From positions 62,001 through 126,000 of the forward strand of contig JALMLS010000093.1 in NCBI GenBank assembly GCA_038496445.1: DNA of 64,000 nt. The letters are read 5' to 3'. The translations under genes and the position numbers were made by a program. The DNA comes from Trichosphaerium sp. ATCC 40318 (taxonomy: Eukaryota > Protista > Tubulinea). The notes beneath the pieces are model-generated. The model saw only the letters and a program-made list of their open reading frames with translations, was not told where the DNA came from and searched no databases. Shown piece after piece: positions 1 through 64,000 of the stretch (the first letter of the stretch is position 1; the number at the start of each line of letters is the position of its first letter).

Positions 1-1156
1 AAACAGACAATATACATGCTTTTCTCTAAGACAGCAAACGTCAGTAAAAAACAAAAGCTATAAAGACAAGAAATTATGTTTGTAGTTGGTAGAAAGCCTT
101 TACTACTTACCTCAGATATGTCAGCATTGCGGCATGCTTTTCGCTGCGCGATTCACTAGTAAGACTATCTAGATAAACTGGAACAGGCACAGGCTCCTCC
201 TCTTCCTCTTCAACTTGCTCTAAAAGAAACCTGATTAGACGTCAAACGAAATTTCAAAAAATTACCTAATGCATGAAACTCAGCCAGTAATGCTGATGGA
301 TACTCGATTTCAGCGTCCTCGTCAAGATGTCTTATCGTTTTTATCATTTGAAGGATCTGGTACTTCACCCTTAATCATCAAAATTAGTAAACAATACGGA
401 AACAACTGTTAAAAAAGGAAGTGTTTTGAAGATACTTCTCGCGGTCGTCTTGTCAATGCTGACGCAATGTGGAGATCATTCACGTTTTATAGGGGTACTC
501 ACCTTTTATCTTTAAACTGAGCCTTCATTCGTGACTGAAAACTAGATAAAGCAACACGTGTTTGTATTTGTTTTGTTTTCACATCAATCTTATCAAGTAA
601 CTTCTTTTTTTCTTTTGAATAGACTTCTGAGACTGGTAACCCAAACCAGTACGTCCCATTTTAAGATCAACACCAATAGGATCTTGATGCTTAGGTCTAG
701 TTTTACCAATCTTCATACCAGGCCTAAAGACATCGCGTCAAGTGCCATTCAACGAAAATTTGAGTTTCCCGAAAAAGCAAAAAATAGGAAAAAGTTCAAT
801 GCGTTTTCACGTGATCAAAGACCCATTTTTTGATTTCTTACTTGTATCCCATCATTGCCAGTAACTTGAATCCTTTATTGTCGCTATCAAGTTTTTTTTC
901 AAGTGCTGTTTCACGTTGTTTTACTTCTTGTTTTGCAATTTCTTTCTTTGTAAGCCGTTTTTTGCTGTTTATTATTCTTTTTTTTTTAATTTCTTCGTTT
1001 TGCGCCCAACGTGGTCTCTTACGTTTACGTGTCTTGTCTTTTACCTCTGCTGCTTGTAAAAAAGCATCTAAACGTGTAAATACGTAATATTGGGTATATA
1101 TGCTGTTTTAAATAAGTACCAGACATATAATCGTCTTCTGGGGCGTCAGAAGCCAT
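1..1156 (-). CDS. GPATCH11: G-patch domain protein, GPATCH11/CCDC75-like (3' end runs off the window)
   Basis: Spliced translation MASDAPEDDYMSDAFL...KKLDSDNKGFKLLAMMGYK..PGMKIGK..PIGVDLKMGRTGLG (G-patch); exon at the window edge reads EKHVYCLF (DUF4187-like). Confidence 0.8.
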
Positions 1157-1476
1157 TTGGGAAAGAACGGAAGGATTTCCTGTTGTATCTCGCTCAAAAG
1201 CACCTAGCTACTTATGAGTGTGCCTAATTTTACAATGGTACATGCAACAGGACGCTTTCATACAATCTACCCGCGTAAATGGCTTAACAGTGCAGACTTA
1301 AAAAAACACTGAGCACTTTTTTTCGTTTCGGTTTTTCGAACTTGCCACCTCCTGTAGTAATTAATCAATTACAGCTTTCAATACGAGCTAGTTTTAGACT
1401 TCAGTTTATTTAACCAGTTCTAACTACAACATTGATGCATGGTCACGTGACGCGGGACAGAGGCTTGGTTTTTCAG

Positions 1477-3548
1477 TTATTTATCCCTAGAGAGTACCAT
1501 TTTATACAATTTATCAAAGTTTTCCAGCTCCTTTGTGAGTGCCTCTTCATCTTCAGAAAGCTCATCAATCTTTCCCTCGTTAGTACCATTGAAAAACAAT
1601 AAAACAGTACAAAATTTACTGTACATAAAAGTGATAAAGAGAGCGTACCTCGGCTTCAATATACTTTTTGAAATCATTAAACTTTTTTGTCCAACCGGTT
1701 TTATCTAATTATTTTGTTAGCCAGGGAGACGTTAGAAACAAACAAAGTACTATTACCTCCTGCGCTTAAGTAGCTCTTAATAAACCGAACATATCGTGTG
1801 AGAAGTATCGCTTTACGCACACATGCGTTTTCGAAATAATCAGTGTCCTTGAAGAGCAAATAAGTACAAAAACTAAGGAGTCTATTTATGCTAACCGTTG
1901 CTTTTGGAAATTCAATCTGTGTTGAGAATTGATGTTTCTCGTCTTCTCTAGTGACATACGAAGTACTAAAACATAAGTAAGGCGACACAAAATGCGAGCA
2001 GAAGTCTGGTAGAACAAAAGCAAGTACGTACTCAACTGAAAAACTGAACCCATCTTCAGACTTTGTAGAAACCTTAACAAGTATGACACCACCTTTGGTT
2101 CTACCATTATCAAGCAAACTAGGGCTCGAACTAGACATTGTACATAGCACTCCGTCTTTTGGAATCTCATTACCTAAATAAAGAATAAAGACACGTGATT
2201 TCGATGTTGAAAGAAAAAAAAAAACTGAAGGAGAGCAACCTCGTACCTGGTGAACCATATACATATTCTGGAATGACATCAGAGCTGGTTGTTTTTATTT
2301 GAGCGTCAAAAACATCCATTGTAGTGATATAATCAAACTCCTCATTCATCAACTTTGAGAACTCCTTTGGTGTATTAACAGAGAAGTAATTACACCCTTT
2401 TACTGATGAAATGCATTCAACAGCATCGGTATCAAAGTTCGTTCCCATGCCGACAAAAGATGAGTATATCCCTTCTGCTGCAGCCTTTTGGAATTGACCT
2501 CTTAATCCTCTATCAAACTCACGCTACAAAAGACATTAACACCATATTTCAAACGAAAACAACAGCCGCAACACAAAGGTAGAACTGGTGAATTGTTACG
2601 TACTTTTCCAATCAACATATCCGTGAAGAAGAACATTCTTCGGTCTCTACCTTTCTCTTGCTTTGCTCCTCGAAGCATAGCGCATCCTGCTTCAAAACCT
2701 ATGAATGTGGTAAGGCAAACAACCTTCTTTTACCATTTGTGGCTTAGTACCTTTAGTGAGTGTTGTGCCTCCTCCTTGTTTAACGTTCATTATCTTCGTA
2801 GAAAGCTCTTGACGGTCTAAGTCTTTCCAGCTTTTTAGTTCTTGTAGAGTTGATGTATCATTATTGAACAAGATCATCCCAAAAGAATCTTTGTCGCTTA
2901 GGTTGTCCAACAATGCTACAACACTTTCATTTGCCACTTGCATCTAAACAAAAAAAAAGAACAATTAAACTTTGATCACGTGGCTGAATAGGCAATTCAC
3001 GTGTTAACATAAATAGCAAAGGGATTTCTCCTCCAGTTCATAAAAGATTGGTTGGTGGCAAGCTTCAACTAAACGGAATTTGACGCCGAGCTCTGCACGT
3101 GTTCTTTTTAAAAAAAGAAAAGTCCATCTCGTACTATTGACTTGCTCCCTCCTTTTCCAAATTTAGAGCCCATAGATCCACTAATGTCCATAACGATTAC
3201 TAAGTCAAGAGGCCATCTACCATTATTTTCATAGAGTCCAGGACCATCCAAGTTTCCAGTCATACCAACACAAACAAAGTTTTCAGTTTTTCCTATTAGC
3301 CGAAATTATGTCAAAATCCGTTATGGTTGTTGTATGTTGTTTTTAGACGCACCGTCTATTGGATCCTTTGTAATAGCGCTGAAAAAGCGAGGAGAGAACG
3401 GTTTTACTTTCTCTTGTTCGCCAACGTTGAAATAATGGTTATGGTAGATACCCTCGTACGCTATACTGCTCGCACTAGGTAATTTATTGGCTGAAAGCTT
3501 TGCGCTAAAGCTCACAACCCCTTTCGCTCCTGACGCCATTTTCCTCAT
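1477..3548 (-). CDS. VWA (MIDAS) domain protein, multi-exon
   Basis: LDLVIVMDISGSM (DxSxS), GGGTTL, RRMFFFTD, SSFVGMGTNFDTDAVECISSVKGCNYFSV; N-terminal YEGIYHNHYFNVG block. Confidence 0.85.
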
Positions 3549-4462
3549 TTTTAGTATATTAGTTTTAATATGCTTTCGTTTACTGTGTTTTGGGAAGTGT
3601 TTTGTTTTGGTTACCTTGACATTGTTTTCAGTTAATTGCGAGAGTCTTTGTTTGTAATTCTTGTATTTCGGTCTATAATTTTTTTTACAGAATCACGTTT
3701 CGCTATAGTACCCAATGGTGTTGGCTTGACAAGCAATTTATTAGCTTTAAGTCATGTAAGGCACGTGAACAAACTAATAAGCTAGATGATCCATGTGTGC
3801 CTACGAAGCAAATACTCAGTACGTGTCTTGTTGCTGCTAATGGTATTCCAGAAAACTAAGAGGAATACCAAATCTTTTGCAAAGTGTCAGTACATTACAG
3901 GCTCTTTTATCGTGGCACACCACTTTTTGTACTAATAGCGACTAACTGTTTTACCATTCGGATATATTCGTACTTTCCATTAAGTTTCCCGTTGATGTAC
4001 TAATTTACCATCATTGAAACATTGCTTGTACTCTCCATCAAGAATACCGTTTATGTAGTAACAGTGGAGTTTCCTAAGTATTCCTCACAAAACCTTATTA
4101 CTCAATATATTTTCCTACTATTTTCCATTTCTGTATGTTAGTTGGAAGGGTCGCAACCAACATTTCGAATTCAACATGAAGACAAATTGGGAGACTATAT
4201 TTGAAAGCGCTTTTTACCGCAACATCTAACCTTTATCTCTAACACTTATCGGTTTCAATGTAAAATACTGAATTTTCACCACAGCTTATCGCAACTTAAA
4301 TAGTGTTGTCCAGACGTTTACAGAGTTTAGTTTATATACAAGGAACCAACTCTGAATTATTAGAAACCGGGATTCAAGAATGAACCTCATAGAACAATGT
4401 CTTATTAATGTTATAACGATACAAGCTAATAAACACGTGTTTATTAAAGGGGAGGAGGAGGT

Positions 4463-5552
4463 CTATTGGTCATCTCCACAGATAGCACAAACGCAGCCCT
4501 CAATAGTTGGGACACAGCCGCGAACTGGCAATGGGAATCCGAGATTTGCCAACATCCACGTGCACTCTCTAGTAGGCAAGCATGACGTTTCTGTTTCTGG
4601 GTGGCAAGTGTGATGTGTAATAGGATCATCCGCTACTTCACAGAGACAAGTTACTTTGATCGTTCCTACAAAACCCCTTGTTAACAAAACCAATGTTTTA
4701 GTTCGAAAAACAGTACCATCTGAAGCCCACTGTTCGTAGCGCTTGCAGTATGTTAGTCTGTCTACCAATAAACCGCGTTGGTGACAGTTGATATCAACGC
4801 ATCTATCTGTGCTAGGGTCGTAACGACAGCAAGGCTATTTAACTGAGTTAAAAAGTGAGCAATAGACCTAAGGCTTACTTCATCAATAGGAGTTGGTGGG
4901 CGAGTTGGTACTGGAGGTTTGGTTGGTGGTTTTGTAGAAACAGGTGCGATTGTAGTAGTTGGCGCATTTGTACCCTCACAACAGCAGCAAGCACAAGTAG
5001 CTTCGGTGCGATGGTATTCATTGTTTGGGCAGCACTTTAAAGCGAACAAATCTGTTTCTACCTTGCACTCGCCAACTTCTACAAGTGGGTATCCCATGGC
5101 AATACATTGTCTGTAAGCAGGTGTTTCGTTAGTAACTGGAATTCTTTAATGTACAGAAAGAGTGCGTACGCTCTACAGTCTTGTTCTGCTTGATCTAGGG
5201 CGTCTTCGACTGTAATAGTTTTATTACAATCTACAGAGATGGCTACTTGCGAAAGTACTGGAACACAAGGTTCAGGAACAGGGTTAGGTGCCTTTGTTGG
5301 TGCTATCGTTACGTCTCTGCACTCGCATCCACAAGTTGTTCCTGCAGGTCCAGGGACACAAACTGGGAAAGAGAACGGAGGACAGTTGGTTGAAGTTACG
5401 ACACATTGACCGGTAGCAGGATCAGGATCGCAACTGCAGATCTGTGGAGGATTTTAGGTCGTTTTTACAAAAGTGCAAGTGCGTACAGGCTGTGAATACG
5501 AAACGGCAATAAGGACTATGAAGATACAGAAGTACAAAGCAGTAGTTGTCAT
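4463..5552 (-). CDS. Secreted cysteine-rich protein with Pro/Thr linkers
   Basis: Signal peptide MTTTALYFCIFIVLIAVSYSQ; Cys-rich modules separated by TIAPTKAPNP and TTTIAPVSTKPPTKPPVPTRPPTP. Confidence 0.75.
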
Positions 5553-6491
5553 TGTTGTTATTGTTCTAGAGACTGAATAAAAAAAGTATACCACTGTTGT
5601 TGACTGTTGAGAATGTGAATTCTAGGAGATTATAGGTACGTTAAATATGGCCTAAATAAAGATACGATTGAAGACTCACGAGATTTTTTTGACATGACGT
5701 GTAAGAAAATAGTTCTGTGATTATTATATATCAAGAAACGTGAACCGCAAGTTGAATAAGGTTTCACAACAAAGTTGTCTTTTCAATGATTTCACGTGAA
5801 CTTTTTACCAAGACATTTCGACGCAAGCCAGGTATACAAACGTTATGGATTGGTGCTAAAGAAAGATACTGAGCGAAAGGATGTTCTCGGAGAAAGACTT
5901 TGCTAAAAAAAACCAACAGACAACTGTCGCCAACAGTGGGTATATCGGAACTCCACAGTCCGTTCACGAGAGTTATCTGAAACTGTGGTTTGCCGCAGTG
6001 TTTCTTCTTTTCAACCATCGTAATACCTGTACTTAAACAGCGCGTAATTCGCCTCCAGTGTGTTGTCGGTTAGCAGGCATCACACCATACACTGAACAGA
6101 TGTGAGACATTTTTGTAAAAACTTTATGCATCATGCATTTTGGATGCACTTGCGGAATCAGCCTTTTACAGAAGCCAAGTTGCGGTGTATGTATAATCTA
6201 CTGTCGTTCGTTTGCAGTACATCATAAAATGACAGTACATTCATACTCGTGAATTGTTGAGAAGGAGGCTTCTTTCCCGGAAAGTCATCTTTCGCCAGCC
6301 AATAAAAAATACACCTTCGCCCGCAATGATCGCAACTCACTCAAGGCAGCTGGTCATGATTGACTACGTATTGGTTTCTCGTAGTATACACATTACATAG
6401 CGAAGTATGATACTATTGAATATTCACGGCAACCAACACTTCACGATGATCATCGTAACACGACTTGAAAAAAATTGTCATTTTACTATTT

Positions 6492-7636
6492 TTACACTTT
6501 TGTTTGAACTTGTTTTAAGATATCAATTAATTGCTCATTGTCCTCTGTCTTTGGGATTGTATCAACGCAAGCATCAACTCTGCTTTTAACTCCAGACTGA
6601 GTAACAACATCAGCACTTGCAGGATAAAACACCAATGTCTTCAACAAATCAGCGACCTATTAAAAAAAAAGCATCAGCAACAATCACGTGTTTTTTTTGT
6701 TTGACAAAAAACGAAGCTTGAACGTACTTTTTCTTGGACATCCAAGTCATCTTCTTTTTGTATAATACCATCAAAAGTCATAAAGAAATTACTTTTTAAC
6801 ATAGCATTTTTGATACTATCGCTTTGAATACAAAGACGATTCAAAAGATGTAAAATTTTTCTAAGCTCTGTTGTTGATGCTATTTGAAGCAATCCAGTAA
6901 GGCTAGAAACACCATTTAGCGCCTCAAAGGCACTTAAAGCTTCTGGATAATTCTTTATGATACCTAATGAACATATTAGAGGCCATACAAGAACGAGAAA
7001 ACTCAGAAATGGAAACTTACCAGAAATTGCATAAATGATCTTCGCTCGGACTTTGCTTGAAGTTCCTTCATCCAACATTTTGACAAGCGAATCTAATGCA
7101 TTTGATTCAAACATCTAAGGATGTTTGAGTGAGTTGAGAATGTCTAGCAAGGACTTACGCTTTTTTGTACTTCTGGATTGTTCTGAGATGCTGATGCTAT
7201 AATCCATGCTGCCCAGTACACAAAATCGTTGTCAGGCGACTTTAAAGCTTCAAGTATTGCTGGGAAGCCACCAATTTTAACAAAACCTTGTGGTTTGTGT
7301 AAGTCGACTAAAAACGTTAATTAACGCGTTTTACGCACTCTTTGCGTTATCTATGTCCTCCACGAAGTACTGAAGTGCTTCTAAGCATGATATTTTGGAA
7401 TCCTTTGTTGTAGTCTTTGGATACGCTTTTAATATCTCTCTCATGCGATCTACGTCGCTTACGCATACTTTTTTGTATAATTCTTCAAAAGCCTAACAAA
7501 AACGCGTAAATACGCAATAAATTGGGTTAACATGCTCCTGACGTACTGCTATTTTACTTTCGTCAGTAACGTCAACATTATTTGCTGCCTGTGGGTTAGC
7601 GCCATTTTGTATGGCCCAATTCAATAGTGGATTCAT
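6492..7636 (-). CDS. HSPBP1: Hsp70 nucleotide exchange factor HspBP1/Fes1 (ARM repeats)
   Basis: MNPLLNWAIQN, LEALQYFVEDIDNAK, AAWIIASASQNNPEVQK, KVRAKIIYAISGIIKNY. Confidence 0.88.
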
Positions 7637-7921
7637 CGTTAGGTTGTTTAAGAATGTTTACAAGGCATAAAGCGAAAATAAACGAAATTTCTACAATCAT
7701 TCACCCAAGTACCAAACTAAATTTCACTAAAAATCCGCGTGAAACTAGCAATAATTCGCACTTTTTGTGACAAAAAAGACATGTATTTTACAAGGAAATA
7801 GGGTTTGACTGCCTTTAGTGAGGTACTTCTGTTTCAATCAGTTCCTCACAGGAACTTGGACCTATCGCAGGAACTCAGTCTTAGGAACTTATCCAATTGT
7901 ATTTTATACAAACCAGTTCTA

Positions 7922-8203
7922 ATGGCACATATCTGCAAGCAAATCAGGGAATCGCTCATCAGACCCCACTACGCTACACATGGACCTTGGGTATATGATA
8001 AGTTTGTAGTGATTAGAGTAGACAGAAGGATAAAAGACACGTGGGGATACCTGACTACAATTAAATACGAAGTGTATGGCGAAGATGGTACCCAACAAAT
8101 CATTGAGCACAAGTCCAAAAGTGCCCCTGCCTCGATGAAAATAACTGCTGCAAGAACAAATGCGTTTTGTACTGCACGTTTTGGTGTTAATCCAGGGTTA
8201 TAG
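7922..8203 (+). CDS. Small hypothetical protein (~93 aa, single exon)
   Basis: ATG-initiated open frame MAHICKQIRES...ARFGVNPGL between HspBP1 and FATP; no recognisable motif. Confidence 0.35.
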   Translation: MAHICKQIRESLIRPHYATHGPWVYDKFVVIRVDRRIKDTWGYLTTIKYEVYGEDGTQQIIEHKSKSAPASMKITAARTNAFCTARFGVNPGL

Positions 8204-8366
8204 AACGTTGTATCAACCTTAAGCCTCACATATTTACGGCATTCAATATAAATAAACTTTTTTTTTGAAACAACAGAATTGTTAAAAGGCTTTGGAAGAA
8301 AATAACAACAACCAAAGTTGAAGTGATTGAAACTACTTTATTTCATTGTAGTTAATAGTGTTTTCT

Positions 8367-11300
8367 TTACACACGGATTTTACCAGCGATAATATCATCA
8401 TGCATATCTTTAGTGAGACGAACAAAACTTTTTGATTTATCATCACGAAAGTATAAATCATCAGTTACTCCACTTGGATCGAATCCTTCTTTCTGGAGTG
8501 TCACTTTTCTGTACTTGTATGTACTTGTCTTTTCTAAAGAGGATAATACGCGAAGGAACAATGGACAAGCATAAAGAGGAAGCTCTGCAGTACAGCTAGA
8601 AAACAGGTATAAGCAACGCTAAAAGCCTAAAAAAAACATGTCGAACGTACTATTTATAGAAGCCTTCCAAAGCGCTTTCTACGTCATCCTCAACAATAAT
8701 TGCAGCCATGCCTGCTCTTCCTTCAAGTGATCCAACAGTTACACCGTAAACAGCTGCCTCAGCGATTCCCTAGGTACACATAAGCGATTTGAAAAGAGAA
8801 CCTGTAACCAACGTTATGAAGTGCCAAAATTTCTCCTACTTCGTTGGTCGCGACATTTTCACCTTTTTTCTGAGTTAAGCAATCTTGATTTATTCAATAA
8901 ACTAGTACCCTTCCAACGGAATGTATCTCCTATACGGTCTACAAAGAACACATTACCATTCTCATCATACTTGAGAAGATCTCCTGTTCTGAAGAAAGTA
9001 TCGTTTTTCTTTTCAACATTATGTACAATCTAAAAATCATCTTAATTGAGGACGGACAACATAGATCTGTACTGATAAATATGAAGTACCTTTTTGCTAG
9101 ATGCCTCTTTGGATGTATATTCACCAAACTCTTTCAAAGGGTCTAGTAGGATCGTATTAGTATTCGCTCAAAAATTTTTTTTTTTGGTGTAGAAAAAACG
9201 TGGTTTTACGTACTTCCTTTTTCGAGCTGTCCTAAAACTTCCCCAACCTCGTTAGGCCTATAGAGTTATTCTTAAGGTCTGTATCTACATAATAATCCAC
9301 GTACTTGCATTGTATACACAGACCATCTGGACCGCGTATGAGTTCTTGTTTTTCGACGTCGAATCGAACAAATCTACCAGCGCTAGATTGAACTGTTAGT
9401 AAAATAAATCAACAAGGCTATGAAAATCACGTGCTGGTAAAGTTTCTCTATAACCTTAGATCTATATCCAACGCTCTTATCAACATTAAACATGTTCACA
9501 TAACCGACAGGTGATTCTGTTGCGGCTATAAAACAAATAAAATAAGTAACATTTGAATAAAGAGATTTCTGTTGAAGTCGTTTATACCATAAAATTCACC
9601 AATCTTGCCAATATTAAATCGTGTTTTGAAATTCGCCCAGATATCAGGACGTAGTCCATTACCAACGGCTAAACGGACTTTATGTTTCTTGTCATTAGGC
9701 GACGGTTCAGTCGCAATGAGATATCGGCAAATCTCGCCTAAATACTTGCGTTAAACATCAAAAATATTGGTTGGCAATCAAACAAAAAACAATGGGATGT
9801 ATGGCTTACCGATATATTGTATAACTGTACAATTATATTTAGCACAATCTGAAAAGAAATTCCTAGCAGAGAATTTCTTTCTAAGTACCAAGTGACCACC
9901 AGTATACCTACATCACGTGATTAAAAAAATTAAGTTATTTTACAAAAAAACCAAGAAAATATCAAATACGTACCATGAGGTACCTAGACCAATCAAGCCA
10001 GCGGCAGAGTGATATAGAGGAAGAGTACAATATATAACCTAGATAAGAAAAGTTAGAAAATAGGAAATCTAGTAGTTGTCTTGCATCATCAGCTTTGATA
10101 TCAAGGAGATTACTGAAGCCACATCCGGCTACAAAGAAACGAATCGATTTAACTTTAGAAGCCTAAATTACATGTTAAGTGCATGTCTTTTTTTGCATAA
10201 GTTAATACATACCTTTGGCATACCAGTTGTACCACTAGTAAAGATGAAAAAAGCAGTGTCAATGGTAGTTCTTTCTAAATAATTGAGTTAAATTTCCGGT
10301 TTGTTTTAGTCAATGAACTCACTGTTTCTTAGCTCTTTAGAAGGCCTCTTAGAAGATTTTTTCTCAAGTATAGGATCTAAGCTTATCATTGAATCTTCTT
10401 CTCCTCCATAAACGAACCAGTCCCCAGAGAAATCAGACTCTAAGCACAATTAATGATAATCAAAAAAAATTCAAAGAAAGTAATATTTTCTTACGTAGTG
10501 GCTTTGCGTTTGATACTAGGTCTTTTGAGACAACGTATAATTTTGCTTTGGATATACTCAAACAATGTGACAACTGTTTTCCTATCGAATAAAGTCATTA
10601 AAACAAAGGAAGAGGGAGAGCTTTTTCGAAGTAAAAATGAATGTAATCTAACTTTAGTTCCGACTGTAAAAGCCCTGTGCAGGGTCACACTCGGTTCAAA
10701 GTTAAACATGTCAATTTACAAGCTGAGAAGATGACATTCTTGATATAAAATAAAAGTGTTGGTACCCTTGAGGTGAGTATTTATGAGCGCAATCTCGACT
10801 CCTATTTTTGAAAATCCAAGCAAGAAGAAAACAAAACTTGGTCCATTCTCCATTAACAATGCCACAGAGTCACCTGTACAAAAGATTTAAATTACAACGT
10901 CATTGTGAACGAAAAAAAAAGAGACAAACCAAATAATACCTTGCCGCAGACCAGCGTCGTGAGCCCAGTTCGCTATTTTATTGGCACGTTCTTCGATATC
11001 CCCGTAAGTGAAAATATCTTCTCCAGAATTATCTGGTCTTATCCACGTGATCACTGTTATAAAAAAGATGGTTCAGTAATGATATTTAATTGTTGGCTTT
11101 AGATTGCTTTATTTTTCCGCCTTGGACGCACGTACTTTTACGGTCAGTACCACCTGGCAGTTTAGATGTGTGTTCTTCCCAGACATCAGCAACTGCCCAC
11201 TTTTTTTTTTGTTTACTAGCGGTGTTTTAGCGTTCGTAAAGTAATGGTAGTATCAGATTTTACAAAAAAAGACGTATTGAAGTTTTTCGCGTCTTTTCGA

Positions 11301-11484
11301 TAAAAAATAATAAATGCCGAAGCCGTTAACACGCGTACTCTTTTATCCAAAAAATAGTTTTAAACGTAAGAATTAACAATTGAAGGTCTCTGTAAATAGA
11401 TGGCGAATTATTGCTCCACCAAGCTAATAACCCGGTTATTGCCGCAATTAAGACTGCAACTATGACAGCAATCACGTTAAACAT
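8367..11484 (-). CDS. Fatty acid transport protein / very-long-chain acyl-CoA synthetase (FATP/SLC27 family)
   Basis: N-terminal TM; [15 protein letters not shown]-binding loop; [64 protein letters not shown]. Confidence 0.93.
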
Positions 11485-11966
11485 GTCGGTGAAATCCTGT
11501 GAAGGTCAGTCAGCTTAAGACATGAACAAGATTGACTTACTTTTAGTTTTTGTCCGGAAGTTCTTTTCGTTTATTTTTTATCTCCTGGAATTGTTGTTTA
11601 CTTTCATTGATGTGTAGTTAGCGCAAGTGCCAGTAAATAATAGCGTAAGGAAGAGATCACGTGATCTCACTAAGAAGTAATAATTGTGTTCCGCGGAACA
11701 GCAAGGGAAACTTGCTGTCACCGAAAATGATGTTTTGTAATGCTAAGTATCACGTGATTATGAGTGATACCCTCCTATGTTACGCTTATTCTTGATGCTT
11801 AATTGCTGATATAAAATCTGACAAACATATTCCAAAATTGTATGTCGTAGTTCTTGGAGTTTCCTCCCGTTTTGGGTTTGTATCACGTGCGAAAAAAAGA
11901 CTCCTCTAAAGCTTTAAAATAGTACGAAAAGAGTTCAGCAAAAAAAAACCAGAAAAATCTTTCGCA

Positions 11967-12500
11967 TTAGACAGGTGGAACTACCATTGTTTTTTTAGGA
12001 CTAAAGCTATTTTTATTTAAATAAAGTGTTTTACGGGTTGGATAAGGATACAAATAATCAATAGGTGATGATAACGAAAACGTGTTCACTCACATGCACT
12101 TTGAATTCGCCATTTTTCCAATTTCCGAGTTTGTTTTTGCGAGAACTGTTTTAATAGTAGCCTTCGGTTTTCCTTCCTCCTGGGGAGCCTCCTCATCAAG
12201 TGGCGGTAAAATACTCTCCTTGGGAGGGTAAACACATACAACAGGTCCTTGTGTCATAGAAGGATCGTAGTATTGGCTCTTGTTCGTTGCTGGAAACGAG
12301 TACTTAAGCTGATATGGCCCTGTTTGTTCTTGGTTTTGAAGAAGTTCAATATCATAATCTTCGTTCTGTTGCAACCTCGCGTGTCTGAGTGAAAATTGAG
12401 AACCTAGATCAATAAGCTAAACCTTTTTACAGAAAAAAATAGTATATTAGATGAGTATTTAGGAGTATTAAGGCGTACAGAGTGTCGTGAAATTGCTCAT
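11967..12500 (-). CDS. Hypothetical protein (~125 aa, 3 exons)
   Basis: ATG at 12500; GTACGC and GTGAGT donors flank the 12090-12374 ORF; exons join in frame. Confidence 0.5.
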
Positions 12501-15299
12501 TTCTGGTTTTGTCATTAAAACAAAATTAAATATTTTCAGTTGTTGTCGTTTGTATTACTTTACAGTCTCTCTAATTGGTATTACACGTGGTTATTTACAG
12601 TGTATAAAGCTAGCGCTTTCCAGGATACGACCACCCCACAGTTAAAACTTTAGTCACAACGAAGGGCTTGGTTTTTTTTTTTGCAGGAAGCTGGATTGTT
12701 GTACAAGAAAATAGAACGTACCTTTTTACAGCAACCTTCAGGACTTGCTTTTGGTATCGAGATCACACAAAAAAACTGAGGATTCATTTGGAATGTGCGT
12801 CACCTCTTCTACAGAAGAGGTTTTATCCCAAGAATATCCATCTAATATGCAATTTGATTCCGTTTATAAACGGTACTATGTCTTGTAACAAAGAAGCTTG
12901 CCTTACTTGTATGTGTGGTACTTAACAGTCTATCTCTACATCTCTGATAAACCTACAACAAACAGTGCTGTGATACAGCAAATATATAGGTGTACATGTG
13001 CTTTGGTAAACAAGAGGTAACCATGCGGCCTTTTTTTGTGGAGATTGTATAGCGTTTATGGAACCCTGGAAGTACAAAGGTGGGTATGAAACGTGATTTT
13101 AAGGAATATCTTTTTTGCTGATCATTTCGCACATAGGAAACTACCCTTAGTCATTAAATTATTATATGGATACGTCCAAAACAAAGAGAAGAACAAAAAA
13201 GAAAAACCAAAATCTCCTTGCGGGTGTGTCAAAATTTTTTTTTTTTGGATATGTGTCAAAATGTTAATAGTGTTACTTTGTCATAGCGTTATCAACGCTT
13301 AAAATGATTAAAATAGGTGTATCTTTTTAACCAGATTTTCGCGATCTTCATCCTGGTTTTTTGTATTTTCTGTCAGATATCCTTGAGTATCGCGGTATGG
13401 ACACTTTATTTTTCATAAAAATCTCCAGATCGATAGTAGTGTGAGCTAAATAATCAGATTTTTCAGGTGCGATAGAGAACTGTTGTTTAAAAAAAAATGA
13501 GTACTTCTAAATCGAGGTTTTAGATGTAGAACGCACGGATACAGTCTACCAAAGGAGGTTTCTCAATTCTCTTTGATGGTAAGAACGTGATCGCTTGTTT
13601 TTCAGGAAAACTGCCCGTTCTGACTTGACACGTTTTTAATGGCGCTGATTGAATGTCTATACATAAAGGTAAGTTAATAACAGCTTTTAAAGAAATTAGT
13701 CTTTAAGTGGCCAGAAACCATGAAGTGAATAAAAAATGTAGAAGTTCTTTTAGGATTTTCCAGTCTTCATAACATCTCATACAAATCAACGATGTATCAC
13801 GTGCTTTAGCAATATCCTAGTTAATTTTTGTAGGTTACAGGTTCGCATGGTGTTGCTCATATGAGCGTATGGCTTTAACTTGATATCGTTCCTTTGTTTG
13901 TTTTTGCAAGGCGATCCGTTGCGTGTTGGGTACTTAACGTAAGTGCTTTTATGGTTTAAGTTCGTTCTCAACTTTTTTTTGGCCATCAAAACGTATATTT
14001 GCGCGTACCTTTACTTATCCAATAATTAGGTTGTTCCACGTGACTCAACTTTTTTACCTATCAGAAAAATTTGGTTTTCAGTCATTTCCGCTGCCGTTCT
14101 TCTAAGGTGAAGTAACACGTGCTAACCTCCAATTTATGTTTTAATCTACTGCTTTTAGAATTTGTATTACGTAATTACGTAGCTTATTGCGTTTAATAGT
14201 GAAGCCGCCAAAAGGGGAGCTTAACATGAATTGGCCATGTATTGAACCATGTAAGGCAACACCTCTATTAATAGCATTAAGTCAAGTCGAAACAGCTCTT
14301 GAAGCGTTTAGGCTAGTAGTAGAACGTGTTCACAACGTAATGCTTGATTTAAAAGCAATAAAGTGTCATGTTTTTCTCAAGTTTTTTTTTTGGAACTGCA
14401 CCAAACAATAGCGGAAAATTGTCACTCGTTCATCTGTCAAACGCACAAACCACATATTGGATAACACAACAAGCGTATGTCAGGAATGCAAAATACCAAT
14501 TGACTGGGGTACTCGTTACAACAGCAAACATTAGTTAAAAGATGCATCATGTTAATCTCTAGTACACGTTTTATCATACGATTCTATTACATTGTAGGCA
14601 TAAAAATACGCTTAGTAGAAGCTACCCATACAAAAGCGTGGGAATATATTTATTAATATTCAGCCTCTGAGGCCATTGTGCGTTACAAAACGGGAGGTGT
14701 TACTTTTCCGATTGCAATGTGCATTTTACCAAAAAATAAGCATTGGTTGAAATAGGTGTCAACAGTGATCAATCTCGCTTAGCAACGGTGGGTTTTCCGT
14801 AGTTTTAACCGAACCTGTTACCATTTTACTATTCAATCTTCTTTCAAATTAGCGAATCAAGGGCATGAGGAGGAAGAGCAGCTTTACAAGTTGTATGCAA
14901 TACATCCATTCTTGTTTCTGTTAAAGGTTAGAGGAGAACAAATCCTCTTAAAAATTATCATTATAAAAAATCACGAATTAAACTAAACAGACAAAGTCAC
15001 GTGGTTCTTAGAGAATGAAAGGCCGAAAAGCGAACACTCAAGGTTCACTTTTCATGTGAAATTAACCTCATCTTTTTAATACCAAGCACTCTTTGTCATT
15101 TAATTGAGTGGGTTGTGTCGTTATTAGAGACCGATTTAGTGCTTGCCATTTGCATGTTGAAAAAAAGATAGAAAACTGCTCAATTTTTTGGTTCATTTGA
15201 GTACTTGATGTTGTTCGTGTGAATTGTGTTTATGTACTATCATTTGCATGTGTTCTTTCTTCCCCATTTGGCCGTTTTCATACCATATTATTTACCCTA

Positions 15300-17139
15300 G
15301 CTTGAGAAAATTTAAAAAACTAGACAATTCAACAAATATTTCCATTGTATATTTCATCTCTAATCATCTCCGCAAATAGTTATTAAAATCTTGTCAACCT
15401 GAAGTTCGGCTAATGTAAGGTATCGTTTCTATCAGAGTGTCAATCTCAGAACAAGGCCATTGCTTTCTCCACTAGAATTGAATGATGTTTACCAACACGT
15501 AAATTACACCGAAGAAATGCCTACAAGCCCCATTGTTCTTACTTCAATATCACTGATACAAAAGGTTCATATGCATACCAACAAAGTCTTTTTTGGAAAT
15601 ATTATGTTCAGTGCAGGGCAATTCATAATCAAAAAAAGGTTTAATAATACAACTTCTATCAGGTAGCCTGGATTTATACACGTGTAATAATACGTTTAAC
15701 TAGTAAAATGATTCGAACTATGGTAAACACAGTCGAAGAGCATTAACCAAGCCTCTAATAAAGAGTCAAATTAAATTGAAAAAAAAAACAAAAATCCCAT
15801 TACCTTTGAACTGATCGCTTGTTTCTCTGTTCAAAGCGTTGCCAGTCCCATTTATATTCAGGATGAAGCAATACCAGTGAATACGGGAAATTAAATCCTA
15901 ATACTTTACCAACAGATAGATTTTGGAACCCTACACGATACCAATCGCATTTTCTCTTAATATCAAAGACATTCTCCAACTCTACAAGAAACTTAGTTTG
16001 GTGAACAAAAGAAACACGCTTCATCGTGCTTTTAAGGTAATCTACAACGTTTTCCCTCGTTCTCCAGTGGCCGTGGGGTGTTTTTTGGAACTTACTGCCA
16101 TCCCAAGGATGGCTAGGATACATAGTATTCAATGCTCGTGAAAGAGACGAATTATACCTTTAAATACAGTTAAGATGATAAACAACACCCGTAAGGATCT
16201 CCAGGGAAGATGTTATGGCGTACATGTTGGAAACTATGCCTCCGCCTCCTTTCTTAAACACCTGACCTAGAGACACCTTGTACCAATCATCAATGACCTA
16301 ATAGAAGCTAATATCAGCACAAGTTATTCAAATCCACCTCTTCTGCGTGCCTTGACACCTAAACCTCTTGCAATATCTTCAAACTTGCTTATTTGATTGG
16401 TAACAGAGTGCCAGTGCTTGTTTGGTACTTTCCTATAAGCTTTGTTGGCTCTTGGTCGGATTACGCTGGCATACCTGAACTTTGATGCATCCCAATCGAA
16501 ATAAGGGTAGACAGATGTTAAAGCACGAGATATAGAGTTGCCATGGCTACCCGACAAGTAAATTGTTTGATAGCGGTAATCTATCAGCTTTATAACGCAC
16601 TCATGCATCACTTTTCCACCACCGTTGTTTACTACATAGTCGTGTGAAACGTTGTACCAGTCGTCAAGTGACTTTACATTTTGACGTTCTGCAATGTCAT
16701 CAAAAAGTTGGTTGAGGTTTTGACTAGCGAGCCAGAAGCGTTGTGGAGCCTTCCTTTTCGAATATGTCAGAATAAACAGGTGATATCATATAAACATCTG
16801 TAAACGTGCTTAAACCGTTGTGGGTTCCAAGGATATGACGGATAAGTGGCTCTTAGAGCGTTGTAGATGGAATGATCGTAGCTGAGTGTTACGTTAGTGT
16901 TTTCGGTATTATAACGTCAGTTACCTATGTAATAGGCGTTTACCACACTGTTCTTGTACTTTTGTGGCTGTAATATCATACCAATCCTCCAGCACTTTAA
17001 CATTCAAGCTAGGGCCAACGTTACGGTCTAAAATGTCTCTCCTGCGCTGGAAAGTGCGGTAACACCGTTTTTGAGGAGAATTGTGTTTGACACAAGCGTT
17101 AACTATTACAGTTGCGCCACTTTTTGGAGTACATCTCAT
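15300..17139 (-). CDS. Tryptophan-rich repeat protein (LxVKxLDDWYxV...GG...S..AL..VYP...W...KF); 3' end uncertain
   Basis: Repeats LNVKVLEDWYDIT, VKSLDDWYNVS, ISRALTSVYPYFDWDASKF, YPSHPWDGSKFQKTPHGHW, IKRKCDWYRVG. Confidence 0.75.
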
Positions 17140-17267
17140 TGGTTTAGCTCTTTACATTGTTAACGATTTACATTCTGAGTTAAGTGGTACAATTCGCTTC
17201 AAGCTCAAGGCCACAGAAGCTTATCATGAAAAATCGCCACAAGCTAGCTAAATAAACGTGGTGCGTA

Positions 17268-18997
17268 ATGCTACGAACAGCCTACAGCCTAGATATGGTA
17301 TTACACCTTAATACCACGCTTTCATGCTTACAAACCAATGTAGGTTGTGTTACAGCACATTGGCAAAGAACTGGGAGTAAAACACCTAGATGCTTGGTAC
17401 AATATAACAAACGCTAAAGTTCTTGCTTCTGGTGGCTCCTCACTTGTGTACGCTACTTCCCACACGTTTTTATCTCAACGCCTTCAAATAGACATCATCA
17501 TGGCCACTGCTTATCCGTACTACTTCCAAAAGCATTCCCAGAGCATAAATGGATCCCTTGGAAATTCAGGTACCTCATACTGTCACTTTTGTCTGCAAAC
17601 CGATTTTGACACTTCGACGCGTTGTAAACTAACCGAGATTGTTGTAGAAACACGCCCAAAAACTATTGGCACAATCCAGAAAATAGGAGCAACATGATCA
17701 CTGTTATTGAAGAACAGCTCGATATAAAGACCTTAGATGATTGGTTTAGTATCACAGAAAACGATATCATTGCTAGTGGCGCTGCAAGCTTAGTGTACTT
17801 AGAAAAAAAAATACTTCTAACTTCAAAAAATACTTTTGCCTTTTGAAGTGTTTTGTCTGTTTGTCACTTGCTCATTCTACCATTAGTAAACACTTCTATG
17901 GATCTATATCCGCTTGGTTATCAAGTGCATACCCACAAGTTAACTGGTCTACAGTACTTAGGGAAAGAGGTAGTATCATCCACAAAATATAAAAAAAAGT
18001 CTGTTTTGTTGCTCAAGTTTGCTTAGCGTATACCGACATTGTAAAACAGCGTCAGCGGTTTGATGACTTTGGTGTACAACTTAATATTAAACAATACAGT
18101 GATTGGTACTCTGTGGGCATGTCAGACTTTGGAAATCGGAGTGCCAGAGCGATATTGTACGCTATTGTTTTTCCTTATCGAAAAAAAAGAAGAATGCTAA
18201 CTTTTTGTAATTAGAGCCATGTATAACGGTTCTATGTCGGCATGTCTAGAAAAAATATATCCTCAATATGACTGGAAACCGTGGCGATTCAAAGCAACAT
18301 CATTCAAGCATGAGGTGACGCCTCAAGACTTTAACATGAAAGCAAGAAAATTCTTGTTTAATCTCAAAACAGAATTTAAAATAGAGAATACAGAATCGTG
18401 GTAAGTACTTAGATATTAGCTCGTCTTTGTTGTTAAACCCAGTGTTAAGGTACAGGGTATCACATGAACAATTAAAAACAAGCAGTGCTCATGGATTCAC
18501 AAAACATTGGCCAAGGTAAAAAAGAATGCTGTTTTTAGCTTTATTTATTGTTAAACATTACTAATCGGTTTTTCCCAGGATTCTATCCTTGATTGAACCC
18601 AACTACAGTTGGCAGTGGAATCAATTCTCTTATATAAAGAAACAAGCAAGGCAACGGTACATAACCTCCATTCTTTCTTTTTTTTTTTTTTTGGAAAGAC
18701 ATAAATCACGTGACTAACACGTGTTGAATATAGGGTACTGACACAACACTGTGCTGGATTGTTTCCAGTTTATAAAATGTAAAAAAAACCAAACCGTTAA
18801 CGAATAGACAATGTACAATAGTAAGAAAAACCAAAATAAAAAACAAAAAAGACCCAAAACGAGTATTATTTTATTTCGCTTTGTTGTTTTGGCTCGCTAG
18901 CGAACATATAATTTTGAATGTACCTTTTGTTTCTATTGACACAACACAGTGGCTTACTGAATTATGCAATGCCTCAAATAAAAGTAACAGAACATAA
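17268..18997 (+). CDS. Tryptophan-rich repeat protein, paralog of the divergent upstream gene
   Basis: LGVKHLDAWYNIT..GGSSLV, FPEHKWIPWKF, PKNYWHNPENR, IKTLDDWFSIT, YPQYDWKPWRF. Confidence 0.78.
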
Positions 18998-19420
18998 AGA
19001 GCAAGCCCAAAAAAAGAAATGCTTTTTACCAAGTTTGTTTTTATGCATTTTAGAACAACACGGACGCCATCCGAAAGTGACTGACAAACAAACGTACCAG
19101 GTGGGATTTGTGAGGGTTTTATAGCGAACTGTGATACCGTCTTTCCCATGGCCCTATTAGCACGTAAAATAGGAGGTACTCCAACAATAAGTTGAGCGCC
19201 CTTTTTTTTGTGATTTCAAATGTGAGAGTCTTTTTATGTTGCACACTGCCGTCCTTTTTTTTTATTTTAACATATGACTGTCCCAAGGCCCAGTAAGGCT
19301 TCCTTGTGGTAATTATAGAGTCAAGGTAGAGCCTTCCGGATTAAGTTGTGGACAGCCAACATGCCGCTAAGGGGAAATAAAGAGACGCCTCTTTCTTCTT
19401 ATCATCGAGTTCGTTTGGAT

Positions 19421-22400
19421 CTAGATAAATAGTTCAAGTTCATGACGTGTATAAACATTTCTTTTATCGCTAGGTAGTGTAGGCCAAGAAGATACCAATG
19501 CATCCTAAATTACAAGTCAGTAAAATCCTCCAAACAAGCAAAAGAAATGAAAAAAAATATTCAAAAAAGACCACCAAAAAGATTTGGCTTTGCCAAAAGC
19601 AAACAAAACATACCTGTGATCTCATGTATAATCTGTTGTACAACTTCCAATAAGCCGTGCGTACAATACGTGCAGGATGGAAGAGACCTTGAAGTAGGTA
19701 CTCAACAACAATGCAAGGGCCAATAGATACACTCAATCCATCAATTGCTTCTGTAACTGCTTGAATAACATGAGGTGAAGTCTCGAAAAGATTAGGCCAA
19801 ACACAATTCAATAAATGAATTAAAGCGTCTTCACAACCTGAAAAAACATTATCAGCCACAATACGTGATGTAACAGAGAAAGAAAGGAAGAAAAACCACA
19901 AACAACATACCCAAGTAAGCGACACCGAGGGCCATATGTTTCACTACCCAAGCGGCAGTTTGTCTGTGAACCAAATCTCTGTCCATTAAGGCATCCTCAA
20001 GAAGAGGTGTGACTGCGTAGATGTAATCTTTACCCATTTCTTGAATGTACTCGAACAAGAAACTCAAAGCCTTCAACACACCTAACAAAAAGAAAAGGTC
20101 AGAAAACTTCTTTTCATTAGCTTCTAAAAACAATCGTACCATTTTGAACGTTGAGTTCAGGGACACGATACTCATTCATGAGAGCAGGTAGCACAGTAAA
20201 TGGAGCGCAAGTTTCCGCTACAATAGCAATAGCAACGGTCGTACAAACACGATTTTGACGTTCTTGCACACTAAACAAAAAAAATAAGTACGCTAGCACA
20301 CCAATTGGAAAATAAATAGCCATTCGGCTGATAATGTTTGTGACGTACCGTAGATTGTTTAGTAGTGTAGCAAGTACATCTTGTGGTCCAATAGCTTTAG
20401 CAATATAACCAAAAGTGTTAACAGTTGCTCTACGAATACTCTTTTTATGTGCTTTCAACATTTCAAGCAATTCGAAACAGATACGCATCCATTCACGTGC
20501 AGATACGAATTCTGATCCTCTGTCTGCGATACGACCAACTAGATCAATAACATTCTCCTATAATAAAGAAATTAAGTATAAACGAAGTACTTATAACAAA
20601 ACAAAAAACAAGTCTTTAAAAAACTTGGAGCTTAATAAAAACCAAATTAAAATCTTGATGTAATCGATTGATGTACCTGCACTTTCTCGTGTCTGTTTCT
20701 GAGGATAGGCGTGAGCCTTGGCAACAAGTCCTTGATAGGAGGTTGCATCTTTGTCATACCAATAACATTAACAATAGCTTTAAGTGCACCAAGGATAGAT
20801 CCCAAAACTTCAGGATATTCTTCACCAAGGTATTCATACAAGATAGTACCAAGACGACCCAACAACTTTTCTTCTCCACAAGCTTTCATAACAAAAGCAA
20901 CTCTAAACCAAACATATAAGAATAAAGAACAACCCAACAGATACAAGGAAAGAAAGAAAAACAAAGAAACAAAAGGAAGAAAAAAAGAAGAAAAAGAAGA
21001 CATACCTGGAGATAAGATCAGCTGCAATCTGACGAATACGAGGCATACGATTTTTAAGACGCCATTTGATTGTACCACAAATTTGAGCGACGTAAGGCTT
21101 AACACGTAATCCAAGAGAACTACAAACAGTACCAAATCCATTGAGTATAACATAAGAATCCTCAGATGTCTGTTCTTGGAAGGCATATAGTATACCATCA
21201 ACAAGAGATTCTTCTAGTTTTTGATCAAGTTCAGAAGCACCCAAAGCAGATATTGTTTTATCAATAGTCTCCATAACCATTCTTCTGAAAGGTTCAGAAT
21301 CATCCTTAAGATCACCGACAATACTCGAAATAATCTCACGTGCGCCAACCTTATTAGCTATCTCTACAGTAGTATCCACCAAAGCACGGTAGTTACGTCT
21401 ATCAAGAGCCATACGACGAATCCAAAATTGCTACAAAAAGAAAAGAAAGAGTCAACAAAAAAGGTCAAAGCTTAAAACAAGATTATAATCTCTTCGTACC
21501 TTGAAGAAATCTTCTAAAATATCTTCTCTCACGTAAGTAGCTTCAACGCCATCACAAGAAACACATTGCTTAATAACTTGTAGGACAATCTTCTTCATCT
21601 CCTCTTCAGGTGTACTAAACTGTTTCTTCAATACCTCCATGACTTCCTTGGTGTAATGACTCGCATGATTTGAGGCCATAAGAGGAATAATCTGACCAAT
21701 AGCCTTAAGGAACGCAGCTAGACCTTTACCACGTTGTCTTTGAATACCATACCACAAAGGCTTGAGTACGCTATCAAACGACTCGATACCATATGGATAA
21801 GCAGCCTCAGCAAGAGCAGCAAGTGACCTGGCAGTGATTGTACGCACTTTTTGTTGATCATCTTTTAGACCGTGTTCGATAATACTAACAAGGTCTCGGA
21901 GGTGAGGCAATATAGCGCAGCCCATAAGAATAGAAATACGTTGTACAATTTTGATACCAGTGTGACGTGCTTGCCAAGATTTTTTACTTTGACATACAGC
22001 CTTGAGGAAAGGCAACAAGGAAGGAATGCTCAAAGAAGATGCTACGACAGCAAAAGCACGAGCTGTTGTATTACGGACATACTCATCCAAGTTATCGATA
22101 TCAGGACGCATAGTAGCGATCATAGTAGCAAGACCAGCAGCTTTAGCAAGATTAGAGATAATCTCACGACCTTCAACACGAGCATAGTAATCCTCATCGA
22201 TTAAAAGAGGTTCAATAACAACAAGGATTTTATGGACGTAAGGTCTAACTAAATCGTCCAATTTATAGAGAATACGGTCAATAACCTTGACAAGTAAATG
22301 ACGCTCTTGGTCTTCAAGTGTTGGTGCCATAAGAAGAGGAAGAATTTTGTTGAAAAGAGGACCAGGTCCAAAATCGCATGCTTTGTCTGTGATTTGACGA

Positions 22401-24310
22401 AGAGCTTGTTTCCTCTGTTGTGGAGTTCCGTTCTTGATTTTAAGAAGAAGACGCATAATTTTACGCTCTTTAGCTTGGTCAGCATTAAGAAGCGTTTCAT
22501 CTGTCCCATCAAGTAAAGTCTCAAAGTAAGGCATATCCTCAGCTTTGATTTCTGGCATATTTGGTAGTTGTTTAATATCACGTCCAAAAGCATTTGGATC
22601 AATTTTTTGCTAAACAGAGGACAAAAGCGTAAGCACGTGTTTTTTGACAAATAAATAAATTAAAAATAATTAAAACGGTTGTGAATCAAAAGGAGAAAAA
22701 GCAAGTCGATTTCAAGTTCTTTTAGATTCCAAAAAAAAAAAAAAGTATTGTTACTTACTTGATCCATAAACCCTCCAGTCATTGGTTTTGGTGTAGATTG
22801 AAGTTTTCTTGCTGGTGTACGAATAGGTTTGTAAGCAGCAGGAGGCTCTAGAACGATATAACCTTCAGAAGGTCCAGGCAATAAGTCGTCAAGCTCTTCG
22901 AAAGATAAAGGTCTGTTTCTATCAGTAGGATCATAAGACTGTCCAGCAATAGCTTGATTTGTAATCTAAAAATACACGAGTTAATAACAACACCCACAGT
23001 ACTGCTTTTCGCTTTAAAACATGAGCATCTTTAATTAAAAAAAATTGCGTACCATAGGTGTCTCAGCACCGTAGTTACCAACTGGTGTTACGCCAGGTGT
23101 CATGCCACCTGCCATTACAGCTGGGGTTTCGTCCCATCTACTCTTTCCAGAACGTGGAGTAGTACCAGGTTGACCACGTGGTGTTTCATCCCAACGACTA
23201 CGACCACTAGCACCTGCTTGAGGTGTTTGATCCCACCGTGAAGGTGTTTTGGAGGCTGTAGGTGTTTTCATATCCCAACGAGATGCTCTCTTTGGTGTAG
23301 CGTCATCCCACTTGGAAGAAGATGATGGTCCACCTGGTGTAGCGCTTCCATCTTGTTCATCCCACTCAGACGTCTTTTGTCGCTTAGAGGCTGTACCACC
23401 GTCACCACCTTCGTCCCATCTGCTTCTTTTTTTCTTGTCGCGAGCTTTTTCAACCTCAGCACGATTTTTTCTCTTGTCTTCCTTTTCTTGCGCTATTTTC
23501 TCAGCAACAATCTTCTTAACACGATCCTCTTCCTTTTCAAGTGCTTGACGTTTCATTTGCTCTTTATAACCACCAGCACCTCCTTTACCATCATCTTCTT
23601 CAGCAAATGGGTCTGAACGTTCTGGAGACAATACAGCCATACGACGCTGCCTTGCTGCTCTTTTATAATCATCTTCTCTTGCTAAAGAAATAGATAAGCA
23701 CAAAATTCAAGCGATTCTAACGACTAAACGAGTTTAAAAGTCAAAAAAAAAGAAAAAAGTTTTTTGGAGGTTTAGGAGCGGAGAGGTTTTTTTTTTCGTT
23801 TGTTAGATAACGTTTATAGTACCAGCGATGGACTTCTTTTTGTGAAATGCCATTGGATCCCCAATTTGTTGACCTTGTCCAATAGGTAAATCGTTTAGGA
23901 TGTCACTAGGTGCGCTTATTTGCGCAGGCATAAATCTAGCGTCTCTCTGTACTTCGTCGTCTAAATCGTCTTCATTCATTGGTAACGAGTCGTGGTAGCC
24001 CTGTTTTGTATCACTGCCGTATATATGTTGATCAAACGACACAGAACCCATAGGAGCCTAAAACTACGATCAGAAACTAAAATATTTCGATTTTTCTTTT
24101 CCCAGGTAAAAAAAAACAGCATTAATCACTGTTAGTGGTACTTACATGGCTACCCTCGGTTTCCATGCGCTGTTTTCTAATAGCGGCCAACTCATCCTCC
24201 AGGCTATCGCCGCCGCCCATATCTAATAAACGTGAGCTTATTTCAATCGTTTATGTAGAAATAGGATTAATTAGTTGCTTACATTTTTCGGTAGGTGTTG
24301 GCGAGCTCAT
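19421..24310 (-). CDS. SF3B1: Splicing factor 3B subunit 1 (SF3b155)
   Basis: RWDETP ULM repeats; HEAT region [38 protein letters not shown]; C-terminus RHELELFI*. Confidence 0.98.
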
Positions 24311-24456
24311 GGTTATTGTAATAAATGCGTAGCACTAGACTTACAACCACAGCAAAGAAAATGCCTATGAATAACTACAAGATTCTTACGCAAAAAAAAA
24401 GGTCAACTTCAAGTCGCACGATTGCCAACTGCTAAACTAGCGTACGAAGATTTAAA

Positions 24457-25791
24457 ATGGCTCTAAAATACTCATTGGAAGGTCCCGACGGAGTACAAGT
24501 ACGCATCAAGCATTAGGTGTACAAATCTTATTAATTCCCAGCGAGCAAATACGGCAGTGTACTCGATTTATTGTAAAGACAGCGAAGGTGACTTGCGAGG
24601 TGCGTTTTTAGTACTTCTACATTATGTACAGACTATTCTGTTAGCCTGTGCCCCAATTCAAGCGTGGAAAGTGCGCGTACTCAACCCAGACAATCAGGAG
24701 ATTGACATGTCACCTCCGGAAAGTACAACATGACGTCATTCTCTCCAGAGCTAATCAATGCGTAGGGAAAGGTGTTGGGCACATCCAATTCTCGTTTACT
24801 CCCAGAAAAAGTGGACAATGGTGTATCTGTGTAACTTGCAACGATAAACCTTTGTTCACAAGCCACATGACAGTAAAACCCGGAAACAGACCACAACAAA
24901 CAATAAATGGAGCAAACCGGCTGATTACCAAGTTTGGCCTAAGCGGCAACGGACTCGCAGGCGGTTATGTTAGCCAAGAGGCTGATATCTATGTACGAGA
25001 AACTTTATTTTGTTAAACTGAAAGACTGTACGCTAGATACAAGCCAGAGATGAGAGTGGTAAACAAACATTAATAAGTAAAGCAGATTTAGTGGTTAGGG
25101 TCCGTATCATTGAATTGTCAGCTGTAAAAAAAACCTGATTTTCTTTGTTAGATTAAAACACCGATTGGCAATACTATTGAAGCCGCAATTACTGGTAGAG
25201 CTGATCCTGGATATAATTTTGTAGCAAAGTATCGTGTTCCAGATGATGGACAGTACTTGGTTTCAATATTGTATGAAGGGAGGAGTGTCATAGAACCTAA
25301 AATGGTATTAGACATAAATGGGAATTTTGATTATTAATTACTTGGTTGTTAAAGGTGACTTTCGGACTTGGTGCTGACAGTATCAGATCGTCTATAATAT
25401 GGACACGCAAGAAAACAGTTAAAGCTGGATCTACATTCTTCTTCGGGATTGCTGCTAAAGATATTAACGGTATAAAGGTAATCACATTGTGACTTTGATA
25501 ATCAAGGCTCATTGCTTTTTTTCTCATTTTTTTCGTAGTTGGAAAGAGGTGGAGACAACTTTTCGTTGTCGGTTAAAGGGCCACCATCTTCTTTTACACA
25601 AGAGATTAATGATAAAGAAGACGGTTCCTATACGGTTGCAATGGTGGGTTACCTTTTGCTGTGAACAAAAGACTTTGAGCTAATTTTTGTGATTGTAGAT
25701 GCTTCCAACTCCAAATGCTAAGTACACTATACATGTACATCTAAATGGAACTAGTATTCAAAATAGTCCATTGGTACTCACTACAGTGTAA
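24457..25791 (+). CDS. Filamin-type Ig-repeat protein (about 3 repeats, no actin-binding domain seen)
   Basis: FSFTPRKSGQWCICVTCNDKPL, FGLSGNGLAGG, YRVPDDGQYLVSILYEG, DKEDGSYTVA, YTIHVHLNGTSIQNSP. Confidence 0.75.
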
Positions 25792-25958
25792 TTTTTTACA
25801 CTTGACCCAATATAAATTGCACTTAAAGTGCAAGCGGACAAAAGGGATCTTTTTTTTTCCAGTCATTTTTTTTATTATTATACGACAAATTTGTTACAAT
25901 GTAACCAACAAATAAAAAAGGTTACAATCAGAAGAATACTTATATCAACCACCTAACG

Positions 25959-27849
25959 TTATAATTCTACTTTCCTTTCTAGAAATAATTTTGTAAAAAG
26001 TTGTTCCGCTGGCCTTGCAGGAGGTGTTGTAGTGCCGTGATTTGAAACCATCTAAAAAAAATAAGAAAAAAAAGCAGAAAAAAGTTAGAAAAGGTGGTAC
26101 CTCTAGTCTGTATTTGATCACGTGGTAGATTTCAGAAAGTTGTTTAATATATTTGAATACTATAGCAGAATCTTCAGTTCTACCATATTGGTTATAAGTG
26201 TTCCACGTGTCAACTAATCCAAAGCCAATATAAGGAAATACACCTAAAGAGTTTTGGAATAACGGAAGTCCTTGTTTAACTCTATCAGCGGCTTCTAGAG
26301 CCTCTTCTTCACAACCAACGAGAGCGAACACACGGGCCGCAGCAGTATTGCAGTACACCTGCGCATAAGGCTGTTCTGGCATCATCTCACAAACAGCAAC
26401 ACACTCACGCATTAGTTTAATAGCCTCATTCTTATGTTTTTCAACGCCAGTCTGGTTCCATTGATTTGCCTAAACAACAAAACCAAGTAAGGAAAAACTG
26501 GTGGCTACAAGATCTAATAATTACTTACCTGTATGTTTGCTAATGCTTCTAAAGTTAATTGAAGAGTTAATGTATTTGTACTGCTTCCCATGTCTGACTT
26601 TATGCCTTTATTTATTCTAATCAATGTGTTCTTTGCCAGCTCTCGTTCCACTCTATATTCCTGTGATCTACGAGCATACTTATACTGAGATAGCAATGCT
26701 CGAAGTACTTTCACATAGTCTTTTGTAGCGTTACGACCAAGTCCTCTATGGCCTACTTTAAGCTGCCTCGCTTGGTCAATGTATTCCAATGTATCATCAG
26801 CTAATTCAACGAGCCTAATTCCACGTTGTGTATCATATCCTGAACCAGCAAAGTACGCAGCCAATATCATAGAGCTTACTAAAAGTTAAAAGATTAGATA
26901 GCTTCTGTTTTATTTAGTATGATTGACGTACTGGCTGTATCTACACTTGGCTTATGTAACAGAGTATTCTGAAGTGCTACTGCCTTTGTTGCAAAATCTC
27001 TAGCTCTGCTCGTATTCTTACAATACAATTGTTGCACAGCAAGCATCGCAAACATACGCAGATTTTTTGATGTCGCTACAATAAAAAAAAACTGGTTAAC
27101 ACTTAATCAATAAATATTTTGGACTTAATCAAGATTGTCACGTGCTCCACGACATTAACTTTAATCTTAAAAATCAACGACTGTTTAGGCGATTAGTAGT
27201 GGAGCATGTGACAGAAGACACCCGGATTAAGATCATCTTTTTAGAAGAGTGGACCATTAGTACCTTTGCCTTCAAAAAAATCCTCATAGCTTATTGGAGG
27301 TAGCATACATTGAGGATGCTTGGCACCAACAAAACCTCTGTACATTGATATATTTGCTTTGATATCGAAGCTATGTCCTAACTTGGCATCTGTTGTGAAA
27401 TTGTGCTTTCTTTTAATGCCTGTGAGAGTAAGAGTTGAGGTATTGTCGTATTCGTTAAGGAGTTCAAGTAGATTTGCTTGATTTACTTTTTGCTTTGATA
27501 TCTTAAGCTCTAAGGACTTGATTTGCTGTTTAAGAACTTTTAGTGTAGTGGCTAAAGGGGGAGAGTTACGTTAATTACAGAAATGAGCCAAACGTGCTTT
27601 AAACACTGTAATTGAGTGTAAAACCGCGTTGATAATAGTAGATGATGCGTAAAATGTATGTACGTTTGATTTTAGGCCTTTTAGGCTTTAAATTGGCAAT
27701 AGGGTATATACACTCATAACCGGCGCTTGTACATGCTCCTTATAAGCATTAACTAAGACTTGGAGGACTATAACTGTACCACAGGGTGTTTTATTGTCGC
27801 ATTTGGCGTGACGCCTTCTACAGCTTTTACAAGACCATGTGCACATCAT
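25959..27849 (-). CDS. Zn(II)2Cys6 (GAL4-type) transcription factor; middle exon junctions unresolved
   Basis: SCKSCRRRHAKCDNKTPCGACTSAGYECIYP followed by basic KPKRPK, a coiled coil and a helical C-terminal region. Confidence 0.82.
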
Positions 27850-28211
27850 GAGTGTACTAATTTTCAATAGTTTTCTATCATCCTAGAAATAGCTCTTTAA
27901 AAAACAAAATTACTCTTCATATACAGAATTCGCCCAGATCAATGGAATATGCTGGTCGTAGTACGTGTCAAGAAAGAAAAAGCTAATTCACAAAAAACCG
28001 GACTTTGTGGTTTTTGTGTCTTCTTTAATTCGTCTTTTATTACTGCTACAAGGCTGCACAGTGTGACTACACCTACATACGGATTTGCTATTTTCCGCCT
28101 TGGATGTGGTATTTCCGTTTGCTTGGGACTGCGCGGAATGCATTTTTTTGGTAAGTTTGTAATCGATGCAAGTACTAATCCGTCTTTCTTAGAGAGGAAC
28201 TAAGGTATTAA

Positions 28212-29477
28212 TCATATTTTGCCTTCTTGCATGCGTCGTAAATGAAATAGATACATAGCGTTCCAATAGCGGTGAAAACAAGCTGTACAACGAATGATAC
28301 CGAGGTACCGATCATGAAAAACAAATATGGGTGGTGATACATTGCATTTCTGAACAAAAAGTAAATAAAAGCTATCAGATCATAATGGGGTTTTTTTTGT
28401 GTTTTTTGGTTACCTTACGCCTTTGGGCTTAGCATTAACATTTAATCTTGCTTCGTATACTTGAAGATGTGCTGAAGATAATGTGATTTTGGCGTAAGTA
28501 GTATTCTATGATTAGTATTAAAGGTATTTTTGACGTTTTGAAGTTGACTTACCCTCGAGTACGACATGTCCTTAAAAAGTGGAATGGTTAACGTCTGCTG
28601 TTCATCAAATGACTCCCAACCGAGGACCAACGGAATGACATAGAAAGCTTCATACGCATAACGCGCAAAAGGCGACTTATAACGCATCAACGCCTACAAA
28701 AAACGTTAAGAATTTCTTCAAAAAAAAAGAAAAAAAGCAGCACGAACCGGTTTTATAGCACGTGCTATAACTTTCCCTGTACGTGTACCAATAGACGCGT
28801 TCACCATGAACATACCTACCATTTTATTAAGTTTGATAAAAGAGGTGCATGGTTGCTATACATACCAACTTCCATGTTTGGAGGTGACTCAGGTAGCACC
28901 ATTGTTAGCTCCCAGTCTGTTATTTCACCCTCATGAAACCATTTTGATTTTACTGGTATGGTAGCAACAGGCTCACTCTTTCTGTCCTGTGGGAATATAA
29001 AGTGGACGTCTGCGTTTCTTGATAAGGAAGAAAAGCGTCAGTGGAAAACGGTGAAGTGAGATATAAACCTTTTTTTAAACTGTCGTACTGATTTAATGCT
29101 TCTGGCGGTTGAAGTGCGAAATAACGGAATCCTGTGTACCTTTTTGTGTTTTTGCTTAGCGTACATAATATTAAGGTGCTTTGAGGCGTACCAGCACATT
29201 GACAATACAAGTAGGCCTGAAAAAAATAAATGAAAATGTCGTTGGCGTTAAAGAGTGTACCTGCAAGTATTAACGTCGTTGCTATGGCGTACCAGCGATA
29301 CTTCCACACAAGTGAAGGTAATTGAGCAAGACCTGATTTTAAGCTTCGCTACAGTTAACACAACAATAGCGCGTACGTATTTTACCTAAGCGCTGCTTTC
29401 TTAGCCTCTGTGAATAGGAATATTATGTTGCTTATCAAAGGGCTTATATATGGTATAGTTGGTAAGTAGTTGTTCAT
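28212..29477 (-). CDS. BSCL2: Seipin (BSCL2 family)
   Basis: N- and C-terminal TM segments; LTMVLPESPPNMEVGMFMV, MRYKSPFARYAYEAFYVIPLVLGW..EQQTL. Confidence 0.88.
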
Positions 29478-29605
29478 TGTGGCTGCGTGGGAGAATTAAA
29501 AAGTGTCAGGCAACGGTTTTGCCTAAAAAGACATAACAAGTCGTGGTTGGTCCTCACGTTATACACACTGCGTCCTGTACAACTACAGCTTATGATTCTT
29601 TAAAG

Positions 29606-32600
29606 ATGGCGTACAAACTTGTCGTTGCGTCATTGGACAAGCCTCCAAGCGTTGGCATTTCGTCGCTAGCGAAGGAGGGTACGTGCGGGATCATATTGAA
29701 AGCTGTTAAGCAATTTAGGAACGACTCTGTTTGTTGGATCTGCAGATGGCCGTTTATTCGCGTATACGCTACGCCAGTCAGAAGATGGCAAAATGGTGCA
29801 TGATTTGAGCCATTTTGCAAAGATTAAACATAAAAATGTACTAAATTCGCATACAGATGCGCGCACGGTTAGACAAGAAAGCATACCTGGATATGGGTAA
29901 AAAACCGGTTACAAAGCTGCAAGCAATCAACGGCGTTCTTTTCGCACTAACAGGCATGCTCTTAAATCGCTTTATACGCGTTTACTTTGCTAAAAACAAA
30001 GCTAGATGGTCACTTGGCGTGTCTAGACATACAATCCTTAACGCCACGTTGTGAGGTTTGTACCACTCTTTGTTCACCTCCAAATATGTCATTGTTTCAA
30101 ATGTTAACACTCCTAGATTGGACATAAATCCGTGTCTGCATTTTGTATTAAAGATCAAGAAGGCAAAGCTCTCATAGCGCTAGTTTCAAAGAAAAAGGTT
30201 TCAAAAAAAAAAAAATCAATTAGTGCTTGATTGTACTTACTCGCTTGTGTAGCTTTGTATTTACTCTTATGATGGTGCATCACTACAAGCTCTTCATCAG
30301 TTTCCATTTAATGATATTGCATTGGCTGCAGCTTGGGTAAGAGAATTGTAGTTCTAGGATTGTTAGAGATCTGACATTGTTATTTAAAGACAGATTCGCA
30401 TATTATCATTGCCTCAAAGAGGGAATATAATGCTGTCAATGCAGCTACAGGAGACACTTTATTGCTATTTTCTAGCGAAAAAACATCACCCAAGAACATA
30501 TTGCTTACAAGCGCTGATGAATTGCTGGTTCAAAATCAGAGTATCCTCAAAAAACAACTTCTAAAACTAGTTTTTATTCACTGAAACGTCTCAAATTTAC
30601 CCTTGACTACTTTATACCTTGGCGTTTTTGTAGATACTAAGGGAAGGGCTACTAGAGAAAGCTTATTTTGGAACGAAGCTCCAATGTCTATCGGTATGAT
30701 AAAGAGTGTTTTGCTAAAGTTATTGAGATCGTAACAAAAATCATAGGCATTAAAGCACCGTATGTAATATCGCTTCAAGTATCTTGCATTGAAGTACACA
30801 ATTACTTGACATGTGTACTTCATCAAAGGCTTGATACTAGACATAGCTTTAAGGCAGTACAATGTATGGGTAATGGAGATGAAGTCATTCTTTTTGGTGA
30901 CACTAGAATCTGGTTTTTGACGCCTATCCCATGTGATGTACAGGTATCACAACACACAGAATTTCACTGATTTAGTACTAATCTGTTATAAACAGGTTGA
31001 GAGATTGATAGCTGCAGGTCGCGTGCAAGTTGGTATTAATTTGTGGAAACAAACAAACTCAGGAAAGCCGGGATTCCAACGGGTAAATTCTTTGATTAGT
31101 TTTTTTTTTCTCAGAAAATACTGCTTTGTCTGTACTTACTCTTGATGAAAAAGAAATACGACCAATTTTTGGAAAAAGCTGGTGACGCAATGTTTGAACA
31201 GCTTCGCTTTGAAAAAGCTTTCGAATACTATGCTGAAAGTAATGTAAGACCAAAAAAGCTGATGGAAAGATATCCAAATCGAATTGAAGCTTACAGTGAA
31301 TTCAATGATTCTCTGGATCACTTAAAACCATTGCTCGAACTCAGTGCGTATAATAATGTTGTAACATTAATCACTTCATGCCTAACATTATCTGTTCACT
31401 AGTTAATACTAAGTTGAAGTACGAGTCAGAAGCGGAAAAAACAGAGGCTGAGAGGATTGCTTCACAATTATTGACAGAGTTTCTTCTTACAGTCCGCAAT
31501 ACTAATCCTAGACACCCTGATATGAAGGTACGTATTATATATATCGTGGGTTAGACCCTTCTATCCCAAATTACAATAGGGTATGATTACAGAGTTATTT
31601 AATGATATTTTAGGCAATGTTGTTTGCTTTATTGTGCCTATTAAAGGATCTAAAACCAGAAGTTATACCAAGGATATTACCTGATGCAGTATGTGATAAT
31701 AAGCCTCTATATGTACACTAAGATTTATATTACCCTAGGTTCGATTTAAAGTACCTTTAGACGTAATAGAGAAAATTTACATTGACGCCAAAGTACGATT
31801 TTGTTGTCTGAAACTAAATGAGCCTATTTTCTTTGTATTAATTAATTAATTCACGTGTTAGGCATGGAATGCACTTGCTTATGTTTATAAAGTACAAGAT
31901 CGTTTTCTACAAGCATTAGATACTTGGAAAAAACTAGGTGATGGAACTTATAGTGATGGTAGTCACAATGGTGTTAAGGAAACTGTTACTTGCTTGCAAG
32001 CATTGATAAATATGGATTTAATTGAACCTTTCTCACAATGGATACTTGATACAGACAAGGAAATGTTTAAACAGATATTCCTTGGCGGGTATGTATTTTA
32101 TTAAAGAGTAACCTCTAGTAGTAGTTAACTATAACATTGTAGAACAAGAGAACGTGGTCAGAGATTACCACATGACCAAGTATTAAGTTTTTTGAGCGAA
32201 AAAGATAGATCATGCAAAGGAGAGTATTTGTTGCGTATGGTCAACGAACTGGACGTCACAGAGCCAAGGTACCTTCAATATTTTATATTGCTTGATAGCT
32301 AAACAAATACAAGGTTTATCATGTCACTAGCGACACACCTTTTGATGGACATAGCAACCATTGGTAATCATCACTTTTCTTACTATTTTCCGCTACTATT
32401 TTTTGGAAACAACACGTGTTAATGATATTGTTGTAGGTATTCAAGCAAGTGAATCTAGTGCTAAATTTATGGGAACAAGTAGAGCGCACACTTTATCACA
32501 ACCAGGATTGCTTGGAAAGTCACGAAAGCATCTACTGCACTTGCTACAGACATCACAATACTACGAAACTGAAAAGGTTCTTGCACTTATTCTTGAAAAT

Positions 32601-34326
32601 GAACGTCTCGAAGGCCTTGATGAAGAACGTTTTATCTTGTATACTAAGGTACCAATCAATTGGACATAATACATTTTACTGAGGCTTGATTGACACAAGT
32701 ATACTAGTTGAGTCGTCACACAGAGGCTTTAGAGGTTATTATATACAGCATGCGAGATTTTGATCGTGCTGAGCGTTATTGTGTTGCTTCAGCACGAAGT
32801 GGTGACATGGAACCCTTCTCGCTGTTATTGAAAATATACATTCAATTGAGCGAGCAACTTGATCAACCCTACCCAGAACGTGCTATAGAAGTATTGAATA
32901 GATACAGTGCGTATATTTCTGCTTCTGAAGCCCTATCTCTTTTACCTGATTGGACACCTCTTTCTGTTATTTTGGATTTTGTGTCAAAGACAATGAGACG
33001 TTCTCACCATGAATACCGAACTACAAGTGTACGTCAATACAACTATATATTTAAAACAAACACCAAACAAAAAGATATGGTGGCGTGGTAACGCCCTATC
33101 ACAACTTTTTTTTTTTGACTGTGTTTTTGATTTTTTTTTTGTTTGTTTAGATCATAGCTTCCCTTGAGTCCTTTGAAAAATTTAAAACAGACAAACAAAA
33201 AGCACTACAACAAACAAAGAGATGTGTGAAGATAACAGCAAACACAAAATGTCACCTTTGCGGTCGATACATTGATCTACAAGGTAATGAATGAACAAAA
33301 CTCTTCGAGAATCTCCCTCTTTTTCTTTATTCTTTTACGCTCAACACAAATGGCAACTTGTTTCATCGTTTCTTCTTATACTTTTCCCTCTTCTATAGTG
33401 TCTGCATTATATGCAACAGGATCTGTTGTACATACTGTACATTACCGATGCAAACAGAAACATGATCAAGAAGTTGCTGCAAAGAGACTAAAAGAAGAGC
33501 AGGAAGCACGTGCATTAGCTGCAGAGAAAAAGAGGATAATGATGGCAAAAGCTAAAGCAAAACGAGAACAAGAAGCAGCATCTAGGAGTGAAATGCCTTC
33601 AAAAGCAGCTAGATTACTATCCTCACAAAGCACATCTTCCAAAACTCAAGTCAAGGTAGCTAAAAACATTATGCATCATGCTTCGTCTGCATTGTCTTTT
33701 GTAAAGTCAAAGAAGAAGCAAAGTACATCACAACGTTCAGAGGTATCTAGATCCGAAAGTGGTACAGTCGAGGCTGTACCTCGTGCTATAACACACAAGA
33801 TATCTGTAAGAAATGGATCAACTAGTAACAATGTCAGTCGAACAACTTCTCAACCTTCGGTTGGTCGCACTGAGAATCAAAGTAATGGTGATACATCATC
33901 TCAAAGATCTAGACGTAGAAGAGCTACAGCAATATCTTCATTTTCATCAGACGGAGAGTCACCTCAAGACACAAGGAGTGGCAGTACAACTGGTTGGATT
34001 AAACCTGAAGCAGCTTCAATGGCATCTACTGACAAGAAACCCGATAATGCAGCACCACCACGGATGCGGATGAGGTTAGAATTTGTTCTAGTATATTCCC
34101 TTTAAAATTTCCACATGCTAAAGCACGTGCTTTTAGGTCTACAATCACAACAATGAATCCGTACAGTCCACAAGCTCAACAACAGGAAAAAAATGATCAA
34201 GACTCCAAGGGCGATGAAACGCCTTCTCAAACAGGATCTACTGCGCCAAGATCTGGTGGAAGGATGAGACACCGATCCACGGCTGTCCGTGGTCAATCAG
34301 TCTACAACCCAAACAACCCTTTCTAA
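29606..34326 (+). CDS. Vps39/TGFBRAP1 (Vam6/Vps3-like) tethering subunit with CNH domain and long C-terminal tail
   Basis: LFVGSADGRL, KKPVTKL, GVFVDTKG..W..AP (CNH); ERFILYTK, HTEALEVIIYSMRDFDRAERYC, LLPDWTPLSVILDFV, CHLCGR..VHYRC. Confidence 0.88.
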
Positions 34327-34659
34327 TCTGTCTAAAAACCAATAATGTATCCCCTCCTGAATAATAATTTAATTATAATGACTTTGCTATCACGTGCTCT
34401 CTGTACATTATGCCAGGATTTTTCCTACCGAATCCCTACACAATCATTACTTAGAAAAAACCTTTGCGGCAGACTTGTTTACTCTTCGTTAAAGCAGGCA
34501 AACGTTCTTTGCGAACTCATTTCAAAAGTTAGTTTATTAAAACAGGATCATCACTTCGTAGCCGGCAGGAGTGTCCCCATAAAATTCTACTTTTTTAATA
34601 TAAGGTGTAGGTGCTATAGTGGATGGTTCTGAGAATGTAACTTCCCCTCCCTTTCTAAC

Positions 34660-36834
34660 TTAAGCCCAAATATACAATTTGTTGTCCGTGTTTAGCGCAC
34701 CTATCTCCGTGTACTTTAGATGTACCTGATGTTAGCTATGATATATTCCAAAGCTTCTAGTAAACTATAAAAGTAATATTTTGAACAAGCAAATACCTAT
34801 TTTCGAGTTCGTCATAACTCATAACTTAAACCATTTCCATTCCTCATATTTTGTTTAATAGGTGCTAGTAGTAAAATGTGTTTTAAAAGGCGAAACTCGA
34901 AGTTTAGTGGTAGTACAACTTAGTAACAATCACATGTTCACAAGTTTTTTCTTAAAATGTTCCAATATTTTTTCTTTCAACGACAATAGCACCATTGAGT
35001 TCGTACACGCCATAAACGTTTCCTGTACATCAATTAGTATGTCGTTACGAAAGAACATATCCTAGAGATACAACGTACCACTCCCATCAGCCATAATCTG
35101 CATTGGATGACCAGAAAAAGTGATTTTATTCTGGAGCGGTTTGCCAGTTTTCATATCAACGCTCAAGACAACATTGTAGTTATCAACATAACACTGTAAC
35201 AATAAAACTTGTCCTAAAACCATAGGCACTCTAGGAGAAAACGGTTGTGGTATAGTAACACAACTAGTAGCACCAGGAGCCAAGTGACGTATCTGTAGAT
35301 CCCACAACCTTTTTCCAGTCAAAGGATCATATCCTGCCCATTCAAACTCCTTCGAACCGACTATTACCGTCTCATCATCAGACATTACGAGAATATCCCA
35401 GTTTGCATCTCTTCTTCCTGTCAGTACCCACAATTGATTGCCGTCTTTATCCCAAGCGCCAAGAGTGTTAGGCGCATTGTCAAAAACACCACAAATAGCG
35501 TAGTAATTCAATCTGAGGTCGAATAGCATTACCCACGGTGCTGTACCGCACTCTTTGACAACTAGTCTGTGTACTGATGTTTCTGTTATAGGAAGATCGA
35601 TCACGTGAATACCTTTTAGACCGTAGGTATTGTTACCTATTAAACAAAATAAGGCAAAGGGAAAAACAATCAAGTATCAAAGAAATACCAGGAAAACAAG
35701 TTCACTGAGAAAATACTATGAATTAATGTGCACGTACTCAAGTGATCATTAAGAGTTTGATTTCCATAGGCGTTGAATAGAGCTGTGTTGTCAATAGCTG
35801 TCAGAAAATACCTGTTGAAAGAATAAGTATGCGCACAAAATTTGAATAGTTACTCACCTATTTACTTGATGACCATTTATGAGGTCAATAACACCTTCAG
35901 CTGAGGAATCACTGGCCCAAATAAGTTGTTGAGGATTTGTTTTTGGAGAAGCAGCTTGACAAGTTTCAGTTTCGATTATACGTATGCATGGCGGCAACAG
36001 TACCTGGAATTTCAGGTGGAATGGTGAAATCACGTGTGTACACCAGTTTCGTTGGATCTTCCTAAAGACACGTCAAACGTGAAATATACACAAGTACTAT
36101 GGTACTTTATCTAGAATAACAATAGCCCAAACGTTTGCATTAGTGTTCCTGTCTAGGCGGTAACCACTAAACAAAAAAAAAAGTAAGAAAAGACGAGGAA
36201 ATTCTGCCAGTTTGCATTTCTCACTCCGGCTGTTATAAGCTAGTAATTCTGTACCTGAAAAATGGGTATCCATCAGGTGTGAACCTAGGCGTTGGAGTTA
36301 TTAGAAGGTCGAAATACAAGCTGTGCCTTACTTCAACCACGATTCAAAGCAGTCTATCTTCACCAAACCGTTTACTTTTGACAAGTCGTATACCTTGACA
36401 GTCTTTCCTGTGTCGACGTCCACTTCCCAAATATACGCTGGTGACCAAAACTTTTCTGCTGATCCTTCTTTGTCATTTACGCCTAACACGCGTTGGTCAC
36501 CCAAAGAGACAGCGTTGGTACCTATTAGCTCATCATCGCCAACAAATGGTACAAATAAATGACCATCAGATTCTCGCATTGCTATACCACCTGAAACCGA
36601 TAATTAACGCTCCACAGCGCATGAGCGAAGCGTACCAGCAGCCGTTGAGCCAAACCACCAAATAGGCAAATGTAAGGTCACATTAGGCAAAACAAACTGT
36701 CTTGTCCATTCTGTGCTTCCACCAGCGTATAACGATCGCGATGAACCGTGAGCGTCAAGTACAAACCCATCTAGATCATAGGCATAGATACAAGCGCATA
36801 GTAATAGTAACGAAATGATACGTGCTCCGATCAT
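34660..36834 (-). CDS. Secreted beta-propeller protein (PQQ-like repeats)
   Basis: Signal peptide MIGARIISLLLLCACIYA; repeats VDVDTGKTV, YDPLTGKRLW, AWDKDGNQLW, VDMKTGKPL. Confidence 0.7.
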
Positions 36835-37297
36835 GATTGTTTGGTGTCAAAGTTACTACGAAAAATCCAAAAACAAAGAGCACGTGGAAATATTTATCCA
36901 AAAATAGGTTAACAAGGCAAAGCAAACAAAGTTGTACAAGTGGACGAAACTGCTCGAAAGCCAAAGATAATGCGCTACCCCTTTGTTGGTCTGATGCTCG
37001 GGTAGGTATATTCTTTCCGTGCTATGGCATCTACTGGAGGCAAGCAAAATTACACGACAAAGACCTTTGGAGTCCTTGAATGGCGGTTTTGACAACGGTT
37101 GGATAAACTACATTACGAAAGGGCTATTGCACTTTAGATGCTGGCTTACTATTTCAGCACTGAATGGCGAAAAAAAGAGAATATTTTCAAGGTCAATAAA
37201 GGCTTTCCTGGCTCTCGACAACTAAGGTAAAGCAATTAGAGTTATAGTTGATGTTCTTAAAAAGTAAAGAACAATTTTGACGTAAAAATTGGCGTGA

Positions 37298-38165
37298 ATG
37301 GAAAAACAGACATCAAAGATAGACTACAAGAACATGACAGCTTCGGAGAAGGGCGAGCACGGATTATGGGAGGTTCTCTTATATATTGGATGCGGTATCC
37401 TTGGCGTACGTCCCAACAGTGTTTCGAACAAGTTCTTTTTACACAACAAAAACAGCTTGAAACGAAATGCCTTTTGGCGCACGTTTTAAGAAACGCTACA
37501 CCCTACCAAGCAGTTCTAAAGGAACCTGGTTGTTTTGGGTCGTATCTCAAAGATTCAAGATTTTTGATATTGAACTATCAATTACCAAACTGTTTTTATG
37601 CTCTACTGCCAATATTAACGCTTCGTTAAGGTTATTGGCATTATAAACTGCTTTACAGGCATCTTCGGGATGATAGTTGGCTTGTGTATGTTAGCCCTGG
37701 CTATATGCGGTGCTGTGGGGGTGTTCATGCGGAACATGAAATTAGTGTGGGTAGTATCTTTTTTAACTTTTTCTTTTACTTTGTTCCTTCGCTATCACGT
37801 GATAGACTGAGTAGAAAAACCGGTGTACTTTTTTTTTTTTGCTTCGATACAGTTACTATTTGTTCTTGACTAAAAAGCTTATGATCGGCGTGGTTATATT
37901 ATTCGCACTAGAGGTCATTCACTTCTTACTATGGTTGTTCAGTATGTTACTACGGAAATAGAAAAAATTAGATTGTTCATTCACTGTTCGTCTTAGATAT
38001 CACACCAAAAGATAGACCTATTTTCACTTTAATTCTGATCATTGTAAGCGCGGCATACTATGTACGTCCTTATCTGCTTAGAAATTTTTTGTTTTTTCTT
38101 ACATTATCTAGATTGGTATGTCAATACTGTCATGGGTGTACAGAGGCCGAAAATTCATGCCTTGA
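37298..38165 (+). CDS. Small four-transmembrane protein
   Basis: Spliced hydrophobic segments VLLYIGCGILGVIGIINCF, MIVGLCMLALAICGAVGVF, LMIGVVILFALEVIHFLLWLF, FTLILIIVSAAYYIGMSILSW. Confidence 0.6.
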
Positions 38166-38573
38166 ACGGTATAAGGACTTTTTGAGAGTAGAAATATGGT
38201 ACAGTTCAGTACAATACATGACGTTAAATTTACACAATAAACAAGTTCATAACACGATTGTCACAAACTTTTGATATTTTTGGATAAACCGATTTATTTA
38301 TTTCTCTGTTCAAACAAACACCATTTTTTTTTTTGCCTTTCTGGTATTCTTCAAATATAACCCGACGCTTATATTAATTACAATCAATCTATTATACAAC
38401 AAAAAAATCTGAAAAGATTTTCGTTTTTTTCTTTTTACATCTGCCCGCCCAACACCGCGTACTTTCCTTTTTGATCAGTTTTTTTTCAGACTATTTACAT
38501 AAAAACCGAAAAAAAAAAAAAGCACAAATCGAGTTGTGGCCTATTTTCTTTTGTTCTTTTTGCAATGTGTGCA

Positions 38574-39064
38574 TCAAGGAATTATCATCTTTGACGCAGG
38601 CATTTCTCCTCGAAGTACTAGAGCTTCATCTTGCTCTAAATTATTCTGTTCCATAAGCCACTCCTCGACTGTACTACAAAACAGCGATTCCTCAACATGA
38701 AACGCTTTTTTTTTCAATTTAGGGGATTTTCTTGAATGCATACTACCAGATACGCCTACTGGCGCTGAAACGCGTCTACGACGTGCTGAAGGAAGTAAGT
38801 TATTTGTGTTTACACTCTTTTTTGTATAAAAGTACCTATATGCCTTCTGACGCTGTCCTCTGATATAGTTTGTAGTCTAATAAGGCGTAGAGTGCTTTTT
38901 GACTTCTTTCTCCTTGGTTTACGTAAAGGAGGCGCTCTTCCAGTGCTTATAGTTTCAGGGAAGGTTATAGAAGCAGATATGCCTTTGTTATGTCTTTTTA
39001 CGCTATGTGATAGCTTAGGGTTGCTTTTTGGGCGACCAGTACGTTTTGGTGATGTGTTAGACAT
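38574..39064 (-). CDS. Hypothetical basic protein
   Basis: 84-aa ATG ORF rich in K/R (RKPRRKKSK) plus downstream exon-like segments ending EMPASKMIIP*. Confidence 0.45.
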
Positions 39065-39531
39065 TGTATTTTGTTGTTTCTAGTGTACGAGAGTTATTAC
39101 GAGGAGTAAGCCGAAAATAGCTTTGACGTTTGGAATACCTGAATTTTTGAAATCACTTTAGGAAATTGATTTTAATATTTTGTTTTTATAACTACCTACC
39201 AACCAAAAAGAAACAACTACGTTGTTTCCAAGCAGACGTCTGAAAATATTTCTCCCACCAAAAACTAGTTACGATAATTTCTCAATAATTCGGATTGTTC
39301 GTTCAAAAACTCCATGTTAACGCACTTATATCGTCATTCTTTTCATTAATTATGGTGCATTAAATCATCATACCTACTCCCCATGCAAATCCGGATGAAT
39401 TAGACTTAATCGAGAAAAGTCAAACAAGAAAATAAGTCAACATTAATTATTACGAAACTCTGAGTTTTTTATTTTTATTTTCTGAAATGGTTCTCCGGTT
39501 AGTTCGGAGGTTTGCTTTCCTGTTTCCTTTT

Positions 39532-40656
39532 TTAAAAGAGTTGTTCTCCTTTTTTCCCATCTTTGACAAGATAATGAACCCATAGCTTACCGTTTTCACT
39601 CTTAAAAATACAATGTGTTGATAACTCACCACCATACAAAGCCCAATGTTTATACTCACCATCATACTGTCCATCAGACTTGAAACAATGAACATTCTTC
39701 TGTCCCGTTATGTACCAGCTCTTATATTCTCCTTCATCCTTACCATTCTTACGCATAGTCTCTGAACTAAGCTGACCAGTATCAAACCACGTTTTATAAA
39801 CACCTTGATCCTCGCCATGTTCCTTAAAACACCTTAACTTAATCTTTCCATTTTCATACCACAATCTGTACAACCCTTGTTTAACTCCTTTAACCCATGT
39901 ACACTCAAGCTGTATTTGGCCATTAGGGTGCCACTCCCGTTGGTACCCATCCTGTAAACCATCTTTCCAATGAGATACAGCACGTAGAGATCCATCAGGA
40001 TACCACATTTTATACTCTCCTTCAAGTCCATCGTCTTTCCAATGATACAACGCCTGTAACTTTCTATTCGATCTCCACTCTTTCTGTTCTCCATTCTTTC
40101 TATCTCTTTCCCAAAAGAGACTTGTCCTCAACTGACCATTAGAGTACCAATCTTTATGCTCTCCTTCGTGTTTTCCATCCTTGAAAAAACAGTTGAGACG
40201 CAACTGACCGTTCTCATACCATATCCTCTGTTCTCCTTCATGTTTACCATTACGCCAATTATAATGGCCTCTAATACTACCATTCTCAAACCATTCTTTT
40301 TCTTCACCTTGTTTCTTATCATTTTCGTAAAAACTCACGTTTCTTTTTTGACGTTTTATATTTAAAAAAGATCCTCCTTCAGATTCAGATGAATTATCTT
40401 TACGTTGATACCATGCATCATAAGAGCCATGTAATAATCCATTTCTGAAATGAAGACAAGCGCGGATATCAGGTTTATTAGGATTCCACCATAATAACCA
40501 TTTTCCGTGAGGTTGAAGCTTGTTATTGTAATGTGTACACATTGCCGCGCGTTTTGAAAGAACGTGATATTTTGAAAAAATTTCGCCGCTGTACTCTGAT
40601 ATATACATTTGTAATTCGATAGGTAGATTTAAAATATGCGAATATAGATCTAAAGA
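39532..40656 (-). CDS. MORN-variant (YwqK-like) repeat protein with F-box-like N-terminal motif; upstream exons unresolved
   Basis: About 11 repeats of W[YF]xNGQLx..xxWKDGxxxGEx[KR]x; frame extends upstream of 40608 to an AG acceptor, giving SHILNLPIELQMYISEYS. Confidence 0.85.
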   Translation of the reverse strand, partial: SLDLYSHILNLPIELQMYISEYSGEIFSKYHVLSKRAAMCTHYNNKLQPHGKWLLWWNPNKPDIRACLHFRNGLLHGSYDAWYQRKDNSSESEGGSFLNIKRQKRNVSFYENDKKQGEEKEWFENGSIRGHYNWRNGKHEGEQRIWYENGQLRLNCFFKDGKHEGEHKDWYSNGQLRTSLFWERDRKNGEQKEWRSNRKLQALYHWKDDGLEGEYKMWYPDGSLRAVSHWKDGLQDGYQREWHPNGQIQLECTWVKGVKQGLYRLWYENGKIKLRCFKEHGEDQGVYKTWFDTGQLSSETMRKNGKDEGEYKSWYITGQKNVHCFKSDGQYDGEYKHWALYGGELSTHCIFKSENGKLWVHYLVKDGKKGEQLF

Positions 40657-41608
40657 CTATGATTAGTGCATAAAATCGATAGCGGAAAAAATCGGTTACG
40701 TGTTTTTTTTTCTGTTTGGAAAAGTATTCTTTTTGCTTTAAAACGCGATAAAAAAAATGGATACGCTTTGAATTGGCGTGAAGGAGCGTTTTAGTTGAAT
40801 TCCGAGAAGTTCAATTTCAAATGTCGTTCTCCATTCTCTACAAGTATCGAAAAGTTCAGAAAATGCTTAGAATGGTAGTGAAATAACGTTTGAAGAATTC
40901 TGAGTTTGGTGCGTAAACGCGCATAAATCAAAGTAGTACAAATACACCCACACGATGTTTAACGTGTATCTTAGCGTTTAAAAATGATGTTCGCTAATTC
41001 TCCCTTGAGAAACGCACCATTCTGTTCTTCATCTGACGTATTATTTGTCTTCTTACGCCTTGGTCCATTTAACCCTTCAATAGCCGCCATTGCTAAGCGT
41101 ACAGTAAGCGCAGACATTATTGACTTATTTCTCTCTCACTGCTTAACCTCAAATGTTAACAATAGATGCCTCACACAGTTTTACGAGCGTAGTAGAGTAC
41201 CACAGATCTATTCCGTAAGATTACTGATCCCGAGTGCGGAAAAAAAGGAGTTTCTTCACAAAACTTGTTCCAACTAACTACACTCCTCTTGTTGACTATT
41301 ATTTCCTCGTAACATCGTACTTTGAATGGTTATTGTTTGTTCTTATGGCTGATTAGGTTACTGTGTTACCTCCACGCCAATTTACCTTGAAATTGTGGTT
41401 CCACGCACGAACGATTTAAAAGGTGATTGCGTACACAAAAAAAAGCTCAGCAGGTAAGAGCATGTTTCGAGTTTGTTATGCCTAACAAAACACCTTTTCT
41501 TGTTACCTTTTCTTTGTACAATCACAACGTGTACTTAAAACCCATTTACTTCTCAAACAAAAACACGTGATCATGAATATTTTTGATGAAATAGTGCCCC
41601 TTGTGTCG

Positions 41609-42351
41609 TCAAAGCTTGGATTGTTGCAACAGCTTTTCGTATATCACCAAAGGCCCATACTTTTCACCAATGTCACTAAACTCAGAGGCCACTTACAGGT
41701 ACCTGTTCGCCTGTAACCCAACTTCTCGTAATACTAGAAGTCATTTATAAACAACATCAAGTGTTAGTTACTTACCTTGAACAGTTCTGGTACAACAGGG
41801 TTAATGTGACACTTTACTTTAGTGCATGATTGACACATGGCGCGCCTCTCTACTTCTTTCACAATTGCTTTACCATAACCTTGAGCGAATTTAATGTTAA
41901 AACATTAACACGATTTGAAATCAACTGTTACCTTTTTTTTTGTGATACTTCGGCAACACAGAAAGCATGCCTATTTACATGTTTTTTAAAACTTGTCACG
42001 AATGAATTTGCGTTCTGAATACCTAGTAACATTGTATCTCCTTCTAATATAGTTGTCACAACGCCAACGAGTTCATTATGCTCTATTTTTCGGTCTTAGA
42101 AGTCTCATTTTGTTAATTTATGTAAAACGCACGTGTATACGCTAAAATAAACATTTCCTTTCCTTCGATAAGAACTTGGCGCAGTGAAGAATCAGGGAGG
42201 CGTATATGACCGTGTACTCGTCTATCGCGCTCAAAGGCGGTATTCACAAGCGTACATACGTGATCAGCACGTTCGTCTTACAACACATTATTTAATATCA
42301 GCAAGAGGGGCTGCTCTAACCGTAGTCTAAGTAATCTTCAAAACGTAGCAT
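41609..42351 (-). CDS. GNAT-family N-acetyltransferase (apparent frameshift in last exon)
   Basis: LVNTAF, NELVGVV, LGMLSVLPKYHKKGYGKAIVKEVERRA (motif A), YYEKLGY. Confidence 0.8.
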
Positions 42352-42499
42352 TGATATGACAGTTGTGAAAAACGCAAACTTTTGATAAGCAAGCCTTGAG
42401 TGTATCAAGTCATCTAAGAAACGTTTCAAGTTCAGTTCCTTCGTATTGCATACGTTGTACAATAATTATATATCACGTGACAAGACAAAGTCCGTTTGA

Positions 42500-44200
42500 A
42501 GAGCACTGCAGTTCCATGAGTCTGGAATATCCCAAAAAGCTGTTCAAAAGAAGGATTTCATTATTACAGGTAGTTAACCTCGTCTTATTGGCGTATTAAA
42601 CAGTGCATAAAACCGCCTTTTCTGTACGTTGACGCCACCTATTCCTGAAAACAACTTGTAGCATGAAAATCTGGTCGGAGCTGCTCCGACAACAAATACA
42701 GCTGCAGCAAGTGTTCGTGATAAAAAGGCTGGGTTTTTGAGTATTCGCACTTTGTTGTACTTTCTCCAAGTGTACCGTTCACTACACGCCCTGTACTCCA
42801 ATTTCAATACTCAACGAAATTCTCCCAACACTCAATTACGTACCATCACTTTGGTACAAAACACATTGCAGTATTTAGTACAACTTGGCGGATTGCAGTA
42901 AGTTTTTCAGTCCATAAATACTTGTTATACTGACCGCTGCACTTCGTGCGAATACCAAAACTTTGAAGCACGTGGTTTGAAGCGGCAATGTAACAGTATT
43001 CGCGCTACATAACGCATTGTACATCAGAGCATAGATAAAATATAAAAAAAAACCAAAAGACATATTGGGTACGATGTCATTGCGTGTACAGCACACGCTT
43101 GGTACCAATACATGTACTGATTTTGTTGACTTGTTAATATTAATTACAATTAACAGGTGTACTTTATACGAATAACCCTCTTGGCAGTGAGTACGTAGGC
43201 CAGTATCTTACGAATGGAATTGACTTTGCAGTTCGTTATTATAATACATCTTTGAAACAGAAACGAGTGCTCCACGCAGGTTATTCCAAGACTAGATAAC
43301 ATCGGTACCTTTAACCAATAATTAGTGCCCCTTTAACCAAGCCTACAACAGAAAAGTATTGCCTTGCTACACAAGGTGATCATTGCTGAGATTTAAGAGT
43401 GTTATTGATACCGTTGGGACAATCTCTCAACGAGAAAAATGATCGAAGGTACTTATTAGACGTGGACATTGACCTAAGGTAAGTATGGCTCTTTAGAATC
43501 TTAATACCTGTAACCTTTTTGTTTTAAATTTTAATTGTGATTTTCAGCCCTTGGCGATGTAGCAAAAGTAACCTTTGAAACTCCGCAATCGCAATTTCAT
43601 CACCTGTTCTTCATCACATAGAAAAATCAATTCCGCCCTTGTGAAAAAAACGGACATGTCACTTCTTTAAAAGGGCTTCATCTCGATTTTTCACAACTTT
43701 GGTGTTCTCCGGTTGGAGTCACTGCTTGAACTAAACGGACACATTACTAACCTAAAACACGTAAACAAAGCCGTAATTTTGGGTCCCACAACATGTTGGT
43801 TCAATAAATCACGTGGGCGTTTCGAAACGATTACTATTTTGACCATATAGGCGCGTATGAAGCCATGTCATGGCAAAAGAGGTATAGTTTCATGAAATCC
43901 CTTTTAGTTTAAAGTTTTATTATCTTTTTTACTAGTTTACACTGCTCACATACATGGCTAGGCCTTTGGTTTATTTCTCGGCTTTAACACGCACGATGAA
44001 GCTTATTTGCATACGTGCTTCACCGACTGAGGACGCTCTGGTGGCTCTTTGATCTAGGAGGTATTAGACTAGTTTTTTTTGGTATTTTGTCTAATTTCGT
44101 TTTGGCAGTCTTTCTCTCTGCGTGTATAGTCACCAAAGACGTACCCCTTCTGGTTAAGTAGGCATCGTTTCGAAACTCCCACGAAGGATTACGATGACGC
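42500..44200 (+). pseudogene. Probable decayed multi-exon gene, product unassigned
   Basis: Exon-like blocks with splice signals (VLYTNNPLGSEYVGQYLTNG; ATQGDHC*DLRVLLIP; GAYEAM) interrupted by stops and frame changes. Confidence 0.3.
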
Positions 44201-44951
44201 CAACCGTTTTTGCAAAAGTATGTAGGGCACTAACAGTCACATTAATAAAACAAAATTACATCCACAAAGAAAAAAAAGTTATTGTGTCCTCACTTGTTTG
44301 TTTATCTTGAAACGAAAAATCATCTTCTTCTCATCTCCAATGGTCTTTGTAGGCCCAAAAAGTATTTGACGCGCTCTTTTGCTCATGTTGTGTGGGTTTT
44401 AATCAGATATAAAATCTTATTGATCTATTTCTGGCATGTCGACTTAATGGAGAACCAACGCACATGTCCATACCAATCTCAAAACACCACTGATGGATTA
44501 TTTGAGCTACTAGAAGAATCACATATCGTCGGAGATATATCCTTGCTACAAACCTCCTATACTTCGTTTTCACACAGCCACGTATTCTACGTAGAAAGCC
44601 AAACCTAAATTTTTTTTAAACCGAAAATTGAGGGGTTGTGTGAAAAAAGCAGAAATGGCAATAGTTACAAAATGTCGGGTCACAAGCAAATCCAACTCTG
44701 GTTTTGTTCACGATAGCCGCCTATCAGTTAATGTAATTTCTTGGATTGGTTGACAGCTATGTTTCCTGGACAACATTTAAAAAAAACACGTGAACAAAAG
44801 TGAACATTCAGGCCAAGGTTATTGTAATCACCATTAGATTGTAACGGAATGTTGTAGTACGATAGATGAAGAACAACAAATGTGACAAGTTAAGCAAGGA
44901 TTTATTAGCGGTTTTAAGTCAACTTGAGGAAAGCACGACGTGGCAGTAACA

Positions 44952-47623
44952 ATGGAGCCTTTTGCTACTGAGGAAGAGACATTCTCTCTTCGTGCCAGGC
45001 AATTGCGTAAGTTATAACTTTCTTTGAGCCAAATTAGTACAGGAAGCGTAGTTAACGTTCGCGTTAGGCCTGGTTAAGAAAATGCTTGGTATGAACCAGT
45101 CGGAAGAAAACGTCGAAGGGTTTTACGTTTGGAAAATACTAATTTACGATAAAGAGTGCAGAGATATATTATCTGTGCTTTTCAAGGTTAATGAGCTAAG
45201 AAAGCTTGGTGTAACATTGCACTTGTGCGTTATTATCTTTAATCACTATAAAGCATTAATCTACGCATTATTATACGCTAAGGCGTACTAAAAATCAAAA
45301 TTGTAGGGATATTGACTCCAAGCGTGAAAGAGTTCCAGATGTACCTGCCATATACTTCGTGACGCCCACAGAACACAATATCGGCAAAATATGTGCTGTA
45401 AGAACACTAAACACGCCTGTTTAGTTTTTTTTATTTCAAAACGTTGCTAAAATACCATAAAACTATCTAACCAGCTTCAAGGACTGCTCTTATTCATTAT
45501 ACGATGAACTTCACCTAAACTTTTCTTCTACAATCCCTCGTCCTCTTCTCGAGAAGCTTGCACTCTCAGCGACTAAAGCGGATACTGTATCACTTATTAA
45601 AAAAGTATACGACCAATACCTCAACTTTGTAAGCCTAGACGACGACTTGTTTACCTTCAACATGCCAAATTCATACATTGATTTTCACAACCCACAAATC
45701 CCTGATGACGTCGCCAAACAGAATGTCAAACATATTGTTGACGCCTTGTTTTCAGTTATACTTACAATGGTACGTATGAGACATGTACATCGTAGGTGAA
45801 TTAAAGTATTTATTAGGGTGTTGTTCCAATTATTCGTGCACCTAGAAACGACTCTGCAGAGATTATAGCTGATATGCTTGATCAAAAATTAAGAGATCAT
45901 ATTGCTACACAAGGTGGCCTTGGTATAGATGATGTTGGAGTGTCATTTTCGCGTCCTGGTATGTCTCTATATCAGTAATGATTTAAATGATCACTTTGAA
46001 ATTACCTTTGTTTTTCTTTTGAGCGTTTGGACTCACACAAGTCTTTTTTTAGTTTTGATACTGCTGGATAGGAATATAGATTTAAGTATTAATTTGGCTC
46101 ACGCTTGGACGTACCAAGCATTAATCCATGATGTGATTAGCATTAAACTCAACAAATTAAATTTTGAGGTTAGAATTTTCAAGTTTGTCATTTTGCGTTG
46201 CATCTCTTTGCCCAACTAATCGAGTAACTAGAGTAAAGATAAACAAGGTAAATTAGTAAAACGTGAATATGATATGGACCACAATGATGAATTTTGGAGA
46301 GAGTTCATGACTGAACAATATCCAAAGGTTGCTTGTACGTTTTTCTTTGGTTTTTTTGTGGAAGCATGACGTTAAGAACTGTACACTTATTCTACTCCTC
46401 TAGCAACCATAGAAACAAAATTCAAAGCAATCCATGCAAAGTTTAAAAATGCTCCTCGCCATGACGACAAGTCATATGACAACGACGATGACGATTTTAA
46501 GTACGTGTTAATCATTAACCTTTAAAAAAAAACTTTGAAAAAAAAAAGCTGTTTTCGACTTTTTTTTTCTCCTTTGAAGTATGGTTCGTTATGTTAGACC
46601 CCGTTAACTTATTTTCTTTTTAGTGCACTGGATCGTGCAAGAGACTTGGGAGAATTCATTGAAAAGATACCGGAACTAACAGAGAAAAAGAGAATTTTGG
46701 GGCAGCACATTCATATTTGTTATAAACTTCTTGATGAGATTAAAGCCAGAGATTTGGATCAATTCTGTCGTGCAGAAGAAGCTATTCTCACAAAACAAGG
46801 GCTAACACCAAATGATGTTATGGAAATGTTGGAAAATAGTAAAGGATCCATTGAGGATAAGATGAGACTCTTTTTAATGTACTTTTTGACACATTCCGAA
46901 TTGCTTACAGAAGGAAATATTCGAGATATTCTCAATATCTTTGAGAAAGCTGGTGGTAATATCAATCCATACCACTTTATTAAACGGTACGCATTACTTT
47001 TCGCGTTTTTGTGGAGTCTGTGAGCTCTAGACAAGCTGACTACTTAAAACGAACAAAAAACGTGGAAAAAAAATTACCAAGCTAGATTTTTATTCTAATC
47101 GTGATCCAATAGGATAAAGGGTAGACACCTCGTAAATGATGAAAATTGGCTATCGAACTTATCCAAAACAGATTCCACTTCTGTTGTTGAAAAGGCACGT
47201 GATCTGACCAAGGTAGAAAATGTTTCATAAACTAACATATTTTGTTTTTAGTATAAATCAGCTTTTAAAAAGGTTGTCCGATCTAGTATGAAGTATATCG
47301 CTCCTGTCAACAAAGATTGCTTTGTCACACGTATTGTTGATAATATAATGTCCCTTAAAGATGAAATGGGTACACAGTCATACCTATACTTGGACCCAAA
47401 GTTCCCAAGGAACGCAACGCCCAGAAAAACGTCACCTTTCCAAGAATCAATGGTTTTCATTATTGGAGGCGGAAATTACACCGAGTATACCAACCTCAAG
47501 ATGCGCATGGCCGCTAATAATAACAGATGTGTCTATGGATCAACAGAGATGTTAAATGCAACTGAATTTTTAAGTCAACTCAGTAAACTGGCAGAATACA
47601 GCGGCAATTTTGAAAAGAAGTGA
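44952..47623 (+). CDS. SLY1: Sec1/Munc18-family protein Sly1 (SCFD1)
   Basis: [83 protein letters not shown]. Confidence 0.95.
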
Positions 47624-48459
47624 AACGAATAGACAAAAAAAAAAAAGCTTGTTTGATCCACACTCTTTGCTGTAAAAATAAATAAAAACAAAATAGACTA
47701 GTAATGAATGCCATTCAATGTGACTCGCACCGAGACGTAATTTTGTTTATGGTATTAACAAGAAGAGGTTGTAAACGCAACAAAATATTTCGAGATTTTT
47801 TTGTTTATTAAACAGGCAGATACAAATTTCCGTGTTTTCTATGGTTAGTGAGCGGTTTGCGCACGTGCCACGGGAAACAACTTTTTCCCGCCAATAAGCA
47901 CTGTGCAAGCTTAGTAGTCTTGACTGTCTTTGTTAGCGGTTGCGTGGCCAAGGAGCAAGCGTAATCGCGCTTGATAGTAATGAAGAACAACCCAGAGACG
48001 ATGGTCGATAGGCACGTTCACATTTCGAAAAGTTGAGGAGGCCTCTGTACAAGAATTAATGCCGAATCGAGGAGAGATGTAGTACCTGTTCACGTGTTGG
48101 TCGTAAGACAGCGATATTTTGTCGATAACGAAATTAAGAAAAAGCTCCTCGTATAAAACACCTGAGCGATTGCCAAACCAACAGACAAAACCATGGAGAC
48201 AAATACATTGGTAACACGTATAAATCTACAAAACAAATGTAGGCGCTCCGTTCGAATTACCAATGCACTATCCCCATTTTTGTATGCTGGTTTACCCCCG
48301 TTGCTTAGACCTTGAGAAGAACGTGAAATTATGTAAGTGGCTTATTAGACCGCACTTAATACTTTCCAGTATTTCTTGTATGGAGTACACGTGATTTAGG
48401 TTTAGAAACACTAAGGGTTTGGTAGATATTCATAAAGCTGGGCATACTACTCAGATAGT

Positions 48460-50773
48460 TTATTCTTGGGCATCAAACTCAATCCCCATGGCTGACATCT
48501 TTCTTATAAGCCCGCTTGGCGTATTTAGAGTATGTACGAACTGTCCTTCTCCTTTGTTGTATGATAAAAGACCAGCTCCATCACCGAACTTTACGATATG
48601 AACTGGATCTTTTCCATCCACTTTAAACACGTGCTCTTTCAAAATTGGATTGTCCTTGACACTCGCCAACACCTATCCAATCAATTTAATATTTTGGACT
48701 TTTCATGTATTATCACGGTTCCCGTACCTTCATAGGAGCAAGAGAAGATAAATTATGAGAAGCCTTAGTTGTTACAAAGCGTCCAGGACAGTTTGAAATA
48801 GGTTTCCAAACGTGCTTCTTCGACATTGTATCAAAAGAGATAACTAATCCATCTTTTAGACAAAAGTCACCTCGTATCATATACGTACCGCCTTTATATG
48901 GATCATGTCCTTGTACAATGACTGCCTCTACACAACCTGGAAATGTGTATCCCTGAAATTAGTGAGAACAAAGAAGATACCCCAACAAAAAGTTGGGTTT
49001 TTTGGCGGTTTGTTTTTTCGTGTGTACCTCAAAAGGAGACCAACCCACTTTGCTCTTAACCATGTGTCTATCAACTGTAACGGTTTCATTCATATTTATG
49101 ACAGTGAAAGATCCATAAAACCCTACAAAAAATGAACAAAAACAGTTGATTCTCAAATGAAAAAAAAACCCCAAACTTGCCTTCCTTGATTTGACCATAT
49201 TTAGCTTTTCCTTGATGGAACTGATTAAAGAAGTCACCTGGATTCTTACAAGCAACACGTGCGATATCCTTTAATCCGTTAAGTTACTAAAAACAGAAGC
49301 CAAGTTTTTTGGCATCAAAAAAAGGGAATCGGTACCTGAGGTGTAAATTTATGCTCTTTCATGAGCCACGCTGTTATCAATCCATACGTGTCTAATTGTG
49401 GTGTTCCGCTGGTACCGTTTAATTTAGCAAGACGACAACAAGCTTCCATATCTGATTCTAGTAGCTCTTTGTATGTTGTTTCTCCATTTGGAGAAAAGTT
49501 TTTAAACTTCTCTTGAATAGTATGTGGTGCATGGTCTGTAGCGATAAAATTAATGACACCTTCTTTCAGTGCTTCTATCAATTGCATGCGATGCTCTTTT
49601 GTTTGTAAAGCAGGGTTCATCTGAAGGTATGGCCATCGCTCTGGTCGAGCCTGTATTCCATACTTAACTCAAAGAAGAAAAAAGGGAGATGGACTTATTA
49701 TAAATCACGTGCCTTTAGCATATCGCTGTCAAAGAAAAGATGCAGTGGAGACACTTCAACAGTTGTATTGAACCCTTTTTTTCTGTGCTCTTTAATGAGA
49801 TCAAGAGATTTGAATCCGCAGGACCTTTGTTAATAACGTCAATAAGTAGTTCTAAAAAAGAAGTGCTAAAAGGTTTGGTTGGTACCAGTGGCATAGTTTA
49901 GCGTCAAGTTTGTAATCTTCGATTATCTTTAGGACATAAATCAAAGCTTTTTCAACACACTCGACAGGACGACGTTGATCATGAGTTTCTTTGGTCTTAT
50001 TGCACATTAAAATGTCATAGTCTTCCACATGAAAGCTCACTAATTATTTGGATAAATATTGTAATCCAAAAAAAGATGTCATTCTGTTTACCTGGTTTTC
50101 CTTGATACCTGACGAGCGTCTCACGAAGTTCTTGCTCGTTTTTAAAGAACAGAGGACCAACAGAGGGACCAGTATAAACCTTATAAGGTACGTTACTTGA
50201 TAGTGGAGATGTTCCAGGTCCTTTAGAGAGCAAAACGGTTAACAGACGATCATCTTTCGGGGGACACTACAATCAGTACGTACCAACACCACAATAGTTT
50301 ACGACGGATACTGGCATGTCTTTAGTTCGGGTTCTGTGCCAACTCAATTGTTCTTCGGTCAGCAGTGGATGTGGTGTGTTTGGCATTGCGCATACGTGAA
50401 CAACGCCTAGTGATGGTTAAAAAACGCGAAAACAATAGAAAACGCGAAAAAAAACAAAGAAAACTACGAACCTCCGTTAATTGCTGCAGCGCACGCTGTG
50501 TCGTAATCTTCTTTGTAATTTTGCGCGCCCTAAGACGAATTAGCGTTCTTTTCGCAATTATTCTCGTTATTTAACCTCTTTCTCCTCGCGTGCATGAATA
50601 TGTACATCACCCATACCAGGGAATATCAATAAACCTTCTTTTTTGTACGAGTAGGTTGCTTCGCCTAAATTTTCTCCAACACGCGTAATAATACCATTCT
50701 CTACTTCTACTTGCGCAGTAAAGTTCTTTTCTGGCCCTACAAACGTTCCCTCGACAATCACCTTGCTTGTCAT
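48460..50773 (-). CDS. Dihydroorotase-like amidohydrolase fused to a small C-terminal domain
   Basis: PGMGDVHIHARE, AAAINGGV..MPNT, FHVED, EVSPLHL, MNPAL, ATDHAPHT, SKVGWSPFEG; in-frame extension WKPISNCPGRF...HTLNTPSG. Confidence 0.9.
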
Positions 50774-51109
50774 TGTCTGAAAATGTGTAAAATCATCATC
50801 ACCTCGACTTAACATACTCACGTGACACGTGCTTCTAGAAAACTTAGAAGGACAACTTACCCAGACAAAAGGCTCTTACACACGCAGCTTGAAGGACTGG
50901 AATACGAATTAGTTTCAGCTGCACTTCTATTTCAGAACCCTCAATAGCAAGTGGCCATCCGCGCTTGTGTACTAAGATAACGCCTTGAAAATTCTGCGAT
51001 AACATTTGCAATCTTGAACACACCTTTATTGTGTCAGTGCAGAACCCCAAGTAGCCTAGTAATCGCTTTGCTGGTACATTTTCTAAAAATATTGGATTCA
51101 TTATCTGAA

Positions 51110-54100
51110 ATGTCCTTAACTGCAAAGTCAGTTTCATCTACAAAACCTATGGAACCAACATCACACCTAACAGCTAAACAGATTGCAAAGAGGCTCCGAA
51201 AGAAAAAGCGCCAAAACGCTTCAAATCCTAACAAGTGAGGTTCCACACGCTAAAAAGCTAGTAACACGAGAGTTTAGAGCATTGAGAGCTGAAAATACCG
51301 ACAGATATGATGAAGCGCCTCAAACAGTATTAGAATCGGATCAATCCAGTTCAGGGCTTCACGTCGTAAAGCTCATACATAAGAAAGGTCTAAAAGCTGT
51401 TGCGCGTAAATATAGCCTTAATACGCGCCGACACGCCATCTACACCAACCTGGTAGGCATAAGCGCCACTCCAATTAATTATTTATTCTCGAGTAGGTGT
51501 GCCTGAGCTATTCTCAGCTAGATTCTCCAATGGGCTCTCCAGTAACGCGAGAATGTAGAGGATTGGTAAAATGAAGCCACTAAATAGCATGTGACTTAGG
51601 GATTTAGGTACTTGACGAAAAAGCGGATTGGGCTGTTGTCTGCTTTCCCTACTCCAAGTTCTTTAACTTCCAAGAGCGACACGCACACAACATAGACTGG
51701 ACAACAGCACGGTACAATATGAATTGCTGATGAACGACGATTGAAGTTGATTTTTGTAGGGTTTTCGAGAAGCTAGATGGACGTATTATGAACGTCTACT
51801 GGTACGATAATAAATGGCACGTATCTAGCAACCGGGTACCAGACGCATCCGGTGAGATACAGGTAATAACTATCTATAAAACTACTTTATTGTTGATTTG
51901 AGGAAACTGACTTTTATGAAGATGACATCAGCGTCAACAGGTGCTAAAGTATCGTCTAAATTATCAACATTATTCTGGGATACTTGGAAGGATATAGGAT
52001 ACAAAATGCCGCAAGATACAACGTGCTGTTATATGTTTGAATTGGTTGTAGTAGACGCTTCAATCATTGTACAATACAAAAAAGATGATATCATATTTCA
52101 TGGGGCTCGTAAGCTGGATGCAACACTACAAGAGCTAGACCCACGTACCATCAAATTCTTGGTGTTTGTTTTGTTAAGTATACCAATAGGTACTATTGCA
52201 AAAGATAATGGGTGGTCTTGTGCTAAGCACGTGGAGGGGTTGACTTGTCTAGAAGGTATGGAAAAAAAATAATACGAGACTAAAACAGTAATACATGTCA
52301 ATAGATGTTGTTCAAGCTGCCAAAATATTGGATCCTCTGCAAGCAGAAGGATATGTTGTATGCGATGCTAAATTTAATAGAGTGAAAGTAAAGGCACCTA
52401 GCTATGTCGCACTTCATCATTTGTCGCACCTTAACAACAAGGAGACTAAAAATGAACGACGAGTAAGAATTGTCATTTGTGTTTTTTTGGATTCGACTAA
52501 CAACCACGTGTTGTAGATACTAGAAGTCATTCGTCACAATGAATCCGACGAATTCTTAGTGTATTATCCACACTTTAAAAAGGCGTATCAAGAAATAAAA
52601 GAGCAGTATGATGCGCTTGTAAGTGATGTACAAGAAGCATATGGAGGAGATAAATCTTCGAGCTATCTCAAAGCAATATTGGACTACATGCAAACATCCA
52701 ATGTTACAAGTGCTAAAATTTAAGACCCTATATGATATCATATTATGGACTAACACATCCTTTTTTCGTAGAGCAGTTCGAGACATGGAGCTGTCTGTTA
52801 TTGAAAAGGTAGGAATCACAAACAAAAAGCCTCATTTAGCAACAAACTAAAATATCTAAAAACTAGGTCCTCAGTGACTCCTATAGACCAGAATCACACC
52901 GTGAAGTGAATGATGATGATAGAGAAGTTATAAAAGAGGTACTAGTACACAAATATAGATACAAAACCTGACATGTGCACCCAGCTTGAATCAATAGTAC
53001 AAAAAGTGGAAAATTATAAGAATACAGGAAACAACAGAGATGCAACTTTTTCTCACGTGACAAAGGCTTATGACGCATTTTTTAAACACAATGAAATATC
53101 AAGCAGTACACGACCACTTATAGAAAGAATATTTTCGACAGCACAATCCTGCAAATGGACCAAAAAACAAAGGTCTCAGATAAAAGCTATTTCACAACAT
53201 ATCATAAAGTCAGCTGTTGGAAGTGGCGCTAAACAATCTGCTTCCTATAAAACAATTACAAATCGTCTAGAAATAGCAATGACAACATTACTTGCAGGTC
53301 CCTTAAAGTTTTCAGCGAACAAACGGAATCAAATCCTTGCGGAACGACTTAAGCTCGAACAAATCTTATCAAAACACTTTGAAGGCGCGAAACTATCATT
53401 CTTTGGTTCATTTGCTGCAAATCTAGCAATGTACGCAACCCCTCCCAACAAAGCGATCAACCTAGCTTGAAGTGCTCACCATATTTAGTGAGACGTCAGA
53501 CGTGGACTTGTGCATAAAAATACCTGACGGCGATTCCACAACAACCACTTCAGATTTCTGTAATATTTGTGCGGAACTGTTAGAAAAAGCAGGGTACGTA
53601 CACATCCAATGTGTAGATAATGCAAGAACACCGATAGTCAAGTGTGAAACAAAAGAAGGACTACAGATAGATCTTAGCATGGGCAATCATCTTGGAACAC
53701 TCAAAGCAGAACACTTGCGTTTTTTTTGCAATACGGATCCAAGGTTTAGGAAATTGGTCCTAGTTATCAAGCATTGGGCACAAAAGAGGCAAATTAATAC
53801 GTAAGTTATGCTGTAGCCAGTCAATCAGTTTTGCTTTTTATTCTCTGAAGCGCTTATTTACTTTGTTTTAGGCCTCAGACTATGACGTTGAATTCATATG
53901 TCTTTGTTCTAATGACAGTTTACTATCTTCAACATGCATGTGGTAAATACCCAGTACTACCTACATTACCTGTCTGTGGGTCTCAAGTACGACAACCGTT
54001 TTCTTTTTGAGAAGTTTGATTTATTTGTTTTCAAAGGAAAAGGCAACGGTTCAAATGTTGAGAGGACAAACACGTACCTTATTTAAAAATAAGAATGTTG

Positions 54101-54619
54101 AAGAATTGTTTCCACTGTACGCTTATAGAAAGCAAGAGAGAACACAAAACTCTAGCAACACTGTACGAGATATCGTACAAACCAAAGTAATCGTATACAT
54201 ATAGGGAGATTTGTTGTTAGGTTTCTTTAAGCACTTTGCCACAGAATTCGATTTTGATGGCGATTGTATTAGTGTTAGATGCGGTCATGCGATACGAAAG
54301 GAAGATAGTGCTATGGCGTTGACATCAACACCACAAGATTTTTGTGTGGAAGATCCTTTCATAGTAACTCCTTTTTCAAGTTAAACAACATGCAGCTAAC
54401 CTAACTCTTTAGCTTCCCGAAAATTGTGCTAGAACCGTATGCAGTGATACAATGAAACGAATAAGGGCGGAATTTTGTCGTGCATACATTTTATTATCAC
54501 GTGGCCAACCTTTTCAAGAGGTTTGTAAAGTACGCATACCATACATACCATTACGCGCTCACACTTTCATAGCAACCAACAGCAAAACTGACAAAACCAG
54601 AAATTCAAAAATGGCTTAA
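51110..54619 (+). CDS. T4 Rnl1-like RNA ligase fused to Cid1/TUTase-family nucleotidyltransferase
   Basis: Ligase: RECRGL, PYSKFFN, EKLDG, YMFEL, EGYVV, RVKVK. Transferase: FGSFAANLAIETSDVDL, NARTPIVK, IDLS, IKHWAQKRQIN, LNSYVFVLM, EDPF..N. Confidence 0.8.
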
Positions 54620-54706
54620 ATCCGTACAATAAATCAGGAAGTTAGTGAACAAAACAAACAAGTCTGGGAGATAGTTTACACTTTTTTTATTGGTTAATAA
54701 GGGGAG

Positions 54707-57700
54707 TTAGTTTCTCTCCTTCAAAATTGACACCTTTACAATCGACACAGTAGTCAAGGATTCTGTAAGAGCGTTTCCGAGTACGCGTGTGATTGAAGCC
54801 AAAGTTTCATCTTGATCATTGTCTCTTTCTACAGAAGAAGCCTTTACGGAAACCAGGATCTTAAGTTGTGTTGATAGATTTCTGAGCCTGTGTGCGTATT
54901 TAATGAGTTTATCCTGGTACATTGGGTTCTTGGCAGCAACGCGACCAGCGAGCTCCTTCAAGTACTTCATGAGTTTGTTGATTTGTGCAGCAACAGCACG
55001 TGCAGCTACAATCATTTCCTAAACAGAACTAGTGAGCACGTGGAGAATGGTCGGAGGATAGCATACCTGGCGTTTACCAGCTTTGGCAGCAGCGGCCAAA
55101 CGGGCAAGAGCCTCAGCGAGACCTTGTGATTCAGCTGGGTCGTTGCACTTGTTAACTGCTTGACGCACATCCCATGCGACACGTTCAATAACCTCTTCGA
55201 AAGTGTTGCCAACAGGTGGAGCCTAAACCATAAACCAGTCAGTACAGCTCCTTTCTATTTTGTGTCTTTGATAAAACGTACATCAGCAACTGCCATCTCA
55301 ATTGGTGGGCTGTCATCGAGAGCAGCCATGAGGGAATCGATAGATTGCGCTGGTTTGTAACCACCAGGGTTTGTGCCTTCAAGTTCACGGAGTGCTTGAT
55401 CCAAATCCATAGCGTTACGGGCCTTGTCGGATGTGCCAGGACCTTGATCCTTAGCCCAGTCAAGGCTAAAGTCCATCAAGTTACCGAGGGCATCACGTAG
55501 ATCCTAACGCATAACAATTAGCGGCAACATCAAACTTGTGATTCTCGGATAAAAACGTACTTGAGCAGCATCTAACAATGACATTGGGTCCATGTCCTCA
55601 CCGAGGTCTCTCAATGAAGCCATGATGGATTTGCATTTAGCCTTAGCTCTAGAGAAACGTATTAGTCTAATCTCTTCTTTGGGGTCGTATTAAGTGTGGG
55701 AAAAGCGGCAAGTACCTGATAAGTTCATCCTTATCATCAGCGTCAAGACCAGCTTGGAGGTCGTCCAACAAATCGTGGATCTTGTCTGATTGCTTAGCAA
55801 CGCTTGGCTTATCAGCAGCATCTTTTGATTGTAAATCGCGTCCAGCTTGTTCTAAGGCGTCGGCAATCTTGGCGAGGTTGTCCTTCTTGTGTGGAGGAAG
55901 AGCACCGAGGATACTTCTTACAGCATCAGCAACATCCTTTGTATCTCTGACCAATTCATCCTTGGCTGGTCTAACGTTACCGTTATCGCGAATAGCTCCC
56001 TTCAAGTCAGCGTGATCTTTCTTGGCCTTAGCGATTTTAGCAGCAATGTCACGGTCAGTTGTTGGTTGCAACAACTTTTTGGCGAGGGCGAGTGGGTATC
56101 CCATCCTGTCTGCGTCTTCGGCGACCTTCTTCTTCTTGTCGTCATCGTTTGGATTCTTCAAAGCGTCTTTGCCGTCGTTAACGATTTGCCTGACCAAGTT
56201 TGGTACGGTCTTCAAGGCGTCTTGTAGATCCTTTTTCAATCTTTGATCTGGTTCAGCGGCAACCATGGCGTTCAAGGCTTTTGTCTTGTCGACTAGGTCA
56301 CGAGCATTTTCTCCGAAACCTGGGGCGTCGTTACGGCGAGCGGCGTCGTCCAATCTGTTTAGGGCGTCTTCTACATCCTGAACAGCTGCGACCTTTGGTG
56401 CGTTGATCTCTTTGATGGCATCATCTTGAGCTTTTTTCAATTTGTTAGCCCAATCGTTCCAATCGTCGTTAGTCTTCTTGTCCTTTGGGTTATCCATCAT
56501 TCTATCCTTACCAACACCAAATTTCTGGGAAAGTATGTTAACATTTGAATAATAAAAAAGTGAGTAAACTGTTACCTTCCAGAGTCTTTTGAGTTCATCC
56601 ATAGGATCAGTGTCATCAGTAGGTAAGAACTTAATAGGTCCCTTACGTCTACGGTAGGCACGTTTGAAATCATCGCCGGCTTTGTTAAGGTCACGGAAAC
56701 CATCACGCATGCTAGGCAAATCAGTTAGATACAGAACGAGTGGTTACTAAGGTTCGTACCCATTTTTATCACCTCTGGCAGCAGCACCTCTGATACGGTC
56801 CATAGCTTCATCACATCTCTTCTTAGCATCACGCATAGTTTTTTCTTCAGGGACAGGGGAAGCAGCCTTGCCAGCGCGGTCAGCAGCCTTTTTGAGTTGG
56901 CGTCCGAGGTCGTCAACTTTATCAAGTTTGCCTTCGTTGTTAGGGTCATCGAGAGCATCGCGGGCAGCACGAGCGTATGCTGGCACGAGTTTGTTGACCT
57001 CATCAGCAGCCTTCAACAAATCTTTGGCGCTTTGAGGATCGTAGGCTTGCATTGCGCCAGCTACGCCTTTAGCCTTGTTGGCCAAGTCGCGAGCAGCGGA
57101 GCCCAATTCCTTGGTTGCAGAAGCAGCGGCTGGCTTGTCATTGTCGTGAGCAGCATTACCGAGTTTCTTTGCGGCGTTCTTGATGGCTTCAGCGGCGTAT
57201 GGAACTTCGTCTTCAGGGTTGAGTGCGGCGTCGTGAATCTTTTGCATTGGGTCTTCCAACTCTTGGGCGACTTGCTTGATTCTCTTTGGGTTTTGCTTGT
57301 CACCAGGGTTGTCACGGGCAGTCTTGATGGCATTGTCGAGTTTAGGACCGAGTCTAGCCAACTCGTCAACAGCACGCATAACATCGGCCATCTTTTTCTC
57401 GTCGTCATCGAGTTTTCCTTGCAAGGCATCCTTCAAGTCTTCAAGACGCTGAATAAGAGCGTCTGTGTCATCAGCACATTGCGCCTTCTTGGCTGGATCG
57501 TTTGGAGCGTTAATTCTAGCATGCAAGGTAAGCAATAGCTCTATCTTATTTATTCAAACCGCCAACTACATACCTGTCCTTGATAGCACCAAGTTCCTTT
57601 GGCATTTGCTTCTCGACTTGGTCCAAGCATCCATTGATCAAATGTGTTTGTGCAGGATCCTCACATTTCCTTGCAGCATCTCTGGTGAGTTTGCTTACGT

Positions 57701-60700
57701 CCTTACCTGAAGTCCAAAGTCAGCGATACAATTGGCAATGGGGCGGGGGTTTAAATAAATGTACCTTGTGGAGCTACTTTAGCACCTTGTTTCTTCAATT
57801 TTGGAAGATCTGGTGGGTTTTTGTCGCTTGCGTTGTCGACTTTGTTGAGGGTCTTGATGAGCTTATCAATAGCACCAATTGGTTCCGCATTGGTTTGGTC
57901 AATCAAGTCTTGGAGTGCACCCTTTACCTTGGCTGCATCGCCAGAAATTTTATTGGCTGGTGCCTTGTTGTTAACATCTTTGGCGAGTTGACCCATAGCA
58001 TCAGCCAGGTTGTCAGCAGCTGCAAGCGCGTTCTTAGCGTAAACAGGAGCATCTGCACGAGCTGCAGCCATCTTAGTCTACAAAGATATTCAGTCAAACT
58101 ACTTGGTAAATAAGATATTCATACCCTGCCACCAATGTCACCAACAAGATCGTCAATCTCATCCTTGAGTTTCTTGACCTCTGGTTCGTTGCCAGCACGT
58201 TTGGCGGCATCCAAGTCAGCGAGCTTTTGCATAGCCTTCTTGGCTTGGTCAGCGATGGAGTCAGGTGTTACGCCATCAGCGAGTTCATCAACCAATGATT
58301 TTAGACCGTCTGTATCATTATCCAAAACACCAGCTTTGAAACGATCGTTTGGTGAGTCTACCAAGTCCGTTGCAGCGGCAATTTGAGCTGGGAAAAGGCG
58401 ATCAATATCATCAATGGTGTCGTAAACTGCGTTTTTGCGTTGTGGGTCATACAAATCATCAGCCTTTTTCAAAATAAGTCAGTCGTTAAATTAACAAACA
58501 GTTTTAACAATTACGTACATAGTCCTTGGCGCGATCTTTGTATTGGTCAAGTGCTTGTTTTGCGTCTTCGACCTTATTCTTAAGTTCAGGCTTGTCACCC
58601 TTCTTAGCAGCATCTCTGACGGCATCCAACTTTTTCTTGGCTTCCTGTACGGCAAAAACATTAACTACAAGCCAATAACAAAACAAAATAACTAAAAACG
58701 TACCTGAGCAGGTGCATACAATGGTGAAATATCACCAGCGTCACTGTTAGGATCCACACCCAACAAGGCGTTCTTGAGCTTGTCAAGGATGTCCTTAGTG
58801 TCATTGCAGTCGTTTGCAAGACCCTTCTTCTTTGGTTCAGAGTTTGGATCACGCAATACATTGTCAACTGCTCTTTGATCCTTTGGAACTTGTCTAGCAA
58901 GGTCATTCAAGGCTTGCTCAACTTTGCGACGTTGTTGAGGATCAGGCATTTTGTTGGCATAATCCTTGCACAAGTCTTGCACATTACGGTGGTGCTTTGG
59001 TACGTCGTTCTTGCCCACTTGTTGGAGTTTATCTTGATCACCTGCTGCAGCGGCTTGTGGTACTTTATCCATATCCTTGCGTAATTGATCGATGGCAGAG
59101 AACGGATCGCCCTAATTACACTGTAAGGTACCGTTTTTTTGGGTGTAACAAAAAGCGTACCTGCAATGCGTTGCGCAAATCATCCAAAGCATCCATAGCC
59201 TTTTGGTTTTTATCCATGTATGGGGAAATGTTGCTTGCGTCTGGTCTAGCCTGTATCCCAAGTTTAAATAGACAAAACAAAAGAAAGGTTACAATACCTG
59301 CACTCTATCTGCTGCATTCTTGGCATCAGGGACAGCACGTGAAACTGCGGCGATAGCATCATTAATGCGCTTCTTTTGACTAGGATTAGGTTCCTTATCA
59401 GCAGCAGCGCGAGAGGCATTAAGGACATTGTTATTTTGTCTTGGAATCTTGTCATTGCCAGCTCTTAATCCATCCTTGTCCACTGGTTGTTGACGAGCAG
59501 CGTCACCCATGTTGTCCAAGGTACGCATCAATTTGTCGATGGCGTCCAAAGGATCTTCAGGACGTCCGCGAAGAGCGTCATCCATGTCATCAAGCATATC
59601 TTTAACCTCAGCAGCGTTGTTTGCTAATTTATCGCGTTTGTAAGGGTTGTTAGGATCACGCAAGTAATCTTGGGCAGCCTACGATAATGTTATTCTTCAC
59701 GTTAACAACAACGAGCACTTGCCTTCTGCATCTCTGGGAAAGTATTTTCAAAGTCACCAAGGGCATCCTTTGCCTTTTGTCTGTTACCGGCGTCTGGTAT
59801 CTGATCGAGGACTTGGCGAACCTTGTCTTGTACAGCACTAAAAAAAAGGTGAATACAGCACTTCAATAGAGTATTTTGTACCGTCCTAGTGGAGCAGCGT
59901 CTTTTACCGAATCCTTTACTTGACGTGGATCGTCAGTTTTGGCACCACGCTCAATGTTGTCGAGAGCTTTTTGTAGACTAATGATCTTTAGCCGTTTTTT
60001 CGTAGTTTTGTAGTTTTGAAGAAAAAAAAAAAAGACGTACGGAGAAATGGACTCAAAAGGATTTGGGTCGTAACGTGGTGCGTAGTCTTGACCAGGCATT
60101 TGAGATAATTTCATGTCCTTTGGGAAGTCGGTCCTTAAAGCGTAATTGAGCGAACGTAAATTAATAAAGAGCAATTAATTACCTGTTATCTTCGAGTGCT
60201 TGTTTAGCGTCACGAATACCGTCCTTTAACCCATCGATGGCGTCCTGCACTTTTCGTTGTTTGCGAGGATCTGTAGGTTGTGATAATAAATCATTAACGT
60301 CGTTAATAAGTCCTCTGGCGCCATTGGCCAGCTTTTGTGCCAAATCCTTCAATTTTTGTTTTTCTATTGGACTCTCCTCATCGTTTGCTTTTTGGTTGAG
60401 CCATTGTGCCATTTGGTTGGCTTTAGAGGCGAGGTCGGAAGCATCATTTGCGAAACCTTGTGGATCCGTGCCAGCGCGAATAGGGTCTAACTGATCGAAT
60501 CCCTCAAGCAACTGTTCGGCAGTAGCAAAGAGTCTCTTTAGCTCAGCGCCATAAACAATTTGTAAAAGTTTAATTGTTTTGCCAGACATGATACGACAAG
60601 CTTCAACTAAGCCTTCCCAACCCTATCAAATTATTAGAAGCGCATTCATTAGATATTTTCCAAAACGTTAGAATTGCCAAACAACCGAAATTTTTTTTTT

Positions 60701-61417
60701 GGCCCAACTTGCAAATGTGGTTTGGCCTAAAAAGAAGATGCAATCAATTTACCTTCTTTCTGTCGCTAGTACTGCTTAGTGCACGTATTGCATTGCTCAT
60801 AGTGTCTATTGACACTTCCACTTTGCTAGCAGCGTCATGTATCTCTGCCTTTATATCTGGGAATGCTTTGTAGTTGTTGTCTGCGAGACTCCGCGCAATT
60901 TTGACGAGTGTGGCTAGGAAGGTCATTTGTCAGGAAGTGTACAAAACGGCAAAAAAAAAAACTAACCGGCGGTTTTAAGCACAACCTGAGCGGCTTGTGG
61001 TAGTTGTGGTGGTACTGGGGCATTTTGTTCTTGAAGAACAACAACCATGAGTACCAGTTGTGATATGCCATCGGAAAGGTCATCGATGATCTTTTGAACT
61101 ACGAGAGGAGTAAATTGAGAGCCTCGGGAAAGAAAAGTTGTTTTTGTTCGCTAAACGGCCACAATACAGCGGCAATTAACGCAACGATACTCATCATAAC
61201 AGTCATGTGTACAGTTGCAGAAATACAGCACAGCTGACAGATGAACTTCGATGATATCGACGCTAGCGTTGTAACCGTAATTTTTTGCATAAAAAAGGGT
61301 GTCCAGTGCAACACAAACACTCATGGCGTTATTGACGTATAATTGGAGAGGGACGTTACGCCAACAAAAAAAATTGCTTGGATAGCTGCGCGTACCTATT
61401 TGTGCGACGCTAGACAT
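54707..61417 (-). CDS. Giant vinculin/alpha-catenin-family protein with expanded helical-bundle repeats
   Basis: Head IIDDLSDGISQLVLM; about 10 internal bundle repeats; vinculin-tail signature LSTQLKILVSVKAS. Confidence 0.82.
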
Positions 61418-61955
61418 TCTTCTTCACACGTGAATCGTTGCTTAGGTTGTCTGCACTTGTTCCTTTTGGGTTTTTTAGTTCAAGCAAAGTCTCAAGACCA
61501 ACACAAACAATAGAAACGCTACACGTTAACGGTGAAATTGCAGTGTCATACTGTAAGAACAACAGTTGGGTAATGTCGCTATCAGCTCCTAGCGCCGTTT
61601 TTCCTAGCGCTACTAAAGGCCGTTAGTTGAAGCGTTTAGTGAGACGCAACTCTTTGACGTGAGCAGCGGAATAAAGAAAAAAAAAGCTAAAACTAGTTTA
61701 TGTTCGTTTTGCCGTTCTCAAGCTTCTACCCCACGGTTATTTTTTGTACACCCACAATACATAAGGCGCATTCGGCTTGTCGGGTTGTCACGCACGTGTC
61801 ACATTGTACAAAAAAAATATCTCTAAAACAAGTCGGTCTGCTGAACTCCATGATTGCGCGTTGCCAAGTGCTAAGCGGAGTGTGATTGAATTCAATTGTG
61901 CTTTTTATTCAAATTTCAGTTATCAAGGAGGCATTGCTAAAAGGAAGACAGCAAT

Positions 61956-64000
61956 ATGTCTTCTGCTCGGTTCAATACGATGAAAAATGTTACACCGCCC
62001 AAGCCGCCACGGCTAGGGGCTAAAATTTCCTCCAAGGACTGGGAAGCTTTATGCGAGATAAAAGCCAAGATTGTTAGACTCAGGACCACACGTGATAGGT
62101 TCAGATCGTTGCTAGAACAACGTAGAAAGATCTTAGATACCAAAGTACAAAACAGACAAAAAGTAAATGAGCGCATAGAAGAGGAGACAGGCAATTTTAT
62201 TGATATTATTCAAAAAGAAATGAAGAGCAGTGAAATCAACACACCGCCACCAAAGCACACGCGTGGAGGCAGGCGGAATCTTTCATTTAGGAAGAATCAT
62301 CATAGCCTAATAATAAGGTAAAAAGGTAACATTAGATTTTTTTAGTTTTCTGTTAAAGTTTGTTTTTTTTTGCTCCTCCTTGTTTTTCATTATTTTTTTT
62401 TCCCCTCTGGACTGCATTTTATTGCAACCAACGCGTGTACGAGCATACTCGTGCATTATATGACCCGTTAAGAGGTCATTTTACTGGTTGCGCCAGAATA
62501 CTCGTTGTAAACAACGAAAACCAACTCTAATAATCCAGTTTCAACGTGTACTACTTTTTTTTGAATTCTTTTGGTGATTATAGCCATCGGAGGTCTCTTC
62601 ACACTAGATCAGCGCCTTACCGCTCCAATACAATTTAACGACCTTTAGCAAGCACGACATGGAAGAGTTTAATAAAAAGCATTTTAAAAATAGAGGGAAG
62701 GATGCGAAAAGTGACTCAAAAGATTCTGATGGTGGTAGTGATGCGGTAAATAACTCTTCAAGGTAATTGCAATTGTGGGTTTGGTAGTTTTTGCGCCTAA
62801 TCATTAATAGGCGCGGTAAGTTTACCTTCTCCATTGGCTCTACAGTGCCAGTGCGTAGTTCAACGGAAAGAGAGTTCACAGTACGAGTAGATTACACACC
62901 GAAATTCTAATTGGGATCTAGTCATACTTGGTTACCGTATCTTACCCCAACATGCAAACCAAGACAATTCTACGTCGTTTCCGCCAGTTTGTAACGCTTC
63001 ACAATGCGGTAAGACCATTTTTGTGCAATGTTTTACCTCTGTTTTTGGTTGCTTGTCACGTAAGAATTATTCTAATTTTGCTTTAATTAGGTGTCAAAAC
63101 GATTTCCTGATTTGAATTTGCCACACTTTCCTAAGAAACGGTTAATGGGTAACCTTAGCAATACGTTGGTTGAAAAGCGTCGCCAAAAACTAGAAGTGTA
63201 CCTTCACTTTGTATCAAGTTTGGCAGGTATTGAAGACTTTTTGGCGTTTCAAACGTTTTTGGGCGGTGATTTACGTCAGCGTGGCATTAAAAAAAAGAAA
63301 AGGAAGCACATGTTTTCTATGGGAAGTACTCAAGATAGTAGTGATTCAGATTTTTCTGATGATGATGGTACACTCTTTGTTTTCATCCGGCATTTGAAAT
63401 TAAATTATTTACTTTTTGTGGTTTTTTTTTTTTTTTCAAATAAGAATTAAACCTTGTTTTTGTAGATTATTTAACGCCTGAGGAGCGTGAGAAGGTGTTG
63501 AATAAAGAAAAGAGAATTCTAAAGGTTGAAGGGTATTTGAGACTTTTGGATAGCTCAATTGAGAAGCTTAAAGCGATAGAACGTAAGTTTGGAGTAGTTC
63601 GTTGTTAATTCATTAATTTTTGTGCTTGTAGGTTGCTTTCAACAAGTTCAAGAAAAGGAAGATTTTATCCCATTGTCCGAGTACTCCAAACTAGTTGTAC
63701 AAATAGGTCGTCACCTGGAGAACCGCGACCCAGAGCCTGATTTGGTAGCAAAAGACATGACACAAGAACAGGCGGCCAAGATTAAAAACCCAAGAATTCG
63801 CAGTATTCGCATGAAAATGACGCCTGCAATCGCAGAGATTATTTCCAAGTTGTCTATGCTTAAAGGAGAGCTGTTGAATATTGATATGCCGGATGACGTG
63901 GTTCAGGACTTGATGGAACTTGTCAAGCGCACAGACGAAATTGTGAATTCTGTCAGTTTGGTTGTGCCCGTTGTAGGCTATAAGATTGAATCAGGCACCG
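61956..64000 (+). CDS. PX-domain protein with coiled coils (3' end runs off the window)
   Basis: ILRRFRQFVTLHNAVSKRFPDLNLPHFPKK..VEKRRQKLEVYL..FQTFL. Confidence 0.85.

Follow-up and report, generated by a model that had tools for sequence, protein, structure and literature searches.

A probable fusion of an Rnl1-type RNA ligase with a Cid1-type terminal nucleotidyltransferase in Trichosphaerium, and its possible role in RNA repair

The window analyzed here is a stretch of 64,000 nucleotides from Trichosphaerium sp. ATCC 40318 (assembly GCA_038496445.1, contig JALMLS010000093.1, positions 62,001 to 126,000 of the forward strand; all coordinates below are those of the window). It contains a proposed gene in which an RNA ligase is followed by a terminal nucleotidyltransferase (TENT) on the same strand (Table 1). 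The favoured model of this gene, model C, was built by hand from the sequence. Its translation contains no internal stop and is colinear over the whole length with an ortholog, P0039, from the amoebozoan Pyxidicula operculata. The introns of model C that are confirmed by RNA are only the five located at the 3' side. They displace the end of the gene, previously set at 54619: RNA contigs place an intron at 54530-54572, so that the true stop is the TAA at 54630-54632. No allelic or second copy of the locus was found in the genome.

Table 1. Features of the proposed ligase-TENT gene, in window coordinates
Feature	Coordinates	Strand	Basis or remark
Whole proposed gene, model C (favoured)	51110..54632	+	18 exons, 17 introns of 42-71 nt, 885 aa
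Rnl1-type ligase module	51110..52709	+	complete ATP-dependent ligase; nine exons
Ligase exons 1-5	51110-51234, 51278-51452, 51497-51565, 51608-51711, 51760-51862	+	
Ligase exons 6-9	51922-52144, 52190-52255, 52305-52462, 52517-52709	+	
Basic patch KRLRKKKRQ, possible nuclear localisation signal	51188..51214	+	sequence reading
Motif I Lys codon (EKLDG 51767-51781), predicted AMP-accepting nucleophile	51770..51772	+	
Ligase motif III, YMFEL	52030-52044	+	conserved/invariant positions in alignment A2
Ligase motif IV, EGYVV	52346-52360	+	conserved/invariant positions in alignment A2
Ligase motif V, RVKVK	52379-52393	+	conserved/invariant positions in alignment A2
Junction region, favoured reading	52710..52984	+	introns 52710-52773, 52809-52866, 52939-52984
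In-frame TAA, ends the ligase frame unless the intron from 52710 is removed	52721..52723	+	
Junction exons, favoured reading	52774-52808, 52867-52938	+	
Linker and Cid1-type TENT	52985..54632	+	Pfam domains; spliced RNA contigs
TENT exons	52985-53430, 53489-53800, 53872-53986, 54037-54162, 54205-54363, 54413-54529, 54573-54632	+	
Catalytic Asp 1 and 2 of TENT, SDVDL (53496-53510)	53499-53501, 53505-53507	+	
Third catalytic Asp of TENT, QIDLS	53670-53672	+	
RNA-confirmed GT..AG introns (five)	53801-53871, 53987-54036, 54163-54204, 54364-54412, 54530-54572	+	run X1 contig joints
Glu codon in EDPFILPENCAR, site of Cid1 His336 / TUT4 'HN' histidine	54419..54421	+	TUT4 alignment

The eight introns of the ligase module are short (42-59 nt) and were placed by homology and GT..AG boundaries, not by RNA. 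Against a profile of 56 stand-alone Rnl1-like ligases the spliced model reaches 413 bits (E 1e-127), and it keeps 14/14 invariant columns of the family as well as 53 of the 61 columns conserved at 90% or more. This score and the complete set of invariant columns place the match far above chance. No exon of the window is long enough on its own to reach the cut-off of PF09511 (best score 19.8 bits for a cut-off of 28.3); P0039 obtains 74.5 bits on this family (RNA_lig_T4_1). The lysine of motif I belongs to a column that is invariant among 61 homologues, and in the alignment of the ortholog it coincides with the 'KEDGS' of T4 Rnl1. The upstream Rnl1 elements ECRG and KFFN are present too, and were aligned to T4 Rnl1 in the ortholog. 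The earlier note, made from the DNA alone, had described an intact Rnl1-type ligase (PF09511) preceded by a basic patch: all the ligase motifs that it listed are in place, T4 Rnl1 being the nearest solved relative, and so is the patch. A Lys-rich N-terminus is also found in a second ortholog, P0101/L011, from an environmental genomic contig.

T4 Rnl1 is the nearest solved protein both by sequence and by fold, as determined with the ortholog (searches of PDB sequences and Foldseek). The AlphaFold model of the ortholog ligase (pLDDT 88.8) has 2c5u, 5tt6 and 9do4 as best Foldseek matches, with E around 1e-15 over about 420 columns, and carries an all-helical C-terminal domain after the nucleotidyltransferase domain; Trl1, the fungal and plant tRNA ligase, is the second-best fold class. 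The likeness to T4 Rnl1 extends from the fold and, in the ortholog, this helical C-domain to the Arg54-type 'ECRG', 'KFFN', KxDG, FEL, EGYV and KxK elements. Identity is nevertheless only about 18%, and P0039 stays far under the cut-off of TIGR02308, the T4 RnlA equivalog (57.3 bits for a cut-off of 242). Judging from its sequence, the ligase is a member of a distant Rnl1 subfamily and not a T4 RnlA equivalog.

In the second module Pfam recognizes an MTPAP-like_central palm (PF22600; 51.9 bits for a cut-off of 27, 1.1e-13) and a PAP_assoc domain (PF03828; 48.8 bits for a cut-off of 22.6, 8.3e-13). An FGS motif lies at 53402 on the + strand, and when the ortholog is aligned with TUT4 the carboxylates fall on the DxD and the third Asp of the latter. 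Among solved proteins, those closest to the ortholog TENT are TUT4, TUT7, CutA, URT1, GLD2 and Cid1, with which it shares the palm, the PAP-associated domain, the GS...DxD...D signature, the KHWAxxR and SY motifs and the EDPF nucleotide-recognition loop. The characterized members named here are not known to carry a ligase domain. Two positions set the present TENT apart from Cid1 itself. The His336 of Cid1, a uracil reader, hydrogen-bonds O4 of uracil (PMC13702519). A glutamate occupies this site in the window TENT, in 6/6 ligase-fused TENTs that were motif-scanned and, by eye, in the protein P0158. At the position of Cid1 Asn171 the window TENT has Leu (Leu or Ile overall). With the uracil-selecting His replaced by Glu and the N171 site by Leu/Ile, the nucleotide specificity cannot be read from the sequence. 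The former assignment to the Cid1/TUT polymerases therefore holds for a Cid1/TUT4/7-like enzyme with an intact catalytic triad, but not for the U-specificity that the name 'TUTase' conveys.

Spliced RNA contigs from run X1 show that the TENT half undergoes transcription and splicing. This run is small, and within the gene its spliced contigs are confined to 53128-53391 and to 53572 onward.

As noticed previously, a real TAA interrupts the ligase frame ahead of the TENT and must be bridged by splicing; the donor for this would lie at 52710. Among the 65 phase-compatible splice chains that cross the junction, every one uses this donor, which is atypical (GTGCT) and lies 11 nt ahead of the stop. 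The favoured acceptor is a GAG after a TAG; the junction can also be read with acceptor 52771, acceptor 52874 or donor 52901. The existence of a bridging chain is by itself weak evidence, because 173 of 500 dinucleotide shuffles of the junction (35%) could be bridged in frame too. In length and in branch-like motifs the three bridging introns do not depart from the range seen among the confirmed ones. Model C has a weak advantage over model A in codon usage, but on this measure the confirmed exons score poorly as well. Comparison of the post-junction peptide with the tails of homologues (z about 1.8 for model C and 1.4 for model A) does not discriminate between the splice models, and the profile of stand-alone ligases does not reach this tail. 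Another candidate, model B (donor GTATG at 52606), was rejected: it is 15 bits worse and deletes conserved sequence.

The junction could instead separate two adjacent genes, translated independently and possibly derived by fission of a fused ancestor, whose products may still cooperate. The ligase would then end at the TAA at 52721 (or at 52848 with removal of the first intron alone), and the TENT would start at the ATG at 52785 or 52973. The in-frame stop with in-frame ATGs downstream, the atypical donor and the rate of chance bridging agree with such an arrangement, as do the RNA contigs, restricted to the TENT half, and the short spacers of this region (about 75 nt between convergent neighbours, for the one spacer measured). 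However, the coverage gap is uninformative with respect to the junction, because RNA is likewise missing from the initial ~150-340 nt that any stand-alone TENT would have, and the bridging introns resemble the other introns of the gene. Moreover, a stop at 52721 would leave the conserved C-domain without its final two helices: according to the AlphaFold prediction for P0039, they lie beyond the point that matches the TAA of the window, and the window ligase has them only if the intron at 52710 is removed. Lastly, both other organisms in which the ligase-then-TENT order was found have a single ORF. Two separate genes therefore appear unlikely.

The first of these ORFs, P0039, is complete (1012 aa), is carried by a Trinity transcript and displays by Pfam the order RNA_lig_T4_1, MTPAP-like palm, PAP_assoc, identical to that of the window. 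The second, P0101/L011, runs uninterrupted from mid-ligase through the TENT in the same order, the N-terminal half of the ligase being just upstream, across a 23-nt intron. Word-indexed protein searches and a metagenome scan revealed no further orthologues with this order; the six metagenome loci issued from the scan are generic TENTs without ligase. The reverse order (TENT then ligase), composed of the same two subfamilies, occurs in at least four predicted proteins, one of them on transcript-like contigs. In the limited samples compared, a well-supported branch has all the fused ligases on the same side, and the same holds for the fused TENTs. Thus the single chain proposed in the earlier note does exist, as a transcript ORF and a genomic ORF in two other organisms, but the continuity of the transcript in the window is not part of what stands, the RNA contigs lying only over the TENT. 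Since these contigs cover neither the ligase nor the junction, the case for the fusion is comparative. It makes it likely that ligase and TENT form one gene in this genome.

Accounts of RNA repair usually follow the 'heal and seal' scheme. Pfam scans of exon pieces and of P0039 gave no match to a kinase, phosphatase or phosphodiesterase domain, which agrees with the lack of a healing domain reported before. This sets the protein apart from Trl1, which also joins an Rnl1-like ligase to end-modifying domains in one eukaryotic polypeptide but has kinase and cyclic phosphodiesterase healing domains and needs a 2'-phosphate end: neither the Trl1-type polynucleotide kinase nor the 2H cyclic phosphodiesterase gave a match in these scans. 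It differs likewise from the T4 Pnkp and Rnl1 pair, the partner being here a polymerase that would extend 3' ends, probably fused covalently, rather than a kinase-phosphatase. Signs of end healing appear among the relatives. The closest bacterial one whose neighbourhood was examined, a cyanobacterial member of the same ligase subfamily, adjoins a gene for a Pnkp-type kinase-phosphatase, among toxin-antitoxin genes. The reverse-order fusions display a DxDGT HAD motif and, in one case, two HxT motifs, with weak Pfam matches; these are weak signs in their sequences that they may carry end-healing domains.

These observations bear on the possibility that the TENT of a fused protein serves for triage or marking, by tailing unsealable ends for decay, or RNAs prior to their circularisation or joining within a pathway of small RNAs or of RNA processing. 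Tailing by the nearest enzymes of solved structure (TUT4/7, URT1, Cid1, CutA) serves mostly to control RNA decay or maturation, and Rnl-family ligases are able to circularise single-stranded RNA (PMC2577357). But the pairing of the same ligase subfamily with Pnkp in bacteria and the apparent end-healing domains of the reverse-order fusions point to repair, and a covalent ligase is of no obvious use to a decay mark. We consider a triage role improbable.

For repair that includes nucleotide addition, the closest precedent is bacterial RlaP (PF10127). This enzyme extends the 3'-OH of damaged RNA by 1-2 NMP ahead of sealing, is required to restore tRNAs that have lost nucleotides, and has been suggested to counteract nucleotide-excising ribotoxins, RloC and PaOrf2 among them (PMC12776372). 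Like the present TENT, it is a transferase of the Pol-beta superfamily genetically coupled to a 5'-phosphate RNA ligase (PMC12776372). The 'add and seal' idea of the earlier note can thus now be backed, by analogy, with an experimental case (PMC12776372). Two differences must be kept in view: Pfam gives PF22600 and PF03828 but no PF10127 in the window pieces and P0039, and RlaP is encoded by a separate gene of a bacterial operon, while the two activities would be fused here.

The same two chemical steps are those of the insertion module of the editosome (TUTase and ligase; context in PMC5159558). The protein could therefore be regarded as a one-chain analogue of kinetoplastid U-insertion, which would cut, add and seal at defined sites for programmed insertional RNA editing. 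In the editosome (KRET2 and KREL2), addition of nucleotides to a 3'-OH and ATP-dependent sealing indeed occur within one particle, but they are performed by separate scaffolded proteins, with an Rnl2-type ligase, under guide-RNA templating and in mitochondria. The present ligase is Rnl1-type, Rnl2 structures ranking 35th or lower in the fold search, and the TENT matches TUT4 with E 2e-35 versus 5e-7 for the editosome TUTase MEAT1. A guide, a nuclease or an OB-fold partner is not evident, and the N-termini of the orthologs are acidic or Lys-rich and do not look mitochondrial. Editing is thus very unlikely. Mitochondrial targeting, considered on its own, was set aside in view of the same N-termini.

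In our opinion the best explanation, with a probability of about one half, is that the locus encodes a fusion protein of ~885 aa devoted to add-and-seal repair of RNA breaks. The protein would consist of an N-terminal Rnl1-type ligase, a mostly helical linker and a C-terminal, catalytically intact Cid1-type TENT, and its substrates would be broken RNAs with a 3'-OH and a 5'-phosphate. The two-metal site of the TENT (DxD...D) would extend the 3'-OH by one or a few nucleotides, making up for residues that nucleotide-excising ribotoxins or exonucleolytic nibbling had removed. Sealing by the ligase would follow in the three classic steps: its Lys162 would be adenylylated, the AMP moved to the 5'-phosphate, and the 3'-OH would attack. 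Where end healing is required, it would be supplied by other proteins. The fusion may in this respect be the eukaryotic one-chain counterpart of the bacterial pairing of RlaP and RNA ligase. As a counterpoint, untemplated addition would often put in the wrong base.

A wider proposal, which we put forward only tentatively and hold to be rather doubtful, is that the ligase-TENT and TENT-ligase proteins represent an undescribed conserved eukaryotic pathway in which one enzyme rebuilds lost nucleotides and reseals the break. If so, this pathway would protect cells against nucleotide-excising ribotoxins of the RloC/PaOrf2 type, untemplated insertions would now and then enter cellular RNAs through its action, and the family-specific Glu of the nucleotide-recognition loop would confer a distinct nucleotide preference.

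A full-text literature search found no description of a ligase-TENT fusion; the architecture may be listed by Burroughs and Aravind (2016). The earlier note did not recognize the fusion either. Combining a nucleotidyltransferase and an RNA ligase for repair is already a recognized theme, known with another transferase family and separate genes. The replacement of lost nucleotides in RNA repair is a question that work on bacterial RlaP has taken up only recently. The covalent fusion is strong genomic evidence that, also in eukaryotes, tailing and ligation act on one and the same RNA end, and its recurrence in distant protists, in either domain order, strengthens this evidence. It offers a compact enzyme for asking how the two activities are coupled, and it bears on whether eukaryotes can counter nucleotide-excising ribotoxins and on what a Glu-containing recognition loop selects. 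An enzyme that adds and then ligates within one chain would also be a potential tool for RNA manipulation.

Three-frame translation and reading of the DNA show a eukaryotic region rich in very short introns. The eight ligase introns (42–59 nt, GTR...AG) were placed by frame continuity and by similarity to homologues (see the table), and the motif I lysine falls exactly where the earlier note had put it. One exon piece, used as query in an exhaustive phmmer search, retrieved 227 relatives, mostly stand-alone proteins of 350–400 aa; the named ones are labelled 'T4 RnlA family RNA ligase' and their hosts are cyanobacteria, a Promethearchaeota MAG and Balamuthia. Against a profile built on 56 relatives the spliced ligase model scores 413 bits (E 1e-127), and it keeps 14/14 invariant columns of the family alignment and 53 of the 61 conserved at >=90%. 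T4 Rnl1 is the sole solved sequence relative; it is also the best match (~E 1e-15, ~420 columns) of the AlphaFold model of the ortholog ligase module (pLDDT 88.8), followed by Trl1 ligase domains and Rnl3. The profile score and the T4 Rnl1 sequence and fold matches thus bear out the claim of an Rnl1-like ligase. Since it also scores far below the TIGR02308 equivalog cut-off, the predicted enzyme is placed in a distant Rnl1-family subfamily, other than T4 RnlA. Four Rnl1-type loci were seen in the source genome, that of the window and three paralogues (C35:242661-243800, C37:53057-54248 and C13:126783-127196); no match to a Cid1-type terminal nucleotidyltransferase (TENT) was found near these three.

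Features of the proposed ligase-transferase gene and domains of its Pyxidicula ortholog
Feature	Position	Strand	Basis or remark
Ligase ORF, nine exons, eight introns	ATG 51110 to 52709	+	
Basic patch KRLRKKKRQ	51188-51214	+	sequence reading
Motif I EKLDG	51767-51781 (Lys codon 51770-51772)	+	sequence reading
Motif YMFEL	52030-52044	+	sequence reading
Motif EGYVV	52346-52360	+	sequence reading
Motif RVKVK	52379-52393	+	sequence reading
Model C junction	intron 52710-52773, exon 52774-52808, intron 52809-52866, exon 52867-52938, intron 52939-52984	+	favoured chain
Cid1-type nucleotidyltransferase, seven exons	from 52985	+	sequence reading
FGS	53402	+	sequence reading
SDVDL	53496-53510	+	sequence reading
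Third Asp of transferase	53670-53672	+	sequence reading
PAP-associated domain	from 54205	+	Pfam
GT..AG introns, transferase half	53801-53871; 53987-54036; 54163-54204; 54364-54412; 54530-54572	+	RNA-confirmed (X1 contigs)
P0039, RNA_lig_T4_1	residues 78-300		Pfam
P0039, MTPAP-like palm	residues 601-743		Pfam
P0039, PAP_assoc	residues 862-915		Pfam

Both Pfam domains of the transferase exceed their cut-offs (palm 51.9 bits, PAP_assoc 48.8 bits). RNA came from one public run, X1, whose spliced contigs match the window at >=99%. The last confirmed intron, once removed, moves the stop to TAA 54630-54632, so that the gene end formerly set at 54619 is corrected. The X1 contigs are absent from 51110-53127 (ligase and junction), which is uninformative for or against a fusion because the mRNA of a stand-alone transferase would have to extend into this interval too. 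Their four single-base mismatches to the assembly (53311, 53316, 54282 and 55163) suggest that the run derives from a slightly divergent strain or allele.

The ligase frame runs into a TAA at 52721-52723. The only GTR donor able to bridge to the transferase is that of the intron starting at 52710 (GTGCT), used by all 65 phase-compatible chains. The favoured one, model C, gives an 885-aa protein; its introns resemble the others of the gene in length, CTNAC-like branch motifs stand at the usual distance in two of the three, and codon usage weakly prefers it. One weakness of it is the first acceptor, a GAG straight after TAG. Chains A and D are also possible, similarity of the tail to homologues does not discriminate between splice models, and among 500 dinucleotide-shuffled junctions 173 are bridgeable as well. 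Two separate but cooperating genes would also be coherent, with a ligase end at 52721 or 52848 and a transferase ATG at 52785 or 52973; we consider this arrangement unlikely. A ligase stopping at the window TAA would be truncated, because in the ortholog AlphaFold model two confident C-domain helices lie beyond the matching point.

The 1012-aa ORF P0039, marked 'complete', comes from a Trinity transcript of Pyxidicula operculata (Amoebozoa, Arcellinida). Along its whole length it is colinear with model C, and the two are identical in the stretch CVEDPFILPENCART. P0101, on a 3.8-kb metagenomic contig (L011, 28% GC), is a 634-aa ORF without interruption that opens in mid-ligase and spans the transferase; the N-terminal half of the ligase lies directly upstream, and a 23-nt GTAAG..AAG intron joins both into an 817-aa fusion. 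In the interval L011:873-900 this intron comes immediately 3' of the EKLDG codons. Weighing this strong prior from orthologues against the weak junction signals, we put the probability of a single fused gene at about 0.8.

Four further predicted proteins (P0151, P0145, P0153 and P0158) carry both modules in the opposite order. Three ~3.5-kb contigs (L012-L014), nearly filled by the P0153 ORF, look like transcripts. The reverse-order ligases have a common signature, LSYSQxESPMxSPVVQECRG, and the transferases a common ENxAR loop. In a tree with limited sampling, 7/7 fused ligases fall within an 18-member set (95% SH-aLRT) that is separate from a clade of 45 mostly bacterial members; in a second tree, likewise of limited sampling, a branch with 100% SH-aLRT support separates the six fused transferases included from 16 fungal TENTs. 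A HAD-type motif, DxDGT, stands at the N-terminus of P0151, P0145 and P0153 (NT5C matches weak, best E 0.002). P0151 also carries two HxT (2H phosphoesterase-like) motifs, with a weak tRNA_lig_CPD match (E 0.04), as well as an R3H match below the cut-off. These motifs suggest healing, tailing and sealing in one chain, as leads rather than findings.

Kinase, phosphatase, RNase T or intein modules occur as fusion partners of other ligase relatives. P0125, P0146, P0152, P0035 and P0050, several from amoebozoan transcriptomes, join the same ligase subfamily to an RNase T exonuclease, or to an AAA_33 kinase, a DSP phosphatase and other domains. P0027, P0154, P0159, P0161 and P0162 are Rnl1-like ligases interrupted by LAGLIDADG homing-endonuclease/intein modules (PF03161, PF14890). 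In one genome of the cyanobacterium Microcoleus (L021:1725-7112) the gene that comes directly after a related ligase is Pnkp-like (kinase and HAD_PNKP); the pair is set among toxin-antitoxin genes, with SocA_Panacea and PhdYeFM antitoxin genes nearby.

The nearest solved relatives of the transferase are TUT4, TUT7, CutA, URT1, GLD2 and Cid1. In Cid1, H336 reads uracil O4 (PMC13702519). The corresponding residue is Glu in the window (54419-54421) and in every ligase-fused transferase examined, and Leu or Ile takes the place of Asn171 in ligase-fused transferases. A TUTase (U-adding) identity is therefore unsupported by the sequence.

Both modules would act on an RNA 3'-OH. In the simplest coupled reaction the 3' end would be extended, then sealed to a 5'-phosphate in an ATP-dependent step; we give such an add-then-seal function nearly even odds. 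Tailing for triage or processing appears improbable, and programmed insertional editing very improbable. A December 2025 preprint describes RlaP nucleotidyltransferases, encoded beside bacterial RNA ligases, which extend the 3' ends of damaged RNA by one or two NMPs and are needed for recovery of tRNAs with lost nucleotides; its authors propose RlaP as an antidote to RloC and PaOrf2 (PMC12776372). The window protein would act as RlaP plus ligase. With no Pfam match to PF10127 it does not itself belong to RlaP; it is eukaryotic, probably fused and of a different Pol-beta family. Transferase-ligase pairing in RNA repair is an already known theme. A full-text literature search, with the main comparative review outside its coverage, found no description of a ligase-TENT fusion; the pairing of these families, their covalent fusion in both orders and the eukaryotic spread appear to be new.

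A convergent gene on the minus strand (54690-55400 and beyond) is well covered by X1, at a contig depth of 36–50 versus 5–9 for the transferase. It has two RNA-confirmed introns (~55018-55065 and ~55222-55280), and a gap of only ~75 nt separates its ORF end (54707) from the stop of the transferase. Upstream, an ORF piece on the minus strand (50567-50821) holds GMGDVHIHAREE, which is reminiscent of an amidohydrolase metal-binding motif.
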